Shown here one piece after another: positions 1-44,015 of a stretch of DNA of 44,015 nucleotides. How positions within the stretch are numbered: the first letter of the stretch is position 1; the number at the start of each line of letters is the position of its first letter. This DNA is from Escherichia phage vB_VIPECOTPH05B, in sequence record PQ429080.1. One strand, 5' to 3'. Below the pieces are notes generated by a model. The model saw nothing but the letters and a program-made list of their open reading frames with translations. It made no database searches and was not told the DNA's origin. The translations under genes and the position numbers were made by a program.

Positions 1-1857
1 TTATCTTCTTCCTCTATGTTGTTTACCTCTGCCCCGGCTCTGCAGCCGAGCAGCTACACCCCGAAGGCCCTTAGACACTTTGCTCTGTGCCCAATCCAAC
101 GGGTTCTCAATGAAGGCCCGAGCCATCTTCTCAGACTCACGCTCAGCCACTACTTTCTCGTCTTCCACCAGGTGCCCGTTCAGCGTAGCCACCATCATGG
201 CGATTGCGTCTGCTCGGTCATCCTTAGCCAGGCTACCGCGGTCGTACGTGATACCAGCCAACTGTGTGAACGCAGAGTACAGCCAACGTCTATCGCGGGA
301 GTACGCCATACAGGTACTGATATCGTCGTGAACCGCACGCTCATGCACCACCAGGCGGTGACGGCGAGTAACTGGGCTGATTGTGTCGATTATACGACGC
401 TCTTTCTGCGTGGAGTTGTTCAGGTCCCTTACACCGATACCGGCGAGACGTCGCTCCCGTAACCGGTTCAGGATAAGCATAGACACGGTGCCGTGCCCCA
501 TGTTGCTCTCCACCACCATATCCGGGATGTCTAACTCTACGCACAGGTCAATCAGTTTATCAATGTTCTCTTCGCTGATACCTCCTTGGAAGCCGCCTAC
601 GGAGAATAGGTGGATGTACGAGTTCGCAGCACCACCAGCAGCGTAGGACACTTCGTCTCCGCCACAACCAGCCGGGTCCACCACCAGCACCTTATGCTGG
701 TACGGCAGGTGCATATCCCCGTAGAATGCTGGGAAGTACATCTGCTGACCCATAATCCCCTCATGCTCGTGCTGGTACAGGTACCGGCGGTCTGCAATGT
801 AAGAGAACGTCTCGGGAGAGGAATCCTGACTGCCTGAGTAAACCAGCATATCCGAAAGCTTGATGCGTGTACGCATCTGGTCGGACAGGGTGGTATCGAG
901 CATGTACTGTAGCTGGAAGCCCTCCGGACCGAAGTCCAGCTCCTTCTCAATCAGTGCATCCTCATCATAGCGCCCAGTGTCTGTGCTCTCGCCTAGCGTC
1001 CCGTCGACGCCGAAGCCGGTGCGTTTATAGCCGCGCTCAATAAGCTCCAGTATATAAGGAGCAAGTGTACTTCCATATCGCTCTTCCATTTCAACAGATG
1101 GAATGCGCCCAGGCCACACGCGGACCTCAAAGCCACGTCCCGGCAGGGTTTTATAGATGCTGTCCTTGGTCTGCGGTGTGCCAAGGTACAGTATGTCCCC
1201 ATGCGTACAGATAGCTGCGAAGTCCTTCGAAATCATCAGCAGCTGCTCACGCTGGGTTTGCGTTAAGCCGTTCTTGGTGGTCTCGATATCGTCTGGAATC
1301 AGCAGGTCCGCACGCTTCCCCTGCAGGGATGCAGTGATACCTACACAGGCCACGCTGGCGGACTTATCCAGTGGTTTCAGGTCGCAGTTGACATCATAAC
1401 CTTCGAATGAAGTACGGTCCCCACGAGTAGGGTCAGCCTTCAAGTAGCACAGCAGTGGCCAGGTTTCCAACATACGAATGATTAGGTTCGCTACATCGGA
1501 CGCCTGCTTCTCTGCACCAGACACAATCAGAATACGGCAGGATTGGTCCTGGATAAGCCTCCAGACGGCATAGAGTGCAGCCAGTGTAGACTTAGCTTCA
1601 CCACGCTGTGCGGCCACCATGCGCTTCCTAGGGCCCTTCTGCATGTACTCTGCAATGTCGGCCTGCATGTCCGTCAGCGTAAAACCCAGGAATCGCATAC
1701 CGATGTACGCGAATTCCCGGAAGTCACTTAACGCAGCGGCCATCATCATCGCGATGTCCTCGCGCTCCTCTTTGGGAATACTGCGCGGATTCGCACTATA
1801 ACCAGTAAGTTTCTGGTTGAGCATGCGCAGTCTTCGCGCAGTCTTCACCGATACCAT
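1..1857 (-). CDS. Terminase large subunit (T7 gp19-like packaging ATPase/nuclease)
   Basis: 618 aa; ATPase-like N-terminal half and nuclease-like C-terminal half typical of T7-group large terminases; last gene of the structural block; stop codon (TAA) occupies window positions 3..1. Confidence 0.88.
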   Translation of the reverse strand: MVSVKTARRLRMLNQKLTGYSANPRSIPKEEREDIAMMMAAALSDFREFAYIGMRFLGFTLTDMQADIAEYMQKGPRKRMVAAQRGEAKSTLAALYAVWRLIQDQSCRILIVSGAEKQASDVANLIIRMLETWPLLCYLKADPTRGDRTSFEGYDVNCDLKPLDKSASVACVGITASLQGKRADLLIPDDIETTKNGLTQTQREQLLMISKDFAAICTHGDILYLGTPQTKDSIYKTLPGRGFEVRVWPGRIPSVEMEERYGSTLAPYILELIERGYKRTGFGVDGTLGESTDTGRYDEDALIEKELDFGPEGFQLQYMLDTTLSDQMRTRIKLSDMLVYSGSQDSSPETFSYIADRRYLYQHEHEGIMGQQMYFPAFYGDMHLPYQHKVLVVDPAGCGGDEVSYAAGGAANSYIHLFSVGGFQGGISEENIDKLIDLCVELDIPDMVVESNMGHGTVSMLILNRLRERRLAGIGVRDLNNSTQKERRIIDTISPVTRRHRLVVHERAVHDDISTCMAYSRDRRWLYSAFTQLAGITYDRGSLAKDDRADAIAMMVATLNGHLVEDEKVVAERESEKMARAFIENPLDWAQSKVSKGLRGVAARLQSRGRGKQHRGRR

Positions 1858-2159
1858 TAGACAATTCCTTCTAGTAAGTCCTCAGAGTCTGAACCACCAA
1901 CTTTATTTAGAATCTCTTGCTTACGCGCCTCTCTGCGCGCCGCCAGTTCGTCATCGAACTCGTCACGAAGGTCCTGCATCTCCTCGGAATCTGCATCCGC
2001 GGTAATGTCATTGTCCTTCAAGAACTTAGCGATAACTGATTTATCTGCGGCGGGGAGCGGCACCTCATCTTCCTTAGACTGCTTGATTTCTTCAATCAAG
2101 GCCTCGGTGAACATGCGGTGCAGCTCCGAGAGGCGACTGCGTTTAGCCGCCCCTGCCAT
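1857..2159 (-). CDS. Terminase small subunit (gp18-like)
   Basis: 100 aa, charged and helical, immediately upstream of the large terminase; its TAA stop overlaps the large-terminase ATG (TAATG). Assigned by position and size. Confidence 0.55.
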   Translation of the reverse strand: MAGAAKRSRLSELHRMFTEALIEEIKQSKEDEVPLPAADKSVIAKFLKDNDITADADSEEMQDLRDEFDDELAARREARKQEILNKVGGSDSEDLLEGIV

Positions 2160-2183
2160 AATTATACCTCGTGGTTGATGCTA

Positions 2184-4430
2184 CTACATTTTAACTTTTA
2201 CAAACCCGTTAGCGTCCCTATACAGCCGCCCAGCAACTGTCGGTACTGTGTCGGTCAGTGATGGGAACGATACGTCATCGTCTGCACTAAACAATCCACT
2301 GGCGCTTATGTTTGCAAATTGCACATCACCAGCATTTATGGAGAATTCAGGCATTGTCAAGTTCGCTCCTAACCTGTTAGTGGAGTACTGGGGTGACATC
2401 ACGAACAGGTGCTCGTTTGTGGGAATGCTGCCTGTGATGATAGTACCCACCCCGCTAACCCCCGATACATTCAAGTCACCCTGTATATTGATGATGTTGC
2501 GCCCCGCGCTGCCAACATAGTTTATAAACTTACACCCGTATACGTAGGCATTAAACGAGCAGTTTTTTACCTGAGAAGAGGCGTCAGTACCCAATTGCAG
2601 CGCGTGCACAGCCGTAGCTGGCGTACTGTTCATTGGCGCCCCAACAAATCCGTGGAACATGTTAGCATCGCTAGCCATAATAACAGCTGCGCCCGCTTGC
2701 CAGTTCGAATACACTCGGGTATTTATTACGGAGTTTCTAGCACCCTCAAAATACACCTGAGCGCTTGCTGCGCCCTCAAAATGGCAGTTGCTAATAAAGG
2801 TGTCGTAGCCTGCCACGTACAGCCCGTAGCGCATACGGTTACTGTATAGAGGTGTCACGTTGGCATCCCCGAAAGCCCACACATGCATCTGAGAGCCGCG
2901 AGTACCCCCACCACCACCATAACGGATACCATCATAGGTGTTGTGTGCTAGCAAACCTGCGCTACGCACCATCAAATGGTCTGATTGGTTGTCGGAAGAA
3001 CCACCAATAACTATACCATGTTGCCCAACCATATCTACTCGGATATCCGAGTACTTGCTTGGAGCCATGTATTTTATACTGGTATTACCCCTGCCCCCCA
3101 GGTTTACCCCCACGCCTCTGCAGTACCCAGCACGGATGCCTTTTAGATTTGTACCCGCCCCGTAAATCCGGAGGCACTCAGTATGCGACCGAGTATTTTC
3201 AGCGGTCCCATCCCAACCTCCCTCAATTATAAGGTCCTCTATGTAGATGGAATTCACCATAGCCGAGGGCACGTTTACCGTAAGATAATCTCCGGCTGGC
3301 GCGTTGCGCGACTTAACTATAGCATCATCCCAACTGCTTAAAGCCAAAACCCTAGAGATGCCTTCCACCCCAACAACTTTTACGCTGTCAGGTAAAATCC
3401 AGGGGCCGGACGTGGCGTAGGTTTTGGGCCCCAGATAGATTGGGAGGGACAGGCTCGCAGCGTATTCCGCAGCCGAGTTTAGGGCTGCAATGTCATCTGT
3501 GACCCCATCCCCGACGGCCCCAAACTGTTCCGGAGTTATAAACCACAGTACCAGCTTAGGTATAATTGAACCCGCTTTATAGTCTAGCGCGGACTGTACT
3601 GTGCCGCCCTGCGAAGTTCCAATGTAACCGGCACCAGACGAGCTGCTCAGCATGGCGAGTATATTGGCTAACGCAGACGTATCTGCCTCTGTGTCTATGC
3701 CAATAGTACAATCCACCAAGGTGCCCGCCGGTAGTACTGAGGTGAATTTAATAGACCCATCAATGACATCGTAAGAGTACCCAGCTGTCTGGGTTACACC
3801 ATTTACGCGAACCTTAGCCTTAGTGAAAGGCATGCCGGGAGTTACGGTATCCGTAGCAGTTGTCAGTACAGTCCACCAAGGGAAGCTGTTAGTGTTTGCA
3901 TTGAAGTGAGTCTGCTCCAGATTCACTATACGCGTATCCAGTTCAGCGTCAGCAGCCTCACGAGCAGCTGCCTCAGCATCTACTCGCACATCCAGCCGGG
4001 CATCCCCGGCATCGACGTATTGCTTGTTCGCAGCGTCCTGTGCATCTACTGGGTCGCCCAGGTTCGTGATGCGGTAACGATGCATATTAATGTCGCCATA
4101 GAAGCCTTCGATATAGCGGCCCTCAACCAGCTCTTGAGCCAGGTGCAGGAGCTGCATATTCTGGGTATCTACGTTTACTTCGATGAACGGAGCACCACTA
4201 GCAAATTCAATGTAGAGGTACTCTCGTTCAGTCTTACGAATGAGCAGTACCTCCGTCTCTGCAGATAGCGCCGAATTCAGTCGAATATTGGTGGAGCTGG
4301 TCCAAGTAAAGGCGGTGGTCTCGACGCCATCCAAATAAACGTGAATATAGGACTTATCCAGGTACTCAATATCGCACTGGATATCCTGAGTACCTGCAGG
4401 CTTTACCGACTCTTGCCAGCTGAATGCCAT
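2184..4430 (-). CDS. Tail fiber / tailspike protein (T7 gp17-like N-terminal adaptor plus beta-helix-like C-terminal domain)
   Basis: 748 aa; N-terminal about 150 aa resembles the conserved gp17 tail-attachment domain; the remainder is Gly/Asn/Ser/Thr-rich in a way typical of right-handed beta-helix receptor-binding or depolymerase domains. Confidence 0.75.
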   Translation of the reverse strand: MAFSWQESVKPAGTQDIQCDIEYLDKSYIHVYLDGVETTAFTWTSSTNIRLNSALSAETEVLLIRKTEREYLYIEFASGAPFIEVNVDTQNMQLLHLAQELVEGRYIEGFYGDINMHRYRITNLGDPVDAQDAANKQYVDAGDARLDVRVDAEAAAREAADAELDTRIVNLEQTHFNANTNSFPWWTVLTTATDTVTPGMPFTKAKVRVNGVTQTAGYSYDVIDGSIKFTSVLPAGTLVDCTIGIDTEADTSALANILAMLSSSSGAGYIGTSQGGTVQSALDYKAGSIIPKLVLWFITPEQFGAVGDGVTDDIAALNSAAEYAASLSLPIYLGPKTYATSGPWILPDSVKVVGVEGISRVLALSSWDDAIVKSRNAPAGDYLTVNVPSAMVNSIYIEDLIIEGGWDGTAENTRSHTECLRIYGAGTNLKGIRAGYCRGVGVNLGGRGNTSIKYMAPSKYSDIRVDMVGQHGIVIGGSSDNQSDHLMVRSAGLLAHNTYDGIRYGGGGGTRGSQMHVWAFGDANVTPLYSNRMRYGLYVAGYDTFISNCHFEGAASAQVYFEGARNSVINTRVYSNWQAGAAVIMASDANMFHGFVGAPMNSTPATAVHALQLGTDASSQVKNCSFNAYVYGCKFINYVGSAGRNIINIQGDLNVSGVSGVGTIITGSIPTNEHLFVMSPQYSTNRLGANLTMPEFSINAGDVQFANISASGLFSADDDVSFPSLTDTVPTVAGRLYRDANGFVKVKM

Positions 4431-4431
4431 A

Positions 4432-7400
4432 TTAATCGTCTCCGAAGTTATTGATGATAGCTCGCGTAGGTGCGAATTCCTGTATTAGCGGCACCTGCTT
4501 AGTGAAGGTCTTTATATCCATATTACCGGTAGCCAGGTCCTGTACGGCCCCGAGCAACCCTGTGACGTAACCCATAGATGCCAACGAGTGACGAGGGGAA
4601 TCTCCCAGGAAGATATCCTGCAGTAAGGATACCCCGCCGATGGCACTCATACCCATTACGGACTCGCTGATGAGTTTCTGAGTGTCTACGTCCTTACCAT
4701 CCATGCCATGCTTAGCCATAGTAGCCAGCAGCATTAACGGGAACTGGTACGCCATAATATGGGCTACGCCAATCCACCCAGCGTCGTTCAGCTCTCTGCG
4801 CAGAATCTTGTTAGTGGCTGCCAGTGCGAAGCTCTGGTACCCTACAATGACTTTGCCGATAGGATTGAACTGTGCAAAGTGCGAGGTCTCTCCAGTACGA
4901 ATCTGCTGTACCAGGTAGTCCATCATACGCGTCCCCACAACCTCAACTTGCATCTGCAGGTCCGGCTGGAACATAGCGCCCGGGTTAGCCTTGTTGGCAG
5001 CGATAGCGCGGTCAGCAACATCGCGAGTAAGCCCGAAACGCTCCAGACGCTTAAACGCCTCAGCATCGCCCTTGAACATCTGAGTAAGCTCGTCCGCCAC
5101 AATACCGGAGTTCAGGTTCACCTGTAGCCGGTGCACCATGCTCATACCGTTGACGTGACGGGCAGCCTGCCCAACGTTCTGGGTGACGTTGAACCAGGAG
5201 GCCTGACGGGTCAGGTCCAGGTTATCGTCAGCGTACGTATTCAGCCAGCGGAAGCGCATCTCCTTCTGAATATTACCCCGCAGCACGGTATCTAGACGAG
5301 CAGCCATATCCGGGGTCTTGATAGCCACGGCACCTTCCTTGAACCAAGGCTGGTCACGCATACTGCGCAGCACTCTAGCCATACCGAACTCCTTCATAGC
5401 CAAAGCAGTATCGGTCAGCTGATACAGGCCGGAGTTCTTAAGCATAGTGGCGTTTGCCATATTCCCAGCTGCACGCAGCAAGTCCGGAAGCTGCCCAGCG
5501 TCAGCAGGTGCCCCACCCAGGATAAAGTCGATGGTGTCATTGACGGTCTTCTCCCACTTGGCGGAATCCGCTAGTACGTGCTTAGACTCATCAATCATCT
5601 TGGCGAGCTGTCCCAGGTCCTGTACGCCTGCATAGGCCATACCTACACGTCCAGACATACGGTTAGTGTACCCGTGCATAACCTTGGCTACGTCAGTATC
5701 CATCAGGTCCTGCATGCGCATGCTCTTACCGTTCACCAGATACTCTTTATCCATGTTGAACCGAGTACGCTGGCGCAAGTTCCGCGCAGGGGATGTGCTG
5801 CCGGATTCGCGTACGTTACCAGCCAGGAAGCTCTGGATTGCAGACTCTTCTACACCGGCGCTGCGCATAGCCATAACGACCTCGTCGTTACCCATGCCGT
5901 TAATCAGCTGCTTCCACATAGGGCCAGCCTGCCCAGCACGGCCATTGTAGATGCCGTCAACCATCTCCTTAGCAACACGCTGCACTACCTCTGACTCCAT
6001 GCTCGGGTACACATCCCGCAGGGCGGACCGGAACAGGGCGCGGTAGTCATCCAGGGTATTGCCTTGTGCGATACCTTGGCGCATCTTGTCGTAGCTGTAC
6101 TGGCGCGGGAAGTAGTAGTCGGATTTAACCAACGCACCATCATCCACTAAACCGGCATTGAGCATATGCTCGTGCCACTTGCTAGCCCAGCCAGAGCGGC
6201 GATAGGCGTCAACCAGTGGAGCAATCTCTGCGTCCGGCACCGGCACAGCGCGGCCGTTTACGTCAGCGCTGTAGGCAGCATCCAGGTACTTGCTCAGGCG
6301 GTCTTCCAGCGCAGCCCGCTCAGCGCGGAAATTACTACGATGGAAGAAGCGTGAGAGTACACCTACACCCTTATCCTTCAACGCGCCCAGGATAGCATCT
6401 TCCACTACGCTGGCGCGAGCATCCATCTCCAAAGTTAGGTTACGCTTGTAGTCTACCACTGACGGGCGACGGCCGCCTACTGCGGACGCATCCGACACTA
6501 GCAGTTTAGCCAAGTCTTCGTTGCCTTGGGCGATATTATCGTACAGGGCAAACATAGTGGAGAGCTTCTTCTTAGCGCCGTCCAGCATAGCTTGGGCGCG
6601 CTTAGCCTCATTGAGGGTGGTGCTGCCCGCCAGGTCCTGGAAGGCTTCGCTACGGAAGCTCTGGGCTTGGTCTGCATAATCCTTAGCTGTCCACTTAACT
6701 GCGTCCTCATACGCATCCAGGACATCTTCCAAGGCAGAGCCTTTTGCCTTGATGCCCAGAGCGTTCATGATGTACTCACCCAGTTGGCGGAGCATACTCT
6801 TACCGGTGGGAGACTGCGTACGTGCCAGGTGCTCAACCCACTCAGGGCTGTCGCCTAAGCCTGCCAGCATCTCATGCACATTACTTGCGTAATACCGCAT
6901 ACGCGGTGTCAGGGTGGAGTCAGCCGCAATAACAGCGCGCACTTCCTCCAGGCGTTTAGCAATCTCGGGATTACTGTCAATGGCGCGCGCAGTAGCAGCA
7001 TGAATCAGTTCGTGCACGGCCACCTTGCTTGTATCTGCATCCATAGCGCGCAGCGCATCGCCGACTGTAGTCCAGGTGCTGCCGTTAGCTTGCTTAGGCG
7101 CACGCAGGGATATCTCTCCCCGCTTAGCTAAATCTTGTTGTGCGTAAGTGTAGCGGCTACGGTTTGCGGAGCCTGCTACCAGTTTAAAATCAATGTCATT
7201 TACAGCATCGCCCAGCGTGTACAGAATAGCCTTCTGTCCTGCTGTCAAGTGCTCAGACTTCTTCAAGAACTGAACTACGTGCTGTGCTTTCATGTTCACG
7301 GAGGCGGTATTGTTTCTCGATACTTGGATGCTTTCATCCAGTGTCTTAGTGAGAATTTCCTCTCCCTCTCCTACTCCGGTAACATTAGCATCCCTCGCTG

Positions 7401-8130
7401 TACGAGTTGTAGGCGCTTCTGGGTCGAACATGGGCTCACGCCCAGTACGAGCCTTAGCGGCAGCTTTAGCAGCCCTAGACATATCCCAGAGCTGGTCTAA
7501 CCCAGCTACGCCCGCTATCAGTGCAGTTACCGCGGCGGACTGGCCCAGTTGGTCCTGTGCATAGAACGCAGTGCCTACATCAGCAGCGCGGATAGCGGTA
7601 CGTGCAGCTAAGCCCGCGCGGCCAGCAATACCGGCGGCAGACATCGGGGCCAGGATGAACGGGGAGTCGCCTACCAACATACCCGCGAACCCGGCTACTG
7701 TGTTGTCGGCCATTAAGCGGTCACGGTCACGTTGCTCAAGCATCTGCTGCATGCGGTAGTTGTAATCTTCCACAGACACGGAGTCGTGCAGGTACTCAAT
7801 CTCTTCCTGATTCGGAGCATACAGCTTAGCCCGAGTATCGCTACTCAGGGTCTGCTTAGCATTAAAGTTCGGGTCTCGGTCAAATGCCGGAGCAGAGGCC
7901 TTGCGGATAGCTGCGGCGATTATGCTGTTGCCCATACCTGACGCAAAGCTCTCTGCGGCTGTAGTAGCCGGAGTCTTGGCTTGCGCTAGTAATGAGGCAC
8001 GCTCCAGTGCGTTCAGGCCGTTGTCCCCGGCATCGTTCCAATCTACGCGCTCAGGCGCAGGTTTAAGTGTTGCGCCCTTAGCAGAATCCTTTTCCTGTGG
8101 ATTCGGTTCTTGGTTCAGAAACTGAGCCAT
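4432..8130 (-). CDS. Internal virion (core) protein, largest (T7 gp16 / phiKMV gp37-like)
   Basis: 1232 aa, Ala-rich and predicted helical; third of three consecutive large genes between tail tube B and tail fiber. No transglycosylase motif recognised by eye. Confidence 0.7.
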   Translation of the reverse strand: MAQFLNQEPNPQEKDSAKGATLKPAPERVDWNDAGDNGLNALERASLLAQAKTPATTAAESFASGMGNSIIAAAIRKASAPAFDRDPNFNAKQTLSSDTRAKLYAPNQEEIEYLHDSVSVEDYNYRMQQMLEQRDRDRLMADNTVAGFAGMLVGDSPFILAPMSAAGIAGRAGLAARTAIRAADVGTAFYAQDQLGQSAAVTALIAGVAGLDQLWDMSRAAKAAAKARTGREPMFDPEAPTTRTARDANVTGVGEGEEILTKTLDESIQVSRNNTASVNMKAQHVVQFLKKSEHLTAGQKAILYTLGDAVNDIDFKLVAGSANRSRYTYAQQDLAKRGEISLRAPKQANGSTWTTVGDALRAMDADTSKVAVHELIHAATARAIDSNPEIAKRLEEVRAVIAADSTLTPRMRYYASNVHEMLAGLGDSPEWVEHLARTQSPTGKSMLRQLGEYIMNALGIKAKGSALEDVLDAYEDAVKWTAKDYADQAQSFRSEAFQDLAGSTTLNEAKRAQAMLDGAKKKLSTMFALYDNIAQGNEDLAKLLVSDASAVGGRRPSVVDYKRNLTLEMDARASVVEDAILGALKDKGVGVLSRFFHRSNFRAERAALEDRLSKYLDAAYSADVNGRAVPVPDAEIAPLVDAYRRSGWASKWHEHMLNAGLVDDGALVKSDYYFPRQYSYDKMRQGIAQGNTLDDYRALFRSALRDVYPSMESEVVQRVAKEMVDGIYNGRAGQAGPMWKQLINGMGNDEVVMAMRSAGVEESAIQSFLAGNVRESGSTSPARNLRQRTRFNMDKEYLVNGKSMRMQDLMDTDVAKVMHGYTNRMSGRVGMAYAGVQDLGQLAKMIDESKHVLADSAKWEKTVNDTIDFILGGAPADAGQLPDLLRAAGNMANATMLKNSGLYQLTDTALAMKEFGMARVLRSMRDQPWFKEGAVAIKTPDMAARLDTVLRGNIQKEMRFRWLNTYADDNLDLTRQASWFNVTQNVGQAARHVNGMSMVHRLQVNLNSGIVADELTQMFKGDAEAFKRLERFGLTRDVADRAIAANKANPGAMFQPDLQMQVEVVGTRMMDYLVQQIRTGETSHFAQFNPIGKVIVGYQSFALAATNKILRRELNDAGWIGVAHIMAYQFPLMLLATMAKHGMDGKDVDTQKLISESVMGMSAIGGVSLLQDIFLGDSPRHSLASMGYVTGLLGAVQDLATGNMDIKTFTKQVPLIQEFAPTRAIINNFGDD
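7369..7388 (-). promoter_or_regulatory. Conserved element TTACCGGAGTAGGA, copy 3 (inside the largest internal virion protein gene)
   Basis: 14-nt exact match to the core of the other two copies, same orientation, followed by GAGGGAGAGG. Confidence 0.25.
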
Positions 8131-8180
8131 AATATCTCCTAAAAGAATTTTGATAAGGGGAGGCCCCGAAGGGCCTCTGG

Positions 8181-10865
8181 TTAGTGCGTTGCTTCAAAGA
8201 GCCAATCGCGTAGGTTTTGTTCCAGGTACTTCTTACGCTCAGGTTGGGCCTGCTTGTACGCCGGGGTATTCCGCAGCGCTTGCCAAGCCCTACCCTGGGC
8301 CTCAGATACAGGGTACTGATACGCCCCCACCGGGGACTTAGCAGCCTTGCGTACCTGTGCCATCGCCTCTGCTACAGGGCCAGAGCTACCATTACCACCG
8401 TGATAGTTCAGGTCCACCATTACCTTTAACGCCTCGTCGGAGGCATTCAAACCCTGCCCCTTGAGTTGCTTCTGCACGTTCGGGATGTACTGCTTCTCCA
8501 GGGAGGACTTGAGGATACTGATGCCGTCATCAATGGTCACTTTCTGTGGGACTGGCATGCCAGAGTTAACGTGCAGACCGAAGCCTACACTGCCCTTGCC
8601 CTTACCTTCTCGGAACCCTTCGAACTTCATAGTGGTGGCGAGAATGTCACTAAACAGTGATGGTTCCAGCCCTACCGAGTTACGGCCGTTGACCTGTACG
8701 CTGACAGCGCGCCCGTTGTCGTGGTCGTAGAAGGTGGCGGGACGTACACCTACTTGCTCGCTTCCAATCTTCATCTCCCCAGCCAGTGCTGAGTCATACG
8801 CAGCCTGAGCAGTAGCCTGAACGTCACGAAGATTCACAGACATATCCTGGAATTTGCCCTTCTTGTCAATGACGATTACGGACATGTTCTGGCCCGCGTT
8901 ACCGGCCGTGGCCGCCTGTATCACCACTCGCTCTATGTTGCTGGGGTCAGACAGGTACTGAACTTGATTCTGGATATGCTGCTGCAGCGATGCTGTAAAC
9001 TGCTCCACATCACCTTTGTAGTCCCCCATAAGGGACTGCAGGGAAGTGCCTGGTGGCAGGTACACATGCCTAGGCGCACCAGCAACCTCCAGCTCCAATT
9101 TACGGGATTGGATGTTGCCTTTGAGCATCTTATTAATATCGTCAGCATCCTTACCAGCGAAGGACTCTGGGTTATGGGTTTTAAGGTAGCGGAACTCCTC
9201 CACCATCGCCGCCCGTGCCTCTTGTCGCTGAGCATCAGCATCCCCGAAGAAGCTAAACCAGTTAGCGGTACCGCTTGGGTCCACCATCTTATCTGTCGGA
9301 GTTTCTGGGATATCAGTATAGCGCCCACTGGCCTTGTTACGCGCCTGGCGGCGCAGGTCGTCCAAGATGGTGTTGCTGGCGTTACTGGGGTTCTGGGCAA
9401 TAGCCGACTGCACCACTCCACGCCACTCAGACGGGACCTCGGATAGCAGCGCCATCTTGCCCAAGTCCGTACTAGTGCTATACGCCTGTGCCCACAAGTT
9501 GATGCTGTTGACGTTCTCCCGGGAAACCTCACCGTCCTCGCCGAGCTGGTCCAGCGTAGTAAGCGTACGTGCCATATCCGAAGACATACGCTTGTGCGCT
9601 TCGTTGACTGCCCACGCATCCTTGCTGTTGCTCCCGTATGACAGCAGCTGCAGGTTCCCTTCCGGGGTATCCGGAAAGCTCTTGAGCAGCCGAGTACGTG
9701 CCTTATCTAAGTCTCCCTTGAACATCCCCGCCAGAGTGGAGCTTGGCATATTCCCAGTAATTGCTGTGCGCAATGCTTGGGCGTCTGCTGCCTTCTCTCG
9801 AATGGTCTGGGCTTTGTTCCAGAACTCCATGCTGGTCCCGGCGCTAAGTACATCAGATGCCGACAGCTCAATGACACGACTACGAATACGCGCCATGGTC
9901 TGTTCTTGCTGCTCAGGAGTCTGCCCCTCAAGAGACTGTATTGCATCAGAGATTTCGAAACGGGCTTGGGTCTCAATCTGAGCACCAGCTCGCTTGAACT
10001 CCTGATACAGCGCTGCGTTGACATCCACGGAGTTGACGCCGAGTTCCTTGGTGGCCATTTCCTGCAGCTGGTTGATTACCAGCGGGTCCTGTGTCTGCTG
10101 CGCTACGCTGACCAGATACTGCTTGGCCCGGTCCAGCTTCTTGCTCTTATCCAGGTGCTCAGCAGCCAGGATACTGTCTAAGCCCGTCTTAATGGACATC
10201 TGCGCAGCGGCACCCTGTCCTGCCTGCAGACGCTGATAGAACTCATCGCTGGACGCACTCAGTCCACGGTCGAGGGCACGGTCAGCCTGGGCCAGGGCGA
10301 ACGCAGCACGTCCTTTCTGGAAGGCTGTGTAGTTCGCCATGCTGGTGGCACGGAGCTGCTGCAGTATATTCGTAGCAGACTGCTTGGACATATCCGGGAG
10401 ATACATACCGAGCTTGTCTGACATTGCCTGGACGTGCTCTTGCTCCTGCTGCTGAAATTCCTCGTCAGTCAGGCCAGACTCAGCAGCTTTTTTAGCTCGT
10501 GCGATACTGCTTGTGCGCCACTTGGCTAGCGAGTCATACGCAGCAGCAGATACGTAGCCGTCCTGGTAGGCTTCGCGCACGAAGATGTTTTGCTTCTGTA
10601 CAGCCTCGTCCTTGGAGGCCATTGCATCCACTGCACCCTGAGCATCCATAGCGCCGCGCACGGTGGCCGCCGCTGCATTTTCTTTTACTGCCTCGTCAAA
10701 GCCCACGCCGAAGTCCTGCACAAACCCAGACAGGGCAGCTAGGCGTTTTGCTTTGGAGGTATCAACAGACACTTCACTCACCGTTGACGGCAAGCTAACA
10801 TCGTTGGACTGCAATTGTACGCCGCCGATATTTAGCCCCTGTCTATTGGGTTGAATCACAGGCAT
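8181..10865 (-). CDS. Internal virion protein (gp15 / phiKMV gp36-like), possible C-terminal lysozyme-like domain
   Basis: 894 aa; syntenic with T7 gp15; C-terminal about 150 aa (FEGFREGKGKGSVGFGLH ... VTIDDGISILKSSLEKQY ... ALKVMVDLNYHGG) loosely resembles a T4-lysozyme-type fold. Domain call is tentative. Confidence 0.65.
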   Translation of the reverse strand: MPVIQPNRQGLNIGGVQLQSNDVSLPSTVSEVSVDTSKAKRLAALSGFVQDFGVGFDEAVKENAAAATVRGAMDAQGAVDAMASKDEAVQKQNIFVREAYQDGYVSAAAYDSLAKWRTSSIARAKKAAESGLTDEEFQQQEQEHVQAMSDKLGMYLPDMSKQSATNILQQLRATSMANYTAFQKGRAAFALAQADRALDRGLSASSDEFYQRLQAGQGAAAQMSIKTGLDSILAAEHLDKSKKLDRAKQYLVSVAQQTQDPLVINQLQEMATKELGVNSVDVNAALYQEFKRAGAQIETQARFEISDAIQSLEGQTPEQQEQTMARIRSRVIELSASDVLSAGTSMEFWNKAQTIREKAADAQALRTAITGNMPSSTLAGMFKGDLDKARTRLLKSFPDTPEGNLQLLSYGSNSKDAWAVNEAHKRMSSDMARTLTTLDQLGEDGEVSRENVNSINLWAQAYSTSTDLGKMALLSEVPSEWRGVVQSAIAQNPSNASNTILDDLRRQARNKASGRYTDIPETPTDKMVDPSGTANWFSFFGDADAQRQEARAAMVEEFRYLKTHNPESFAGKDADDINKMLKGNIQSRKLELEVAGAPRHVYLPPGTSLQSLMGDYKGDVEQFTASLQQHIQNQVQYLSDPSNIERVVIQAATAGNAGQNMSVIVIDKKGKFQDMSVNLRDVQATAQAAYDSALAGEMKIGSEQVGVRPATFYDHDNGRAVSVQVNGRNSVGLEPSLFSDILATTMKFEGFREGKGKGSVGFGLHVNSGMPVPQKVTIDDGISILKSSLEKQYIPNVQKQLKGQGLNASDEALKVMVDLNYHGGNGSSGPVAEAMAQVRKAAKSPVGAYQYPVSEAQGRAWQALRNTPAYKQAQPERKKYLEQNLRDWLFEATH

Positions 10866-10882
10866 TTAATATTCCTCTTAAG

Positions 10883-11470
10883 TTACCAGGTGTGAACTGA
10901 GCTGTTACCCTTACTCCCCCATAAGTCATAGGAGGCTGCTGTGCTCTGCGTAGCCGACGCACCACTACCAGGAGATGAGTCGCCAGAGTCAGAAGATGAC
11001 GCAGCGTTACCAGCGTATTTCCCAACAGCGGATGCCCCGACACTCAACAACGAGTTAAACATGTTATCGTACGGGTCCTCCATATCCATGTTAGCCAGGC
11101 CGCTGTCCACGGCCTTGTCCGTCATTAGACGGAAACCCTCTTCCTGAGTTGCCTGCTGGTCACGCACGCTGGCCTCTTGCCGCCCGGCTACAGTGTTCAC
11201 CGTGGCTACGGCGTCTTTAACAGAGGCTCCCATAGTGCCGGAAGCTGCTGCCTGCAGTCCTACTTGGCTCTGTGCCTGCAGCTTCTGCTGCTGGATGTTA
11301 AACAGGGAAACCTCAGTCCGGTCCCTGGACTGGGCGCGCTGTAGAGCGATGTCGTTTAGCTGTTTGGCTGTCTGTTGAATCACAGCCTTGTTCCTGGCCT
11401 TGGACACTTCAATCTGAGCACCCTGCCCCAGAACGGTCTTAGCGGCCATGGCCGCAACCATCCACCACAT
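10883..11470 (-). CDS. Internal virion protein (gp13/gp14-like)
   Basis: 195 aa, hydrophobic N-terminus, Q/A-rich; located between tail tubular protein B and the large internal virion proteins. Confidence 0.5.
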   Translation of the reverse strand: MWWMVAAMAAKTVLGQGAQIEVSKARNKAVIQQTAKQLNDIALQRAQSRDRTEVSLFNIQQQKLQAQSQVGLQAAASGTMGASVKDAVATVNTVAGRQEASVRDQQATQEEGFRLMTDKAVDSGLANMDMEDPYDNMFNSLLSVGASAVGKYAGNAASSSDSGDSSPGSGASATQSTAASYDLWGSKGNSSVHTW

Positions 11471-11471
11471 A

Positions 11472-13832
11472 TTAGATTCTCCGTCTGCGTTGGTTGTAGC
11501 GCAAGATATACGAGATATCCAGCACGTTCAGTTCCATAGAGCCCTCAGTAAACAGTGTAACCTCGGTCGTGTCTGCATTAGTACGGCACGGTACTGTAAT
11601 AGTTGCCAAGTCCATAAGCAGCGCCTGCCCAAGAGTCAGCTCTTTGGAGTTCATTAGGATTCCGGTTAGTTCCCCGTCCCAGCTTACATCGCGCGGCGTA
11701 TCTAGAACTTGCACGTCGAAGTGCCCAGAGTTACGCACAGCAACATCCAGGCGCAGTAGACGCACGTGCCCGCTACCCACTAGCTTATCATTCTGGTCAC
11801 GCAGGATAGGCGTAGTGAGGGTGAACGTGCTCTTGTAGCGCCTACCCAGTACGTAGGTACCATCTGGCACACCCCGGACGACACTCAAGGTGTTCTCCCC
11901 GGCAATCTCCTCGATGCCTACCTCAGTAGGTCCCATTGCATCACTAGAGAGATATGTAAGGATAAGGTCGTCCTTGTAACTATCAACCCAATCAGTCGGA
12001 CGCAATACCTCCGGAACCTCGAATACGCCGTCCTGCACTTGCACTTGCTTCTGCAAATCCGAGTAGGCTTCGCGGTATTCTGAGCCCAGCTGATAACCTT
12101 CACGCGGGTCCATAGACACAATCAGGAGCTTGTTGCTGGGACTGGGCCCTTGCATGTACAAGAACACCTCGTCCTCCAGCGCCTGTACGCTCAGGATTGG
12201 ATACGGGAACGACCACTTATGCCACGCCGCCTGCATCTTAGAGCCGTCACTTCCGCCCCACATGAACTCGTAGACCAGCAGGCTATTACGCTCTCCAGAC
12301 ATGCGCGAGAAGGCCATATTGGTGACACTGGAGTTTTGCATCTGCAATACCCTGCCCGGGATATACCGAGGTAGGTGCACCGTGGCATCCTGCGTAGTGT
12401 ACTGCGCCGCGGTGTAAGGTGATGGGATTAGCTCCAGTATACCAGCGTAGCTGTCGTTGCGCTTGTTCGGGTAGATTACTGTCTGACCAGCCATTACCGG
12501 GATAACGCGGCTGTCACAATCGTAGGTGCTGGTAATACTAATACTTGCGTTAGTTGGCGTGAGTACTGCCGAACCCGGCACAACCGCCTGCATGCTGTTA
12601 GCAAACAGGACCAAGTCCCGGTTGAACTGCACAGCGGTGCGGTACACAGAGTCCTGTGCAGACGCAGAGCTAATGCTGATACGGTCCGTATCCAGCAGTG
12701 ATGTCACAGTAGAGCGGTAGAAGCGCTGATACAGGCCCGAGGCGGACATATCCACGGAGCTACCACTAAGCAGAACCAGGCGCCCCTGGAAAGCTGCGAT
12801 TCCTGTGATGTAACCATTCTCGACGAATCCTGGATTGCTGTTGTTATCGTCGTTACCCGCTAAGCGCCCCTCCCAATCCCTCGCGATGATGTTGTCATCC
12901 GCGGCGAGCTCTCTGGGCATGTTCGTAATCTTAGTGATGCTGCCGTACGCCCCCACCTCAGACCAGGTGCGGGTGCTGTAGCTGAACTGGTACCATGCTG
13001 TCTCAGATGAGGCGGTACCTACACGGCACATTGCCCCGTCAGCTTGCGCCGGGAGCTGTGCAGGAAGGTCCTGCTCCTGGTCTACACGAGACTGGTTGGA
13101 TACCACGGCATAAGTATCTCCAGCGTCAGAGGACACCACGCAGTTGCTCAACCCGTAGAAGAACAAGTATGCTCCGCGTACGCTCACGTTCCCAGAAGGC
13201 AGCCCATTCTCTACAAGAGAGTCACGCAGTTGCTGAGCAACGTAAGCACCTGATACCTCCTCAGCATTACCGCTTGTGCTACCAGCAGCTGGGGCGGTGT
13301 AGTCTCCTGAGTAGTCTACCCCTGCCGAGGTAACGGTGACGTTCCAGCGTTTCTGGAATGCTGCGGATTTAACGTAGAAGAACCCCGTGGTGCTGGGGTC
13401 GATGCGCCCAGTGTTGTCCACGGTCGTGCTTGGGGCCATCTCCGTATTCAGGATATAAGTCAGTCCGGCAATACTTGCCGTCTGCAAAGACGTCTGACCC
13501 ACGGTGGTAATAAAGTATGAGTCATTGCCAGAGTTAAGGATGGTCTTGCCATTCTTAGACAGCAACCACCAGTTACCGTTGCTGGTGTTAATCAGCAGGT
13601 GCCTACCATCAGTCCCACGCTCTACGTATTCAGTGAACAGGGAATCAAGCCCAGGGTTATCGATTGTGCTTTCCCATACAATCTCACCCGGCGGTCTACG
13701 GCGGATACCGGAAACCGGGTCGCTGAGCATATTCAGCTGCGCCCCCAGTTGCCCGGGCTGGCGCTCTCTTGGAACCTGCTGGGAGACGCCCTGCAGCAGG
13801 CTCTGAATGGTACCATCTAGGGACTGGGCCAT
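11472..13832 (-). CDS. Tail tubular protein B (T7 gp12-like)
   Basis: 786 aa (T7 gp12 is of similar size), directly downstream of tail tubular protein A in conserved order. Confidence 0.8.
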   Translation of the reverse strand: MAQSLDGTIQSLLQGVSQQVPRERQPGQLGAQLNMLSDPVSGIRRRPPGEIVWESTIDNPGLDSLFTEYVERGTDGRHLLINTSNGNWWLLSKNGKTILNSGNDSYFITTVGQTSLQTASIAGLTYILNTEMAPSTTVDNTGRIDPSTTGFFYVKSAAFQKRWNVTVTSAGVDYSGDYTAPAAGSTSGNAEEVSGAYVAQQLRDSLVENGLPSGNVSVRGAYLFFYGLSNCVVSSDAGDTYAVVSNQSRVDQEQDLPAQLPAQADGAMCRVGTASSETAWYQFSYSTRTWSEVGAYGSITKITNMPRELAADDNIIARDWEGRLAGNDDNNSNPGFVENGYITGIAAFQGRLVLLSGSSVDMSASGLYQRFYRSTVTSLLDTDRISISSASAQDSVYRTAVQFNRDLVLFANSMQAVVPGSAVLTPTNASISITSTYDCDSRVIPVMAGQTVIYPNKRNDSYAGILELIPSPYTAAQYTTQDATVHLPRYIPGRVLQMQNSSVTNMAFSRMSGERNSLLVYEFMWGGSDGSKMQAAWHKWSFPYPILSVQALEDEVFLYMQGPSPSNKLLIVSMDPREGYQLGSEYREAYSDLQKQVQVQDGVFEVPEVLRPTDWVDSYKDDLILTYLSSDAMGPTEVGIEEIAGENTLSVVRGVPDGTYVLGRRYKSTFTLTTPILRDQNDKLVGSGHVRLLRLDVAVRNSGHFDVQVLDTPRDVSWDGELTGILMNSKELTLGQALLMDLATITVPCRTNADTTEVTLFTEGSMELNVLDISYILRYNQRRRRI

Positions 13833-13841
13833 ATACCCTCC

Positions 13842-14402
13842 TTAAACCATAAAACGAGCACGGCGGATTCTGCGTGCAAAGCGGGTCTTGCTGGTGCTGA
13901 ACTTCTGATTGCGCAGATGCTCGCGCAGCACCATGCTCTTGTAACGTTCAGCTTCCTGTGCGTAATTAGCGTAGTTGCTGTCGCCGCCCAGGTCGTTGAG
14001 GTACACCTGTGCAGTGGTGTAGTGAGCCACCCACATAGCGGCGTGCTCCGGCAGGTCCCCAAAGGCCAAGTCAAGGACTATCTTGAGCTTAACTGGGCTA
14101 TCGAAGTATTGGTTCTGCTCTACCAGGTCGTATAGGTTCCCGTCACGTACCCCGTACTTGGATTCTGAGCAGGCGTCATATACAGCCAGCTGGTTCCACG
14201 GTACCTTAATCAGGCCGTCGGTGGTGGGCGTAACTTCACGCTCGACCACGTTAAACCAGAACCCTGTGCTGAGCAGCCCACGACGATTGCGTGCAAGCGC
14301 AGAGCGAGCTAACCCTGCACTGGGGTTACTGGTGTTGATGTCCATAACGCGAGACTCCCCAAGGGCTTCCAGCGTCAGGTTCACAGCGTCTAATTCTCTC
14401 AT
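13842..14402 (-). CDS. Tail tubular protein A (T7 gp11-like)
   Basis: 186 aa (T7 gp11 is of similar size); follows the capsid gene and terminator, precedes tail tube B. Confidence 0.7.
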   Translation of the reverse strand: MRELDAVNLTLEALGESRVMDINTSNPSAGLARSALARNRRGLLSTGFWFNVVEREVTPTTDGLIKVPWNQLAVYDACSESKYGVRDGNLYDLVEQNQYFDSPVKLKIVLDLAFGDLPEHAAMWVAHYTTAQVYLNDLGGDSNYANYAQEAERYKSMVLREHLRNQKFSTSKTRFARRIRRARFMV

Positions 14403-14447
14403 ATTTGTTCCTCTATTAAAGACCCCTTGGACCTTTAAGACAGGGAC

Positions 14448-14482
14448 AAAAAAAAGCCCCTGGCACCCGAAGGCACCAGGGG
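14448..14482 (-). terminator. Rho-independent terminator downstream of the capsid gene
   Basis: On the minus-strand transcript: 11-bp stem (CCCCTGGTGCC / GGTGCCAGGGG, two G-U pairs) closed by a UUCG tetraloop and followed by eight U. The stem is poorer on the plus strand, so it is oriented with the genes. Confidence 0.7.
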
Positions 14483-14488
14483 CGCGTA

Positions 14489-14671
14489 TTACTCTTCCGT
14501 AGTGTCGGCGGCTACGTCAGCCGCCTTGCGGGTTTTCTTGGTAACCTTGCGGCCAGACTCGACCGAGGCCACCTGGATGTTCTTAGCTACATCGGTGGCG
14601 GCCTTAACCGCCTCCCGCTGAGCCGCATTGGCCTGGAGAGTCTCCAGACCGAACATAGCGATTACTGCCAT
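14489..14671 (-). CDS. Small hypothetical protein downstream of capsid (60 aa)
   Basis: ATG start with GGAGG 6 nt upstream; sits between the capsid stop and the terminator. Confidence 0.45.
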   Translation of the reverse strand: MAVIAMFGLETLQANAAQREAVKAATDVAKNIQVASVESGRKVTKKTRKAADVAADTTEE

Positions 14672-14682
14672 TGAACCTCCAA

Positions 14683-15702
14683 TTAGGACTTGGTGGTGAA
14701 GGTGAACTTGGTCACTGCAGCGGTGTCCGGACGACGCAGACCGATGTTGTACATCGCGTAGCAGTCCAGCACGTTGCTGAACTCACGCTCATCGTCCCAG
14801 ATACGGGAGGTGAACGGCTTAGCTTCAACAGTCACCAGAGTCTTGGACTTGCTGAAAGTCACCATACGGCACAGCGCGTCGTCAGCGGTGACGGTGTAAG
14901 CAGAGCCCAGAGGGTGTGTACCAGCCGAGGTCGGGAACTCGGTGCACTCTACTACAGGCACGCCGTTCATCTTCACTACACGACGGTCTTTGTAACCGTC
15001 GTTGTTGGACGCACCGAAGTCCAGGTTAAGGAGCTTCGGATGCTCCAGCAGACGCGAATAGGTATCGACATCCACCAGGGTAATCATGTCCGCCAGCGGG
15101 GTCTTGCGCTTGATGAGTTCATCAATACCAGCCTTGTGGGCCAGGTTGATGTTCATGGCGTTAGCCTCCATCTCAGCCTGGGTCAGCTGAGTGGCGGTAG
15201 TGGTACCCGGAACCAGGATAGCTGCACCTACCTCGATACCGTCGTTGAACGCAGGTTTCAGGTGCGCCGGTGCAACCCAGGAGCGGCCCTTGATGAGCTG
15301 AATCAGGTGCGCCTGGTCGAAGGTCTCTGCGAACTCGGAGCCGTTGTTCTGACCCATCTCGGTCAGGAAGTCCGGACCGGTCCAGTCATCCTGGTAATCA
15401 ATCGGGTTACGGATATACAGCACCGTATCCACCACGATAATCATCTTATCGTTACGGACCGGGGTGCTATCCAGCGCCTCACCGGAGCGACGACCCTTCA
15501 CCGAAGAGGTGTTCAGGCGGTCAATACGGTAGGTGTTGGAACCGCTGATAGAGCGCTGGCTGGAGAGGCCCAGGAATAGAGCCTGGTACTGGAAGCGGGT
15601 ATCCACTTCGTTCTGGTACACTTCCAGGTGAATATCTACGTCAGACGCCGCGCCGCCCCAGTGGGCTCTTGTCAGATTACCTTTATAGATAGTGTCGGCC
15701 AT
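14683..15702 (-). CDS. Major capsid protein (T7 gp10-like)
   Basis: 339 aa; size, composition and position (after scaffold, before terminator) match T7-group major capsid proteins; AAGGAA 8 nt upstream of ATG. Confidence 0.88.
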   Translation of the reverse strand: MADTIYKGNLTRAHWGGAASDVDIHLEVYQNEVDTRFQYQALFLGLSSQRSISGSNTYRIDRLNTSSVKGRRSGEALDSTPVRNDKMIIVVDTVLYIRNPIDYQDDWTGPDFLTEMGQNNGSEFAETFDQAHLIQLIKGRSWVAPAHLKPAFNDGIEVGAAILVPGTTTATQLTQAEMEANAMNINLAHKAGIDELIKRKTPLADMITLVDVDTYSRLLEHPKLLNLDFGASNNDGYKDRRVVKMNGVPVVECTEFPTSAGTHPLGSAYTVTADDALCRMVTFSKSKTLVTVEAKPFTSRIWDDEREFSNVLDCYAMYNIGLRRPDTAAVTKFTFTTKS

Positions 15703-15714
15703 ATTTTACTTTCC

Positions 15715-16191
15715 TTATTTAAGTACATTAGCAGATGCATAGGTGTGCATCTTCGCTTTAGCTTTTAGATAGGCATCCCGCGCTGCTTGTTTGCAGTCAA
15801 AATGCCCGAGGTGTGTTGTCTTACCGCCTAGCTTTATGTAGGCCCGCCACTTGTTAGCGCGGGAATCCCAACAATAACCTTTCCACACAGAGTTCTGAGC
15901 ATTGCCTGATTTATCAACTAGGCGCAGGTTCTCGATTCGATTGTCTGCTTTATCCAGATTAATGTGGTCCACCATCATTCCCTCGGGTATATCCCCATGG
16001 TGCATGAACCAAATAAGCCGGTGCGCATATTCTCGTACCCGACCCAGTGCCCCACGGTCCCAGGTCACGCGGCGATATCCCCAGTTATTCTGGTAGGTAT
16101 CCCCTAAGCGTCCAGTAGCCTTGTTAATCAAGCGCCCATCTTCTGTGTAGGTATAGCGATTGGCTAGTTCTTGCAAGAGATTAATCTCCAT
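15715..16191 (-). CDS. HNH homing endonuclease with C-terminal AP2-like DNA-binding domain
   Basis: 158 aa; HNH motif (HRLIWFMHHGDIPEG ... DHINLDKADNRIENLRLV ... NAQN) and AP2-like C-terminus (WRAYIKLGGKTTHLGHFDCKQAARDAY); inserted between scaffold and capsid genes. Confidence 0.8.
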   Translation of the reverse strand: MEINLLQELANRYTYTEDGRLINKATGRLGDTYQNNWGYRRVTWDRGALGRVREYAHRLIWFMHHGDIPEGMMVDHINLDKADNRIENLRLVDKSGNAQNSVWKGYCWDSRANKWRAYIKLGGKTTHLGHFDCKQAARDAYLKAKAKMHTYASANVLK

Positions 16192-16203
16192 TATTGGTAA
16201 GTA

Positions 16204-17046
16204 TTAAAGACCTACGCGCTTACCAGCCTCACGGCGTGCGAGCAAATCATTATAACGTTGACTGAACTGCGGAGATGCCAAGCTACGGTTGCCCGCTTCC
16301 TGACGGAGTTTGGTATATTCTGCGCGGAATTCCGCAGCAGACAGAGCATTGTTGCTGGCCACGCCTCGTACCATTGGGTTCTGTGTCTTGATAAGACCCA
16401 TATCCCGGCAGAAGCTTGCTACCAGCTCGGCGGCCTGCTTGAGCTCACCCGAGTTAGCGAGTACACGAGCTGCATTACGCAGAGGTTCAGGGGCCTTGGA
16501 ATTAAACAGCTGCGCTGCTACCCCCCAGTTCTCCTTGCCGCCCACGATATCGTAAGCTTCCTGCACTGCTTTGGTGGCTTGACCAACCTGGTCCTCCAGG
16601 TACGCCTTAGCCAACAGCTCTGCATAAGCAGCGTGCTCGCCGAAACGTTCCTTAATGAAGGCCGTATCGATTAGGTTAGGGTCCTGATACTCCAGGGCCT
16701 TACCAAGTGCCCGCACCATATCAGAGTCAGTTAACCCAGAGACTCTCTGCAACATAGCTACACCGGCGTCAATCGTCGGGTTGCCTGTCTTAGCCAGCTC
16801 CTGAGGCTGCTCTTTAGCGCTATCGCCACCCTTATCCAGGGCCGCTTTTAGGGCTTCGATATCCAGAGGAATCTTAGCAGGGTCAGGGGAATCTTTGCCC
16901 TGTTGCTGCTGGGTAGTGGTCTGTGCATCCTGCACGCCTTGATTGTTCGGGGCGCTAAGGGGAGCACCTAGGCCCGGAATCTTAGGGCCGCCTTGGTTCT
17001 CTACCTGTGTAGTTTCTACGTTTTGACCGTTTTCTACGTTATCCAT
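16204..17046 (-). CDS. Scaffolding protein (T7 gp9-like)
   Basis: 280 aa, acidic, Q/A-rich, low complexity; between portal and capsid. Confidence 0.65.
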   Translation of the reverse strand: MDNVENGQNVETTQVENQGGPKIPGLGAPLSAPNNQGVQDAQTTTQQQQGKDSPDPAKIPLDIEALKAALDKGGDSAKEQPQELAKTGNPTIDAGVAMLQRVSGLTDSDMVRALGKALEYQDPNLIDTAFIKERFGEHAAYAELLAKAYLEDQVGQATKAVQEAYDIVGGKENWGVAAQLFNSKAPEPLRNAARVLANSGELKQAAELVASFCRDMGLIKTQNPMVRGVASNNALSAAEFRAEYTKLRQEAGNRSLASPQFSQRYNDLLARREAGKRVGL

Positions 17047-17060
17047 CTATGCCTCTGTTG

Positions 17061-18656
17061 TTAACTTGGTAATAAGCCCAGCTGCTTACCTGCTACTGTC
17101 GGGTCTGCTGCTGTCAAGCCCTGGAGTTGGTCCTGTGTTGCACCTGCGGATACATCGGCAGACGCATCTTGAACCTGTTGCTTCTTCTGCAGCTGCTCTT
17201 CGGTGTACATGAACGGCTCGCTGACGATACCATAGGCGTCGAAGTACCAGTCTACACACGCATCCTTGTTGAAGCGCGGAGTAATCTGCTCAAGCACCGG
17301 GATAGCCAGCTGCATGGACTGTGCCGCCTCTAACAGCTTGTCAGCTGCCGCGGCTTTAGCCAGTGCAGAAGTACCCACCGTAACGTTGATGCTCACTACA
17401 CCTTCGCTGAGGTACAGCTTAAAGCGAGGATACACAAGTGCAGTGTACAGGTACGCCAGCTTACGCAGCCAGGTGTCGCTTAGGATACTGAACCCGCCAC
17501 CCATAGCAGCTTCCGCCTCTTTGGCATTCTGGCGAATCTCGTAAGCCGTGACACGCTCGCCTTGCCGGGAGTTACCAGTGTACATAAACGCACGAGACAG
17601 TTTCTGTTCGAGCATCTGAATGTTGCTGGCAATCCACTGAATCTTCTGGGCAGAGCCACCCTCGTAAGCAGTGACGGGGGATTTGCTGTTCCCGTTGGAA
17701 CCACCACCACCCACCTGCACAGCCTCACCTGTCTCCGACGTTGAGAACTCGTCCACGTCTAACCCAGAGCTTGCGTCAATCAGTGGGATTAACCTCGCAG
17801 ACTCAACCTCGTAGTTAGTCAACGCTTCCGACAGTACCGATAATCGGGCGAAGTCCCCGGCGTAGTCCTCTACCAAGCCGCGCCCGTAGTGTTCACCGCT
17901 AACAAGGTTCCACACCAGCACGTTGTAGGGAAGCTCCAGCTCCGGGTAGGTGCTGCTGGCCCCAATGCGGTGTCCATCTGCTTCTTGGTACACCTCGTAG
18001 CTTACTACCTCTACGCCTTCCTCTGTCCGCTTAACCTTGCGACAAGCGGCAGTGTAGATATCAACGTCGCCGTATGGGTCTTTGTCACGGTAGAAGGTGC
18101 CGCGGAAATCTTCTGGCAGGTCCTGGACGCTTGCGCGCTCTCTGATAATGAGTCGCAGGACGTTACCGCTGCCATCCCTTCGAACGGTAAAGTTACGGAC
18201 TGAGTAGACGATGGATTTACCTGTCCGCTCATCAATATACTCCAACGCGTTACCTGTAACCAGCAGCAGCTTCACAGCTTGCAACTTCGCAGCATAACCG
18301 TCTTTCTCAAATACTTTCTGTGACGCCGTGTTCTCGACCTCGGCCAGCTTAGATTCTGCTGTAGCTGCACTGCCAAGCGAACTAATGAACTCGTCCAGGT
18401 CCGAACTCTTGGAGAACCGGAAGAAGCTAGTGCCTTGCGGGAACAGCGCGCCTACAATCTTAGTGGCTGCAGTGTTGACCAACTGTGCGCCGGTGCTCTG
18501 GTAATCACGCTCCAGGGGCCTGCGTCTACCGTCCAGGGAATCGTCCCGGGTAAAGATAGTGCTGAGCGTCCACTGCGCGAACTTCTCAGAGGCATCCAAG
18601 ACACCTGCGTCCTGGTCCTTCTTAAAGAGTTCTGCTAATGTTGCTTTTTGTTCCAA
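17061..18656 (-). CDS. Portal (head-tail connector) protein (T7 gp8-like)
   Basis: 531 aa; first large gene of the structural module; apparent TTG start preceded by AAGGGGG 4 nt upstream. Confidence 0.85.
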   Translation of the reverse strand: MEQKATLAELFKKDQDAGVLDASEKFAQWTLSTIFTRDDSLDGRRRPLERDYQSTGAQLVNTAATKIVGALFPQGTSFFRFSKSSDLDEFISSLGSAATAESKLAEVENTASQKVFEKDGYAAKLQAVKLLLVTGNALEYIDERTGKSIVYSVRNFTVRRDGSGNVLRLIIRERASVQDLPEDFRGTFYRDKDPYGDVDIYTAACRKVKRTEEGVEVVSYEVYQEADGHRIGASSTYPELELPYNVLVWNLVSGEHYGRGLVEDYAGDFARLSVLSEALTNYEVESARLIPLIDASSGLDVDEFSTSETGEAVQVGGGGSNGNSKSPVTAYEGGSAQKIQWIASNIQMLEQKLSRAFMYTGNSRQGERVTAYEIRQNAKEAEAAMGGGFSILSDTWLRKLAYLYTALVYPRFKLYLSEGVVSINVTVGTSALAKAAAADKLLEAAQSMQLAIPVLEQITPRFNKDACVDWYFDAYGIVSEPFMYTEEQLQKKQQVQDASADVSAGATQDQLQGLTAADPTVAGKQLGLLPS

Positions 18657-18665
18657 GCTACCCCC

Positions 18666-18929
18666 TTACAGGCCCAGAGGATTGCTCTGCCCTGCTTGTC
18701 GCCGTTTCTTCTGCTCAGATGTAATTGCATCTGCAGATGCAGAGGCAGCCCCTGCTGGGTCAATCTCAGCGATGTTATCTGCGGCGCTATTAGCCTCTAA
18801 GGCAGCCTGTTGTTTCTGTGCAGCTGCAGCTTGTTCTGCTTGCCGCTGCTGTTGTTCTAATCCTGCGTTGTCCGTAAGGCCGAGCATATCCGTGGCCTTG
18901 CCTAACAGTTTACCTAAACCACCACTCAT
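18666..18929 (-). CDS. Hypothetical small protein (87 aa), Q/A-rich
   Basis: ATG start overlaps the stop of the upstream gene (ATGA); position just before the portal is where T7-like phages carry small virion-associated proteins. Confidence 0.4.
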   Translation of the reverse strand: MSGGLGKLLGKATDMLGLTDNAGLEQQQRQAEQAAAAQKQQAALEANSAADNIAEIDPAGAASASADAITSEQKKRRQAGQSNPLGL

Positions 18930-19366
18930 TCTGACCTCACTAAATGATAAGTTGTATTGTATGTGTTATCCGATGCACCTCGGCTAATGGCGATACGCCC
19001 AGCCCGCATACTCTTAGCTATTGCGCGAAGGCCCTGCATAATCACAAGTACCGCCTTACTGTTACCCGGCTTCAATACGAAGAAGTCTGTATACAGCACA
19101 GGCTCTACGTAATGACAGTCCTCTACAGCTTCTGGGTAGTAGCTGACAGCACCGACTAAGTCGCCTTGGGAGTCATAGACTCCTAGTATATACTGTTTAC
19201 CCAGTATGCTGCCCAGTACTCTCCAGTAGTGCTGCTCTGGAGCTAGGCCCCGACTAATGCCGTGGCCCAGTTCGTGCAGTTGCCTCACTGCGTCTGTAAT
19301 GTCGTTAGACTTATACAGAATCTTGAGAGTGTAATCGGAAGTTTTACTAGTGTGTTTTAACTTCAT
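18926..19366 (-). CDS. Hypothetical protein (146 aa), first gene after RNAP
   Basis: ATG with GGAGTAGGA immediately upstream; that upstream sequence is part of a repeated element (see findings). Confidence 0.45.
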   Translation of the reverse strand: MKLKHTSKTSDYTLKILYKSNDITDAVRQLHELGHGISRGLAPEQHYWRVLGSILGKQYILGVYDSQGDLVGAVSYYPEAVEDCHYVEPVLYTDFFVLKPGNSKAVLVIMQGLRAIAKSMRAGRIAISRGASDNTYNTTYHLVRSE

Positions 19367-19388
19367 TCCTACTCCGGTAACTTCATTT
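19367..19388 (-). promoter_or_regulatory. Conserved element AAATGAAGTTACCGGAGTAGGA, copy 2 (candidate phage-RNAP promoter)
   Basis: Between the RNAP stop and the first late-side gene; 21 of 22 nt identical to the copy at 41059..41080. Confidence 0.35.
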
Positions 19389-19389
19389 A

Positions 19390-21858
19390 TCAGCAGAAGA
19401 AGAAAGGTGATTCCAATACCTGCCGGATGTCCAGAGTACCAACCTCAGGCATATCCAGGTCCGTCAAATCCGCCCCGGCGGCTGCCGCCGCGCGAGTGAT
19501 ATCCCCAAGCAGGTCGTGCTCTTCATAGAGGCGCACAAACTGTTCTCGGATGTGTCGGTGCAGAGCGTCAACATCGGCTGCATGTGTAGCCAGGGAGTCG
19601 TGAATCGGCACAATGTCCAGACCCTCGGCGGCACATAGAACCATCATCAAGTGTGTACTATCCAGGCTATGCACAAAGTTCGGGGCAATCCCAGAGGCTG
19701 CCTTGCGCTTGTTGCAGGTCTTGAAATCCCGATTATGCACGCGCATGATTGTGAGGTTCATACAGTCAATTCGTACCCGCACTTCTTCACGCTGTGTGTA
19801 GCGGTTCATTACGAGCCCACCCAGTGGCGTATACCACTGCAGGTGCTGGCTTGCCGGTACACGCCTAGCGAGGTTCTGCAAGTACGACATAACTGCCGCA
19901 GCAGCAGGGTTTGCCTCCTCGATAGCGGCGCGCATACGCGGAGCCAGGTAGCACGACAGATTCCATAGACTGTTAGTGTCGGTACCTTCATACCCCTCAG
20001 CGCAAGCGCCTTCAAAGATGTAGTCACTGCAGCTGCGCACCGTGGCGCTGTAGAAGTAGGTCATACTGGGGCGCTTGGTCATACTGCGGGTGATTTCGTT
20101 CTCTCTCCAGTACGTACTTTGGATAACGAAATCCTCCTTGTCCAGGTCCAGTATCACCTTCTCGTCCGTACGGCGCTTCACGTCCATGTACAGGTCCGCT
20201 TTCTTGTCGTTACCCTCCCAGTACAGGTTCGTTAGACGACCTCCCACAGGGTCTCTCAGGAGCGCTGAGAGGTGTTGCCCACCTGAGTTTGTAGCGTCCA
20301 TAGCAACTGGGATTCGGCTAATATGCTCTTCTGGGCATCCAGAACGCACAGCATTAACCAGATCGATAGCGGCCGCCAGAAAACACCAGGGGCTGTCTGC
20401 CTCGGCAAAAGCATGGCAATCAAACGGTGAAACCACAAGCTCTTCGAGCGCTGCAAAGTTCGCATCAACCCAAGCTGCGCGGTCTTCGAATAGGGTTTTG
20501 TCATAACCAAAGCATGTGGCGACGTGTACCTTGAGCCAGAATAGTCCCCGCTCACCCAGAGGTTTTCCTCTGCCAAACTCAAGAAGGGCTTTCTGCAAAT
20601 CAGAACCTTGGGGGTGCAGCGAGGACTTGAAGTACAGGCGGTAGCGCCAGTCCACACAAGTCGGGAAGTACAGTGCTTTCTCATCTTTGAATTCCTCTGC
20701 CATTTCCAACGTAGTCAGAAGGCTGCGCAGTTGCGATACACGCTTACGGTCGGCGCTGTACCATAGGGACATACGCGTCTTCCACTCACCGAAGCGGTCA
20801 AGCTCTTCCTCGGTGTAGTTCTCTTTCGGAACCCCGTCCAGATACCACTCCGGTTTCGGCTCCGGTACTGAGCGAGGCATACCTATCCCAACACCCAGGG
20901 CCCGTGCTTCTTGCACCAGTTCAAGTATGCGCTTATTAATACGGTATGGGGTTTCCTGTGCCTTATTAAGCGCTTTTTTGATGCCATCCGCGGACTTAAA
21001 TGCTTCCGCTACTTCACGGAGACGAGCTCTGTCAATGTGCGAGTTATGATAGGTTCCGCGATTGTCGATAGTGGTGAGGTACCCACCGTCCCACAGAGTA
21101 GTGTGCTGCACCGGCGGTACCAGCATAGGCGGCTTCATGGTTACAGTGTCAGCGGACTCTACCAGTTTCTGGAAGGCCTCCATAACGTCGTCAGCCGGAT
21201 AGAGCATGCTCAGATTCCCGCTACAGTTCTTCCACTGGAACAGTCCCGTCTCAAACACTGCGGCACACAGCAGACGCCCTACGGAGATGTTCTGGGCATT
21301 GGTCCAAGGCTCGTGCCCGTAGTGTACGTTCTCGGCACTGGCACGGAGCGTACGCAGGATGTGCGTAGGGGACTTCGTACGGCGCTCTGTGAGGTACTCA
21401 TACACGCGGTCCATGTACGCTGGGGCTACGTTGCGTAACTGCAGAGCCAGTAGCTCTGACTGTACGTTTCTGCCTAGTGCGGACATTACAGCCTGTGCAG
21501 TCTGACGGCGACTGGCGGACTCGCCGGGGGCGACGCTGAACGCCTCAAACATTGTGCACAGGCTCAGGGTGGTCAGGACATCCAAGGGGATTAAGCGCAG
21601 GAACCGGCGGTACTTCCCACCTATGCCAGGGGCTTTGACATTTCGCATCTCATCTATAGCGGCAGCAGCCACTTCGTATGCCGAAGTGAGCATACGCTGC
21701 GTCATAGGCAGGTTCATAATACCACCGTTCTGCAACGCGTCCGTAATCAGCTTACGTGCCCGCTCGATTCCGCGAATCTTATAGGCCTCTTCAAGCTCCA
21801 GCTGGCGTTTCACCAGTGCTTCCTCTGGTACTACAACCGTATTCAGGGCGCTAATCAT
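19390..21858 (-). CDS. Single-subunit DNA-dependent RNA polymerase (T7 RNAP family)
   Basis: 822 aa; T7-RNAP-like motifs (VAMDATNSGGQHLSALL; late PNFVHSLD/H-D region); located at the end of the replication block, directly upstream of structural genes. Confidence 0.95.
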   Translation of the reverse strand: MISALNTVVVPEEALVKRQLELEEAYKIRGIERARKLITDALQNGGIMNLPMTQRMLTSAYEVAAAAIDEMRNVKAPGIGGKYRRFLRLIPLDVLTTLSLCTMFEAFSVAPGESASRRQTAQAVMSALGRNVQSELLALQLRNVAPAYMDRVYEYLTERRTKSPTHILRTLRASAENVHYGHEPWTNAQNISVGRLLCAAVFETGLFQWKNCSGNLSMLYPADDVMEAFQKLVESADTVTMKPPMLVPPVQHTTLWDGGYLTTIDNRGTYHNSHIDRARLREVAEAFKSADGIKKALNKAQETPYRINKRILELVQEARALGVGIGMPRSVPEPKPEWYLDGVPKENYTEEELDRFGEWKTRMSLWYSADRKRVSQLRSLLTTLEMAEEFKDEKALYFPTCVDWRYRLYFKSSLHPQGSDLQKALLEFGRGKPLGERGLFWLKVHVATCFGYDKTLFEDRAAWVDANFAALEELVVSPFDCHAFAEADSPWCFLAAAIDLVNAVRSGCPEEHISRIPVAMDATNSGGQHLSALLRDPVGGRLTNLYWEGNDKKADLYMDVKRRTDEKVILDLDKEDFVIQSTYWRENEITRSMTKRPSMTYFYSATVRSCSDYIFEGACAEGYEGTDTNSLWNLSCYLAPRMRAAIEEANPAAAAVMSYLQNLARRVPASQHLQWYTPLGGLVMNRYTQREEVRVRIDCMNLTIMRVHNRDFKTCNKRKAASGIAPNFVHSLDSTHLMMVLCAAEGLDIVPIHDSLATHAADVDALHRHIREQFVRLYEEHDLLGDITRAAAAAGADLTDLDMPEVGTLDIRQVLESPFFFC

Positions 21859-21978
21859 AGGCGCTTAGTCTCCTTGGTTATGTCCGGTACTTCTAACTAC
21901 TGATTGCGACTTACCCAGAGATTGTACATCTCCAGGTAGTTTTTAGCGGCGAGTTCGTCGCCGCGCTCTACTGCTTTC

Positions 21979-21995
21979 TGCCACATCATGTGGCA
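21979..21995 (-). promoter_or_regulatory. Perfect 17-bp palindrome (TGCCACAT-C-ATGTGGCA) upstream of the RNAP gene
   Basis: 8-bp arms; lies 4 nt downstream of the stop of gene 22000..22461 and about 120 nt upstream of the RNAP start. Confidence 0.3.
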
Positions 21996-21999
21996 CCAC

Positions 22000-22461
22000 T
22001 CACTTGGCGTCAATGCACTTACCTCGGTGCTGCTCGTACAGTTCTGAGTACTTGTCGGACTTGGCAATGTCCTGCTCCAGCTTATCCTTGTTCCCGGCGC
22101 GCAGTCTGTACTTGAGCCGATTCCCTAAGCAGTAGCCGTAGAACTGCTCTTGTGTCATGCTGCGTGCAATGACCTCAATCGCCTCCAGGTCCGGGAAGAA
22201 CTGGTAGTGCTGAGGGGAGTTTACTGCGTCAGGCGCTTTCGGAGTACTTTTCGGCAGTCTCGTCGTACTAATCAGTTGGAAGCAGTCAGGGTCCCACGTG
22301 TGACCGTTACAGCCCTCCAGTATTAAAAGGCCGTGAAATGTGTCTGTAACAACAAGAGGGTGCCCGTCCGACATGCCTAGTTCGTGGCAGAATTGAGCCC
22401 AGTGTGGTTTCCTATGTTGTGCAAGGCGCATAACTACATCACCTTCTTTGAACTTACTCAT
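22000..22461 (-). CDS. Hypothetical protein, member 3 of the MSKFK-G-D-VV paralog family; C-terminus DUF3310-like
   Basis: 153 aa; N-terminus MSKFKEGDVVMR shared with two other genes; C-terminal HYQFFPDLEAIEVIARSMTQEQFYGYCLGNRLKYRLRAGNKDKLEQDIAKSDKY recalls the phage DUF3310 pattern (from memory, unverified). Confidence 0.5.
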   Translation of the reverse strand: MSKFKEGDVVMRLAQHRKPHWAQFCHELGMSDGHPLVVTDTFHGLLILEGCNGHTWDPDCFQLISTTRLPKSTPKAPDAVNSPQHYQFFPDLEAIEVIARSMTQEQFYGYCLGNRLKYRLRAGNKDKLEQDIAKSDKYSELYEQHRGKCIDAK

Positions 22462-22880
22462 TTAATAGTCTCCCGTGCTTTGCGTCGTGCCCGGGCCTTG
22501 CGGGCCTTGAGCTTCTGTGCCTGTGCCAATTCTTCCGGCGTCTTGTGCGTATAGTATAGCATATCCGTGGGTTCACGGTCTAAGTAATCGGCGACCCTAC
22601 GTAGAGATTCAGCAATAGCCCTAGAAGATTGCATGCTACCAACAATCCAGCGCCCAGCGGCAGATGCCACTTTGCCTTCCCCTCCATTGCATGAGCGATG
22701 AAGAGCACCCCGAATACGCCCAGTAATATGATCGTGGTCAACGACAACAGAATCACCAGTTACCCCCTTTATTGTGAAGTCCAAAGGTTTGCCACAAAGG
22801 AGGCATATGCCTCCTTGGTCTTTGGCAAGCTTAATAGCCACGGAGCGAATCTGTGCCCGTGTAATCTTACGTAGGCTCAT
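22458..22880 (-). CDS. Endonuclease VII-like (Holliday-junction resolvase type)
   Basis: Cys-rich zinc site plus DHDHITGRIRGALHRSCN motif, basic C-terminal tail; start taken as the first in-frame ATG (M4 of the track ORF), which overlaps the upstream stop as ATGA. Confidence 0.7.
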   Translation of the reverse strand: MSLRKITRAQIRSVAIKLAKDQGGICLLCGKPLDFTIKGVTGDSVVVDHDHITGRIRGALHRSCNGGEGKVASAAGRWIVGSMQSSRAIAESLRRVADYLDREPTDMLYYTHKTPEELAQAQKLKARKARARRKARETIK

Positions 22881-23080
22881 GCAATACAATCCTCCACCGC
22901 CAAGATTCTGCGGTAGGTGCGCTGCACCCTGCGAAGTTGCTTCTTAGTAGGGCGCGCCCAGAAGAACCAGTAGTAGGTTTCGCTAGGGCTACTGACGGTC
23001 CACATGTACGTAAAGGGATATGGGTTGCAGTTTACGCACTCCCGATGCTTTTTACGTGGTGCTTCAACGTTCAAATTCAT
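22877..23080 (-). CDS. Hypothetical protein (67 aa), Cys/aromatic-rich
   Basis: ORF with ATG start, tightly packed between neighbours; CVNCNPYPF may be a small zinc-binding element. Confidence 0.4.
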   Translation of the reverse strand: MNLNVEAPRKKHRECVNCNPYPFTYMWTVSSPSETYYWFFWARPTKKQLRRVQRTYRRILAVEDCIA

Positions 23081-23274
23081 AGTTCAATCTCCCCGACTAC
23101 ATCCAGCAGAGCATTGTCGTGAATGAGAGAATCCAAATGCTCAACCGTTCTTCGATGTGTTTTGGGTGCCCGTTCACGCAGCGCATCCAGAATAGTTTCA
23201 AGTTCATCATGTTTCCCCTCATAGTATAACTCAATCGCCCGCAGGCTCATTTCCTTCGCAGACATCTTCGCCAT
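23077..23274 (-). CDS. Hypothetical protein (about 65 aa from internal ATG)
   Basis: Track ORF extends to 23343 but would overlap the exonuclease 3' end by over 100 nt; the ATG at 23274 has AGGAG about 11 nt upstream. Confidence 0.4.
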   Translation of the reverse strand: MAKMSAKEMSLRAIELYYEGKHDELETILDALRERAPKTHRRTVEHLDSLIHDNALLDVVGEIEL

Positions 23275-24199
23275 TGTCTGGGTGCTCCTGTATCCACTGT
23301 ATATGCTGTTTATGGTACTCGTGCAGCGAATGCACCCAGTCACGTAGACTGGGAGTAGTCAACAGTGACATCAGATACAGATACGCTGAATCTGATTGGG
23401 AGCGTCTCAGCCACAGGCATTCTGCCTCTGCGAGTACGTCTTGGTTGTTTCGAGCATAGGCCGCTACAACGAATTCTGCGGCGTCCTGCTCCGAGGTAAT
23501 AGGGTAGATAGCATCAAAGGCCGTTCGCTTCCCACAGAGCTTCCCATCAAGCAATGTGATGCCTTTGACATTATCCGCGTCATCCCCTGCTAGCATTTGC
23601 CACCAGAAGAACTTAGTGCCGTGCGCTCGTACCGGCATAGCCTGGGTATCGTCCCACTTAATCCAGCCGAATGGGTTATCCAAGGCAGGCCACACGGTTC
23701 CGGTAGGGATATCGAACCGAGCCATAGGGCTTAGCCAGGAATCCTTGTCCTGCGACATCAGGATTCCCCGGTCCCCGAAGCTGTACGAATCCATTACAAA
23801 GAGGTCGTCGGCCTCAAAGTAGTCACTGCTTACCACCTGTATGCCATGCTCAGAATACTGGTCCGGGTTCTCAATCAGGTGCCGCTTCAACGGTGCCTTG
23901 AGTGGCAGCTCCTGACGCTTATTGCGGTTCCCTTGGTACGGCTTAGCCGTAGGCAGGTGCCAGCGCAGGCACTTAGCACACCCCGTAGGCGTCAGATACG
24001 CCACTGCTTCTGAGCAGCCGACCAGGAACATGTCCTCAAGCAGTAGCTGATAGAAGCGGCGGATTGCGGTGTCCAAACGTTTCACTGTAGCGGCAGATTT
24101 ATAAACTGTGAAATCCGCGTCATACAGCAGAATCTTCCCAGAGTTCTGTGGAGCTAACTGCTCCCCGAGCTGGGACAAGTCAACCCCGTTGATAATCAT
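23231..24199 (-). CDS. 5'-3' exonuclease (T7 gp6 / FEN-like)
   Basis: 322 aa; acidic clusters typical of the FEN/PIN-like fold (YDADFTVYK, FEADDLFVMD, GDDADNVKG). Confidence 0.85.
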   Translation of the reverse strand: MIINGVDLSQLGEQLAPQNSGKILLYDADFTVYKSAATVKRLDTAIRRFYQLLLEDMFLVGCSEAVAYLTPTGCAKCLRWHLPTAKPYQGNRNKRQELPLKAPLKRHLIENPDQYSEHGIQVVSSDYFEADDLFVMDSYSFGDRGILMSQDKDSWLSPMARFDIPTGTVWPALDNPFGWIKWDDTQAMPVRAHGTKFFWWQMLAGDDADNVKGITLLDGKLCGKRTAFDAIYPITSEQDAAEFVVAAYARNNQDVLAEAECLWLRRSQSDSAYLYLMSLLTTPSLRDWVHSLHEYHKQHIQWIQEHPDNGEDVCEGNEPAGD

Positions 24200-24357
24200 T
24201 AGCGCCCCGTAATATCACGGGCCTTCTTGTCGGCCCAGTTAACCCAACGCTCTGCCCACTTTGCCTTGCTGAGCTTGTCGCCCAGGTAGCATAGTCCCGC
24301 CAACGGAATCAGTGGGAGAATCAAAGCTACGTAAATTGCGCGAGATACGTACAGCAT
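24199..24357 (-). CDS. Small putative membrane protein (52 aa)
   Basis: Hand-translated (below the 60-aa track cutoff): MLYVSRAIYVALILPLIPLAGLCYLGDKLSKAKWAERWVNWADKKARDITGR; one hydrophobic helix; TAA stop overlaps the exonuclease ATG (TAATG). Confidence 0.3.
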   Translation of the reverse strand: MLYVSRAIYVALILPLIPLAGLCYLGDKLSKAKWAERWVNWADKKARDITGR

Positions 24358-24359
24358 AA

Positions 24360-24557
24360 TTAAATCTCCAGTCTAGCTACTGATTTAGCTGCCAACTTCA
24401 CCTGCTTGCGGGTAGGTTTAGCGGCCCAGCGCACCACATACATGGTGCCAGGGTCGTCCTCCCGGATAAAGGTTACGTACCAGCGGTTGCAGGCATGTTC
24501 AGCATAAGGTGCCATAAAGCTGTGTCTAGGTGCAGACACCTTTACACGTACGCTCAT
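24360..24557 (-). CDS. Hypothetical protein (65 aa)
   Basis: ATG start; tightly packed between two small membrane-protein ORFs. Confidence 0.4.
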   Translation of the reverse strand: MSVRVKVSAPRHSFMAPYAEHACNRWYVTFIREDDPGTMYVVRWAAKPTRKQVKLAAKSVARLEI

Positions 24558-24559
24558 GC

Positions 24560-24721
24560 TTAAATCTCCAAATTGGCGGTAAAAGCACGGATTGCACGGG
24601 TTAGCACAGATACACCCTTTGCGCCGCCTACCACACTAAGCGCCAATGCCATTAACGTCAAGCCAACTGCGAGTAGCGCCAGCGCAGGAACTAAGATTAT
24701 GTAGGATATAAGTTTACGCAT
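24560..24721 (-). CDS. Small putative membrane protein (53 aa)
   Basis: Hand-translated: MRKLISYIILVPALALLAVGLTLMALALSVVGGAKGVSVLTRAIRAFTANLEI; hydrophobic core consistent with one or two TM helices; ATG overlaps the upstream TGA stop. Confidence 0.3.
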   Translation of the reverse strand: MRKLISYIILVPALALLAVGLTLMALALSVVGGAKGVSVLTRAIRAFTANLEI

Positions 24722-25095
24722 CATTCACCCTCCAGTTCAGAAAGCACCAGCACGGTGCCGAGCATGTCCCCGATTACTTCCGGAGTACGCAGACTCTGGT
24801 CTGCATCGTAAATACAGGAACCAATCTCCGCCAGCCCGATGCTGAGCGTGCCCACTACACGGATAATCACGAGGTCATCACCTCGCAGCTTATCGGCATG
24901 TGCCGCCAGGTCGTTGTGCTCTTTGAAGGCAGTGGCGGCCAGCTCCAGGTCCATGCCGTATAGGGCCGCTAACTCATCTAATGCGTTGTAGATATCATCC
25001 AGGCTAATGTTGCGTACACTGTACGCTGCTGAATCATATACTGCAGCACTAACTGTGATAGCCAGATTCTTGTATGCGTCTAATACTTTATCCAT
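24721..25095 (-). CDS. Hypothetical protein (124 aa), acidic
   Basis: ATG start, four nucleotides after the stop of the upstream gene. Confidence 0.45.
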   Translation of the reverse strand: MDKVLDAYKNLAITVSAAVYDSAAYSVRNISLDDIYNALDELAALYGMDLELAATAFKEHNDLAAHADKLRGDDLVIIRVVGTLSIGLAEIGSCIYDADQSLRTPEVIGDMLGTVLVLSELEGE

Positions 25096-25098
25096 TGC

Positions 25099-25353
25099 TT
25101 ATACCCCCAGGAAGTTAACTACTTCATCACGCTTAGCGCGCAGTTTATCGGCCTGCTCGGCATGCTTCGCCGCTTCATCTTTGCTGTGCTTGGAGGCTTC
25201 TACGCGCGCCTCAGATTGAGCGGCCAGACGCACGGCGTCGTCTGCGAACTTAACTGACAGCTGCTCGTTAAACTGCGCTTTGGCATCGGCGCGTTTAGCT
25301 TCTGCTGTGTAGGCTGCACTCAGGAGTTTGATGAGAATGTTGATGATGTTCAT
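25099..25353 (-). CDS. Hypothetical protein (84 aa), likely coiled-coil
   Basis: ATG with GAGGAAG 5 nt upstream; A/K/E-rich heptad-like sequence. Confidence 0.45.
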   Translation of the reverse strand: MNIINILIKLLSAAYTAEAKRADAKAQFNEQLSVKFADDAVRLAAQSEARVEASKHSKDEAAKHAEQADKLRAKRDEVVNFLGV

Positions 25354-25564
25354 AGGCTTCCTCTAAGGCCCCATGCGGGGCCATATTAGTTTAGATTAGT
25401 GTCGTTTAGCTTTGTGTGCAGAGTGCACTTCGGGGCTAGTAGACTTCTCCGAAAGCAGGGAGTCGCGTCTGGCTTTCATATCAGCAACAAGCCCGTTAAG
25501 GCGCACAGCTAAAGATAGCATGTATTCAAGGCTTCTTTGTCTGTTCACGGATACCTCCGGTATA

Positions 25565-26398
25565 TTAGGCTTGAGGTGCAGCAGGCGCTGCTGGCGCTAC
25601 AGGAGCCGCGGGGGCCACTGGAGCAGCTGGGGCTGCCGGTGCTTGCGGTGCAGCGGGAGCCGCCGGTGCAGAAGGAGCAGCAGGTGCCTGCATAGCTGCC
25701 GGACTCGGAACAGAGCCAGCGTTCAGCATAATATCCAGAGCACTGCCCGGGAAGTCAACAGCCTTGTACATGTCTTCCTGAATCCAGTTCTTGCTCTTAC
25801 CGTCGTCGAAGGTGCCTTCGATGTGCAGGCTATCCCAGGTCTCTTTGGTTGGGTTGTTCCACAGGAACAGCTTAATCTCAGAGGCATCCAGGGCTGGCAT
25901 CTTGATAGGCTCGCCGGTGTTCGGGTCGAACTTCGGAATCGGGCGGATACCGGACAGGTCCACGATGTTAGACTTCTTGCCCGCGGCACTGGTGTGCTCA
26001 TCAATCGGGAAGGTGAAGGCCTGCCCCAGACGCTGTGCCGCATGCTTAATGCTGTTGTCGTAATTGAGCTTGTCGAAGAACTTCTTGAAGCCTGCTCGCT
26101 CAAAGTTACTGATAGCCATCGGGTACGGGCGGATACGCTTCACTTCGCCGTTAGGGCCGAACACTACAATGCCAATGCGTACGTTAGACACTGCAGGCTT
26201 ACCAGTAGGCTTACCACCCTTAGTCGGCAGGCGCTTACCGATTTCCACGTACTCGGTGAAGTAGCCGTAGTACTCACCCTTCGGAAGCAGCACATCCTCG
26301 TACGCACCACCCTGTGAGGTCTCGGTCATATCAACATCTTGCGTTTCGATCGCAGCAGCTACCAGGGAGTTCAGAGTGTCCAGTGCATTCATAGTCAT
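25565..26398 (-). CDS. Hypothetical protein with C-terminal Ala-Pro repeat tail (possible ssDNA-binding protein)
   Basis: 277 aa; GAGGA 10 nt upstream of ATG; ends in about 40 residues of (A/P/Q/V/S) repeats; sits in the replication block where T7-like phages encode SSB, but no diagnostic motif was recognised. Confidence 0.5.
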   Translation of the reverse strand: MTMNALDTLNSLVAAAIETQDVDMTETSQGGAYEDVLLPKGEYYGYFTEYVEIGKRLPTKGGKPTGKPAVSNVRIGIVVFGPNGEVKRIRPYPMAISNFERAGFKKFFDKLNYDNSIKHAAQRLGQAFTFPIDEHTSAAGKKSNIVDLSGIRPIPKFDPNTGEPIKMPALDASEIKLFLWNNPTKETWDSLHIEGTFDDGKSKNWIQEDMYKAVDFPGSALDIMLNAGSVPSPAAMQAPAAPSAPAAPAAPQAPAAPAAPVAPAAPVAPAAPAAPQA

Positions 26399-26453
26399 AT
26401 AATTACGTCCTCGTTTATTTCAAATGATATTTACGTGCAGATGCAGGCCCAAC

Positions 26454-26651
26454 CTAGCGGTTCTTGAGTGCGGACTTAATGCCGATAGCCGCAGCTGCCG
26501 CCACTCCACCCGCCGCCAGAATTGCCAACAGCAAGGCGATGCCGCCGTAGAATGGAAGCAGTACCCACCACCAGGACCAGGCGATAACTCCGGTCAGTTT
26601 CAGGGTTACAAAGATAAGGCCCAGTACAGAACAGATTCCCATTTTCATCAT
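26454..26651 (-). CDS. Small membrane protein (two predicted TM helices)
   Basis: Start taken at the internal ATG cluster (ATGATGAAAATG) just after the phosphoesterase stop, with GAGGTG upstream; sequence GICSVLGLIFVTLKLTGVIAWSWWWVLLPFYGGIALLLAILAAGGVAAAAAIGI. Confidence 0.45.
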   Translation of the reverse strand: MMKMGICSVLGLIFVTLKLTGVIAWSWWWVLLPFYGGIALLLAILAAGGVAAAAAIGIKSALKNR

Positions 26652-26661
26652 CACCTCGATA

Positions 26662-27687
26662 TTATTTAGAACGACCAACCCAACGACCATCGTCGTCGAG
26701 CAGCATCGGAATTAACTGCGGGCAACCCTCAGTGATTACCATCACACCCAGGATTGGTTTCTTGCGGGTGAGCCTGCCATAAGCAAAGGCCATACTCTTG
26801 CGGTCAATTAGACACCCTGCGTACGCCCCGAAGTACAACGCCATGCTGCTAGCCGCATATTGGACCTCGAAGCGGCCATGCTCATGCCCCAACACCAGAG
26901 AGGTGCGCTCATGGGATGCATTGAGCATGAAATCACCGCTGACTTGATGCTGGAACCGTACAGGCCCCAGCGGTGTATTGAGCACCCAAGCATCGGCCCA
27001 CGACCACGCCGGAGCACCGTGCTCAGGGAATAGGATATCCCGGTACTTCTTGATAAATTGCACTGGCAAACCGTGAGCTTTAGCGCGGCGATATACGAGT
27101 GAACCATGATTGGAATCGCAAACCAGTAGGTTCGGGAATAGTTCATGCAGCTCCTCCAGTACGAGCTTGGCTTTCTCCAGCTCAACCCCGGCGCTGTCCA
27201 GGTTAGGGTCAGAGTCATGGAAGCTGATAGCGTGCCCGTCGGTTTCGTCACCAACCTGCACTACCATGTCCGGGCAGTACGCATCACGTACGCTCTCAAG
27301 GAATGGCATAGCGTCTACGTGGGTATACGGAGCGTGCAGGTCTCCTACCACCAGGATGCGGTGGCACATGTCCGGCACCTTTGTATTCCCGATATCGTCC
27401 GTTGGGCTTGGTTGGATTAGCTTACGCGCCGCCTGCAGCCCGCGGTTGGCACTGGCCTTGCTGCCCTTGTTATCCATGAATATGCTGCGCCAGTAGCGCA
27501 CAAGCTGGCGGGATACACTAATGTCCGTATCCACATCCCCACGGTTGTCCAGCTCCTGGTTGTAGTACTGCGCGGCCAGGGCGTTGTCAAGGTACTGACC
27601 TAGGATTGCCTGGTGCTGCTCTTTGGTGAATAGTTTTATTAGACTGACTCTAGCCAAGGTTGCCTCTCTTGTGTTGTTCCTACTCAT
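26662..27687 (-). CDS. Calcineurin-like metallophosphoesterase with an N-terminal extension of about 100 aa
   Basis: 341 aa; motifs VVGDLHAPY, GDETDGH, DSNHG, GHEHGRF match the metallophosphatase signature; no obvious SD before the ATG. Confidence 0.75.
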   Translation of the reverse strand: MSRNNTREATLARVSLIKLFTKEQHQAILGQYLDNALAAQYYNQELDNRGDVDTDISVSRQLVRYWRSIFMDNKGSKASANRGLQAARKLIQPSPTDDIGNTKVPDMCHRILVVGDLHAPYTHVDAMPFLESVRDAYCPDMVVQVGDETDGHAISFHDSDPNLDSAGVELEKAKLVLEELHELFPNLLVCDSNHGSLVYRRAKAHGLPVQFIKKYRDILFPEHGAPAWSWADAWVLNTPLGPVRFQHQVSGDFMLNASHERTSLVLGHEHGRFEVQYAASSMALYFGAYAGCLIDRKSMAFAYGRLTRKKPILGVMVITEGCPQLIPMLLDDDGRWVGRSK

Positions 27688-27818
27688 ATCACATTAATTT
27701 GCTGAGAATCACAGAATCAAGCCAGAGTCAACAAATAATTTTATTTAATTATTTAGTTGACCCTAGTGTATTTCCATGCTACCCTAACCCCCTACACCAC
27801 TCAAGGATCCACCTATCA
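27688..27818 (-). promoter_or_regulatory. AT-rich intergenic region with imperfect inverted repeat (GTCAACAAATAA ... TTATTTAGTTGAC)
   Basis: 131 bp with no ORF in a genome where most genes overlap; AT content well above the rest; repeat arms at about 27727..27738 and 27749..27761; TTGACT/TTGATT -35-like hexamers on the minus strand. Confidence 0.35.
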
Positions 27819-28037
27819 CTATTCCACGATAAGCTTGTACTCCCCGGCGAAGAAGGTAACACCATCCCCTGGTTCTTCTGAACCGCCTGGGTTAACAAGC
27901 TCCACCTCCCACGTGACGGGGTCGTACCCGATAACCCGATGCTGTGTGCCCGGGGCGTAATACAATGCCAGCTTAGGGTCGATTGGCTCTGGCCCAAGTT
28001 CCAACATCTCCACAATACTGCCAGGTTTGATAGTCAT
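27819..28037 (-). CDS. Hypothetical protein (72 aa)
   Basis: ATG overlaps the DNA polymerase stop (ATGA). Confidence 0.45.
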   Translation of the reverse strand: MTIKPGSIVEMLELGPEPIDPKLALYYAPGTQHRVIGYDPVTWEVELVNPGGSEEPGDGVTFFAGEYKLIVE

Positions 28038-30391
28038 TCTACTTTCTCCTTACTGTACATACTCGTACCCATCTCAGCCTCTGCTGGGAACGGGACCTCA
28101 CCAATGATACCGTAGTTAGGCCAGAGCTGGTGGATACGCTTAGGTGCGTCCTCCATGCACTGCTTAACCAGCAGGCTCGCCTCACGTCCAACCTCCGGGT
28201 TGGCGCTGTCCAGATACAATGCATCGTGTACGTTCGTAATCAGGCACACCTGATTGTCGAACCAGTCACGGGCCAGGAGTGCACGCAGAACCATACCAGC
28301 CGCCACCGCCATCAGGAAGAATGCTTCCCCCTGGCACCAGTAGTTAGCCATCTCGGTTTCCTTGTAGTCCATGACCTTCTGCTTACGCTGCCCAGGCACA
28401 ACCTCCTTCCACTGCTCCTTCTGGCGGAAGCTATAGCGGGCACCGGCTGGGCTGGTCCACGTCCCAATGCGATACAGTCGGTAGCTGCCGTCGTCCGCCT
28501 GCTCGCGGTACATGCGCCCCTCGTTCCCGGTACGCTCTACCTCTTCCTTGACAACAGCACGGAATCCGATGGTGTCTGGAAACAGCTTCGCCTCGTTATC
28601 CAGGAACGACTGCGCATACTCCACTGTACAGCCTGTAGCAAACGCGATCCCTTTAGCCGTAGCCCCGTACTGTGCAGCAAAGCTGGGCGGCTTAATATCA
28701 GTACGCTGCTGCTTCCAGTACTTGTAGTCCGGTCCGTCTGGGTTATGGCAGAGGTCGTACATCTCCTCGTACGTCTTACCTTCCTTGAACGCTAGGCGAT
28801 AGCAGTGCATGTCCGTGCCCGCCTGTAGTAACCCCAATAATTTGCGGTCTCCAGTGTGAACACAAGACATAACCACTTCCAGGGCAGAGTAGTCAACCTC
28901 AGTGATACGACCAGCTTCTCCGAAACGAGAGGTGAACATCTGCTTAACCCGGCTTGTGCCATCGCGCGGTAGATTCTGGAGGTTCGGGTTAGAGCCCGAC
29001 AGTCGCCCGGTGACAGTGGCACAGGTGTTAAGACGGTGGTGGATAATACCTGAACCATCAGGGTTCTGAGGTATGACGTATTGAAGCATGCCCGAGGTCT
29101 TTTTAACTGACCCATCTTCGTTGTACTCCGTTCTCAGGTAATAGGTCCCTGTGTCTTTCTCTAGAGCACCTAACTCGTTTACCAATCGGCAGAGCTCGAA
29201 ACCTTGGCGAGCCAGTGCCTCCATTGCGTCAGTGCTGGTGCTGTATACTGGCGTACCGTCCTGCAGGGTGCGCGCCTGTCGGAACTCTCCGCGCTCTGCG
29301 TACTTCTCCCGGATAACTTCCGGAAGCTCCTGTATGTTCACCAGTCCCGGGCAGAAGTAAAGGTCATCCTCCCACTTGAGCTTCTCCTCGTCAGTGTCCA
29401 CTCGGAACACTTTAGGTAGGCCCTTGTTCTTCCCTGCTTTGTAGACTACGTAATTGTGAGGTCCAGAGACGTCCGTGCTTTCACATGGTACGAATGTTCC
29501 ATCAGTGCCCTGTACCAGATATGCGTCATACTTAACGTACTGCGGAGGGTCATAGGGTACCTTCTTGCGGTACTTGATAGGCCCGCCGTATACCAGTGCA
29601 GACATATGGAAGTCCGAGCCGAAGTTGAAATCCAGTGTCTCCGGCAAGTCCTTCGGGATGTACTGCTGCAGCTCCTGCTTAATCTCACGGATGCGCTGCT
29701 CCTGCTCCTCCTGGTTCTTGCGCGCAATTGGCATGTTCACGAACAGGCCGAACCATTGACAATAGCTCCAAGCTAGTACTGCCTCCATCCGTTCGTAGAC
29801 ATATTGCATCTGGTTGCGTTCGGCGAATAGGGCGCATTGCCCATAGAAGCACAGCCCGGTATTTGGCACGTCACCGTTGACAAGGTAATCGTGAAGCAGG
29901 TACGGGTCAATTTCGGAAGTCCGCTTTCCTTGCTCCCACAGTATCTTTACCCCATCGACTTTGTGCTGACCACCCCATTTTGGGGCGGTCTCATCTAGCC
30001 CCGGATACATCTCCTGGAAATCTGAGGCTATGTACTGCCCATGCTGCGTACAATATACGCGCCCGCCGCGCTTTAGGAAATCCTCAAAATGTTTTCTCTG
30101 ATATGAGAGGAACCAAGACACCTCGAAGCTGCTGTTGTGCGCGACTATCATAGTGCAGTGTTCTGGTATGGAAAACCACTGGTGCGGCCCCTCGTTGTCC
30201 GCCAGAAACTCAGCCTTGTTGTTGAAGCGAATACTGAATACGTCCCCTATATGCAACTGCCCGGCATCGTCCACCGTGTCTATGCGGTATGCGCTTTCTA
30301 CAACATAGTTATCGGGGCAGTACGGGGATGCTACGTTGCCGTAGTACTCAAAGTTCTCGACCTCTAAATCCACTATCATAATCTGGTACAT
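28034..30391 (-). CDS. DNA polymerase, family A (T7 gp5-like) with N-terminal 3'-5' exonuclease domain
   Basis: 785 aa; DnaQ-like exo motif near the N-terminus (IVDLEVENFEY) and Pol I-type polymerase motifs in the C-terminal half. Confidence 0.95.
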   Translation of the reverse strand: MYQIMIVDLEVENFEYYGNVASPYCPDNYVVESAYRIDTVDDAGQLHIGDVFSIRFNNKAEFLADNEGPHQWFSIPEHCTMIVAHNSSFEVSWFLSYQRKHFEDFLKRGGRVYCTQHGQYIASDFQEMYPGLDETAPKWGGQHKVDGVKILWEQGKRTSEIDPYLLHDYLVNGDVPNTGLCFYGQCALFAERNQMQYVYERMEAVLAWSYCQWFGLFVNMPIARKNQEEQEQRIREIKQELQQYIPKDLPETLDFNFGSDFHMSALVYGGPIKYRKKVPYDPPQYVKYDAYLVQGTDGTFVPCESTDVSGPHNYVVYKAGKNKGLPKVFRVDTDEEKLKWEDDLYFCPGLVNIQELPEVIREKYAERGEFRQARTLQDGTPVYSTSTDAMEALARQGFELCRLVNELGALEKDTGTYYLRTEYNEDGSVKKTSGMLQYVIPQNPDGSGIIHHRLNTCATVTGRLSGSNPNLQNLPRDGTSRVKQMFTSRFGEAGRITEVDYSALEVVMSCVHTGDRKLLGLLQAGTDMHCYRLAFKEGKTYEEMYDLCHNPDGPDYKYWKQQRTDIKPPSFAAQYGATAKGIAFATGCTVEYAQSFLDNEAKLFPDTIGFRAVVKEEVERTGNEGRMYREQADDGSYRLYRIGTWTSPAGARYSFRQKEQWKEVVPGQRKQKVMDYKETEMANYWCQGEAFFLMAVAAGMVLRALLARDWFDNQVCLITNVHDALYLDSANPEVGREASLLVKQCMEDAPKRIHQLWPNYGIIGEVPFPAEAEMGTSMYSKEKVE

Positions 30392-30392
30392 A

Positions 30393-30866
30393 CTAAACCT
30401 CTAAATATCCCAGAGAATTGGCGGCCGCCTTTCTGGCAGCAGCGGCCTCTTCCAGTGAGTGGAATCTTCCCAAACGCACTTGCTTTCCGTCCCGGTTTAC
30501 GTATGCCGACCAGCGTTTCCGCCTGGCATCGTATGACACCCCGGGGACTCCAGAACTATTGCGCTTATCCGTGGTTTTGTTTCGGTTATTTAGTGTCACC
30601 GGAACTGCCCTGAGATTGTCAATACGGTCGTCTTCCCGGTTTCGGTTTATGTGGTCTATAACGCACCCACTAGGAATATCCCCGTAGTGCATTTCCCAAA
30701 CAATCCTTGCGCGTTTGTACGCCCTTCCATTTAACCCCACAACCCAGCGGTTGTGGTGCCTTTCCAGGTACCCCGCCAATTTACCAGGCTGACACGCGCC
30801 ATTTGGGCTGGTGTGGGTCCAGTATAGTTTACCATCCTTGTACGTGAAGTGTTCTTTCCAGTTCAT
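30393..30866 (-). CDS. HNH homing endonuclease with AP2-like domain (paralog of 15715..16191)
   Basis: HNH motif (RIVWEMHYGDIPSGCVIDHINRNREDDRIDNLRAV) and AP2-like C-terminus (WSAYVNRDGKQVRLGRFHSLEEAAAARKAA); track ORF begins at GTG 30872, first ATG is 30866. Confidence 0.8.
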   Translation of the reverse strand: MNWKEHFTYKDGKLYWTHTSPNGACQPGKLAGYLERHHNRWVVGLNGRAYKRARIVWEMHYGDIPSGCVIDHINRNREDDRIDNLRAVPVTLNNRNKTTDKRNSSGVPGVSYDARRKRWSAYVNRDGKQVRLGRFHSLEEAAAARKAAANSLGYLEV

Positions 30867-31018
30867 TTCCACTTAGCCCTCCGAGCCTTGTTGATAGCCA
30901 GATGCACAATCAGCTGGCTGCTATCCAGTGCGAATCGTTTACGGAAAGTACCTGCAGATGCAGCGTACGCCTTGATTACCTCGTCGTCGAGGTAGTTAAT
31001 GTCTGACGGTTTAAGCAT
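30863..31018 (-). CDS. Small hypothetical protein (51 aa)
   Basis: Hand-translated: MLKPSDINYLDDEVIKAYAASAGTFRKRFALDSSQLIVHLAINKARRAKWK; AGGAGG 6 nt upstream of ATG; TGA stop overlaps the HNH ATG. Confidence 0.3.
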   Translation of the reverse strand: MLKPSDINYLDDEVIKAYAASAGTFRKRFALDSSQLIVHLAINKARRAKWK

Positions 31019-31040
31019 AATCTCCTCCTGTGTACCTACA

Positions 31041-31063
31041 TAGCGCCCTCGTAGAAGGCGCTA
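31041..31063 (-). promoter_or_regulatory. Conserved intergenic hairpin, copy C
   Basis: Inverted repeat TAGCGCC / GGCGCTA around a loop containing GTAG; same architecture as copies at 38491 and 39519. Confidence 0.4.
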
Positions 31064-31069
31064 GGGAAG

Positions 31070-31396
31070 TCACTTGATTGGCGGAATATCAATAGCCTCT
31101 AGCAGCGGCTGCTGCAGCAGGTACGTGTTATATTCCTGTATCGCCTGCACCGCCAAGCCTCGCAGTCGCAATGCTTCGTTTACGTCCCAGCTAGTGCCTG
31201 GCGATTCCAGGACGAACGCTTCCTCATCAAAGTGGAATGTAGTCTCCTTAGATTCGGCCAGTCTTATGGAAGCGTCCCTGTCGCTTACGGCACACACAGT
31301 GTATACCGTACCCACCCGCACTCCAGTGCGGCGTTTTATTTCGGGGCTAACCTTGCCGGTCCGTACAACTTTATCACCAACTTTAAATTTAGACAT
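31070..31396 (-). CDS. Hypothetical protein, member 2 of the MSKFK-G-D-VV paralog family
   Basis: 108 aa from internal ATG (M47 of the track ORF); begins MSKFKVGDKVVRTG; ATG overlaps the last codons of the helicase (8-nt overlap). Confidence 0.5.
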   Translation of the reverse strand: MSKFKVGDKVVRTGKVSPEIKRRTGVRVGTVYTVCAVSDRDASIRLAESKETTFHFDEEAFVLESPGTSWDVNEALRLRGLAVQAIQEYNTYLLQQPLLEAIDIPPIK

Positions 31397-32669
31397 TAAC
31401 CTGACCCTCATCAAATCTACAACGTCCAGGCTCGAATCCCACCTCGAATTGCAGGAGCGACTCTTTACCAGATAGTGCCATCTTGTTCTTAGGAGTACTG
31501 ATACCGCGGACGTTTTGCATGTGCGGCTGCTCATTTCTGTCCAAGCACCCCATCATAATCGCCAAGTCCAAGGCACCCTGTACGCCAATCTTGCTCTGCT
31601 TCATAGCGGTGAGCGGAGGAAAGAGCATGTTGTAACCTTCGAGTGAAAGCTGCATAGTGCCTACTATAGCGCAGTCATTCTCGCACCCAAGTATGCGCAG
31701 CTCCTGCCATTTCGCTTCGAGGTTCTGGTGCTCGGTCTCCATAGTACCGCCACGGATGTTAGCCACCATGTCGATGATGATTACCGCGGGGCGCATCTCC
31801 TCCATGAGTGTGGATATCTGGGCCATCGTCAAGGAGTGCGCAGCCTTAACACGAATCCGGTCAGCCCTGCCTACTTTCTTGAGGTAGGCTGGCACGAACT
31901 CTTGCTTACTGTGCCGGTCCTTAATCTCAGCCAGAGTCCAGTGTAGCGCCGCTTGATATACCCTCGGCACTGTGCGCGTCGCCGGACCCTCGTTAACCAG
32001 CCAGAGGATAGGGCGGTCCCCGTACACTTCCGGCTGCTGCTGCATTTGCTCAGCAAAATCCACAGCAATAGCAGCAAGCAGACTAGTTTTACCAGAGTCC
32101 ACAGGAGCAGCCACTGCGATGCAGTCCCCGCCACGTAGACCTCGGATGTTGCTAGCGAGTTGCTCGAACACGCCCAGTTTAAGACCGCCGCTCTCATCAG
32201 TCGCGGCAAGTATCTCGTCAACACTACCGCTCTCCCATTCAAGCAGCGAATCATGCACCGCAGCGCCATCACCGTACTTGCGCTGCAGGTGCTTCATCTC
32301 CAGTAGGTAATCAATCTCCTCGCCGTCTTGGTAGCGTTGCGTAAGCGCCGCAACCTCCCCACTATAGGCCAGCTCGTTCAGGGTCTGGACAATCCCTACC
32401 ACAGAATCCTGCGGCACGGCTTGTACCCCCCGCATAAGCTCATCCATGATTACCCGCTCTTCCCGGGATAAGTGCCCGGCCCGGAGATTGAGCATGCTCT
32501 GCATCGCATCCCACTGCACCTCCTGGTGCTCCGGATACGTGTTCCAGTACAGCCCCACCCAGTCCAGAAGGTTCGAAGTATCCGGAGCAAGCATCGACTT
32601 AGGTATCTGCTCTCTCAGGCGGCTCCATACCTTCTGCGTGCACATTGCACGAACAACTATAAGGTCCAA
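31389..32669 (-). CDS. Replicative DNA helicase (DnaB-like / T7 gp4 helicase-domain-like)
   Basis: 426 aa; Walker A (VDSGKTSLL) and RecA-like core motifs; apparent TTG start with AAGGAGGT 6 nt upstream (first ATG would be 32645). Confidence 0.85.
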   Translation of the reverse strand: MDLIVVRAMCTQKVWSRLREQIPKSMLAPDTSNLLDWVGLYWNTYPEHQEVQWDAMQSMLNLRAGHLSREERVIMDELMRGVQAVPQDSVVGIVQTLNELAYSGEVAALTQRYQDGEEIDYLLEMKHLQRKYGDGAAVHDSLLEWESGSVDEILAATDESGGLKLGVFEQLASNIRGLRGGDCIAVAAPVDSGKTSLLAAIAVDFAEQMQQQPEVYGDRPILWLVNEGPATRTVPRVYQAALHWTLAEIKDRHSKQEFVPAYLKKVGRADRIRVKAAHSLTMAQISTLMEEMRPAVIIIDMVANIRGGTMETEHQNLEAKWQELRILGCENDCAIVGTMQLSLEGYNMLFPPLTAMKQSKIGVQGALDLAIMMGCLDRNEQPHMQNVRGISTPKNKMALSGKESLLQFEVGFEPGRCRFDEGQVNV

Positions 32670-32797
32670 TTCTTACCTCCTTCCAAAGCCTCTTGCACCA
32701 GTCTGGCTATTACTGCCCGAAGCTGCTGTGTCCCATGATAGAGAACAGCCGCGTCTCTTAGTTTGTTAACTAGCTCCCGCTGGATGTGTGGTTGCAT
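32657..32797 (-). CDS. Small hypothetical ORF (46 aa)
   Basis: Hand-translated: MQPHIQRELVNKLRDAAVLYHGTQQLRAVIARLVQEALEGGKNWTL; ATG overlaps upstream stop (TGATG); its 3' end contains the helicase SD. Could be untranslated leader. Confidence 0.25.
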   Translation of the reverse strand: MQPHIQRELVNKLRDAAVLYHGTQQLRAVIARLVQEALEGGKNWTL

Positions 32798-32991
32798 CAA
32801 ACCTCCTTCGGAATGCAGATTGCCTTAGCGGTATACACCCGGAATGTGTTGAACTTCTCTTCGAACGCCTTAGCTGCCTTGTTGCAGGCGGCCTCAGTTG
32901 TGAACTCTTGTGTAGTCAGGGCGGCGAAATCTGTATCGCTAACCGCGCTGCCATTAATCGCCATGATTAAAACCCAGATACCCGTAGTCAT
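32797..32991 (-). CDS. Hypothetical protein (64 aa), hydrophobic N-terminus
   Basis: ATG overlaps the primase stop (ATGA); MTTGIWVLIMAINGSAV may be a signal peptide or TM segment. Confidence 0.4.
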   Translation of the reverse strand: MTTGIWVLIMAINGSAVSDTDFAALTTQEFTTEAACNKAAKAFEEKFNTFRVYTAKAICIPKEV

Positions 32992-33773
32992 TGTAAAGCC
33001 TCCAGAATCTCTTTGATTGTTGCATCCTTAGGGTCCGCAGCGAAGTAATGCTCACGGCACTGCATGAACGGACGCAGTGCTCGACGTGCTGCTGCTACCC
33101 CAGCGTGCCCTGCCGGGTCATTGTCCAGCATCAGAATCACTTCCGGGCGATTCTGAATCAGCCAAGCCCTCAGCGGCGTGGGCAAGCGTGTACCCAGCAT
33201 AGCTATAGCCTGCACGTTCAACGCACTGTAGTTCGTAACTGCGTGCTGTATCTTCCGGGCTGAGAGTAAGTCCTCGGTAAGCACGACCTTTAGAGGCGCG
33301 GCCGCAGCTACAGCCGGTGCTACGGCAGGTGCCGCGACAGCGAAAGCTATTGGCTGGCCGTACATTACCCACTTCGGTTGCTGCCGAGCATGCACTGCAC
33401 GGCCCAGAGCAGCGCTTCCGACACGGAAGATTATCCGCTGTTTCTCTTTGCTCCATTCTGCATCCTCCACCATTTCAGGCATGATTCCCTTTGTGGTCAG
33501 GAATCCGTAAATAAAACTCTGCGTTTCCGCAGGCGCTTGGCTAATGCAAATTGCATCTGCAGGTGCAGAGGGCTGCACCCTCGGCTCTTCCTGTAACTGT
33601 ATGCGCTGGTACTGCTTGTGCTCCTTGCCCACCTGCTTGCAGCGGTGGCAATAATATTCCCAGGCATCCGGGTTATTGTAGAGCACCCCGGCTTCGTCCC
33701 TGCCGCAGCACCGAAAGCGCGCCCTCTGCCCCACGGCCAGGCGCTTGCACGCTCTAAGCCAGGGTTGGTCCAT
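32988..33773 (-). CDS. DNA primase (zinc-binding domain plus TOPRIM)
   Basis: 261 aa; Cys pairs in the N-terminus (CCGRDEAG ... CHRCK) and TOPRIM-like acidic motif (VILMLDNDPAG); encoded separately from the helicase. Confidence 0.8.
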   Translation of the reverse strand: MDQPWLRACKRLAVGQRARFRCCGRDEAGVLYNNPDAWEYYCHRCKQVGKEHKQYQRIQLQEEPRVQPSAPADAICISQAPAETQSFIYGFLTTKGIMPEMVEDAEWSKEKQRIIFRVGSAALGRAVHARQQPKWVMYGQPIAFAVAAPAVAPAVAAAAPLKVVLTEDLLSARKIQHAVTNYSALNVQAIAMLGTRLPTPLRAWLIQNRPEVILMLDNDPAGHAGVAAARRALRPFMQCREHYFAADPKDATIKEILEALQ

Positions 33774-33991
33774 TACGGCACCTCGTGCAGCACTATCCCT
33801 TGGTAGTTCTCGTAGATGCCGCAGCGGTCCCCCACGTCATCTACAAGCTCGTAGAATGTGAAGCAATTAACATACCCCATGGCGTATTCACCCACCTCGG
33901 AACGGGTAGCTGGGTAAATCTTGTTCAAGGTTAAGTCCGCTGCAGCAGGGTTGCGTCCCTTGTCAGTTACTACAATATTAACAGCCTTCAT
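33773..33991 (-). CDS. Hypothetical protein (72 aa)
   Basis: ATG overlaps upstream stop; its TAA overlaps the primase ATG (TAATG). Confidence 0.4.
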   Translation of the reverse strand: MKAVNIVVTDKGRNPAAADLTLNKIYPATRSEVGEYAMGYVNCFTFYELVDDVGDRCGIYENYQGIVLHEVP

Positions 33992-34470
33992 TGTGCTTTC
34001 TCCTTACGCTTGATTTCCATAGCCATGCGGCGCAGGTCGTGGGCCAACTGCAGTGCAGCGTCAGGTTCCAGGTTGATAGCCAGTATATTGCCGTAAGCTA
34101 GGGGATCAAACTTTTTACCGCTCTTCACTATGGCAATACTTAGGTGCCCCTCTAACTCCCAATGTGGCTGCACTAGCATGTGCTGGAAGTTGTCTTCACT
34201 GCTAGTGCTGTTATAGTACATAACGCTATCCGGAACCGGCGGCAGTTCGTCCTCTGGTTCTTGGTACAGCTCAAAGTTGCAGGCGGCCCAAGGATGTTCA
34301 TCATACACCTTAGACACACCATTTACCTGCAACCAGTAGCCCCCGGAAGGTACCGACGTAACTGTATAGTAGGCAGAGTCTCCGAGCATATGCAGAAAGT
34401 CTTCATCTTTACGGCCGCCTACTGTACGTACAACCTTATCACCAACTTTAAACTTAATAAACTTAGACAT
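33988..34470 (-). CDS. Hypothetical protein, member 1 of the MSKFK-G-D-VV paralog family
   Basis: 160 aa; begins MSKFIKFKVGDKVVRTVGG; ATG 2 nt after the stop of the peptidase-like gene. Confidence 0.5.
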   Translation of the reverse strand: MSKFIKFKVGDKVVRTVGGRKDEDFLHMLGDSAYYTVTSVPSGGYWLQVNGVSKVYDEHPWAACNFELYQEPEDELPPVPDSVMYYNSTSSEDNFQHMLVQPHWELEGHLSIAIVKSGKKFDPLAYGNILAINLEPDAALQLAHDLRRMAMEIKRKEKAQ

Positions 34471-34472
34471 AA

Positions 34473-35528
34473 TTAACCATCCACAATATTATCGTATCCG
34501 CCCCAGTCCTCTACGACTCTGGTGCCTAGTTCAATCAGTTCTTCTTTGAAGCCGTAATCGGAGAACACCATGATGTACTCCGCCGCCTTCGCTGGATTCT
34601 CCTGCACCCAGCTAACCAGCTGCTGTTTAGAAAGCTGTGACACTACACGGAACGCAGCCAGCAATTGCGGGTCCTCGTCCGGCGGCATATCCCACGGCTG
34701 CCGTAAACTGAGCGTCGAAGCAGAGAGCCACTGGTCTGGCTCCAGTACCTTCGGGTCCCGCTCAATCGGAAGGTGCGAGAACGTACCATCTTGCAGTACC
34801 CGCTCAAGCACTTGCCCCAGGATGTTCAGGTCCAGTACCTCATCCGGAGTGTGTTCGTGCATGTACCCTACGCCGACGTTGGTGCACTCAGGTATAATTC
34901 CAACGAACTCGGCTGAGTCAGTGTACACCCCCTTCTGTAAGTGCTGCTCCGTGCGTCCCAGGCGCTCTGCTAGGGTCTTTGCAAAGGTATCAGAGCAGCA
35001 GCGCATATACCTTTGATGCGTAATGATTCCGTCGCCGCGTCGGTCGAAGCTAATCATTGCCTTGACCCCAGTCCAAAATCCAGAGTCATCCTTGACCGAT
35101 GCAGCGCTACCCTCGCAGCCTACCTCTTCATCCACGAAGAAGCAGTAGCGTCCATGCACACCCCGTCGCAGCATCTCCAGCATCAGATAGATACCGGCAC
35201 CACAGTCAGCACCCAAGCAGTCAGCTTGTTGCGGATTCTTTACGAACAGTACACCCTTGTTAGTGCAGCCGACGTCCGGCGCAGCGCTGGTTGGCCTCGC
35301 CACTGTGTCGAGATGAGACGTAAACGCTACGTCACTTTGCTCTGAGTCCCCCACCAGCACGAAGTAGTTCCCGTGCTTGTCCTTTACGTAGTGCATACCA
35401 CTACCCAGCGCCTGTAAAGACTGCATAAGCAGCGGCTCAAACCACTTAGTGCTTGCCCAGCTAGGCCGGTGCGTTTGCAGTATCTGCAAGAGCAGCTGCA
35501 CATCAATCCCGTGCGGATTCAAGAACAT
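34473..35528 (-). CDS. Putative zinc metallopeptidase / deacylase (M20/M28/M42-like)
   Basis: 351 aa; candidate metal ligands in the expected order: FTSHLDTV, GADCGAG, DEEVGCEGS, YMHEHT. Family from motif pattern only. Confidence 0.5.
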   Translation of the reverse strand: MFLNPHGIDVQLLLQILQTHRPSWASTKWFEPLLMQSLQALGSGMHYVKDKHGNYFVLVGDSEQSDVAFTSHLDTVARPTSAAPDVGCTNKGVLFVKNPQQADCLGADCGAGIYLMLEMLRRGVHGRYCFFVDEEVGCEGSAASVKDDSGFWTGVKAMISFDRRGDGIITHQRYMRCCSDTFAKTLAERLGRTEQHLQKGVYTDSAEFVGIIPECTNVGVGYMHEHTPDEVLDLNILGQVLERVLQDGTFSHLPIERDPKVLEPDQWLSASTLSLRQPWDMPPDEDPQLLAAFRVVSQLSKQQLVSWVQENPAKAAEYIMVFSDYGFKEELIELGTRVVEDWGGYDNIVDG

Positions 35529-35869
35529 TAAGCTGCCTCCTCTACTTCTTCTTCATCATCGTTTCCAAGGTACTTCTCTCCCAAGCAATCGGCTGCATGC
35601 TCAGTTAGAATTAACCCGTGCACTGGATGTTCTTCTGCGTGCTCAATAAGCACCTGCCGGTCCTGTGCATACACCAGTTCTTCTTGGTCGTGCACTACCC
35701 CTTCTACCGAACAGTGCTCAATGTCCGCGTCATATACATAGGCGTCGTGGTAATCAGACCAGGTGCAGTTCCAGCGACTATGCAGCCCTTCTCGGCCAAC
35801 TACATATACAAAGTCCCCATCTTCGACACAGCCGTCGCAGACCATTTCACCGTCGGCGGTTTCGTGCAT
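35528..35869 (-). CDS. Highly acidic small protein (about 113 aa), possible DNA-mimic-type host-takeover protein
   Basis: By my count about 31 D/E against 4 K/R in 113 residues, C-terminus NDDEEEVEEAA, plus CDGC/HC Cys-His pairs; start uncertain (alternatives at 35941 and 35974 overlap the upstream gene). Confidence 0.45.
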   Translation of the reverse strand: MHETADGEMVCDGCVEDGDFVYVVGREGLHSRWNCTWSDYHDAYVYDADIEHCSVEGVVHDQEELVYAQDRQVLIEHAEEHPVHGLILTEHAADCLGEKYLGNDDEEEVEEAA

Positions 35870-35873
35870 ATCA

Positions 35874-37202
35874 TCAGTGGAGTAACGCCCCCCCGCAGCA
35901 GCAGCACCGAGCAGACTCTGTACCTGCGTAGATGTATCCATCGGCTTCTTGCGCCTCGTACTCGTAGTCATCACGGATTACAAAGGCGTCATCCTCATAC
36001 TCATCTACGCCGCGCTGGCTGCTATCTAGGTATGGCATCAGCACTGCGCCGTTGTATGTTGGGTGCGGTATCCGCGCCAGCATGACCCCTTCGAGACACT
36101 CAGTGTTTCTGGTGTACCCATGCCCCCGCAGGATTGCATCCGCAGCGTTGCCATAAGCACGGACGTACTCTTTGGTTTCAGGTTTTACGATTGCTCGTGC
36201 CTGCACTTCGAAGTCGTCCCCGAACAGCTCCCCGGTATACTGGATGAATAGGCGCAACCCGTTATCCGGCAACCCGTGGCTAGTAGTAGCGTACGTCCGC
36301 ACAGGGCTATACTCAAATGAGTACCCGCTCATGCAGCTACTTGGGCCGTTCTCGTAGGCGTCGTACCACTCCTGCTCGGTCTTGCACAGGTACACTGTAG
36401 GCTCTACGTTCATAGCCTTGAGGTCTTCGATAGCATCGCGGAAGTCCACCCCGTTGCCATAGTAGTTAGCGAGCCACTTACCTACGCGCATCTCCACGCA
36501 GCGGTACTCAGTAACTGCGGCGAAGTCCTTGTGCATCCGCGGCTGCCCCAGCATCACGATGGGCTCGCCGTTGCGGAAGCCAAAGCCCAAAGGCACGGCG
36601 AATCTAGACACTACGAAGCCGTGCAACTTCATGAGCAGGGCAGCAGTATAACCATCGCGGATGCATCTGCTGTAATCGTAGCCAGTGTATAGGCGGCGCT
36701 GATTATCTTCTGGTGCAAGCATAATGCGCTCGAATAATTGCACGGCCTGCTTGTGCACCTTGTAGCCGGTTAACTCTTCGACGCGAGCAACTACGCGCTC
36801 AACCACTACATCATCACCATCATAGAAGTCTCGGCGCTGTTCCCAGAACTTGCTATCAATGGTGCGCCGCGCCGGGGCAAAGAGTTCGTAGAAAGTTCCG
36901 CTGTTATACAGGTCCACCTTTTGCAACGGGCCGAGAGTCCTCATCAACCCGCGGTATTTTGGGTGCAGTGCCCCGCCTATAGTCACCTCTAAGCCGGGAG
37001 TGAGCATGCTCACAGTGCGGAGACCCGTAAGCGCCTGCAGTGGACCTTCGGTGTGGGGGTGGTCAGCGCCCTGCATTTGCAAGTCCTGGAACGGGGTCCA
37101 GTAATCACCGCTGGAATACATTGATTCTTTCATCGGCAGTGCGTTTGCACCTTCCGGTAACACTACTTTCCATTCGATAGGTGCTGTGTTAGTCTCTTGC
37201 AT
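35874..37202 (-). CDS. Large early protein of unknown function (about 442 aa), C-terminus ends in CCCC
   Basis: Track ORF reaches 37496 but overlaps the upstream gene; the ATG at 37202 has AGGAG 9 nt upstream (alternative ATG at 37259). No kinase, ligase or Walker motif recognised. Confidence 0.5.
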   Translation of the reverse strand: MQETNTAPIEWKVVLPEGANALPMKESMYSSGDYWTPFQDLQMQGADHPHTEGPLQALTGLRTVSMLTPGLEVTIGGALHPKYRGLMRTLGPLQKVDLYNSGTFYELFAPARRTIDSKFWEQRRDFYDGDDVVVERVVARVEELTGYKVHKQAVQLFERIMLAPEDNQRRLYTGYDYSRCIRDGYTAALLMKLHGFVVSRFAVPLGFGFRNGEPIVMLGQPRMHKDFAAVTEYRCVEMRVGKWLANYYGNGVDFRDAIEDLKAMNVEPTVYLCKTEQEWYDAYENGPSSCMSGYSFEYSPVRTYATTSHGLPDNGLRLFIQYTGELFGDDFEVQARAIVKPETKEYVRAYGNAADAILRGHGYTRNTECLEGVMLARIPHPTYNGAVLMPYLDSSQRGVDEYEDDAFVIRDDYEYEAQEADGYIYAGTESARCCCCGGALLH

Positions 37203-37248
37203 TTTAATTTGCTCCTGGGTTAGTTGTATTTCATCGTACGTTAAGAGT

Positions 37249-37593
37249 TCAGCGTGCATACCACGCAGCGAGCTGTCTTTGCTTATAATACGAGCGCACA
37301 GCCGCCTTAAATCTAGTATAGGCTCCACGATATCCGTACCGTAGTAGTGCTGCAACCACATCGAACTGAATGTGCTCTTGCAACTGCCGCGCGGCAGCTT
37401 CTGTATACTCGCGGTACGTGGTGAGCACCACCGTAGAGTCCTGCCTACGAACTCGGAGGAGTCTACGCTCGACCGGTATGATTTGCTTGAGTTCATTAGG
37501 AACCTCTTTGAATGTTTCCCAAGTGCAGCCGCACTTGCCCTGTGTTTCCAGCAGACGCCAGCACAGCAGCGCTGTTTCGTCTACTGTGAGCAT
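37249..37593 (-). CDS. Hypothetical protein (114 aa), basic
   Basis: ATG start; overlaps upstream gene by 13 nt. Confidence 0.4.
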   Translation of the reverse strand: MLTVDETALLCWRLLETQGKCGCTWETFKEVPNELKQIIPVERRLLRVRRQDSTVVLTTYREYTEAAARQLQEHIQFDVVAALLRYGYRGAYTRFKAAVRSYYKQRQLAAWYAR

Positions 37594-37799
37594 GAGCAGT
37601 CCCTGAATATTACGTTCCGGGCCACTAGGGTGCTGCGGTCACTAGATATTAACCCACCAACCTTGTGCCCGGATGGTATCCACCGCTGCAAACGCTCTGC
37701 ATAGAACTCCGCGCGCTTATGCAGTGGGCCATCAAGTACAACCCTGTATAGTAACCCATTCGGGCGCTTGTATACGTCATACAGGTTCTGTTTGCTCAT
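37581..37799 (-). CDS. Hypothetical protein (72 aa)
   Basis: ATG overlaps the stop of the upstream small ORF (ATGA). Confidence 0.45.
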   Translation of the reverse strand: MSKQNLYDVYKRPNGLLYRVVLDGPLHKRAEFYAERLQRWIPSGHKVGGLISSDRSTLVARNVIFRDCSCSQ

Positions 37800-37975
37800 A
37801 CAATACCCCTTACATTAAACCGTAAGCAGTAGCCGCGCAGGGTCATACCCAGGCGCTGCGCTTGCTTCTCATAGTGCTGGCGCAGCGCTGCCTTCGCGTT
37901 GTACTCGCGCGCCAGTCCGTCTATTGTTGGTTGCTGCTTATGCATCAGCAGCGTCTCAGGATTCTTTCCGTGCAT
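37796..37975 (-). CDS. Small hypothetical protein (59 aa), basic
   Basis: Hand-translated: MHGKNPETLLMHKQQPTIDGLAREYNAKAALRQHYEKQAQRLGMTLRGYCLRFNVRGIV; GAGGT 7 nt upstream of ATG. Confidence 0.3.
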   Translation of the reverse strand: MHGKNPETLLMHKQQPTIDGLAREYNAKAALRQHYEKQAQRLGMTLRGYCLRFNVRGIV

Positions 37976-37983
37976 ACCCTACC

Positions 37984-38247
37984 TCAAATATCGTTGTTGC
38001 TCTTACCGTCCACCGTGAGCGTTACAGCGGCGTCCGGGTACTGCTCTTGCACCGCCGCAAGGATACGTGCGCCCAGCTCTTTGCAACCACCGTCCGGGTT
38101 CTCAAAGAGGTCATAGTCAGGGCGTGACTGCGGCTCCTGCGCCGCCGGTTGCTGTAACTGCACTGTGCAATATGGCACCGGGTTGTTTACGTCGTTGCCC
38201 AGCACCAACATAGCGCTAGTCACAATAATGTTGAATACGTTAACCAT
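37984..38247 (-). CDS. Small protein with N-terminal hydrophobic segment (about 87 aa)
   Basis: Start at internal ATG (M11 of the track ORF) with GGAG 9 nt upstream; MVNVFNIIVTSAMLVLG resembles a signal peptide or TM anchor. Confidence 0.4.
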   Translation of the reverse strand: MVNVFNIIVTSAMLVLGNDVNNPVPYCTVQLQQPAAQEPQSRPDYDLFENPDGGCKELGARILAAVQEQYPDAAVTLTVDGKSNNDI

Positions 38248-38461
38248 AGAGTTGTCTCCAGTCGTTGATAATACCAAGATTCACGGCGTCCAGCACAGTG
38301 CGGGCAGCCATTTCGGTGTAGGTATCCACAAATTCTAAAGGGGATTCCTGATTAGTGTCTTTGTCAGAGAATATAACCACAGTGTAGTTGTATTCCTCGT
38401 ATACCCGATTGCACCACACAGGCCAGAGTTCATGGCCCGGATAGACCAGTATTGCTTTCAT
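38240..38461 (-). CDS. Hypothetical protein (about 73 aa)
   Basis: Start at second ATG (M5) with GAGG 6 nt upstream; immediately downstream of hairpin copy A. Confidence 0.45.
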   Translation of the reverse strand: MKAILVYPGHELWPVWCNRVYEEYNYTVVIFSDKDTNQESPLEFVDTYTEMAARTVLDAVNLGIINDWRQLYG

Positions 38462-38490
38462 ATGAAACCTCATACTCCAGTTGCATTCAC

Positions 38491-38512
38491 ATAGCGCCCC
38501 GTAGGACGCTAT
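38491..38512 (-). promoter_or_regulatory. Conserved intergenic hairpin, copy A
   Basis: Minus-strand RNA AUAGCGUCC-UACG-GGGGCGCUAU: 9-10 bp stem with a UACG tetraloop; about 27 of 30 nt identical to copy B. Confidence 0.45.
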
Positions 38513-38522
38513 AGGCTTGCTA

Positions 38523-38696
38523 CTAAAGCACGCTTATACCGATACGTGAATAGAAGTCGCTGAGCTTAATCAAGCCCGCCGTGATGGTGTTCTGGAGGCT
38601 AGGCCGCGCCAGCGACTTCTGTGCAGCACTGGGTTTACGCTTGCTACGCATTTCAGCAGCATCAGCACGACGTTGGGCACGGTTACGGTATGGCAT
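38523..38696 (-). CDS. Small basic protein (57 aa)
   Basis: Hand-translated: MPYRNRAQRRADAAEMRSKRKPSAAQKSLARPSLQNTITAGLIKLSDFYSRIGISVL; AAGGAGAG 7 nt upstream of ATG; Arg/Lys-rich. Confidence 0.35.
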   Translation of the reverse strand: MPYRNRAQRRADAAEMRSKRKPSAAQKSLARPSLQNTITAGLIKLSDFYSRIGISVL

Positions 38697-38895
38697 AGTT
38701 TACTCTCCTTTGTTGTGGCATGATTGCCCTCTAGGGTACTCGTTAGAATACCCTATGAGAAATCACGCTAGAGATACTCACCCAATCCCTCGTACACCCA
38801 TTTTTGAGCGATTGCCCGCATAGGGATATCGAAGGCGTCCGCATCGTTCGCTGCGGGGCACAGGGCCCACCACTTGATAACCGGGACTTTATAAA

Positions 38896-39471
38896 TCATG
38901 CTGCCACCTTCAAAGTTGCGTCCAGTACAGCGCGTACATCCACGCCCTGATTGATAAGCATGCTCACCAAATCAGAGTCGCTTACGCCAGTCTCTTTAGC
39001 CTTCTTGATAGCGTTTTTAACGCGCCCCAGCGCCTGCAGGCGCACTGCATCGGCATCCAGTGCGTCATTCTTCACCTGCTCCGCTTCGGCGGCGTACAGG
39101 GCCATACAGGAGCTATAGAAGCTGGCTACAATCACTTCGCGGCCCTGCTTGTCAGCTTGTTTATAGTCCAGACGCATAGTGTCCAGTTCAATGCCCAGCT
39201 TCTCTGCCGAGGCGTAGCACTTCTTCGCGTTGAATTCGTACTTACCGGACTCTTTATTGAACTTGATAGGCAGCAGAGTACGCAGCACCATATCGAAGTC
39301 AGCAGCATCACTGCGCTGCATATCCGTAGCCCATGAGATGTTGCTGCTAATCAGGCCGTGAAAGAGCGCGCTGATAGTGATGTTACGTTTTGCTTCCACT
39401 ACGTCACCCAGCGCTTTGCGAATGCTGCCCGCAGCAGTGAGCTTGAATACTTTACCAGTTGAATGAGTCAT
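38896..39471 (-). CDS. Hypothetical early protein (191 aa)
   Basis: ATG with GAGGTG upstream; downstream of hairpin copy B; no recognisable motif. Confidence 0.5.
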   Translation of the reverse strand: MTHSTGKVFKLTAAGSIRKALGDVVEAKRNITISALFHGLISSNISWATDMQRSDAADFDMVLRTLLPIKFNKESGKYEFNAKKCYASAEKLGIELDTMRLDYKQADKQGREVIVASFYSSCMALYAAEAEQVKNDALDADAVRLQALGRVKNAIKKAKETGVSDSDLVSMLINQGVDVRAVLDATLKVAA

Positions 39472-39518
39472 AATGCACCTCGTTGATTGTTGGTTGTTTA
39501 CTTATCGAATTACTTCAC

Positions 39519-39540
39519 ATAGCACCCCATAGGATGCTAT
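39519..39540 (-). promoter_or_regulatory. Conserved intergenic hairpin, copy B
   Basis: Same stem-loop as copy A; one stem base pair is G:C in A and A:T in B (both partners changed), so pairing is preserved. Confidence 0.45.
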
Positions 39541-39549
39541 AGGCTGTAA

Positions 39550-39765
39550 TTAACGTCCGAACTGTCCGGCAGTGTACCAACCTTGCGGAGCCTTGCTGCT
39601 GCCCTTTGTTTTGGTCTTACCACGCACATTCGTGCTGAACGTGGCGGATTGCTTAGTCCGCATATACCCTGCGCGGTTCAGTGCATCCCGGCGCTTTCTC
39701 AATTCCGAACCGGATAACTTCTCCAGCCCAGCGAATTGCTGCGCTAACTTCTCACGATATTTCAT
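39550..39765 (-). CDS. Hypothetical small basic protein (about 71 aa), first gene after the ORF-free leader
   Basis: Start at first ATG (M6 of the track ORF) with AAGGAG 6 nt upstream; K/R-rich. Confidence 0.45.
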   Translation of the reverse strand: MKYREKLAQQFAGLEKLSGSELRKRRDALNRAGYMRTKQSATFSTNVRGKTKTKGSSKAPQGWYTAGQFGR

Positions 39766-40033
39766 TGCGTACTCCTTCAAAGTTAATGATTAACGCCCTA
39801 GCAGTATCTAGCAGGACGCTAACTCTTAACCTTGTTACCCACTGCACTACCGTGGAACCTGTGGTCAGGTCTCGGCGCTATTCTTTTAAGGGGCAGCGCC
39901 TCAGCGCCCCAGCCGTTTGTCGTCTCTGCTCTTGACGTTACATCTTTAATGCTACTGATTGTCTAGGATTGGTCGTCATCGTACCAGTCAAGGTACTGGG
40001 CCTCCCCGCAAACCAGCTTACTGCTTGCTATCT

Positions 40034-40062
40034 AAGTTACTCAGTGAATCAGAACTTGTCAA
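40034..40062 (-). promoter_or_regulatory. Candidate sigma70-type early promoter (TTGACA - 17 nt - TAACTT)
   Basis: Perfect -35 hexamer, 17-nt spacer, weak -10; in the ORF-free leader about 250 nt upstream of the first early gene. Confidence 0.3.
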
Positions 40063-40263
40063 GCGTTTATTTCTTACTGCATCGGGAGCCTGTTAACCTC
40101 CCCTGTGAGCTGTAGCCCCTCAGCGGGCGACTCTCTGGCTCCTGCCTTGCTCCACCACGGTGGGACACTTGCCGGGCTAGTCACGCCCTTGTTGGGTTGT
40201 AGTACCCTTCGGAACTGCTACCGTGGGAGCCGGTAGCGACCCTTACTACTTACTTCGGGATTC

Positions 40264-40292
40264 AATCTAGCTTATGTTCTTCGCGGTGTCAA
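40264..40292 (-). promoter_or_regulatory. Candidate sigma70-type early promoter (TTGACA - 17 nt - TAGATT) with A-rich upstream tract
   Basis: Minus strand reads GATAAAAAGAG-TTGACA-CCGCGAAGAACATAAGC-TAGATT; perfect -35, 17-nt spacer, 4 of 6 at -10. Confidence 0.4.
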
Positions 40293-40461
40293 CTCTTTTT
40301 ATCGAGTATCTAACCCTTCACACTATCTAGCCTTAATCCGGCGGAGCCTCCCGGCTAGGCCCCGGTTAGCCTAGCTAGTCGCTAGTGCCTCCCGGTGATT
40401 GAACTATAGCCCTATAGAACCAAAAGAAGCAAGCACTATTTTCAACTTTTTATCTCTGAGA

Positions 40462-40494
40462 GCAAAAAGGGTAAGCAGACCCCTAAAGGTCTGC
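40462..40494 (-). terminator. Possible terminator-like hairpin at the 3' end of the HNH gene
   Basis: GCAGACC-6 nt loop-GGTCTGC stem overlapping the HNH stop codon, followed on the minus transcript by UUACCCUUUUUG. Confidence 0.3.
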
Positions 40495-40869
40495 GTGCAG
40501 TAAGCTATTGTAATCCCCATAGGTTACGTCGAACTCTCGCCAGTTAGTGTCGTAGTCCGGACTAGCCAATAACTCCTCTTTTGTGAAACATCTCCCCTCC
40601 TTAATCTGCGCTAGGTGAATGGCGCGGTGAGTGTCGGCGCTAACCAATATCAGGTTATCAAAGGCGCAGTTAAGACGGTTACTGTCACAGTGATGTACAT
40701 GGTAGCCAGAGCCGTAGCTAGTGATACCCAGTGCATCCATAACCACGGCTCTATGCAGCGCCATAGTCCTACGGTCCTTTTTACCGTTCTTACGTATACA
40801 CGCTGGACCAGCACCGTTAATCACTGGATAGCCCTCTTTATCAACCACAATCTTAAATGTTCTAGCCAC
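40483..40869 (-). CDS. HNH endonuclease (third HNH gene in the window)
   Basis: 128 aa; HVHHCDSNRLNCAFDNLILVSADTHRAIH motif; apparent GTG start with TAAGGAG 8 nt upstream; flanked by the two longest ORF-free stretches. Confidence 0.7.
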   Translation of the reverse strand: MARTFKIVVDKEGYPVINGAGPACIRKNGKKDRRTMALHRAVVMDALGITSYGSGYHVHHCDSNRLNCAFDNLILVSADTHRAIHLAQIKEGRCFTKEELLASPDYDTNWREFDVTYGDYNSLLHADL

Positions 40870-40879
40870 AACAATAACT

Positions 40880-41694
40880 CCTTACATAGTGATGAGTAGC
40901 GTAACCATAGCGACGATATCCCGGAGGGATAGGAGCGGAGGTTACAAGATTCTAGGGATAGCAGCCTACTGCGTAGGCACAGGGCTATCCTAGTGAATAC
41001 CTAGTAGGGACTAGTAAGGACTAGTATTAAGTAGTGTGTATATAGTGCCCTAAAACCCTCCTACTCCGGTTACTTCATTTCATAATAGCTTTCGAATGAA
41101 AGTAAGAGCAAAGGGATAGCATTGGGATAGCGCTGGGATAGCGGCAGAGTGTGGATGTGCGCCCTAGTGGGGAGCGCGCAGCGTAGCATATAATTAGCAC
41201 AATGTAAAGCCCCAAGGATAGCCAGTGGATAGCCTAGTGCATACTAGGGATAGCACTAGGGATAGCACCACAGCGCACTAGCTGGCCCACTAGGCAGGCA
41301 CAAAATAAGCAAGGCAGAGCGCACCCCTATGGCCCACAGGGAGCGCACAGGGAGCGCCTAGTGAACGCACAGGGATAGCACCAGTGCCCCATAGAGCGCA
41401 CAGGAAGCCCTACAAGGCACGCACAGGCAAAGCCATAGGGTAGCACTAGCAATAGCCCTAGCGCAGCGCAGAGAGCCACTGAGGCCCACTGGTGCGCCCT
41501 AGCAGGCCCACCCAGTGCCCCCCCCCTAAATTGGCGCTAGGCACCCCCTATGGGGGCAATTGGGCGCGCTGAGGGTGAGGGACCCTGCCGCGTGAGTATA
41601 ATAAATTTCGGGTTCAGGTATAGACGTGCACCCGGATAGCCCCAGATAGCCCCACATAGACGCCCAGTGCTTACTCTAGTACTTACCCTAGCAC
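40880..41694. repeat. ORF-free repeat-rich region: at least 10 copies of GGATAGC plus CACAGGG/CACTAGG motifs, a C9 homopolymer and short tandem repeats; probable genome-terminus region
   Basis: No ORF of 60 aa or more on either strand across about 800 bp; GGATAGC at about 40956, 41114, 41125, 41136, 41216, 41227, 41248, 41259, 41373, 41634 (first three tandem copies spaced 11 bp); C-run at 41518..41526. Confidence 0.6.
41059..41080 (-). promoter_or_regulatory. Conserved element AAATGAAGTAACCGGAGTAGGA, copy 1 (candidate phage-RNAP promoter)
   Basis: 21 of 22 nt identical to the copy after the RNAP gene; lies in the repeat region upstream of the HNH gene. Confidence 0.35.
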
Positions 41695-41880
41695 TTATTC
41701 TGCGATAGCCCCGGAGGCCCGCAGGGACGCTAACAGGGCCGCCAGAGTAACCGCCAGTGCCTCTGCCGTAGTATCGGTAGCATCAGCTACAGCAACCCCT
41801 TGCAGTACCCCGCCGATAGAGTCCGTAGTAGCTTCCGGTAATACCGGTGCCTTTGCTTGTACAAGCTCAACCAGTGCCAT
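41695..41880 (-). CDS. Hypothetical small protein (61 aa) at the distal end of the lysis cassette
   Basis: ATG 1 nt after the endolysin stop; Ala/Val/Thr-rich with a hydrophobic C-terminal stretch; no lipobox. Confidence 0.4.
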   Translation of the reverse strand: MALVELVQAKAPVLPEATTDSIGGVLQGVAVADATDTTAEALAVTLAALLASLRASGAIAE

Positions 41881-41881
41881 A

Positions 41882-42490
41882 TTAACCTCCTACCCCTTTA
41901 AGCGCAGCGATTGCTGCATTCACATTCTTGTACTGGTTCCCAATAGCTTTGCTCTGCCACTGCCTGCGCTCCCATAGGCCCCAGCACACTTTATTGCGCT
42001 GCCCGTTAACGTATTGGGAACAGTCGAAGGTCCAGCGGTTGCCGCCCTTGTACACCCAGCCAGTGCCGGGGGACTTCTGCTGGTACTTGCTAATATAGCG
42101 CCAGTCCAGCACAGCCTTCGCGGCCGATGCATAATCAAGGCTTTTGAGGTGGCGCTTCACGGAGCTTCCGTTGAAACCCGCCACGCCTACGTTGTACGTG
42201 AAGTCCAGGGCACCTAGCAGGGCCACGTCAGAGAGCTGCATAGGAAGCCCGTCAAGAGCTTTTGCATGCTCCCCTGCTGATTGTATCAGTTGCTTCTGAC
42301 AATCGCTCAGCGTGGCTCTCTGGCCCATTTTGACGCCCTTTGTCTCACCGTAGCAGATAGTCGGGACACCGGCGCTATCCTTATAGGCAGTAAGGCTCAA
42401 CCCCTCGTTATGCTGCACCACCCCGGTAATAGCGCCGCCAAGCATAGTGGCCCCCGTAAGGGCCGCCACAACCTTAGTCCTTAAACTCAT
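41882..42490 (-). CDS. SAR endolysin, T4-lysozyme-type muramidase (GH24-like)
   Basis: 202 aa; weakly hydrophobic Gly/Ala-rich N-terminus (KVVAALTGATMLGGAITGVV) followed by the catalytic E-x8-D-x5-T pattern (NEGLSLTAYKDSAGVPT); start overlaps the holin 3' end. Confidence 0.85.
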   Translation of the reverse strand: MSLRTKVVAALTGATMLGGAITGVVQHNEGLSLTAYKDSAGVPTICYGETKGVKMGQRATLSDCQKQLIQSAGEHAKALDGLPMQLSDVALLGALDFTYNVGVAGFNGSSVKRHLKSLDYASAAKAVLDWRYISKYQQKSPGTGWVYKGGNRWTFDCSQYVNGQRNKVCWGLWERRQWQSKAIGNQYKNVNAAIAALKGVGG

Positions 42491-42725
42491 ATTTAATAGT
42501 CCCCTTACGTGCCTGCTCCTCTAGGAGCTTGAATGTACGCCGCTTGTAATACGCATTCCACGCCAGGGTTAGCACTGCGCACACCGTCGCAGTGATGAAG
42601 CTGATAGTGCTCCAGTTCCAGCTCATTACTTCTGCCACCCAACCTCCAGATACAGCCGCTGTAGTGGCTGTAGTCCCTGCCTTGGTGATTACGTCAGTAG
42701 ACACTACATCCGAAACCTTAATCAT
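42474..42725 (-). CDS. Holin (pinholin-like)
   Basis: About 83 aa from first ATG; weakly hydrophobic first segment, strong TM helix (WSTISFITATVCAVLTLAW), charged C-terminal tail; immediately upstream of and overlapping the SAR endolysin. Confidence 0.55.
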   Translation of the reverse strand: MIKVSDVVSTDVITKAGTTATTAAVSGGWVAEVMSWNWSTISFITATVCAVLTLAWNAYYKRRTFKLLEEQARKGTIKYEFKD

Positions 42726-42733
42726 GTACACCT

Positions 42734-43099
42734 CTATACAATTATCAGTGACTGTGAGAACACAGGCATCGGATAGTTAGTATCTTCCGCCGGGTAGAAG
42801 CCGTACCAGGGGCACCATATATCTCGGTTAGGGTACAGTATCACCCAGTGACTGTGACTTGTACCGCGTTCGCATCTAGCCCTCGTTATACGAGTAGCAT
42901 TCGATTTCGACCACCACACCCTGCCCAGACTCACCCCGCAGGTCCTCGCCACTTTAATTAAATCGCTAAAGGTGCTGGCATCTGTAGGACGTTTAAGGGT
43001 GCTTAGCCATGCGGCCTCAATATCCTCATAAGGGATATCTAAAAGGGATGACAGCGCGGCCGCGCCGCAATCGTCGTCCTTACGTTGTAGCGTCTGCAT
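42734..43099 (-). CDS. Small cysteine-peptidase-like protein (papain/C39-like Cys...His...Asp arrangement) in the lysis cassette
   Basis: About 121 aa from ATG with AAGGAA 8 nt upstream; N-terminal DDDCGAAALSSLL and downstream HSHWVILYPNRD resemble the Cys and His/Asp motifs of C39-type peptidases. Motif-level call only. Confidence 0.45.
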   Translation of the reverse strand: MQTLQRKDDDCGAAALSSLLDIPYEDIEAAWLSTLKRPTDASTFSDLIKVARTCGVSLGRVWWSKSNATRITRARCERGTSHSHWVILYPNRDIWCPWYGFYPAEDTNYPMPVFSQSLIIV

Positions 43100-43499
43100 C
43101 TTCTCGTTCCTTACTTTTACCAAACACTCTGCGCATCACCAGGATGACCACTAGGAAGATAAGTGGAATACTGGCCCCGGCTAATCCCGCCAGGATTAGA
43201 CTGTAGCTGTCGTTGTTTACTACCTGTAAACGGTCAGCCTGGATAGTACCAGTACTAATAGTCTGGACCTGCTTCTTACTAGAAGTGTCCAAAGTCCCAA
43301 CTGTAGAATCGGTTACGTCAGTCTTATTGGTGGTGCTGGCATCCACCTTGTTATTCAAGCCAACGGTTTGTTTGGTGTTCTCGGCACCAACCTGAGCAGA
43401 TACATCCGGCTTAGAACCAACTAAGCCGGTGAGTGCAGAGGTCGCCGAGCAACCAGTCAGAGTAACCGCGAGCAGTAACCCAGCGACCAGTTTACGCAT
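43080..43499 (-). CDS. Candidate unimolecular spanin: outer-membrane lipoprotein with C-terminal transmembrane helix
   Basis: 139 aa; lipoprotein signal with lipobox LTGC and Ser at +2; Ser/Thr-rich middle of about 80 aa; C-terminal TM helix (LILAGLAGASIPLIFLVVILVM) followed by RRVFGKSKERE; no Rz/Rz1 pair seen elsewhere. Confidence 0.5.
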   Translation of the reverse strand: MRKLVAGLLLAVTLTGCSATSALTGLVGSKPDVSAQVGAENTKQTVGLNNKVDASTTNKTDVTDSTVGTLDTSSKKQVQTISTGTIQADRLQVVNNDSYSLILAGLAGASIPLIFLVVILVMRRVFGKSKEREDADATT

Positions 43500-43681
43500 T
43501 AGCTTGCCGCCTTCACTGCGGCTACCGCGGCTTCAAGCGCAGCAATCTTGGTATCGAAGTCTGCGCCAGTCTGGGCAACGTTCTGCGGCTGCGTAAGGAT
43601 AGCATACAGGTCCTTACCGAGAATGTTCAGCTGGCGCAGCAGCTCCTGCTGTTGCGCTGAGGTTGCTTTTGCAATTGCCAT
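43499..43681 (-). CDS. Hypothetical small protein (60 aa), helical
   Basis: ATG with AAGGGG 8 nt upstream; TAA stop overlaps the ATG of the lipoprotein gene (TAATG). Confidence 0.4.
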   Translation of the reverse strand: MAIAKATSAQQQELLRQLNILGKDLYAILTQPQNVAQTGADFDTKIAALEAAVAAVKAAS

Positions 43682-43692
43682 AGTATTACCCC

Positions 43693-44015
43693 TTACTCAA
43701 TAGAGATTGCTGTGATTACACCGTCTTCTACAGTGATCGTCGCTGCTACGGTAGCAGTAGCTCCCGCCTCCCGGGCGGTGGTAAACGTAATGGGTACGGT
43801 TACTTCTGCGCCATTACCTACAACCACTACAGCGCCACCATCAGAGGCGCCTGCAGCAGCCAGTGCAGCTACTGCTACAGCCCCTGCTGCATCTACGTCC
43901 GGACCAAGAGTATCTAGCGGGCCGGTATCATGTGCCAAGGTTGTTGCTTTATCAAGTGCTACCGCTGCATTACGTACTGCCTGGCGCTGTGCCAGTGTTG
44001 CTTCTGCAAATGCCA
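43693..44015 (-). CDS. Hypothetical Ala-rich protein, 5' end runs off the window edge; likely starts at an ATG formed by position 1 plus 44015..44014
   Basis: Reading frame is open to position 44015; under circular wrap the codon (1, 44015, 44014) on the minus strand is ATG, in frame, overlapping the large-terminase stop as TAATG, giving a 107-aa protein. Confidence 0.5.
   Translation of the reverse strand, partial: AFAEATLAQRQAVRNAAVALDKATTLAHDTGPLDTLGPDVDAAGAVAVAALAAAGASDGGAVVVVGNGAEVTVPITFTTAREAGATATVAATITVEDGVITAISIE

What the first reader, a model, noticed from the sequence alone, without database searches (positions are those of the whole stretch)
39781..40482. ORF-free, hairpin-rich leader with candidate host-type promoters upstream of the early genes
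About 700 bp has no ORF of 60 aa or more in any frame and contains several perfect short inverted repeats (for example GCTACCG-7 nt-CGGTAGC, GGGAG-9 nt-CTCCC, CTAGGC-8 nt-GCCTAG) plus two minus-strand TTGACA -35 hexamers with 17-nt spacers. It probably holds the host-RNAP early promoters and possibly a structured leader or small RNA.
Basis: partly seen in the sequence, partly recalled or inferred. Interest (0 to 1): 0.5.

Follow-up and report, generated by a model that had tools for sequence, protein, structure and literature searches.

The report
Structured RNA cassettes in phage early leader
The gene-free stretch is the untranslated start of the early transcript of a KP34-like Klebsiella phage. 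Besides two already-predicted host promoters, it carries two folded RNA domains that match no catalogued RNA family, and one of them is an optional cassette swapped among distantly related T7-like phages.

Summary
The 702-bp stretch is a real non-coding early leader of a Drulisvirus (KP34-like Klebsiella podovirus). Its genes lie on the minus strand.

**Promoters.** It holds two sigma-70-type promoters already predicted in relatives: P1 (TTGACA-17-TAGATT, 40292-40264) and the weaker P2 (TTGACA-17-TAACTT, 40062-40034).

**New here:** two sense-strand RNA domains with strong covariation. Neither matches Rfam.
  - 99.8% of 974 pair cells are canonical, against 31-43% in slid controls. 19 of 39 pairs show compensatory changes.
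  - It is an optional cassette: absent from KP34, T3, T7, KP32 and most Drulisviruses.
  - It is 71-83% identical in about 69 phages of three subfamilies, for example phiYeO3-12, where it directly follows a host promoter.
- **D (39910-39791)** is a pseudoknot plus three hairpins, with 16 of 28 pairs compensatory. It is the 5' UTR of gene 1 and is shared with Pectobacterium and Erwinia phages.

**Function is untested.** I infer that X is an accessory, horizontally exchanged early RNA that binds a host factor, and that D is a cis-regulatory leader.

The parts
40462..40494 (-). Terminator-like hairpin at the end of the HNH endonuclease insertion: GCAGACC-UUUAGG-GGUCUGC, then UUACCCUUUUUG. It overlaps the first about 20 nt of the finding.
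   Evidence: Read from the sequence. The scan reports a terminator-like site at 40484->40467 on the minus strand. The HNH ORF ends at 40483.
40300..40474 (-). Leader block upstream of P1, nearly invariant among Drulisviruses, function unknown.
   Evidence: Alignment A3 and a 40-sequence alignment. In Kp2, AttikonH1 and SU503 the GCCTAG arm reads GCAGAG.
40264..40292 (-). Promoter P1: -35 TTGACA (40292-40287), 17-nt spacer, -10 TAGATT (40269-40264). The predicted start is near 40257.
   Evidence: It is the only sigma-70-type site passing the scan in 38800-42000 (10 of 12 matches). It matches the predicted host promoter of KP34, SU503, SU552A and F19 (annotations). Its core to TAGATTGAATCC, with two free positions, is found in 37 IMG/VR stretches. 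The start site is inferred.
40084..40242 (-). Structured RNA domain X (159 nt): nine helices including two H-type pseudoknots, in an optional cassette.
   Evidence: MAFFT alignment A2 of 21 distinct sequences: 99.8% of cells paired against 31-42% when partners are slid. 19 of 39 pairs change on both sides; covariation score 0.461 against 0.140 in shuffles (0 of 500). The result is the same on 25 distinct sequences. All 70 wobble cells are G.U on this strand: sense 99.8% paired, antisense 92.7%. No conserved ORF and no 3-nt periodicity. No Rfam match.
40217..40242 (-). X, 5' pseudoknot. PK1 is 40242-40239 with 40230-40227.
   Evidence: P1 has 4 of 7 pairs with compensatory changes. The PK1 pair G:C / C:G / A:U has three pair types in 25 sequences with none unpaired.
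40194..40207 (-). X helix P2 (40207-40204 with 40197-40194), loop ACUACA.
   Evidence: 2 of 4 pairs compensatory, 100% paired.
40174..40188 (-). X helix P3 (40188-40185 with 40177-40174), 7-nt loop YUGACYA.
   Evidence: 2 of 4 pairs compensatory (GC/AU/UA and CG/GC/UG), 100% paired.
40144..40166 (-). X helix P4. P4a is 40166-40164 with 40146-40144; P4b is 40163-40160 with 40155-40152. It has a 5-nt internal loop. A possible extra 2-3 bp GNC/GNC helix closes the domain (about 40173-40171 with 40142-40140); its register is ambiguous.
   Evidence: P4a has 3 of 3 pairs compensatory and P4b has 2 of 4. The extra helix was seen by eye only.
40106..40128 (-). X, 3' pseudoknot in the most conserved segment GCCCGCUGAGGGGCUACAGCUCA. 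P5a is 40128-40125 with 40118-40115; P5b is 40122-40119 with 40109-40106.
   Evidence: P5a: one pair C:G to U:A in 2 sequences, with 2 mismatches elsewhere. P5b: one pair A:U to C:G in phage 6937. The other pairs are invariant. This is the weakest part of the model.
40084..40102 (-). Its 9-nt loop is GUURNCARG.
   Evidence: 3 of 5 pairs compensatory, with up to four pair types. In phiYeO3-12 the loop reads TTGACA and serves as the -35 of a TTGACA-17-TAAGAT site.
40034..40062 (-). Promoter P2: -35 TTGACA (40062-40057), 17-nt spacer, -10 TAACTT (40039-40034). It is weaker than P1.
   Evidence: Read from the sequence. It matches the predicted promoter of NTUH-K2044-K1-1 and, with one or two changes, those of F19 and SU503. 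It is below the scan threshold. Together with X it forms a cassette that is absent from KP34-type 'empty' leaders.
39960..40020 (-). Conserved block GCUGGUUUGCGGGGAGGCCCAGUACCUUGACUGGUACGAUGACGACC. It marks the downstream edge of the variable slot and contains the hairpin GUACC-UUGACU-GGUAC (39996-39981). Function unknown.
   Evidence: It was found downstream of P1 in all but two of the P1-bearing leaders examined; see also alignment A3. The hairpin is nearly invariant, so covariation cannot test it.
39791..39910 (-). Structured RNA domain D, the 5' UTR of gene 1. It is an H-type pseudoknot plus three hairpins: stem A 39910-39906 with 39894-39890; stem B 39900-39895 with 39879-39874; hairpin C 39870-39866 with 39861-39857; hairpin D 39855-39852 with 39842-39839; hairpin E 39821-39814 with 39798-39791.
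   Evidence: Alignment A5 of 10 sequences, including Pectobacterium PP16 and Erwinia Micant. 98.4% of cells are paired against 35-50% when slid. 16 of 28 pairs are compensatory, with 0 of 500 shuffles reaching the observed value on all five measures. Sense 98.4% paired, antisense 93.0%. No Rfam match.
39550..39777 (-). Shine-Dalgarno AAGGAG (39777-39772), ATG (39765-39763) and gene 1, which encodes a 71-aa basic protein of unknown function.
   Evidence: ORF list. The CDS is annotated in the identical phage TPH03. It matches phrog_6352 with no Pfam hit and is 61% identical to PP16 gp01.

Best explanation
**Shown.**
- The window is a circularly permuted genome of a KP34-like Klebsiella podovirus (Drulisvirus) with all genes on the minus strand.
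- 40482-39766 is the untranslated leader between an HNH-endonuclease insertion and the first early gene.
- Read 5' to 3' on the minus strand it contains:
  - a conserved block;
  - promoter P1;
  - the 159-nt RNA domain X (nine helices, two pseudoknots);
  - the weaker promoter P2;
  - a second conserved block;
  - the 120-nt RNA domain D (a pseudoknot plus three hairpins);
  - the ribosome-binding site of gene 1.
- Both domains are RNA on the sense strand.
- X sits in a hypervariable slot that is empty in KP34 and holds other cassettes in other relatives.
- The same X occurs in a minority of Przondovirus, Kayfunavirus, Berlinvirus, Teetrevirus and Melnykvirinae phages, always in the early leader. 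In three lineages it lies within a few to about 15 nt of a predicted host-promoter start.

**Inferred.**
- Host RNA polymerase starting at P1 makes X as the first phage RNA in the cell.
- Near-isogenic phages with and without X share the same downstream operon, and a second promoter bypasses X. X is therefore not needed to express the early genes.
- X is an accessory, horizontally exchanged module whose compact pseudoknotted fold, with about half of its positions invariant, binds a host protein or small ligand. The most plausible role is RNA-level counter-defence or host take-over, acting before any phage protein exists.
- X may act while still part of the leader or after release by cleavage in the A/U-rich linker that follows P6.
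- D is kept together with gene 1 and ends about 14 nt upstream of its Shine-Dalgarno sequence. It most likely controls translation or stability of that mRNA in cis.

**My confidence by part:** structures about 0.9; accessory nature of X about 0.8; the specific host-factor-binding or counter-defence role about 0.35.
For: **Identity and orientation.** The window is 100% identical to Klebsiella phage vB_VIPKPNTPH03.

**Promoters.**, plus the P1 core found in 37 IMG/VR stretches.

**Structure of X.** 99.8% of cells are paired and 19 of 39 pairs are compensatory on an alignment not fitted to the structure. The result repeats on 25 sequences.

**Strand.** 70 G.U cells and no A.C cells.

**Not coding.**

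**Structure of D.**

**Cassette nature of X.**
- The slot between P1 and the downstream block is 15-398 nt long in the P1-bearing leaders examined, and holds nothing, P2 alone, X+P2, Y+P2 or other inserts.
- The covariance model finds X in the window but not in T7, T3, KP34 or KP32.
- Only about 69 of 50,697 phage records carry it, against 239 Klebsiella phage records that share parts of this leader.

**Cross-subfamily sharing.** Identity is 71-83%, confirmed by taxonomy lines.

**Ongoing exchange.** In RCIP0210 the P1-P3 part of X is identical to the Przondovirus type, while its P4 part differs by 1 nt from the Drulisvirus type.

**Position after promoters.** phiYeO3-12 has TTGACA-17-TAGGAT at 628-656, directly before X, whose blastn match spans 667-825. 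The Przondovirus and Drulisvirus promoters are aligned.

**No terminator after X.**

**D travels with gene 1.** The PP16 leader segment is 86% identical to the window's, while the gene-1 protein is 61% identical.
Against: - No expression, processing or binding data exist for any member, and transcription starts are predicted only.
- X alone folds no better than shuffled sequence (z about 0).
- The 25 sequences fall into about five clades, so independent compensatory events are far fewer than the cell counts suggest.
- Each pseudoknot stem of X rests on a single covarying pair, and P5a has 2 mismatched cells.
- No promoter passing the scan lies directly upstream of X in Kayfunavirus PRF-SP2 or in phage 6937.
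- The lack of a terminator, and the P6 loop doubling as a -35 hexamer in T3-like phages, fit a purely cis or DNA-level role as well.
- Nothing links X to any defence system. The counter-defence reading rests only on distribution, timing and analogy.
Confidence: 0.6

Rival explanations
1. X is a cis-acting leader element that modifies or protects the early transcript. It could make host RNA polymerase resistant to Rho or to pausing, in the way HK022 put RNA does. Alternatively it could shield the 5' end from RNase E and RppH, raising early-gene expression or helping transcription-driven genome entry.
For: - X lies within 2-15 nt of the predicted start of a host promoter in Przondovirus, T3-like phages and Drulisvirus.
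- No terminator follows it, so it is always part of a long untranslated leader.
- Drulisvirus leaders lack the boxA that Studiervirinae leaders carry, leaving room for another anti-termination device.
Against: - Close relatives with the same downstream operon lack X altogether: KP34 against the window, and T3 against phiYeO3-12.
- A promoter directly downstream (P2, or TTGACA-17-TAAGAT in phiYeO3-12) yields transcripts without X.
- Studiervirinae that carry X already have boxA.
- Simple hairpins would suffice for 5'-end protection, yet loops and junctions are invariant across subfamilies.
- The architecture (nine helices, two pseudoknots) is unlike the two-hairpin put RNA; that comparison rests on my own knowledge.
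Confidence: 0.22
2. X is a riboswitch-like sensor. Its aptamer would bind a metabolite or ion and tune downstream early expression.
For: The size (about 160 nt), multi-helix pseudoknotted fold and invariant junctions resemble large aptamers. It sits in a 5' leader.
Against: - There is no expression platform: no terminator or anti-terminator alternative after X.
- The nearest ribosome-binding site is more than 300 nt away in the window.
- The downstream genes differ between lineages: SAM hydrolase, Ocr-like and unknown proteins.
- No Rfam riboswitch matches even at E<=10.
Confidence: 0.07
3. The conservation reflects DNA-level signals rather than RNA. Candidates are extra promoters, protein-binding sites, or entry or replication signals.
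For: - The P3 and P6 loops contain TTGAC-like motifs.
- In phiYeO3-12 the P6 loop is the -35 hexamer of a good promoter-like site.
- ETEP21B annotates a promoter there.
Against: - Compensatory changes at 19 of 39 pairs keep complementarity while the sequence changes.
- The 70 wobble cells pair only on the sense strand.
- DNA-binding sites do not predict that pattern.
Confidence: 0.04
4. X or D encodes a small protein with a non-standard start, or the hairpins are chance features of a neutral spacer.
For: Some relatives annotate small hypothetical ORFs over this region. Short inverted repeats are only modestly enriched.
Against: - No reading frame stays open across homologues.
- 1-nt and 4-nt indels occur between lineages.
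- Variable columns are spread 26/27/22 over the three codon phases.
- 71-83% identity across subfamilies, together with covariation, excludes a neutral spacer.
Confidence: 0.03

Closest known systems
Predicted host (sigma-70) early promoters of Kp34-like phages (Eriksson et al. 2015, PMC4411677, Table 3)
   Same: P1 and P2 of the window match the listed promoter sequences and lie in the same place, upstream of the first operon.
   Different: That work lists only promoters. It does not describe the RNA domains, the variable slot or the sharing with T7-like phages. All of its promoters are in silico predictions.
Early leader of T7/T3 (tandem A1-A3 promoters, boxA, RNase III site R0.3, gene 0.3)
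   Same: Both have tandem strong host promoters followed by a long untranslated leader before the first anti-host gene. In the T3-like phage phiYeO3-12, X sits inside this leader, between a host promoter and R0.3.
   Different: T7 and T3 themselves lack X. The window lacks boxA. X has no helix long enough to be an R0.3-type RNase III site; its longest is 7 bp.
HK022 put RNAs (cis-acting RNA that makes host RNA polymerase termination-resistant); comparison from my own knowledge
   Same: Both are folded RNAs encoded just downstream of early phage promoters with no partner protein gene nearby.
   Different: put is about 70 nt with two hairpins and is a fixed part of its operons. X is 159 nt with nine helices and two pseudoknots. 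It is optional and is bypassed by a downstream promoter. Binding to RNA polymerase was not tested.
Phage T4 gene 32 leader pseudoknot (autoregulatory 5' UTR); comparison from my own knowledge
   Same: Domain D, like the gene 32 leader, begins with an H-type pseudoknot in the 5' UTR of a small early gene and co-varies with that gene across phages.
   Different: There is no sequence relation. The gene-1 product has no known function, and binding of it to D is pure conjecture.
RNA-based phage counter-defence (pseudo-ToxI repeats against ToxIN; RNA anti-CRISPRs made of solitary repeats); from my own knowledge
   Same: They are non-coding, patchily distributed, horizontally acquired and expressed early.
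   Different: Those RNAs mimic a recognisable host RNA (an antitoxin repeat or a CRISPR repeat). X has no repeat structure and no detectable host homologue.
Orphan structured RNA motifs found by comparative genomics (Rfam-type families of unknown function)
   Same: X and D are defined in the same way, by conservation and covariation without known function.
   Different: Neither X nor D matches any of the 4227 Rfam 15 models.

Membership tests
Kp34-like host early promoters | Sequence TTGACACCGCGAAG(A/G)ACATAAGCTAGATT upstream of the first operon | tested here: met
   Window minus strand 40292-40264 matches it. The core to TAGATTGAATCC, with two free positions, is found in 37 IMG/VR stretches.
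Kp34-like host early promoters | Transcription start mapped experimentally | not testable with these tools
   Only in silico predictions exist.
Any Rfam 15 RNA family (riboswitches, ribozymes, sRNAs, leaders) | Covariance-model score at or above the gathering threshold | tested here: not met
   No hit in the whole window at the gathering threshold. At E<=10 in 39500-41800 there are only two chance miRNA hits, both outside X and D.
tRNA / tmRNA | ARAGORN-detectable cloverleaf or tmRNA | tested here: not met
   0 genes.
Free-standing small RNA gene | Own promoter plus an intrinsic terminator at the 3' end | tested here: not met
   A promoter is present (P1), but there is no terminator-like site between 40084 and gene 1.
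Riboswitch | Conserved aptamer coupled to an expression platform (terminator/anti-terminator or RBS sequestration) | tested here: not met
   The fold is aptamer-like, but there is no terminator, no adjacent RBS, and the downstream genes differ between lineages.
nut / rrn-type anti-termination site | boxA consensus GCTCTTTAACAA in the leader | tested here: not met
   There is no match with 2 or fewer mismatches in the window leader. boxA is present in Studiervirinae leaders with or without X.
HK022 put-type RNA | About 70 nt, two stem-loops, acts in cis on RNA polymerase | tested here: not met
   The architecture differs: 159 nt, nine helices, two pseudoknots. Action on RNA polymerase cannot be tested here.
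RNase III processing site (R0.3 type) | Long, roughly 20-bp imperfect hairpin | tested here: not met
   The longest helix is 7 bp in X and 8 bp in D.
H-type RNA pseudoknot | Two crossing stems, each kept by compensatory change | tested here: met
   D: stems A and B each have 3 compensatory pairs. X PK1/P1: met (the PK1 pair has three pair types). X P5a/P5b: only one covarying pair each, so weaker.
Small protein-coding gene | A reading frame conserved across homologues with 3-nt periodic substitution | tested here: not met
   No frame is open in all sequences, and variable columns fall 26/27/22 by phase.

The most novel reading that the evidence does not exclude
The early leaders of enterobacterial T7-like phages contain a recombination hot spot, flanked by GCAGTAAG-type repeats. 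This slot carries interchangeable structured-RNA cassettes: X, Y and others. These would be a new class of RNA-only counter-defence or host-takeover factors. The host polymerase would transcribe them within seconds of DNA entry, before any phage protein can be made. X would be the first such cassette defined structurally.
Probability: 0.25. Interest if true: 0.85.

Novelty: new variant of a known kind. Interest (0 to 1): 0.66.

Why it matters
T7-like phages are among the best-studied viruses, and Drulisvirus and Przondovirus phages are leading candidates for Klebsiella phage therapy. Their leaders are routinely annotated as empty or filled with spurious small ORFs.

Here one leader contains a 159-nt double-pseudoknotted RNA. 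About half of its positions are invariant across three subfamilies, yet it is present or absent between near-isogenic phages. That pattern points to an accessory RNA function at the very first moment of infection.

Natural pairs with and without the cassette make the question directly testable: phiYeO3-12 against T3, and the window phage against KP34. If X proves to be a counter-defence or host-factor-binding RNA, it would add an RNA layer to the early anti-host arsenal (Ocr, SAM hydrolase, gp0.7). It would also matter for host-range engineering.

Even if X only acts in cis, X and D are two new RNA families, and genome annotation needs correcting.

Tried and rejected
- **Rfam:** no family at the gathering threshold or at E<=10.
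- **tRNA/tmRNA:** none.
- **Single-sequence folding of X:** no signal on either strand (z -0.02 and +0.49), so thermodynamics alone would have missed it.
- **Small-ORF hypothesis:** rejected.
- **Host origin or mimicry:**
  - A 24-nt core pattern scanned across 596 Gb of bacterial genomes gave 7 hits. None matched beyond the core region (nhmmer partial hits at E of 0.0006 or weaker).
  - The best covariance-model hit, in Pseudomonas L038, scores 23 bits. It lacks P2 and P3 and breaks the variable P5 pairs, so I take it as chance.
  - There is no blastn match in 5,426 E. coli genomes or 72,556 plasmids.
- **Distant members:**
  - The covariance model R1 found no X in T7, T3, KP34, KP32 or 36 other Drulisvirus loci.
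  - Of three further IMG/VR pattern scans, one used a mis-spaced pattern and returned only chance hits. The corrected scan returned known members plus chance hits, all at 17 bits or below. The third returned only known members.
- **boxA link:** rejected. boxA occurs in Studiervirinae with or without X and is absent from the window leader.
- **P1-loop pairing with GGAGC in J4/5:** rejected, because the covarying loop position pairs with the 5' flank instead (PK1).
not conserved.
- **Literature:** sequence strings of X appear in no held paper. Keyword searches found no description of such an RNA.
Full report
**What the window is.** The region is 100% identical to Klebsiella phage vB_VIPKPNTPH03 and its siblings (Autographiviridae, Slopekvirinae, Drulisvirus). 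All genes are on the minus strand and the assembly is circularly permuted. Records of Kp2, phiKpS2 and AttikonH1 begin at about window 41500-41650, where AttikonH1 annotates its direct terminal repeat. On the minus strand the order is:
- lysis genes;
- a repeat-rich non-coding end region;
- an HNH endonuclease gene (40869-40483; PF13392), which most relatives lack;
- the finding (40482-39781);
- gene 1 (ATG at 39765).

**Checking the observation.** The stretch has no internal ORF of 60 aa or more. All three quoted inverted repeats and both minus-strand TTGACA hexamers are present. Only P1 (TTGACA-17-TAGATT, 40292-40264) passes a consensus scan. That scan finds fewer sites in 38800-42000 than in shuffles (1 against 2.6). 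P2 (40062-40034) has the weak -10 hexamer TAACTT. Short perfect inverted repeats are only modestly enriched, and many other tiles of the genome have as many. The whole region folds at z = -2.7, but the X part alone gives z of about 0.

**Promoters.** P1 and P2 match the host promoters predicted for Kp34-like phages by Eriksson et al. 2015 (PMC4411677, Table 3). P1 is annotated in KP34 and SU503, and its core occurs in 37 IMG/VR stretches. This part is already known, although only as a prediction.

**Domain X.**
- *Discovery.* A blastn search with the leader showed that window 40254-40087 is 73-83% identical to leaders of phages from other subfamilies:
  - Przondovirus (K5-2, PEA128);
  - Kayfunavirus (PRF-SP2, CHX131, Vec13);
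  - Berlinvirus (ETEP21B, JSS2);
  - Teetrevirus (phiYeO3-12);
  - a Melnykvirinae phage (6937).
- *Covariation.* A plain MAFFT alignment shows compensatory changes by eye. I defined nine helices, two of them pseudoknotted.
  - On 21 distinct sequences, 99.8% of 819 pair cells are canonical, against 31-42% when the 3' partners are slid.
  - 19 of 39 pairs change on both sides, and the covariation score is 0.461 against 0.140 in shuffles (0 of 500).
  - On a model-based alignment of 25 distinct sequences the numbers are the same.
- *Strand.* All 70 wobble cells are G.U on the sense strand, so the antisense strand would pair only 92.7%. The structure therefore forms in RNA, or in the non-template strand, read in the direction of early transcription.
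PK1, between the 5' flank and the P1 loop, is supported by a pair with three types (G:C, C:G, A:U) and no exception. P5a and P5b lie in the most conserved segment and each rest on one covarying pair.
- *Not coding, not catalogued.* No frame is conserved and substitutions show no codon periodicity. X matches no Rfam family and no tRNA or tmRNA. It has no homologue in bacterial genomes, E. coli genomes or plasmids.

**X is an optional cassette.**
- *The slot.* In the P1-bearing loci examined, the distance between P1 and a conserved downstream block ranges from 15 to 398 nt. The slot holds nothing (KP34), P2 alone, X+P2 (the window), a different element Y+P2, or other combinations. Module borders are marked by repeats of (G/A)(C/T)AGTAAG.
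- *Distribution.* The covariance model finds X in the window but not in T7, T3, KP34, KP32 or 36 other Drulisvirus loci. Only about 69 of 50,697 phage records carry X. T3 lacks it while its close relative phiYeO3-12 has it.
- *Mosaicism.* X itself is mosaic. In RCIP0210 the P1-P3 part is of Przondovirus type and the P4 part of Drulisvirus type, which indicates recent exchange among Klebsiella phages.
- *Position.* X follows a good host promoter within a few nucleotides in Przondovirus and T3-like phages, and about 15 nt after the predicted start in the window. No such promoter was found upstream in PRF-SP2 or 6937. No terminator follows X. A further promoter usually does: P2 in the window, and TTGACA-17-TAAGAT in phiYeO3-12, whose -35 hexamer is the P6 loop.

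**Domain D.** The segment 39913-39815 is shared with Pectobacterium PP16 (Corkvirinae) and Erwinia Micant. An alignment of ten sequences supports an H-type pseudoknot (stems A and B) and hairpins C, D and E, ending about 14 nt upstream of the Shine-Dalgarno sequence of gene 1. 98.4% of cells are paired against 35-50% in slid controls, and 16 of 28 pairs are compensatory. Gene 1 (71 aa, basic, phrog_6352, no Pfam hit) is 61% identical to PP16 gp01, whereas the aligned leader segment is 86% identical. KP34 and KpV475 keep only the pseudoknot and hairpins C and D in front of a different downstream sequence.

**How it most likely works.**
- *Shown:* the anatomy, the RNA structures, the strand, the cassette distribution and the position relative to predicted promoters.
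- *Inferred for X:*
  - Host RNA polymerase initiates at P1 as soon as the left end enters the cell, and makes X first.
  - Near-isogenic phages without X express the same operon, and P2 bypasses X. X is therefore not a housekeeping part of early expression.
  - X combines patchy distribution, recent cross-subfamily spread, a hypervariable slot, invariant loops and junctions, and the earliest possible expression. This is the pattern seen for accessory anti-host functions.
  - I therefore favour a folded RNA that binds a host protein or ligand. That reading carries about 0.35 probability on its own.
- *Main rival:* a cis-acting role in polymerase processivity, Rho resistance or 5'-end protection (0.22).
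- *Other rivals:* a riboswitch (0.07), DNA-level signals (0.04), and coding or chance (0.03).
- *Inferred for D:* it is most simply a cis-regulatory 5' UTR of gene 1. Autoregulation by the basic gene-1 protein is conjecture.

**Comparison with what is known.** The promoters are known predictions. X and D resemble, in kind, leader RNAs such as HK022 put or the T4 gene 32 pseudoknot, and orphan Rfam motifs. They are members of none:
- the Rfam, boxA, terminator, expression-platform and RNase III features were tested and not met;
- the architecture differs from put.

No held paper contains X sequence strings or describes such an element.

**Caveats.** There are no experimental data, phylogenetic depth is limited to about five clades, and support for the P5 pseudoknot is weak.

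Noticed in passing
window 40483-40869 (minus): An HNH endonuclease gene (PF13392, phrog_7545) sits between the terminal-repeat region and the early leader. Most related Drulisviruses lack it, so it looks like a free-standing homing-endonuclease insertion. It ends in its own terminator-like hairpin (40494-40462).
   Followed up: partly
window about 41094-41460 and about 41500-41650: The non-coding end region carries arrays of 11-12-nt-spaced GGGATAGC-type repeats. Linear records of Kp2, phiKpS2 and AttikonH1 begin here, and AttikonH1 annotates its direct terminal repeat. The window is therefore a permuted assembly whose physical left end lies here.
   Followed up: partly
L004 (SU503) 1072-1172; also L049, L062, L073: Cassette Y occupies the same slot as X in other Drulisviruses. 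It occurs in 59 phage records, including Pectobacterium phages Arno160, phiPccP-1 and PP2. By eye, three stems show compensatory changes, so it is probably a second exchangeable structured leader RNA. Further cassettes (Z in L043/L061, V in L063, an extra one in L029) were not analysed.
   Followed up: partly
module borders in the slot, e.g. window 40254-40243 and 40078-40071; Every cassette border carries (G/A)(C/T)AGTAAG repeats, for example GTAAGTAGTAAGG | X | GCAGTAAG | P2 ... GCAGTAAG. The same GCAGTA(A/G)G flanks X in T3-like and Kayfunavirus phages. The repeats may be recombination sites or remnants of promoter -10 regions.
   Followed up: no
L076 (T7) 813-824; L077 (T3) 781-792; L079 (KP32) 659-670; L005 915-926, and others: An exact rrn-type boxA (GCTCTTTAACAA) lies in the early leader of every Studiervirinae locus fetched and of Melnykvirinae phage 6937, with or without X. 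The Drulisvirus window has none in its leader.
   Followed up: partly
L005 (phiYeO3-12) 816-844: A good promoter-like site, TTGACA-17-TAAGAT, lies directly after X and is not annotated in the RefSeq record. Its -35 hexamer is the loop of X helix P6. ETEP21B annotates a promoter at the equivalent place.
   Followed up: partly
L016 (RCIP0210) 394-563, L027: X is itself mosaic. The 5' half is identical to Przondovirus K5-2, while the P4 domain differs by 1 nt from the Drulisvirus and Melnykvirinae type. This indicates recombination inside the element between phages of different subfamilies.
   Followed up: partly
window 39508-39551 (minus): A palindromic motif, AGCCTATAGCATCCTATGGGGTGCTATGTGAA, lies between gene 1 and gene 2. 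It is the 'putative phage promoter' of Eriksson 2015. According to PMC6834552, it did not work as a template for KP34 RNA polymerase, so its role is open.
   Followed up: no
window 40300-40474 (minus): The 175-nt block upstream of P1 is almost invariant across 40 Drulisvirus leaders yet has no assigned function. The HNH insertion replaces the sequence just 5' of it, where Eriksson 2015 predicted a promoter in SU552A (TTGCCCTGCTTACC...).
   Followed up: no
L038 (Pseudomonas parasichuanensis) 2781-2898 (minus): This is a weak covariance-model hit to X (23 bits), between two divergent ORFs of 212 and 204 aa and overlapping a mechanical 82-aa ORF. It has P1-, P4-, P5- and P6-like parts but lacks P2 and P3. 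The locus was pre-selected by the 24-nt core pattern, and its variable P5 pairs are broken, so I take it as chance.
   Followed up: partly

Follow-up and report, generated by a model that had tools for sequence, protein, structure and literature searches.

The window analysed here is the whole 44,015-nucleotide stretch of record PQ429080.1 (Escherichia phage vB_VIPECOTPH05B), and the segment of interest runs from 40880 to 41694. The ORFs that flank it code for an HNH endonuclease, a lysozyme and a head-fibre-like product of 61 aa, and the last ORF before what is described below as the right-end spacer occupies 41695–41880. The segment had been described from its letters as free of ORFs of 60 aa or more. 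This is borne out, as the longest ORFs lying within it are 50, 46, 43 and 39 aa in length and none reaches 60 aa; a 94-aa plus-strand ORF (40615–40899), antisense to the HNH gene, extends into its first 20 nt. In the relative AttikonH4 two small ORFs are annotated in the corresponding region. Neither these nor the ORFs of 39–50 aa are regarded as genes, because relatives vary here by indels of 11- or 12-nt units and because one of the AttikonH4 ORFs overlaps the terminal repeat, and the small ORFs annotated here in related records are probably spurious. An Rfam scan of 40000–42500 (E ≤ 1) gave no match to a structured RNA, and a search of the whole window with ARAGORN was negative for tRNAs.

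The window is 99.9% identical to GenBank Drulisvirus records, which are KP34-like Klebsiella phages of the T7 family. It encodes a T7-type terminase large subunit (PF22530, 1.3e-30, ORF 1–1857), a T7-type terminase small subunit (PF11123, 1.7e-19, ORF 1857–2159), a single-subunit RNA polymerase (PF00940, 5e-88, ORF 19390–21858) and a family A DNA polymerase. The assembly is circularly rotated and reverse-complemented, and the terminal repeat is present only once because the assembly has been collapsed and rotated. An assembler would have merged both repeat copies, after which the sequence would have been rotated and reverse-complemented to begin at the terminase gene. Read in the orientation of the phage, which is the minus strand of the window, the segment contains the following features.

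41581–41694, minus strand: unique DNA of the right end, a spacer separating the terminal repeat from the last ORF, defined by alignment; its sequence holds two heptamers at 10-bp spacing, GCTATCT (41650–41644) and GCTATCC (41640–41634).
41317–41580, minus strand: predicted direct terminal repeat of 264 bp, collapsed to one copy, from homology to the ends of relatives.
41543–41556, minus strand: 14-nt palindrome CCCCCATAGGGGGT, at offset 25 from the left end.
41518–41526, no strand assigned: C9 run (G9 in phage orientation) within the repeat, roughly 8 to 13 in length in relatives.
41373–41379, minus strand: single GCTATCC within the repeat, 56–62 nt from its right boundary.
41292–41316, minus strand: conserved block directly after the repeat (TGCCTTGCTTATTTTGTG...), from alignment.
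41216–41266, minus strand: heptamer array B, four GCTATCC starting at 41266, 41254, 41233 and 41222 (spacings 12, 21 and 11).
41180–41208, minus strand: sigma70-like promoter candidate, from alignment, with −35 TTTACA (41208–41203) and −10 TACGCT (41185–41180).
41114–41142, minus strand: heptamer array A, three GCTATCC at exact 11-bp spacing, from repeat finding and alignment.
41062–41077, minus strand: predicted left-end phage RNA polymerase promoter TGAAGTAACCGGAGTA, predicted start 41061, from homology to KP34 S2.
41001–41026, minus strand: 10-bp tandem repeats, TACTAGTCCT-like, 2.6 copies, found by TRF just downstream of the phage promoter.
40956–40990, no strand assigned: distal inverted pair of GGATAGC, 40956–40962 (plus) and 40984–40990 (minus), flanking the palindrome CCTACTGCGTAGG.

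The first-pass annotation had suggested that the physical ends of the genome lie in this segment, and homology supports this, in that the known ends of relatives align at 41580 and at 41317|41316. The relatives with annotated ends are fHe-Kpn01, where the ends were mapped experimentally, KP34 and AttikonH4. The passages of the fHe-Kpn01 paper that deal with its termini describe restriction digests, ligation with Sanger sequencing and PhageTerm (PMC7291057). In blastn alignments position 1 of both fHe-Kpn01 and AttikonH4 falls at 41580, and CCTCACCCT is also the first sequence of L021 and L026, both isolate genomes from IMG/VR. By homology the virion left end is thus at 41580 (CCTCACCCT...), on the minus strand and reading toward the early genes, with an uncertainty of ±1 nt because the KP34 annotation begins one C before this. 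Homology likewise puts the virion right end at 41317 (...GGGGTGCGCTC). The right boundary of the repeat, ...GCGCTC|TGCCTTGCTTATTTTG, corresponds to 41317|41316 of the window and is common to KP34 and AttikonH4, and in fHe-Kpn01 it reads ...GCGCTC|CGTCTTACCTATTTTG, differing by a few substituted bases beyond the junction. The left boundary motif is present in 19 and the right in 20 of the 23 sequences compared, a set that includes the window and some loci that stop short of the left end.

The length of the repeat varies through interior indels. It is annotated as 216 bp in KP34, both of whose boundary sequences are found in the window, as 222 bp in fHe-Kpn01 and as 297 bp in AttikonH4, the last two being exactly identical at both ends of their genomes, and is predicted at 264 bp in the window. 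Kpp-9 was not used as evidence: its two ends share only about 125 bp, starting 50 nt upstream of where the conserved end lies, and this overlap probably comes from the assembler. On sequence homology it is very likely that the termini and the terminal repeat are placed as predicted. The segment as a whole is likely to be a collapsed concatemer junction joined to the control region at the left end of a KP34-like phage (Drulisvirus, T7 family). This supplies the true ends and the correct orientation, with genome coordinate 1 at 41580 on the minus strand, and as a second 264-bp copy of the repeat is predicted to be missing, the true genome would be about 44.28 kb.

The sequences around the ends are unevenly conserved. 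Conservation to the window is 0.90 over the last 28 nt of the repeat, 0.83 over the block at 41292–41316 that follows it and 0.60 over the repeat interior. Within the spacer at 41581–41694 a genus-conserved block, GTCTATACCTGAACCCGAAATTTATTATACTCAC, stops 11 nt short of the left-end cut site; fHe-Kpn01 and AttikonH4 have it as well, in front of their right repeat. The terminal sequence carries a T7-like signature, with a YCTCAC start and a CCCCATAG-type palindrome about 25 nt in. For a comparison of ends the reference sequences NC_001604, NC_003298, NC_004831, NC_005045 and NC_013649 were read directly. CCCCCATAGGGGGT is identical to nt 26–39 of T7, and T3, SP6 and phiKMV have related sequences about as far from the end. 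The class II pause/terminator motif ATCTGTT, which is found directly after the repeat in T7 and T3 and at nt 174–180 in SP6, is absent at the right boundary of the repeat here, where TGCCTTGCTTATTTTG is found instead. The KP34-type polymerase may use another pause signal, and the block at 41292–41316 is a candidate for a right-end cut or pause signal.

The segment is also marked by a short repeat, GGATAGC, or GCTATCC in phage orientation, for which at least ten copies had been reported from the letters. Ten direct copies are indeed present, starting on the plus strand at 40956, 41114, 41125, 41136, 41216, 41227, 41248, 41260, 41373 and 41634, together with one inverted copy at 40984. This compares with an expectation, in 815 nt, of 0.23 from a first-order Markov model and 0.13 from the genome rate; in the whole window there are 24 copies against 5.95 ± 2.3 in shuffles, and 24 was reached in 0 of 100 shuffles. 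The same reading of the letters had picked out a tandem triplet at 11-bp spacing (41114/41125/41136), the C9 run and further tandem repeats, all of which were recovered; the last have a 10-bp unit that reads CTAGTAAGGA on the plus strand, or TACTAGTCC-like on the minus strand, with 2.6 copies at 41001–41026. TRF also reports 11–12-bp arrays at 41107–41143, 41216–41268 and 41335–41375 and a 10-bp array at 41631–41659. The arrays adjoin the terminal repeat. Most copies are located in the left unique region rather than at the ends, with seven of the ten direct copies 51–203 bp inside this region and one 355–361 bp inside; of the other two, one is within the terminal repeat and one just outside.

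Across 23 genomes the heptamers keep their offsets and are almost all in one orientation (142 forward and 2 reverse), with spacings of 11 (31 times), 12 (10 times), 21 (14 times) and 33 (5 times), and the array indels among relatives are whole 11- or 12-nt units. Array B is found at matching offsets in relatives with one to four copies, its indels being whole 12-nt units. Array A varies in the number of its 11-bp unit, from one to more than six copies, one relative (L027) having about five extra ACTCCAGCACA units, and some units have ACTCC in place of TATCC. Such variation makes it less likely that each unit of array A must have a strictly defined sequence. A copy in the part of the repeat around 41373–41379 is found in 20 of 23 relatives. 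Forward copies on the right-end side (41634–41650) occur in about 4 of the 14 relatives with enough upstream sequence, and the segment at 40956–40990 is common to only part of the relatives. The tandem repeats at 41001–41026 form a relatively A+T-rich stretch that varies in number and sequence (conservation 0.54). The stretch that runs from array B through the phage promoter hardly varies (0.83–0.98), with 0.90 for 41215–41150 and 0.975 for 41113–41040; selection on the heptamers is inseparable from selection on their surroundings.

Arrays A and B bracket the sigma70-like promoter candidate, which has a 17-nt spacer and an extended −10 TG (41188–41187), is directed at the early genes and is invariant in relatives. 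A consensus promoter scan of 40400–42000 returned no sigma70 match, the scanner having passed over TTTACA-N17-TACGCT because the −10 hexamer matches at only 3 of 6 positions. A terminator scan over the same interval gave one terminator-like site, outside the segment. Further downstream, TGAAGTAACCGGAGTA is the positional homologue of the strong promoter S2 of KP34 (TGATGTTACAGGAGTA, KP34 nt 475–490), with a core of ACCGGAGTA in the window compared with ACAGGAGTA in KP34. The promoter experiments in the KP34 paper report activity in vitro at nt 475–490, 22197–22212 and 33721–33736 (PMC6834552). Two further copies of the window promoter sit at the other two of these positions, and TGAAGTAACCGGAGTA is predicted from its sequence to be a phiOL-type phage promoter inside the left end. 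The left-end phage promoter is thereby placed.

The likeness to T7 that had been proposed extends to the arrays, since CCTAAAG arrays are found on both sides of the 160-bp repeat in the actual T7 sequence. As in T7, the KP34-like group has exact direct repeats at both ends (seen in the relatives) and T7-type terminase genes, and its left end begins YCTCAC, carries CCCCCATAGGGGGT 25–26 nt from the end and continues with a unidirectional heptamer array inside the left repeat and then a phage promoter, at nt 405 in T7 and about nt 520 here. The differences are that the motif is GCTATCC with a period of 11–12 bp rather than CCTAAAG with 13 bp, that the arrays are split by the sigma70-like candidate, that the right-side array is clear in T7 and weak or absent in most Drulisvirus, and that the repeat is a predicted 264 bp instead of 160 bp. 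SP6 and phiKMV share the arrays of short motifs with a 10–12-bp period inside the left repeat and a CCCC(A/G)TAGG element about 25–30 nt from the left end, whereas their array motifs differ and the repeat of phiKMV is 414 bp. The SP6 terminal repeat is 174 bp. The motifs inside the left repeat are CCTAAAG in T7 (period 13), C[CT]TAAAG in T3 (12–13), CTTAGT in SP6 (12) and CCTGG[CG] in phiKMV (10–12), the first three arrays having been confirmed directly in the genome sequences. KP34 and fHe-Kpn01, which belong to the same Drulisvirus genus, share both repeat boundary sequences and the left-end architecture with the window, in which, unlike these two, an HNH gene follows the region.

The arrays are probably this phage family's counterpart of SRL, the CCTAAAG array beside the left terminal repeat of T7. 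The region is nothing unusual for such phages, in which it is for the most part already known, and would not surprise a specialist. Its layout, with a terminal repeat followed by a phased array of a short motif and then a left-end phage promoter, is common to phages from T7 through to the KP34-like group, which also share the CCCCCATAGGGGGT element and its constant distance to the left end, and together these narrow the search space for the poorly defined maturation signals of the T7 family.

During infection head-to-tail concatemers would be formed with one repeat per junction, and the T7-type terminase (ORFs 1857–2159 and 1–1857) would cut at both boundaries, with duplication of the repeat. 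The candidate cut signals are the block that precedes the left end, the first 50 nt with CCCCCATAGGGGGT and the GCGCTC|TGCCTTGCTTATTTTG junction, chosen because these are the best-conserved parts of the repeat. In the preferred mechanism, a protein encoded by the phage would bind the phased heptamers and so flag the junction as the place to cut the right end or to start packaging; the small terminase or a maturation complex is the most plausible such protein. Phages whose hosts are close relatives carry different motifs, from which we infer that a phage-encoded reader is favoured over one from the host. The tentative suggestion is that the arrays act in junction processing or packaging. It is rather doubtful that each lineage uses its own array to load the small terminase or maturation complex, with array and protein co-evolving and the array fixing where the junction is recognised; were this true, the compact, conserved arrays of Drulisvirus would offer a clean system in which to approach the function of the T7 short-repeat arrays.

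To our knowledge, the function of the T7 short-repeat arrays, including any role in packaging, has not been established. A full-text search by the names of the arrays (SRL and SRR) returned no paper, and a search of the T7 packaging and concatemer literature returned nothing on short-repeat arrays. The sections of the KP34 and fHe-Kpn01 papers that were searched contain no description of the heptamer arrays (PMC7291057, PMC6834552). Comparison of the heptamer with the sites of host factors (DnaA, PhoB/OmpR-type, NarL, IHF and Fis) also gave no convincing match. The nearest likeness, CTATCCACT to the DnaA box TTATCCACA, involves a single copy only.

The best-surviving alternative, though an unlikely one, is that the arrays are transcription-control sites, at which a phage or host regulator bound to phased repeats would switch early transcription on or off or set its timing, perhaps by shutting down the host polymerase's transcription once the phage polymerase has been made. 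Array B stops 7 nt upstream of TTTACA, and array A lies about 30–60 nt downstream of the predicted sigma70 start and 53–81 nt upstream of the phage-promoter start. The single orientation and the 11–12-bp spacing are typical of cooperative binding on one face of the DNA, and the near-invariance of the whole block within the genus fits as well; a role in transcription or replication would account for the position of the arrays equally well. Against this, the sigma70-like element is only a candidate and went uncalled by the scanner, no candidate regulator was identified, and T7, T3, SP6 and phiKMV retain the layout of an array by the repeat despite their differing promoter arrangements. Moreover, earlier work placed the host promoters farther downstream, at nt 931–959 of KP34 (PMC4411677), and their counterpart in the window, TTGACACCGCGAAG, is found at 40279–40292.

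T7 origins consist of a promoter plus an A+T-rich region, and an origin of this promoter-dependent kind would be modelled on the T7 secondary origin near phiOL, with transcription from the left-end promoter into the A+T-richer repeats priming DNA synthesis and the heptamers helping to bend or open the DNA. Directly after the phage promoter comes DNA that is richer in A+T and contains the 10-bp tandem repeats (41001–41040), and the promoter's position matches that of phiOL in T7 (nt 405, and nt 520 here). Such an origin is nevertheless improbable, given that the stretch 3′ of the promoter is poorly conserved (0.54) and that the neighbours are the HNH endonuclease and the lysozyme or head-fibre-like ORF rather than an initiator, no initiator gene being found among the eight ORFs scanned. 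The hairpin adjoining array A (41055–41115) was dropped because its fold is no better than those of shuffles (z −0.98), which likewise counts against an origin. The first-pass description of the repeats as iteron-like finds no support in the sense of a plasmid or lambdoid replication origin, as they consist of 7-nt cores in 11–12-nt units rather than iterons of about 17–22 bp.

It is just as improbable that the arrays lack a sequence-specific function and are microsatellite-like expansions, generated by slippage in a non-coding spacer for which only length matters, perhaps because, as in T7, several hundred bp are already inside the cell when transcription begins to pull in the genome. Close relatives differ by whole units, some units are degenerate and the motif differs in every T7-family subgroup examined, all of which would suit slippage. 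This is opposed by the orientation bias of 142:2 and by offsets that are fixed over 23 genomes in which the repeat interior is only about 60% conserved. In addition, there is almost no variation in the core of array B or in the two copies of array A that lie nearest the promoter, and the architecture recurs in distant subfamilies.

A phiKMV-type nick site, the consensus of which is CGACNNNNNCCTA/CTCCGG (PMC3517423), was rejected at 41060, where only the 3′ half, CCTACTCCGG, is present (41060–41069, plus strand, as the complement within the promoter) and TAAA replaces the upstream CGAC. The three exact copies of CCTACTCCGG, at 41060, 19368 and 7370, are all on the plus, non-coding strand and coincide with KP34-type phage promoters, and are therefore better explained as such. 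The tetranucleotide CTAG is enriched about 10-fold around the locus, with 29 copies in 40001–42000 against about 2 per kb elsewhere.

All long ORFs of the window lie on its minus strand, the phage orientation, and segment 40700-41900 shares 99.9% identity with five Klebsiella phages (vB_VIPKPN...) placed in the Autographiviridae, Slopekvirinae, Drulisvirus; in total 242 phage records match this segment, nearly all of them Klebsiella phages. T7-family machinery is confirmed by Pfam matches to the following products:

1-1857, minus strand: terminase large subunit
1857-2159, minus strand: small terminase subunit, T7 gp18-type
19390-21858, minus strand: single-subunit RNA polymerase, 822 aa
also matched: family A DNA polymerase

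Window position 1 coincides exactly with the terminase stop codon, and the ORF that follows the terminase gene has a start codon straddling positions 44015 and 1, so the window is a rotated, reverse-complemented circularised assembly whose ends are not the physical ends.

The physical ends and one collapsed terminal repeat can be placed by homology within 40880-41694, where the first-pass annotation had put the genome terminus, a position supported by the ends of fHe-Kpn01, AttikonH4 and KP34, which map there. In the Drulisvirus fHe-Kpn01, restriction analysis, PhageTerm, and ligation with Sanger sequencing established blunt ends and a 222-bp repeat (PMC7291057). The first nucleotide of the fHe-Kpn01 record and that of AttikonH4 (annotated repeat 297 bp) both align to window 41580, minus strand, whilst the annotated 216-bp left repeat of KP34, the type species, begins one base earlier than the equivalent of 41580. 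Two IMG/VR isolate genomes start exactly at CCTCACCCT, the same left-end motif. In fHe-Kpn01, AttikonH4 and KP34 alike the annotated repeat has ...GCGCTC as its last bases, followed by TGCCTTGCTTATTTTG in KP34 and AttikonH4 and by CGTCTTACCTATTTTG in fHe-Kpn01, and the corresponding right-end junction in the window is 41317/41316. From these shared boundaries the repeat is predicted to span 264 bp, 41317-41580. The window has a single copy of it, as expected if assembly collapses both terminal copies (a general statement, PMC10438801), and a second copy in the virion should make the true linear genome exceed the window by about 264 bp. Conservation is 0.79-0.90 at the repeat boundaries and over the first 50 nt, against 0.60 in the repeat interior, and length variation among relatives consists of interior indels. 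The ends of the Kpp-9 record (L004/L005, PQ285366) depart from the conserved termini and share an overlap of only ~125 bp; this overlap was rejected as a true repeat on both grounds and is probably an assembler overlap.

The genome sequences of T7, T3, SP6, phiKMV and KP34 were read directly for comparison of the ends. The left-end first bases are:

Present phage: CCTCACCCTCAGCGCGCCCAATTGCCCCCATAGGGGGTGCC
T7: TCTCACAGTGTACGGACCTAAAGTTCCCCCATAGGGGGTACC

An identical 14-mer palindrome lies at offset 25 here and at offset 26 in T7, and related elements, CCCC(A/G)TAG, lie at about equal distance from the left end in T3, SP6 and phiKMV. The palindrome shared at a near-equal offset gives independent support for the end assignment, and by homology the present phage carries a T7-like terminal signature. 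ATCTGTT, the class II pause/terminator signal at the T7 concatemer junction (for background see bioRxiv 10.64898/2026.02.12.705533), directly follows the repeat in T7 and T3 and lies at a similar place in SP6, whereas Drulisvirus has another conserved block, TGCCTTGCTTATTTTG, in this position.

The features around the terminus, in phage orientation, together with two further promoter copies, are:

41880-41695, minus strand: last gene, a 61-aa ORF after the endolysin
41266-41216, minus strand: following the repeat, a conserved junction block, then array B, four GCTATCC copies
41208-41180, minus strand: candidate sigma70-like element, invariant; TTTACA, 17-nt spacer with extended-10 TG, TACGCT
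41142-41114, minus strand: array A, three copies at exact 11-bp spacing, downstream of the sigma70-like element
41062-41077, 19370-19385 and 7372-7387, minus strand: predicted KP34-type phage promoters T(G/A)A(A/T)GT(A/T)ACCGGAGTA (phage coordinates ~504-519, 22196-22211 and 34194-34209)
downstream of the phage promoter: variable 10-bp tandem repeats, then a distal inverted heptamer pair
40483-40869, minus strand: first gene, HNH endonuclease (PF13392)

The ORF listing bears out that 40880-41694 holds no ORF of at least 60 aa, and the reported enrichment of GGATAGC (GCTATCC in phage orientation) also holds, with ten direct copies against about 0.13-0.23 expected, plus one inverted, including a triplet at 11-bp spacing; the whole window has 24 copies versus 5.95 +/- 2.3 in shuffles. 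The C9 run (41518-41526) and the 10-bp tandem repeats (41001-41026, with more 10-12-bp arrays close by) are likewise present. The C9 homopolymer, inside the terminal repeat, ranges from ~8 to 13 in length across Drulisvirus genomes, which could be true variation or a sequencing/assembly error hot spot. CTAG is enriched about ten times in 40001-42000 (29 copies versus ~2 per kb in the remaining genome), chiefly as CTAGTG/CACTAG and often joined to the heptamer (CCTAGTGCTATCC); the SP6 left end repeats the similar CTTAGTG.

Comparison was made over 23 sequences, namely 20 IMG/VR Drulisvirus loci fetched by a conserved 28-mer, the window, fHe-Kpn01 and AttikonH4. The heptamer arrays keep equal offsets in all 23, with 142 heptamers forward and 2 reverse, spacings of 11 (x31), 12 (x10), 21 (x14) and 33 (x5), and an extended consensus of approximately CYAGKGCTATCCCTAGG. 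Array A has from one to more than six units per genome and array B one to four, and in the alignment copy number changes in steps of complete 11- or 12-nt units, while ACTCC replaces TATCC in some upstream units. Comparable arrays lie just inside the left repeat in T3 (C[CT]TAAAG, period 12-13 bp), SP6 (CTTAGT, 12 copies, period 12 bp) and phiKMV (CCTGG[CG], period 10-12 bp), and T7 has 11 copies of CCTAAAG in nt 1-420 with a 13-bp period, three in the repeat and eight just after, plus a right-side array. The Drulisvirus arrays are a further instance of this family-wide layout, which in T7 has reportedly been known since Dunn and Studier sequenced the genome in 1983. Full-text search on array names found no paper on T7 array function, and T7 packaging terms gave nothing relevant. 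The first-pass annotation's T7-like flanking arrays are upheld on the left side and weak on the right, where the window has heptamers (41634-41650) but only ~4/14 relatives do; the majority of heptamers are located within the left unique DNA and not at the ends themselves. The terminus and array assignment of 40880-41694 is of use for annotation.

That reading of the region, supported for terminus and arrays, had missed its predicted promoters. After array A comes a 74-nt block of 97.5% conservation terminating in the 16-mer TGAAGTAACCGGAGTA (41077-41062), the positional homologue of the KP34 strong promoter S2 (TGATGTTACAGGAGTA, KP34 nt 475-490), which PMC6834552 describes as used in vitro by KP34 RNA polymerase. 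A left-end phage promoter is predicted by this homology at 41062-41077, which would make it the analogue of T7 phiOL. The core (plus-strand complement CCTACTCCGG) has exactly three copies in the window, on one strand only, coinciding in genome position with the three in-vitro-verified KP34 strong promoters; it reads ACAGGAGTA in KP34 and ACCGGAGTA here. The 10-mer CCTACTCCGG is also identical to the consensus 3' half of the phiKMV nick site (PMC3517423), with its copies on the non-coding strand. Since the CGAC half is missing here, promoter identity accounts for the three copies, though, given the overlap, one may ask whether nick sites of the phiKMV type are related to promoters. The probable single-strand nick of fHe-Kpn01 (MN380459), given at nt 7873 in PMC7291057, corresponds to none of the three CCGGAGTAGG sites. 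TTGACACCGCGAAG, a host promoter conserved in KP34-like phages (PMC4411677), lies at 40292-40279, beyond the HNH gene.

As established for the T7 family, head-to-tail concatemers would hold one repeat per junction, a T7-type terminase would cut both repeat boundaries, and the repeat would be duplicated during end formation. A tentative reading is that a phage-encoded protein recognises the phased heptamer arrays and so marks the junction to be processed or packaged. Their place beside the right-end cut, single orientation and helical phasing fit cooperative loading, and the different motifs in phages whose hosts (E. coli, Salmonella, Klebsiella) closely resemble one another argue against a host factor. 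It is rather doubtful that the arrays control transcription from the flanking promoters. The sigma70-like element begins seven nt after array B and, as the promoter scanner made no call there, is only a candidate. A promoter-dependent origin of the T7 phiOL type, for which the predicted phage promoter would serve, is unlikely, and it is similarly improbable that arrays so constant in offset lack sequence-specific function. 'Iteron-like' in the sense of an iteron-type origin is not supported, since the repeats fall short of iteron length and no gene for an initiator lies next to them.

The HNH gene (40483-40869), which separates the left-end non-coding region from the early, conserved host promoter (40279-40292), resembles an inserted mobile homing-endonuclease gene; its segment is common to only ~4/23 aligned sequences (the window, AttikonH4 and two IMG/VR loci, L014 and L022). 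Two small hypothetical proteins annotated in AttikonH4 (L001, PP978611; record nt 161-337 and 424-555), within the terminal repeat/array region, are probably spurious. At the other end, the 61-aa ORF (41695-41880) matches the head fibre family PF11133 over the family's C-terminal 53 residues only (E 8e-6); gene content there varies in relatives, with a tail fibre gene in AttikonH4 and Kpp-9. Elsewhere, 18- and 27-nt tandem repeats (GGAGCAGCAGGAGCC...) at 25582-25688 lie inside a 277-aa ORF (25565-26398, minus strand) and imply a repetitive, low-complexity segment in its protein.

Follow-up and report, generated by a model that had tools for sequence, protein, structure and literature searches.

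A predicted stand-alone C39-type cysteine peptidase gene inserted in the lysis cassette of a KP34-like Drulisvirus

The gene cluster adjoining the large terminase subunit gene of Escherichia phage vB_VIPECOTPH05B (PQ429080.1) is very probably the lysis cassette, expressed late, that is standard for a KP34-like Drulisvirus (Autographiviridae), with one inserted accessory gene. Taken alone, the cassette is no novelty: its layout is the textbook one for Drulisvirus, and GenBank already contains the phage. Gene D, as the insert is denoted here, probably encodes an active, cytoplasmic, stand-alone cysteine peptidase of the C39 type, as suggested by its conserved residues and its closest structural and sequence matches.

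Gene order and source of the cassette

The window, that is, the whole stretch of 44,015 nucleotides that was analysed, is a complete Drulisvirus genome. The cluster region is 100% identical to that of Klebsiella phage vB_VIPKPNMC07C; its 2321 bp are shared at 100% identity with five Drulisvirus records, and the related records (n=252) are mostly Klebsiella phages. The DNA identity between the window phage and many KP34-like members is about 89%. One of the identical records, PQ505478, carries annotations for terminase large subunit, Rz-like spanin, holin and endolysin. The minus-strand open reading frames that the earlier note placed after the terminase gene, across the wrap of the window, are all present at their given positions, with the correction that there are seven of them (A to G) and not six:

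TerL, 1..1857, minus strand: large terminase subunit, a 618-aa ORF annotated in PQ505478; its TAA stop at 3..1 overlaps the gene A ATG
Gene A, position 1 + 44015..43693, minus strand: Ala/Gly/Val-rich protein of 107 aa, with the first base of its ATG at window position 1
Gene B, 43681..43499, minus strand: small protein of 60 aa, conserved in Drulisvirus
Gene C, 43499..43080, minus strand: predicted unimolecular spanin (u-spanin) of the T1 gp11 family, 139 aa
Gene D, 43099..42734, minus strand: probable stand-alone mini C39-type (papain-fold) cysteine peptidase, predicted to be cytoplasmic, 121 aa
Inserted block, 42723..43096, minus strand: 374 bp with gene D, a new Shine-Dalgarno motif and a new holin ATG
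Gene E, 42725..42474, minus strand: predicted phage-21-type class II holin (pinholin), 83 aa
Gene F, 42490..41882, minus strand: predicted SAR (signal-anchor-release) endolysin, GH24 lysozyme of the phage 21 R type, 202 aa
Gene G, 41880..41695, minus strand: small Ala-rich ORF of 61 aa

The junction between the TerL stop and the gene A start reads TAATG and spans the wrap of the window. The successive gaps along TerL-A-B-C-D-E-F-G are -1, +11, -1, -20, +8, -17 and +1 nt, and a Shine-Dalgarno-like motif precedes every start of genes A to G, a tight organization that is consistent with translational coupling. A scan of the cassette for promoters and terminators gave counts no higher than those expected from shuffled sequence. 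The ORFs are best regarded as real genes rather than chance reading frames, given that C, E and F match curated lysis families and that gene D shows a dN/dS of 0.07 (see below).

Spanin, holin and endolysin genes

Gene C is a predicted member of the T1 gp11 family of unimolecular spanins. Its N-terminus, MRKLVAGLLLAVTLTGC, contains the lipobox LTGC with the lipidation candidate Cys17 and a Ser, not an Asp, at position +2, as appropriate for outer-membrane sorting, and matches Pfam LPAM_1 marginally above the threshold (20.2 bits, cutoff 20). Near the other end, residues 101-119 (LILAGLAGASIPLIFLVVI) form a transmembrane segment with a mean KD of 2.65 that is followed by a basic tail, so that the lipoprotein with a C-terminal TM helix noticed previously is identified with this gene. 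Cys17 is the sole cysteine, leaving none in the periplasmic part. The protein matches phrog_1804 (E 6e-50), and tblastn retrieved 1167 phage records, including T1-like phages in which the match is annotated as u-spanin. The N-terminal outer-membrane lipoprotein signal, the C-terminal TM domain and the lack of a periplasmic cysteine are all features of the T1 gp11 family, and in both cases the partners of the spanin are a pinholin and a SAR endolysin (PMC6139136). KP34 is among the listed members of that family, and T1 gp11 itself was assayed by its complementation of lambda Rz/Rz1 amber (Kongari et al., 2018, PMC6139136). Identity to the u-spanins of the T1-like siphoviruses is only 40-50%, and the function of gene C is a prediction from sequence.

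Gene E is a predicted phage-21-type pinholin, in agreement with the original description of a pinholin-like holin. It matches the P21 holin S family PF04971 (Phage_holin_2_1) just above the threshold (26.9 bits, cutoff 26, E 4.9e-6) as well as the holin family phrog_20 (E 2e-17), and displays the expected two-TMD pattern, with a weak TMD1 (KD 0.75, 68% G/A/S/T), a strong TMD2 (KD 1.55) and a basic C-terminal tail, KRRTFKLLEEQARKGTIKYEFKD. In contrast to S21 of phage 21, no clear dual-start (antiholin) motif is seen: upstream of the ATG, the only start codon in the same frame is a GTG at a distance of two codons, which lies inside the Shine-Dalgarno motif GAGGTG and adds no charge. The pairing with a SAR endolysin suggests that gene E would form small depolarising holes, too small for the endolysin.

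The SAR endolysin itself, likewise recognized at first reading, is encoded by gene F, which is predicted to be an R21-like GH24 enzyme (PF00959, E 2e-21). Its best solved relative is the phage 21 lysozyme (3HDE), with the alignment starting from residue 2 and thus including the N-terminal segment. In this part of the protein, R4/K6 are followed by a 19-residue SAR-like segment, VVAALTGATMLGGAITGVV, which is 58% G/A/S/T and ends 4 residues before E29 of the catalytic triad E29-x8-D38-x5-T44. The E-x8-D-x5-T triad is shared with R21, whereas a C-terminal extension of about 50-60 aa past the part aligned to R21 distinguishes gene F.

Homology thus places genes C, E and F in u-spanin, holin and endolysin families. 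By analogy with the phage-21/T1 paradigm, which lysis would most likely follow, the host Sec system would export endolysin F, and the Gly/Ala-rich N-terminal segment would tether it in an inactive form in the inner membrane. Pinholin E would meanwhile build up in the same membrane, where the weakly hydrophobic TMD1 would exit the bilayer and TMD2 would oligomerise into small holes; at a programmed moment, these would collapse the proton-motive force. Depolarisation would then free and activate F (E29/D38/T44) for murein degradation. Finally, u-spanin C, bridging the outer membrane through the lipid anchor at Cys17 and the inner membrane through its C-terminal TM helix, would fuse or disrupt both membranes.

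In 2015 the succession of u-spanin, holin and endolysin was described as the hallmark of KP34-like viruses (Eriksson et al., 2015, PMC4411677), and a spanin-holin-endolysin cassette in which the holin is a pinholin and the endolysin a SAR enzyme is likewise already in the literature (PMC4411677, PMC7291057). The window phage agrees with the KP34-like cassette in genus, location after the large terminase gene, gene order and protein sizes (spanin of about 134-139 aa, holin of 83 aa, endolysin of 202 aa; PMC4411677), and differs from it in a further gene of 121 aa interposed between spanin and holin, in a spanin tail that is 5 codons longer, and in the 61-aa ORF after the endolysin gene, a position that a depolymerase gene occupies in KP34-type phages. 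The phiKMV cassette (holin, SAR endolysin, Rz, Rz1) is similar in its late position after the terminase genes and in its pinholin/SAR-endolysin strategy, with low reported sequence similarity (PMC4411677); phiKMV has a downstream Rz/Rz1 pair, whereas the window phage has a unimolecular spanin upstream. In this respect the absence of Rz/Rz1 noted earlier is borne out, the endolysin gene being followed only by the 61-aa ORF and then non-coding DNA. Unlike in phage 21, the spanin gene comes first. The label "non-canonical" that the earlier note gave to the cassette is accordingly apt relative to phiKMV but overstated for Drulisvirus, because gene C is an ordinary T1 gp11-family u-spanin and the order of the genes is the published, genus-defining one (PMC4411677, PMC6139136, PMC7291057). 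The functional set of holin, endolysin and spanin is accordingly intact, and the only unusual component is the peptidase-like gene D.

The inserted gene D

In the D-less phage VLC1 and in most relatives, the spanin gene is directly followed by the holin gene. Comparison with VLC1 shows that a 374-bp insert sits precisely where the ancestral holin gene had its start codon and consists of gene D from codon 2 on, a new Shine-Dalgarno motif (GAGGTG) and a new holin ATG, so that the insert is flanked by ATG on either side. The ATG of gene D, at the second nucleotide of a spanin GAT codon, corresponds to the holin ATG site of VLC1. A tightly coupled lysis operon can thus take in a foreign gene exactly at the holin start codon and keep the holin.

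Among the 50,697 phage records searched, gene D is encoded by 5 near-identical records and by Pantoea phage Nufs112, and it is missing from about 245 related phage records. A second, diverged Drulisvirus carries D at the same place. Comparison with a second phage copy yields a dN/dS of 0.07, indicative of purifying selection. The family is rare, with about 26 clusters in a set of 5.8 billion proteins; its known members all come from phages, prophages or phage-like contigs and are stand-alone proteins of 100-140 aa. A search for related loci with an alignment of closer D relatives gave just two IMG/VR loci, both of the same phage group. ORF66 of Nufs112 ("C39 family peptidase", OK570185) is 39% identical to D over the full length and has the same invariant residues. 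Nufs112 also belongs to Autographiviridae, and ORF66 is unique with respect to the closest relatives of that phage (PMC9915841); it is located at the right genome end after the tailspike gene, away from the Nufs112 lysis genes. The other contexts of D homologues include the first position in an apparent early operon, replication or nucleotide-metabolism modules, and, in a Halomonas prophage, a site upstream of terS and near the holin. At the contexts examined, there was no transporter beside the D homologues and no partner, be it a substrate or an immunity gene, common across contexts. As a separate observation, the D homologues of two related phages (L009 and L010) share a conserved neighbour, which reflects synteny between the two; from its motifs, we read this neighbour as a VRR-NUC-like nuclease candidate.

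The earlier reading of gene D as a cysteine-peptidase-like protein holds up, with marginal sequence similarity to known C39 peptidases. Gene D itself scores 20.4 bits against Peptidase_C39 (PF03412), below the cutoff of 22, whereas five of six D relatives match this family at E <= 0.01, the best at 6.9e-6. Profiles of D retrieve PCAT1 and ComA among PDB sequences at E ~0.02; direct phmmer of D against the same sequences gave only a chance antibody match. There is no PHROGs family for gene D and no PADLOC match for D or its relatives, and the FapD-like C39 matches in NCBIfam are all sub-threshold. A papain-like C39 fold was found for gene D. Its best matches in structure as well as in sequence are ComA, PCAT1 and LahT, peptidases that act on bacteriocin leaders, with which D shares the oxyanion Gln, nucleophilic Cys and catalytic His; in D the domain is not fused to an ABC transporter. 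Gln5, Cys11 (in the motif DDCG) and His84 are invariant in 15 D-family sequences that are only 30-48% identical, and align with the PCAT1 motifs VRQYDLTDCG and HFVVIY, which contain the catalytic Cys and His. The canonical C39 Asp (Asp-Pro motif) is replaced in D by an invariant Cys96-Pro97, a placement derived from motif comparison, as the HMM alignments end before that site. The cytosolic C39 toxin StbD-CT requires its Asp275; D, for its part, has no toxin-delivery domain.

Because of this replacement, the catalytic competence of D is not certain, and the protein could be a catalytically dead C39-like domain comparable to the HlyB CLD, serving as a binding module only, or the product of a decaying passenger gene. 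Cys96 in place of Asp, the sub-cutoff Pfam score and a length below that of the ComA and PCAT1 peptidase domains would all fit such an interpretation. The known CLDs, however, lose the nucleophilic Cys, whereas the D family keeps Gln5, Cys11 and His84 in all 15 sequences, and decay is excluded by the dN/dS value; we consider a dead domain quite unlikely and treat D as a probably active peptidase.

Possible functions of gene D and of genes A, B and G

We read gene D as an accessory cytoplasmic protease outside the core lysis machinery, in view of the predominance of homologues located outside lysis modules. The position of the gene could suggest instead a regulator or auxiliary factor of lysis, that is, a protease that trims the pinholin's cytoplasmic N-terminus, the spanin tail or the SAR pre-protein, or a device that tunes holin dosage, in each case with an effect on lysis timing. 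Gene D sits between spanin and holin, shares 20 nt with the spanin gene and ends 8 nt before a holin gene with a new Shine-Dalgarno motif; the same site is retained in the second Drulisvirus lineage, the Halomonas prophage copy lies between the holin region and terS, and Gly-Gly occurs in TMD1 of the holin as well as in the SAR segment. Nevertheless, the approximately 245 related phages lyse without D, and most homologues have no lysis genes in their vicinity, being located in early or replication regions or at a genome end, which makes a regulatory role in lysis unlikely. Cleavage by D at the Gly-Gly of TMD1 or of the SAR segment was considered separately and set aside since such pairs are generic, being typical of all SAR and pinholin membrane segments, those of D-less phages included.

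Still less can be said for a second cell-wall hydrolase, a peptidoglycan endo- or isopeptidase that would complement the lysozyme in the manner of the C39-like/C71 domains of archaeal-virus pseudomurein endoisopeptidases and of LysA N5. Such a role might be suggested by the location within the lysis cassette and by 3ERV, which is the HHpred match of the mycobacteriophage LysA N5 domain, but it is highly improbable: D lacks a signal peptide as well as any SAR or TM segment, folded cytoplasmic proteins are not expected to pass a pinholin (established phage-21 biology), and both the best matches, which are leader peptidases, and the mostly lysis-unrelated contexts of the homologues point elsewhere.

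As an accessory cytoplasmic protease, D would most likely have a substrate in the cytoplasm, from host or phage, which it would cleave at a site of small residues (Gly-Gly-like). A more specific proposal, which we advance only tentatively as one possibility, is that D founds a family of minimal stand-alone phage C39-type proteases (Gln/Cys/His/Cys) that act in the host cytoplasm, where they would cleave a particular host protein after a Gly-Gly-like site. The target might belong to host defence, for instance a ubiquitin-like conjugate (Bil, type II CBASS), or be an essential host enzyme, compare the action of StbD-CT on GyrB/ParE, and residence in the late lysis operon would time the cleavage with assembly and lysis. 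If D-type enzymes do cut specific host proteins, they would represent a novel class of phage proteases for host takeover or counter-defence and might also be useful as Gly-Gly-specific tools. In phage-therapy genomics, the appropriate annotation of D is a putative cytoplasmic protease and not a lysis gene.

No sign of a role in lysis was found for genes A, B and G. Gene A is present in only 19 phage records, has no Pfam match and only a weak one in PHROGs (phrog_9732), and shows no similarity to the "head fiber" gene of Nufs112. It had been described as a helical protein; a single-sequence AF2 model of low confidence (pLDDT 52) shows a helix followed by beta strands. Gene G, found in some Drulisviruses only, matches PF11133 over its C-terminal 53 positions (E 8e-6) and also phrog_20838, and the annotation "head fiber protein" derives from this C-terminal match only. 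A remnant of a downstream depolymerase gene was considered for gene G and rejected, there being no similarity to the 600-aa gene at that position in a related locus (L006). Gene B is not similar to gene G and belongs to phrog_7375, a family of unknown function (E 3e-38); its 60-aa positional counterpart in fHe-Kpn01, g53, has been detected in particle preparations.

Genome layout and gene order

The record is a complete genome in reverse complement, so that every gene lies on the minus strand. Five Klebsiella phage records (vB_VIPKPNMC07C and its siblings, 44,014-44,016 bp), classified as Autographiviridae, Slopekvirinae, Drulisvirus, are 100% identical to the 2321-bp region at 41695-44015. 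In total, 252 records match this region, almost all of them Klebsiella phages; many of the others show 86-90% identity over part of its length only. After the large terminase gene, the genes resume at 44015 with descending coordinates.

Genes from the terminase onwards, in transcription order
1857..1, minus strand, large terminase (TerL)
Position 1 plus 44015..43693, minus strand, gene A, 107 aa
43681..43499, minus strand, gene B, 60 aa
43499..43080, minus strand, gene C, 139 aa, predicted spanin
43099..42734, minus strand, gene D, 121 aa, peptidase-like
42725..42474, minus strand, gene E, 83 aa, predicted holin
42490..41882, minus strand, gene F, 202 aa, predicted endolysin
41880..41695, minus strand, gene G, 61 aa

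The spacings (TerL-A -1, A-B +11, B-C -1, C-D -20, D-E +8, E-F -17 and F-G +1 nt) and the Shine-Dalgarno-like motif at the start of every gene from A to G make the description in the earlier note, translationally coupled genes with a wrap around the record ends, accurate, although there are seven ORFs rather than the six counted there.

A predicted KP34-type lysis cassette

Gene C encodes a lipoprotein signal (lipobox LTGC with Cys17 and Ser at +2; Pfam LPAM_1 at its threshold) and a strong C-terminal TM segment (KD 2.65), as the earlier note had proposed, and has no cysteine besides Cys17. It matches phrog_1804, 'Rz-like spanin', in PHROGs (E 6e-50), and tblastn retrieves 1167 phage records, including T1-like phages with annotated u-spanins at 40-50% identity. 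By these features, gene C is a predicted unimolecular spanin. Such u-spanins lack periplasmic cysteines, and KP34 has been placed in the T1 gp11 u-spanin family, which is almost always partnered by a pinholin and a SAR endolysin (Kongari et al., PMC6139136).

Both partners are recognizable here, in agreement with the initial assignments. Pfam assigns gene E to the phage 21 holin S family, with 26.9 bits against a threshold of 26, and in its product a weakly hydrophobic first segment (68% Gly/Ala/Ser/Thr) is followed by a strong TMD and then a basic tail, the pattern of a predicted pinholin. Gene F encodes a phage lysozyme of the GH24 type (PF00959, E 2e-21) with the catalytic triad E29-x8-D38-x5-T44; at its N-terminus, Arg/Lys precede a Gly/Ala-rich segment of 19 residues, whose end lies 4 residues ahead of the catalytic Glu. 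The alignment with its nearest solved relative, phage 21 lysozyme (3HDE), starts at residue 2 and thus covers this segment, identifying gene F as a predicted SAR endolysin.

The order u-spanin, 83-aa holin read as a pinholin, and SAR endolysin has been described as a defining feature of the 'Kp34likevirus' group and was explicitly set against the holin-endolysin-Rz-Rz1 order of phiKMV (Eriksson et al., 2015, PMC4411677); the same lysis cluster has been reported for g54-g56 of the related phage fHe-Kpn01 (PMC7291057). The spanin-holin-endolysin order of the present cassette is exactly that of the KP34-like viruses, and differs from that of phiKMV in both gene order and the unimolecular spanin. 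The earlier note identified the individual parts correctly; the different gene complement that it describes in place of the holin-endolysin-Rz-Rz1 set is the published u-spanin solution rather than a new one (PMC4411677). Overall, its observation is confirmed and its interpretation supported in part. The cassette is very probably the known Drulisvirus lysis cassette; it is of a known kind, in a phage already deposited, and the sole new aspect is the insertion of a gene for a rare, stand-alone predicted peptidase of the C39 type.

The inserted gene D

In a typical Drulisvirus that lacks gene D (VLC1), the spanin gene leads directly to the holin gene, with overlapping stop and start. Gene D has its ATG at the second nucleotide of a spanin GAT codon, the exact site of the VLC1 holin ATG, and a new GAGGTG-N4-ATG 374 bp further on restores the holin start. 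The insertion has also extended the spanin's cytoplasmic tail, since the spanin reading frame now continues into the 5' part of gene D (43080-43099, minus strand; ending ...KSKEREDADATT vs ...KKGQQDD in VLC1).

Among 50,697 phage records, gene D is encoded only in the five near-identical ones and in Pantoea phage Nufs112, whose copy is 39% identical and annotated 'C39 family peptidase'. The spanin-holin junction of one more Drulisvirus contig (L006) also contains gene D, with 93% identity; the two copies differ by 35 synonymous and 12 non-synonymous changes (dN/dS 0.07), which indicates a maintained gene. Between these two lineages (42474-43099 vs 217-842 in L006), dS is 0.62 in gene D, far above the 0.24 in the adjacent holin gene, which suggests a mosaic history of this short stretch.

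The suspected similarity to cysteine peptidases was substantiated. Peptidase_C39 scores just below the Pfam threshold (E 5e-4, 20.4 vs 22 bits) and matches five of six gene D relatives; a confident AlphaFold model from five sequences (pLDDT 83, pTM 0.80) retrieves PCAT1 with Foldseek (E 3.5e-5, TM 0.64), in agreement with C39. Residues Q5, D10-C11-G12, H84-W85, C96-P97 and G100 are invariant in 15 family members (30-48% identical); Q5, C11 and H84 align with the PCAT1 motifs VRQYDLTDCG and HFVVIY, the site of the catalytic Cys and His. Cys96-Pro97 replaces the C39 Asp-Pro, a placement made by motif comparison as the HMM alignments stop short of it. When 1.84 billion representative proteins were searched with a profile, only 25 relatives emerged (11 with E < 1e-10), all stand-alone and about 100-170 aa long; a word-indexed search gave 26 clusters, and NCBI lists one of them, from a Halomonas genome, as a C39 domain protein. 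No hydrophobic segment was found in the gene D sequence, so the protein should remain cytoplasmic.

Gene D may affect how much holin is made or when, as the holin gene now relies on the new ribosome-binding site just past the gene D stop. Against a role in lysis, gene D is absent from about 245 related phages, and the loci in which its relatives occur point the same way. The Nufs112 homologue, unique relative to the closest relatives of that phage, lies at the right genome end after the tailspike gene; others open a rightward operon past a ~800-bp intergenic region in one phage group, follow a helicase gene in replication modules, lie between a HAD phosphatase gene and a dGTPase-like gene upstream of RNA polymerase in a phiKMV-like podovirus, or immediately precede terS in a Halomonas prophage. 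Across the contexts compared, no common partner gene was found. These varied contexts, together with the absence from related phages, point to a position-independent accessory gene, and we consider it reasonably probable that gene D encodes an active cytoplasmic protease dispensable for lysis. A known Drulisvirus cassette combined with such a predicted protease is a likely overall description. According to a recent preprint, the free C39 domain StbD-CT is active in the enterobacterial cytosol, where it cleaves GyrB and ParE at a Gly-Gly site; this offers a precedent for a role directed at the host, without being evidence that gene D has one.

In the group where a homologue opens the apparent early operon, the next gene (L005 6491-6730, L007 5387-5665) encodes a small lipoprotein-like protein with a signal ending ..IGSC and the C-terminus ...YNGG(S/A)K, with Gly-Gly two residues from the end; it may be a candidate substrate or a coincidence.

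Flanking genes and the non-coding region

No lysis-protein features were found in genes A, B or G. Gene B belongs to a conserved PHROG, and the low-complexity, Ala/Gly/Val-rich gene A is present in only 19 phage records; its single-sequence model, of unusable quality, has a helix followed by strands. The position after TerL differs among Drulisviruses, with a 124-aa g52 in fHe-Kpn01. The positional counterparts of genes A and B, g52 and g53, were detected by LC-MS/MS in fHe-Kpn01 particle preparations, which is no proof of a structural role because the spanin and endolysin were detected too.

The slot after the endolysin gene is also variable. Gene G is Ala-rich, matches only the final 53 positions of a phi29-type head-fibre family, and is missing from other Drulisviruses; L006 has there a 600-aa gene (1437-3239), in the slot of the KP34p57-type depolymerase gene, with no similarity to gene G.

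Downstream of gene G, ~800 bp of non-coding DNA with many short degenerate repeats precede the early genes. This stretch (40900-41690) is dense in direct repeats of the GGGATAGC type and contains 8-9 consecutive G residues near 41530. As the record has been permuted to begin at TerL, it probably comprises the terminal repeat of the linear genome and the regulatory region of its left end. The first gene past it encodes a 128-aa HNH endonuclease (40483-40869, minus strand), with the same annotation in the identical GenBank record.

Follow-up and report, generated by a model that had tools for sequence, protein, structure and literature searches.

A probable unimolecular spanin of the T1 gp11 family in the lysis cassette of a KP34-like podophage

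The closest described relatives of the lysis gene analysed here are the unimolecular spanins (u-spanins) of the KP34-like phages and gp11 of phage T1. Eriksson et al. (2015) described a u-spanin-holin-SAR-endolysin cassette as a hallmark of the KP34-like genus, took this cassette as one argument for creating the genus, and read its lysis genes as being of the pinholin/SAR endolysin kind (PMC4411677). A matching cassette was found in PhiM1-like phages by Buttimer et al. (2018; PMC6115819). In the survey of Kongari et al. (2018), Table 5 places KP34, F19 and NTUH-K2044-K1-1 in the T1 gp11 family, which has 28 members and is the largest of 13 u-spanin families (PMC6139136). The periplasmic domain of the gp11 family is described as having at least four beta elements after a short helix, and the lysis defect of lambda RzRz1 is complemented by T1 gene 11 (PMC6139136). 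U-spanins, unlike Rz/Rz1, possess no periplasmic Cys (PMC7830690). The u-spanin of KP34-like phages is already known and, having been described in 2015 and annotated in hundreds of phage genomes, is therefore an ordinary gene.

The window, the whole 44,015-nucleotide stretch of DNA that was analysed, appears to be a complete Drulisvirus genome in reverse-complemented and rotated form, with all of its genes on the - strand. Nucleotide comparison with relatives covered the 2.4-kb cassette region (41600-44015), which is 100% identical to vB_VIPKPNMC07C and to four sibling Klebsiella phage isolates from the Philippines, whose records measure 44,014-44,016 bp, and which matches ~250 other Drulisvirus Klebsiella phages at ~89% identity over ~70% of its length. 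The GenBank taxonomy of the matching record is Autographiviridae; Slopekvirinae; Drulisvirus (KP34-like). The window encodes a portal protein, a single-subunit RNA polymerase, a family A DNA polymerase and a T7-type terminase, and these, together with the Autographiviridae taxonomy, bear out in a broad sense the description of the source as a T7-like phage in an earlier reading made from the sequence only. With a probability of roughly 0.92, the 139-codon gene of the cassette encodes a u-spanin of the T1 gp11 family that would carry out the third, outer-membrane step of lysis in this KP34-like podophage. The sequence-only reading had likewise proposed a unimolecular spanin, and this proposal is now supported by the anatomy of the product, its homology to T1 gp11, its cassette context and the absence of an alternative spanin, each of which was observed here (Table 1).

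Table 1. Coordinates and basis of the features of the lysis region
Feature	Coordinates	Strand	Basis
Conserved soluble protein, 60 aa, phrog_7375	43499..43681	-	Maximum KD 0.93, no TMD
Probable u-spanin gene, 139 aa, T1 gp11 family, KP34 gp54 orthologue	43080..43499	-	phrog_1804, BLASTP, feature script
Signal peptide, residues 1-16 (MRKLVAGLLLAVTLTG), predicted removal by signal peptidase II	43452..43499	-	Feature script, Pfam LPAM_1
Lipobox LTGC, residues 14-17	43449..43460	-	Feature script; Cys invariant in alignment
Predicted periplasmic domain, residues 18-100	43200..43448	-	Ser/Thr-rich, no Cys
Most conserved block PDVSAQVGAENTKQ, residues 31-44	43368-43409	-	Nine-sequence alignment
Predicted C-terminal transmembrane helix (inner-membrane anchor), residues 101-122 (LILAGLAGASIPLIFLVVILVM)	43134..43199	-	Hydropathy; all homologues; AF2 helix
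Predicted cytoplasmic tail, residues 123-139 (RRVFGKSKEREDADATT)	43083..43133	-	Alignment, comparison with KP34 gp54
478-bp segment in place of 101 bp of standard Drulisvirus sequence	42654..43131	-	BLASTN breakpoints vs SU552A
Predicted stand-alone C39-fold cysteine peptidase, 121 aa, putative inserted accessory gene	42734..43099	-	AF2 model, Foldseek, alignment
Predicted pinholin-type holin, 83 aa, P21 holin S family	42474..42725	-	PF04971, phrog_20
Predicted SAR-type endolysin, 202 aa, N-terminal segment and lysozyme domain	41882..42490	-	PF00959 2e-21

The spanin reading frame begins with ATG and its product opens with the n-region MRK and the hydrophobic h-region LVAGLLLAVT. The lipobox LTGC with Ser at +2, as claimed from the sequence only, was found by script at residues 14-17, and the Pfam model LPAM_1 scores 20.2 bits, barely above its gathering score of 20. 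Cys17, the sole Cys of the protein, is the predicted acylated residue 1 of the mature form. Among Enterobacteriaceae, lipoproteins with Asp at +2 are kept back in the inner membrane; since +2 is Ser and not Asp, outer-membrane sorting of the spanin is predicted. The Ser/Thr-rich periplasmic segment that had been put at about 80 residues spans 83 (17% Thr and 13% Ser, or 30% together, with one Pro and no Cys), and the lone C-terminal transmembrane helix with a basic cytoplasmic tail proved equally firm: the 19-residue Kyte-Doolittle maximum is 2.65 within residues 101-122, and the membrane-proximal part of the tail is basic (RRVFGKSK after the TMD), with five Lys/Arg near the membrane. Signal and transmembrane predictions, on whose failure the earlier reading would have been dropped, both held in the feature script.

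A single-sequence AlphaFold2 model of the spanin (pLDDT 56.8) is credible only in its two terminal helices, of which the C-terminal one spans residues 99-127, and on this single-sequence input the periplasmic domain is modelled without secondary structure and at low confidence (pLDDT <50). Hydrophobic-moment analysis, a crude test performed on an alignment of diverse homologues from phage records, marks an alpha-type stretch at residues 18-29 and beta-type blocks at residues ~27-35, 41-50, 54-60, 66-71 and 79-91, which is consistent with a short helix and at least four beta elements in the periplasmic domain. Because the AlphaFold2 model is uninformative there, the probable beta-rich character of the domain is drawn solely from this periodicity analysis.

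The profile PHROG 1804 ('Rz-like spanin') matches the product along its whole length (E=5.9e-50). BLASTP aligns it to T1 gp11 with 35% identity over 126 residues (E=6e-24), rising to 46% in the mature periplasmic part (residues 17-100, 60% of the protein). KP34 gp54, which is itself 42% identical to T1 gp11 over 125 aa, shares 89% identity with the window spanin, nearly all differences lying beyond residue 120; together with SU552A_51 and VLC1 gp56 it spans a range of 89-90% over 134 residues. Under the clustering rule for u-spanin families, which asks for 40% identity or more across 40% or more of the length (PMC6139136), the product falls within the T1 gp11 family, at 89% to the listed member KP34 and 46% to T1 gp11. 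As judged from these alignments, the spanin is a true sequence homologue of T1 gp11, beyond shared topology. No u-spanin model in NCBIfam was reached by either the spanin or T1 gp11.

By tblastn, 1,167 of 50,697 phage records carry a homologue, and the family can therefore not be called rare. Approximately 250 of these are from Drulisvirus (80-90% identity), and ~900 fall below 60% identity and belong mostly to T1-like siphophages (Drexlerviridae) and to Pectobacterium and Pantoea podophages, the Drexlerviridae homologues coming from phages of Klebsiella, Escherichia, Shigella, Salmonella, Citrobacter and Cronobacter. Annotations such as 'u-spanin', 'unimolecular spanin' and 'RzlA' are common among them. 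In a set of 5.8 billion proteins 999 clusters matched, and among the matches listed (120 of the 999) all are ~88-100% identical to the spanin. The sequence-only reading had called u-spanins rare and implied that this one was new; the first claim is at odds with the record counts, and the second falls to the publication of 2015 (PMC4411677), to Table 5 of PMC6139136 and to existing GenBank labels.

To these figures can be added an alignment of nine homologues from phages of Klebsiella, Escherichia, Pectobacterium, Pantoea, Vibrio, Stenotrophomonas and Cronobacter. The lipobox Cys and residues P31, A35, Q36, G38, E40, N41, K43 and Q44 are invariant, and the family block, written PDxxAQxGxENxKQ, is invariant across the nine. 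The +2 residue is Ser or Ala. In all nine, a hydrophobic helix lies towards the C-terminus, and the tail after it contains 3-5 Lys/Arg.

Comparison with named systems places the window spanin closest to its Drulisvirus orthologues. In KP34 gp54 and these orthologues, residues 1-120 are essentially identical and the lipobox LTGC and TMD are shared, and gp54 lies upstream of a holin and a SAR endolysin, as in the window. However, at 139 aa rather than 134 aa the window spanin exceeds the KP34 protein by five residues, has a cytoplasmic tail of another sequence, and is followed by a C39-like insert, whereas the holin follows directly in KP34-type phages. T1 gp11 exhibits the same architecture: its lipobox is LSGC, its PDVxAQVGAENTKQ block is near-identical, and a basic tail follows the C-terminal TMD. 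It differs in its TMD sequence, which is unrelated to that of the window spanin, and carries two further Cys that the window spanin lacks, the first in the n-region and the second in the TMD. T1 is moreover a siphophage (Drexlerviridae) with the order holin-endolysin-spanin, whereas the window podophage has spanin-(insert)-holin-endolysin, and T1 gp11 has been tested experimentally, whereas the function of the window spanin is predicted by homology. The RzlA u-spanins of PPWS1, PhiM1-like phages and ROV85 are 36% identical overall and 40-42% in the periplasmic domain; the Pectobacterium and Pantoea RzlA loci share with the window the order u-spanin-holin-SAR endolysin and a small ORF immediately upstream, and ROV85 RzlA, unlike the window spanin, carries a ~25-residue insertion in the periplasmic domain. 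The Rz/Rz1 proteins of lambda and phiKMV share the job of the u-spanin, with an outer-membrane lipid anchor, an inner-membrane TMD and a periplasmic link, and are likewise released after endolysin removes peptidoglycan. They are, however, two polypeptides where the window spanin is one, and show no sequence similarity to it; the window spanin lacks the coiled-coil i-spanin, proline-rich o-spanin and disulfide-linked dimers of Rz/Rz1, and its periplasmic domain is probably of beta type by periodicity analysis, in contrast to the alpha-helical domain of Rz/Rz1.

Downstream of the spanin in the direction of transcription lie a candidate pinholin and a SAR lysozyme. The holin scores 26.8 bits against PF04971 (cutoff 26), and residues 7-25 of the endolysin (VVAALTGATMLGGAITGVV) are Gly/Ala/Thr-rich and weakly hydrophobic (KD 1.81); on these features the lysis system is predicted to be of the pinholin/SAR-endolysin type. 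The order u-spanin, holin, SAR endolysin is common to KP34, SU552A, VLC1 and Pectobacterium phage PPWS1. In the window, the last ~17 codons of the spanin, the C39-like gene and the first ~24 codons of the holin, these in a diverged version, all come from the 478-bp segment. Because the tail lies inside the replaced segment, it reads RRVFGKSKEREDADATT, in contrast to the standard Drulisvirus tail RKLFRKKGQQDD.

A scan of every start codon in the six frames of the window yielded 2,291 start-to-stop candidates, of which three possess a lipoprotein-type signal. Of the three, the spanin ORF alone lies on the coding strand and it alone has a C-terminal TMD, and this combination of lipoprotein signal and TMD is beyond chance. 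A lipobox match on the + strand (7901..8125), which runs antisense to a gene of 1,232 aa, was rejected as a chance match. On the coding strand, the six-frame scan found no second lipobox ORF, whether embedded, overlapping or nearby, and no true candidate with the i-spanin layout of an N-terminal TMD and a soluble periplasmic domain; among the ORFs of this strand, a hydrophobic N-terminal segment with a domain behind it occurs solely in the SAR-type endolysin. The view that no Rz/Rz1 pair is visible, embedded or separate, thus extends to every frame of the window. Nevertheless, Klebsiella phage KPPK108.2 (OK583893) labels the orthologues of the upstream 60-aa gene and of the spanin gene 'putative lysis Rz protein' and 'putative lysis Rz1 protein', which would make the spanin the o-spanin of a two-component pair. 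The two genes do adjoin, the stop codon of the first overlapping the ATG of the second by one base (TAATG), and the N-terminus of the spanin weakly resembles the NCBIfam o-spanin family spanin2_3 (21 bits against a cutoff of 80). However, the 60-aa protein has no transmembrane segment (19-residue hydropathy maximum 0.93) and therefore cannot be an inner-membrane i-spanin, leaving the 'Rz' label of OK583893 unsupported. The lipoprotein has a strong C-terminal TMD of its own, which o-spanins do not, has no periplasmic Cys for intermolecular disulfides of the Rz/Rz1 kind, and is homologous to T1 gp11, which acts alone. A two-component pair is extremely unlikely, and the missing TMD in the 60-aa protein effectively refutes it.

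The remaining alternatives accept the gene as it stands and question its role or its integrity. Cor and Llp are superinfection-exclusion proteins, and a lipoprotein of this kind, or a SlyB-like one, could have come to lie beside lysis genes by chance; several identical or near-identical cluster members carry the automatic JGI name 'outer membrane lipoprotein SlyB', and in the searchable literature neither an experimental test of any KP34-type spanin nor experimental proof of spanin function for the KP34-type orthologue group was found. Such a non-lysis role is nonetheless very improbable, given the demonstrated spanin activity of the homologue T1 gp11, the conservation of both the two-membrane topology among homologues and the placement in lysis cassettes across Autographiviridae and Drexlerviridae, and the lack of any Pfam match to SlyB or glycine-zipper families. 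The lack of another spanin candidate in the genome also argues for lysis, and is suggestive rather than decisive because ~13% of surveyed phage genomes had no identified spanin (Kongari et al., PMC6139136). The ORF could alternatively be intact but functionally impaired, the 478-bp replacement having exchanged the tail and laid a foreign gene over the 3' end, and the foreign last ~17 residues could in principle affect function. Against this, the 139-aa variant (94-100% identical) recurs on ~15 full-length contigs of ~43-44 kb whose samples are independent, and five lytic isolates in culture carry it too, and these phages are therefore viable; the new tail keeps basic residues beside the membrane (five Lys/Arg), and in the nine-sequence alignment no part of the family is less conserved than the cytoplasmic tail. 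Impairment of the spanin is thus a very unlikely outcome of the replacement.

The 478-bp replacement is rare and is the sole unusual local feature, and the C39 insertion might repay further work. The 121-aa ORF overlaps the 3' end of the spanin gene by 20 nt, has no match in PHROG, scores 20.5 bits against Pfam Peptidase_C39 (below the cutoff of 22), and gives a PDB profile match that is borderline by sequence alone (E=0.022). Q5, C11 and H84 are invariant among its homologues. In a five-sequence AlphaFold2 model (pLDDT 83, pTM 0.80), the best Foldseek matches are the peptidase domains of PCAT1 and ComA (TM 0.63-0.67, probability 1.0), and the model predicts a C39/papain-like fold with a conserved Gln (oxyanion hole), Cys and His. 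Among the 50,697 phage records, the ORF is present only in the five sibling isolates and in Pantoea phage Nufs112 (39% identity), where it lies at the genome end, ~1.6 kb from Rz/Rz1, and only four clusters match among 5.8 billion proteins. Two independent metagenomic contigs of ~43-44 kb share the spanin-C39-holin arrangement, which is absent alongside a 135-aa spanin variant. A scan of the phage proteome for double-glycine leaders gave one chance match, at an internal start within the terminase gene. Since its homologues are inconsistently linked to lysis genes, the C39-like gene is regarded as an accessory gene at a permissive site, and probably not as part of the canonical lysis machinery. 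A co-adapted unit is conceivable because the module, in this sub-lineage only, brings together a peptidase, a spanin tail and a holin N-terminus; the cytoplasmic peptidase might trim the holin N-terminus or the spanin tail and so add a proteolytic control step to lysis. This arrangement is considered improbable, but if true, it would make the C39 peptidase a lysis-timing regulator of a new kind.

The course of localisation and function proposed for the u-spanin follows by homology from T1 gp11, because this homologue (~35-46% identity) complements the lambda Rz/Rz1 defect. The spanin would be made late, from a cassette of u-spanin, C39-like insert, pinholin and SAR endolysin, with its translation coupled to that of the upstream 60-aa gene. 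After export through Sec it would receive its lipid on Cys17 and be cut by signal peptidase II; the lipidated N-terminus, with Ser at +2, would then pass to the outer membrane, while helix 101-122 would remain in the inner membrane and leave the basic tail on the cytoplasmic side. The periplasmic domain, 83 residues long, free of Cys and probably beta-rich, would pass through the peptidoglycan mesh, which would keep spanin molecules apart. The pinholin would depolarise the membrane, and the SAR endolysin, once released, would degrade the peptidoglycan; the freed spanins may then diffuse, oligomerise and draw the inner and outer membranes together, and fusion of the two would destroy the outer membrane and let the virions out.

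Public labels of the gene vary between 'Rz-like spanin', 'Rz1', 'hypothetical protein' and 'SlyB'; the vB_VIPKPNMC07C record gives the identical gene as 'Rz-like spanin', and 'U-spanin' is also used in GenBank. The evidence supports one label, 'u-spanin, T1 gp11 family'. Within this family, the highly conserved block PDVxAQVGAENTKQ is an obvious target for mutagenesis of u-spanin membrane fusion.

In the lysis cassette of Escherichia phage vB_VIPECOTPH05B, 101 bp of standard Drulisvirus sequence has been swapped for a 478-bp segment, which introduces the diverged N-terminus of the holin, rewrites the cytoplasmic tail of the u-spanin (139 versus 134 aa) and carries an additional gene between the two. 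The module is present in the metagenomic contigs L014 and L016 and absent from the contig L017. The product of the inserted gene is predicted to be a stand-alone C39-fold cysteine peptidase: residues Q5, C11 and H84 are invariant, and the AF2 model (pLDDT 83) was matched by Foldseek to the peptidase domains of PCAT1 and ComA. The protein possesses neither a signal peptide nor a transmembrane domain, and no obvious double-glycine substrate for such a peptidase is encoded by the phage. The gene is very rare, being found in five sibling isolates (Klebsiella phages), in a single Pantoea phage and in four clusters of metagenomic origin.

Features in and around the lysis cassette and at the ends of the window
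Feature	Coordinates	Strand	Remarks
Large terminase gene	1..1857	-	
Repeat-rich, ORF-free stretch	40900-41690		~800 bp, downstream of lysis cassette
61-aa ORF after endolysin	41695-41880	-	Pfam PF11133, 25.9 bits; phrog_20838
Endolysin gene	41882-42490	-	SAR-type
Replacement segment	42654-43131		carries C39-like gene, spanin tail and holin N-terminus
C39-like peptidase gene	42734-43099	-	invariant residues, AF2 model, Foldseek
Conserved 60-aa protein gene	43499-43681	-	phrog_7375
Gene cut at start codon by window end	43693..44016		

Near-identical copies of the u-spanin in four protein clusters (P0015, P0046, P0061 and P0087) bear the automatic JGI name 'outer membrane lipoprotein SlyB', which is probably a propagated misannotation, given that no Pfam match supports it. 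Directly upstream, the spanin start overlaps the stop of a gene for a conserved, soluble, Ala/Gln-rich 60-aa protein in a TAATG motif; its PHROG has no assigned function, and the 'Rz' label that it carries in one record is a mislabel. A small ORF also lies in this position, directly upstream of the u-spanin, in Pectobacterium phage PPWS1 and Pantoea phage ROV85. Both ends of the window (1-1857 and 43693-44015) are artificial breakpoints in a complete genome that has been rotated and reverse-complemented, and the large terminase gene lies directly upstream of the gene cut at its start codon.

The endolysin of PQ505478, as deposited, begins at an internal Met (window position 42469) to give 195 aa, a start that removes most of the SAR segment, whereas in the Drulisvirus phages KP34 and SU552A it begins at an upstream ATG to give 202 aa and a 17-nt overlap with the holin. 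This upstream ATG exists in the window too. Downstream of the endolysin, KP34 and SU552A possess a large tail or tailspike gene, whereas the window has only a 61-aa ORF, also present in contig L016; its match to models of head-fibre proteins covers their C-terminal ~50 residues. The adjoining ORF-free stretch is dense with short direct repeats, degenerate in sequence and of the (C)ACAGGGATAGCA / CTAGGGATAGCA type, often spaced by ~11 nt, and it also contains two weak inverted repeats; the stretch may hold the genome end or a terminal repeat, or it may be a series of regulatory sites.

Follow-up and report, generated by a model that had tools for sequence, protein, structure and literature searches.

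What is the function of a fourth gene inside a phage lysis cassette that normally holds three, and does this gene take part in lysis? The question is raised by Escherichia phage vB_VIPECOTPH05B (sequence record PQ429080.1), of which the whole stretch of 44,015 nucleotides, referred to below as the window, was analysed. The window is 100% identical, in reverse orientation, to five Klebsiella phages from one study (vB_VIPKPNTPH03 and others, PQ505478-PQ505484), which belong to the Autographiviridae, Slopekvirinae, Drulisvirus. Its late lysis cassette lies on the minus strand with the gene order u-spanin, peptidase ORF, pinholin and lysozyme. According to a published description, the lysis genes of KP34-like phages number exactly three, u-spanin, pinholin and SAR endolysin in that order, and the genes that flank the ORF here are those of this standard KP34-like (Drulisvirus) cassette in their standard order (PMC4411677). 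In the standard cassette, however, spanin and holin overlap, whereas here a fourth, unrelated gene stands between them. The initial annotation had taken its product for a cysteine peptidase that could process a lysis protein or act on the cell wall.

The spanin gene (43080..43499, minus strand) was assigned from a match to PHROG 1804 (E 5.9e-50), an LPAM lipobox and a C-terminal TMD; in an alignment with the relative phi1_146033, its C-terminal tail is unlike the tails of relatives. It is followed by a stand-alone gene for a C39-family cysteine peptidase of 121 aa (42734..43099, minus strand, stop codon included), which starts with an ATG at 43099 and ends with a TAG stop at 42736-42734. Direct reading of the sequence places its Shine-Dalgarno motif, AAGGA, within the 3' end of the spanin gene (43108..43112, minus strand), 8 nt from the ATG. 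The peptidase gene had been thought to overlap both neighbours. This holds for the spanin gene, whose last 20 nt overlap the peptidase start (43080-43099), but not for the holin gene, whose ATG at 42725 (or GTG at 42731) lies downstream of the peptidase stop. The distance from this stop to the ATG at 42725 is 8 nt and the holin ribosome-binding site, GAGGTG, straddles the stop. The holin itself (42474..42725, minus strand) is of the S21-like pinholin type (PF04971, PHROG 20) and its SAR-like TMD1 contains the motif VSGGW. The peptidase ORF is a real gene, and GenBank lists its CDS as a hypothetical protein.

A second, diverged Drulisvirus lineage, represented by the Logan contig SRR27904777_266 (L006), also has the gene between spanin and holin, in a cassette that reads spanin, C39, holin and endolysin and shows 87.7% nucleotide identity. 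The two orthologues differ by 35 synonymous and 12 non-synonymous substitutions, with a dS of 0.62 and a dN/dS of 0.07. This ratio demonstrates that the protein is maintained by purifying selection.

The last gene of the cassette encodes a phage lysozyme with a SAR-like N-terminus (41882..42490, minus strand; PF00959, E 2e-21; PHROG 7), and KP34-like endolysins have been described as SAR endolysins (PMC4411677). GenBank places the start of this CDS at a position corresponding to 42469, and the annotated gene is probably too short: with the ATG further upstream at 42490 (minus strand), the SAR-like N-terminus gains its positively charged beginning (MSLRTKV...) and the gene again overlaps that of the holin, as it does in relatives. 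Directly downstream of the endolysin, a 61-aa ORF (41695-41880, minus strand) matches only the last ~53 positions of PF11133 / PHROG 20838, a head-fibre family, and looks like a C-terminal fragment or a mini-protein. The corresponding slot of L006 is occupied by a 600-aa ORF (1437-3239) without similarity to the window. Further along, ~800 bp (~40900-41690) contain no coding-strand ORF of at least 60 aa, only ORFs of 30-50 aa, and are 76.6% conserved with L006; this region may hold tiny early genes or promoters, or be a physical genome end or terminal repeat. An HNH endonuclease gene (40483-40869, minus strand), probably a mobile homing-endonuclease insertion, lies within a segment (40479-40952) without nucleotide similarity to phi1_146033. 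A promoter and terminator scan yielded nothing convincing, the sole "terminator" within the peptidase gene being a GC-rich palindrome, GCGGCGCGGCCGCGC (43051-43068, minus strand). This palindrome, which has a NotI site inside and spans the catalytic Cys codon, was flagged as terminator-like and is most likely a mere consequence of encoding D-C-G-A-A-A.

C39 peptidases are known as the leader-cleaving domains of bacteriocin exporters and, since 2025, also as cytosolic interbacterial toxins cutting GyrB/ParE. The Pfam model Peptidase_C39 (PF03412) matched the phage protein with an E-value of 5e-4 and 20.4-20.5 bits, against a gathering cut-off of 22 bits. The same model matched each of the 5 close homologues, at best with E 6.9e-6, and precomputed PF03412 matches exist for several relatives. 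An exhaustive HMMER search of 1.84 billion representatives returned 25 relatives at E <= 1e-3, all of them small stand-alone proteins of 101-169 aa. A family profile built from 28 sequences matched the peptidase domains of PCAT1 (1.5e-7), ComA (2e-7) and LahT (5e-4) as well as two free toxins, the T6SS toxin Cpe1 (2e-3) and StbD-CT (6e-3). PCAT1 and ComA were reached by this profile only: a phmmer search of the PDB with the single peptidase sequence gave nothing meaningful. Scans of the peptidase against PHROG and PADLOC found no family in either, and the NCBIfam scan gave only weak matches to FapD (C39), for 3 of 5 relatives.

Structure prediction, which the initial annotation had proposed as a check, gave an AlphaFold2 model of the peptidase with a pLDDT of 97.4 and a pTM of 0.90. 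The alpha+beta architecture of the model is papain-like: a helix is packed onto an antiparallel sheet, and the nucleophile stands at the N-terminal end of that helix. In fold comparisons the model comes closest to double-glycine leader peptidases and cytosolic C39 toxins rather than to wall hydrolases of the NlpC/P60 or CHAP type, and BFVD contains further small uncharacterised phage proteins with the same fold. Together, the profile and fold evidence bears out the original assignment to the C39/papain-like cysteine peptidases with a Cys and a His, and the motifs quoted for it are indeed present in the sequence. In homology and in fold, the protein is a C39/papain-like peptidase.

No signal peptide, SAR segment, TMD, lipobox or hydrophobic N-terminus was detected in the peptidase sequence; the protein therefore has no means of reaching the wall before lysis, and the membrane or periplasmic targeting of a lysis component is absent from it. 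Lacking an export signal and with its catalytic helix starting as early as residue 11, the peptidase should, judging from its sequence, stay in the cytoplasm. Pinholins do not pass folded proteins, and the holin would thus not release it before lysis (PMC4411677). These observations bear on the proposed action on the cell wall. A papain-fold amidase or endopeptidase like NlpC/P60, CHAP or pseudomurein endoisopeptidase, assisting the endolysin, would be in keeping with a gene located within the lysis cassette, and a CHAP domain does occur in the Foldseek list, but only far down (E 1.5). In both sequence and fold, however, C39 leader peptidases rank first; no Pfam match to NlpC/P60 or CHAP was obtained, a wall-binding domain is missing and the homologues in other phages are not tied to lysis genes. 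A wall hydrolase is extremely improbable and, given the fold ranking and the missing export signals, effectively excluded.

The residues expected of a C39 active site were then located in the alignments and in the model. Gln5 (codon 43085..43087, minus strand), six residues before the nucleophile, stands where C39 enzymes have their oxyanion-hole Gln, is aligned to the corresponding Gln in PCAT1 and ComA and is found in 45 of 46 family members; the Gln-x5-Cys spacing is the same as in LahT (Gln21/Cys27; PMC6363468). Cys11 (codon 43067..43069, minus strand), the predicted nucleophile, is equally present in 45 of 46 members. It is aligned to the catalytic Cys of PCAT1 and ComA and stands at the start of helix 1 (residues 11-20 in the model). 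His84 (codon 42848..42850, minus strand), the predicted general base, lies on the model strand 83-88, is aligned to the catalytic His of the same two domains and forms the sole invariant column among the 46 family sequences.

The third residue departs from the family rule. The catalytic Asp had been placed in the motif PNRD (D93), an assignment that does not survive the alignment: D93 is not conserved, and it is Cys96, followed by Pro97, that aligns with the catalytic Asp of C39 enzymes ("wcP" on the "ADP" of PCAT1 in the HMM alignment; Cys96 codon 42812..42814, minus strand). Where C39 peptidases have Asp in a "DP" motif (Asn in some papain-like enzymes), the phage protein thus has Cys96-Pro97. 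In the AlphaFold2 model, Cys96 is on the hairpin strand 94-96, which adjoins the His strand. Among the 46 family members this column contains Cys in 22, Asp in 23 and Asn in 1. All 18 sequences of the close clade have Cys while more distant members of the phage family keep Asp. Outside that clade, Cys recurs in P0020 and P0021 as well as in P0022 and P0031, the latter two having their closest relatives among the Asp carriers. Asp and Cys were therefore exchanged at least three times.

Papain-like proteases are normally defined by Cys-His-Asp/Asn (PMC12136450), and the activity of the phage enzyme could therefore be reduced or altered, the canonical Asp being missing. Literature searches retrieved no precedent for a Cys-His-Cys triad. 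In the mechanism that we propose, Cys11 would be the nucleophile, His84 the base and Gln5 would supply the oxyanion-hole position, while Cys96 would replace the "DP" Asp, leaving effectively a Cys-His dyad backed by a thiol. We infer from the alignments that the enzyme may work as such a dyad, with residue 96 in a replaceable orienting role; a redox role of Cys96 is conceivable.

The same residue could also be taken as an indication that catalysis has been lost. Cys96 in place of the canonical Asp, and the Phe found at the nucleophile position of the distant member P0036, would suit a catalytically weak or inactive C39-like binding module which, as the C39-like domain of HlyB, sequesters a peptide partner, helical or containing Gly-Gly, but leaves it uncut. 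This reading is distinctly unlikely, since Gln5, Cys11 and His84 are kept in 45-46 of the 46 members under strong purifying selection. Known C39-like domains, including the non-catalytic one of the HlyB type, are without the catalytic Cys, whereas the phage peptidase keeps Cys11. Moreover, the persistence of Cys11 and His84 through the repeated swaps of Asp and Cys at position 96 suggests that the site is still used. The locus encodes a divergent, stand-alone and phage-borne variant within an established protease family; unusually, a Cys takes the third place of its triad.

The gene is rare. Only 5 of the 252 phage records that match the region contain it, all of them the identical VIPKPN genomes, and beyond phage records one metagenomic contig, L006, also carries it in a Drulisvirus cassette. 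It is missing from about 250 related phages whose cassette likewise consists of spanin, holin and endolysin; in phi1_146033, a typical relative, the spanin gene directly overlaps the holin gene. The genus-wide conservation of a lysis component in the Drulisvirus cassette is thus not seen. A local blastn of the window against the whole genome of phi1_146033, together with a pairwise alignment, delimited a mosaic segment without nucleotide similarity to this relative (42654..43131, no strand assigned), which runs from the spanin tail through the peptidase gene into the holin gene, of which it covers the first ~24 codons. The 5' segment of the holin gene (104 nt, blastn) was found only in peptidase-carrying genomes among 50,697 phage records, and it is also present in L006. 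The GC content of the insert (51.6%, against 53.8 +/- 3.0% for the genome) is not anomalous in a composition test for foreign origin. The scenario that we prefer is that of an accessory ("moron"-like) gene that entered the Drulisvirus lineage by recombination, one recombined segment bringing the peptidase, the new spanin tail and the new 5' end of the holin gene together. The late lysis genes would now share their transcript with the peptidase gene and be translationally coupled to it.

Homologues outside Drulisvirus have other neighbours. ORF66 of the Pantoea phage Nufs112, annotated as "C39 family peptidase", is a true family member (36.6% identity) with Cys at position 96. It is located at the right genome end, after the tailspike, and was listed by its authors among the genes not shared with the closest relatives (PMC9915841). 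In T1-like contigs the homologue is the first gene of an early operon leading into the primase/helicase region, and holin and lysozyme lie several kb away. A narrow family alignment search returned 5 IMG/VR loci. The homologue follows a helicase/HNH/ParB block or a DNA-repair exonuclease in two IMG/VR contigs, and is beside a DNA pol A module in another contig. Only one distant member comes after an endolysin, namely P0036 (L008, 6001-6405), which follows a GH108 endolysin and tail genes. A resemblance in size, fold and phage origin (BFVD TM 0.79) extends to other small phage C39-like proteins such as the "Peptidase C39 domain-containing protein" of Bacillus phage vB_BcoS-136 and ORF66 of Nufs112. 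These proteins, however, are uncharacterised and encoded elsewhere in their genomes, placement in a lysis cassette being confined to the present lineage.

Several features of these loci were recorded in addition. An intergenic region of ~800 bp, which may be a regulatory or origin region, precedes the homologue in T1-like contigs, between divergently transcribed blocks (L007, 5173-6001; also L004 and L005). Some T1-like homologues were called with an N-terminal extension of 14 residues that may be a start-codon miscall. P0036 has Phe for the catalytic Cys but keeps the His and the Asp-Pro; from its sequence it is a probable pseudo-peptidase. The most distant matches (11-12% identity; P0045, L017, 4881-5294) are bacterial chromosomal genes with a conserved location between purD and a gene of the Sua5/YciO family. 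Proteins of the P0045 type are stand-alone C39-like proteins in a housekeeping context, unrelated to phages.

Does the peptidase nevertheless set the lysis clock? In both carrier lineages of Drulisvirus it is found in exactly the same cassette slot, with translational coupling and a strict link to the N-terminal variant of the holin, and these features would also fit a lysis-related role. The peptidase could then be a regulator that processes a lysis protein, either by cutting the SAR-like TMD1 of the pinholin at or near its Gly-Gly (MIKVSDVVSTDVITKAGTTATTAAVSGG|W) or by cutting a Gly-Gly in the SAR domain of the endolysin. The pinholin version is the most attractive one: removal of an inhibitory N-terminal segment would advance or sharpen triggering. 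In S21 pinholin, TMD1 is a dispensable negative regulator, and the holin of the window is S21-like (PF04971). Such processing would also be in line with the position of the gene between spanin and holin, its coupling over 20 nt, its recurrence in a second, diverged lineage and the restriction of the holin variant to peptidase-carrying phages, and C39 enzymes cut after Gly-Gly (PMC6363468).

Several observations speak against such a role. The VSGGW motif is conserved in the holin with or without the peptidase, and about 250 Drulisviruses have it, together with the same cassette, without the gene. The linkage between peptidase and holin 5' end can be explained by a single recombination event, because one exchange with a donor of the same gene order would produce it. 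The T1-like and other homologues lie in replication modules or at a distance of several kb from lysis genes. Ahead of the holin Gly-Gly, the residues deviate from the hydrophobic -4/-7/-12 pattern of leader peptides, and a Gly-Gly embedded in the membrane would be poorly accessible to a soluble protease. A lysis-clock function is hence possible but unlikely, and the linkage to holin processing is circumstantial. The suggestion that a lysis protein is processed is not supported, since the gene is absent from so many related cassettes and its homologues lie outside them: the evidence says that the peptidase is not part of the lysis system, or at least is not needed by it, and the lysis or wall role put forward in the initial annotation is probably wrong. 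The gene looks rather like a mobile accessory one whose product acts within the cell.

Its product was compared with the C39 systems of known function. With the peptidase domains of PCAT/AMS exporters (PCAT1, ComA PEP, LahT150; MEROPS C39, PF03412) it shares the Gln-x5-Cys...His arrangement in register, an "xP" motif after the hairpin and a domain size of about 120-150 aa. Unlike them, it is phage-encoded and not fused to an ABC transporter, has Cys96 for Asp and shows a spacing of 12, instead of 16, between the His and the third residue. A six-frame search of the window for double-glycine leader peptides gave no credible candidate on the coding strand, and the lysis cassette contains no ABC transporter; the classical C39 job is therefore absent. 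Membership of the PCAT/AMS exporters was rejected, as the 121-aa protein ends after the peptidase fold and neither a transporter nor a leader-peptide ORF accompanies it.

The second comparison concerns Cpe1 (T6SS) and StbD-CT (CDI), which in the cytosol cut GyrB/ParE at the HAGG|K loop and thereby illustrate the use of the C39 fold as a soluble protease that acts on a specific housekeeping protein in the cytosol of the target cell (PMC12136450; bioRxiv 10.64898/2026.05.07.723447). The phage peptidase differs from them in having neither PAAR, CdiA or an entry domain nor an adjacent immunity gene, and in its Cys for Asp. It was rejected as a polymorphic toxin of this type, being a stand-alone protein whose neighbours are a spanin and a holin, with no delivery domain (PAAR, VgrG, Rhs or CdiA) and no immunity gene. 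GyrB/ParE as a target would be only an analogy, because the similarity in sequence to the toxins is weaker than that to the transporter C39 domains.

A more specific cytosolic role would be counter-defence by an isopeptidase or "deubiquitinase-like" enzyme that cuts after the C-terminal Gly-Gly of bacterial ubiquitin-like conjugates, or cuts another immunity protein. The Gly-Gly specificity of the family and the sporadic, mobile distribution across unrelated phages, which is typical of anti-defence genes, are compatible with it. The fold similarity to deubiquitinases is nevertheless much weaker than that to C39, and neither PADLOC similarity nor linked genes were found, so that we judge it very unlikely. 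Equally low prospects are given to the boldest proposal: a fourth, proteolytic part of the lysis clock, co-evolved with the holin variant, that would clip the pinholin TMD1 at VSGG|W, or another lysis-protein Gly-Gly, by means of a Cys-His-Cys site, or equally a Gly-Gly counter-defence protease directed against an immunity protein or a ubiquitin-like conjugate. If true, such a lysis-clock protease would use an unprecedented Cys-His-Cys site, possibly a redox-sensitive one.

As neither leader nor transporter is present and the free C39 toxins are the closest functional analogy, we favour, with moderate confidence, a mobile accessory protease: a minimal, free-standing cytoplasmic C39 cysteine endopeptidase of 121 aa that would cleave a host protein at a Gly-Gly-type site and would not belong to the lysis machinery. 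In the present phage it would be expressed late, together with the lysis genes, and would cleave a cytoplasmic, most probably host, protein at such a site, by analogy with Cpe1 and StbD-CT cutting GyrB/ParE; the cleavage might serve host takeover or counter-defence. That the enzyme is active, cuts at Gly-Gly sites, stays in the cytoplasm and acts on a host protein is what we infer.

Literature searches retrieved no study of a phage-encoded stand-alone C39 peptidase. The gene described here points to a rare, purely phage-borne, minimal and stand-alone branch of the C39 peptidases, a branch that strong purifying selection maintains, that passes from one unrelated phage to another and in which Cys has taken the place of the catalytic Asp repeatedly. 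With its 121 aa and its Cys-His-Cys/Asp polymorphism, it offers a compact system in which to study what the third triad residue does in papain-like proteases. For those Drulisvirus phages that are candidates for phage therapy, such an enzyme-encoding accessory gene without annotation ought to receive a functional label. More generally, this branch suggests that phages employ site-specific proteolysis within their hosts in a manner still uncharacterised, be it to take over the cell, to counter its defences or to time lysis.
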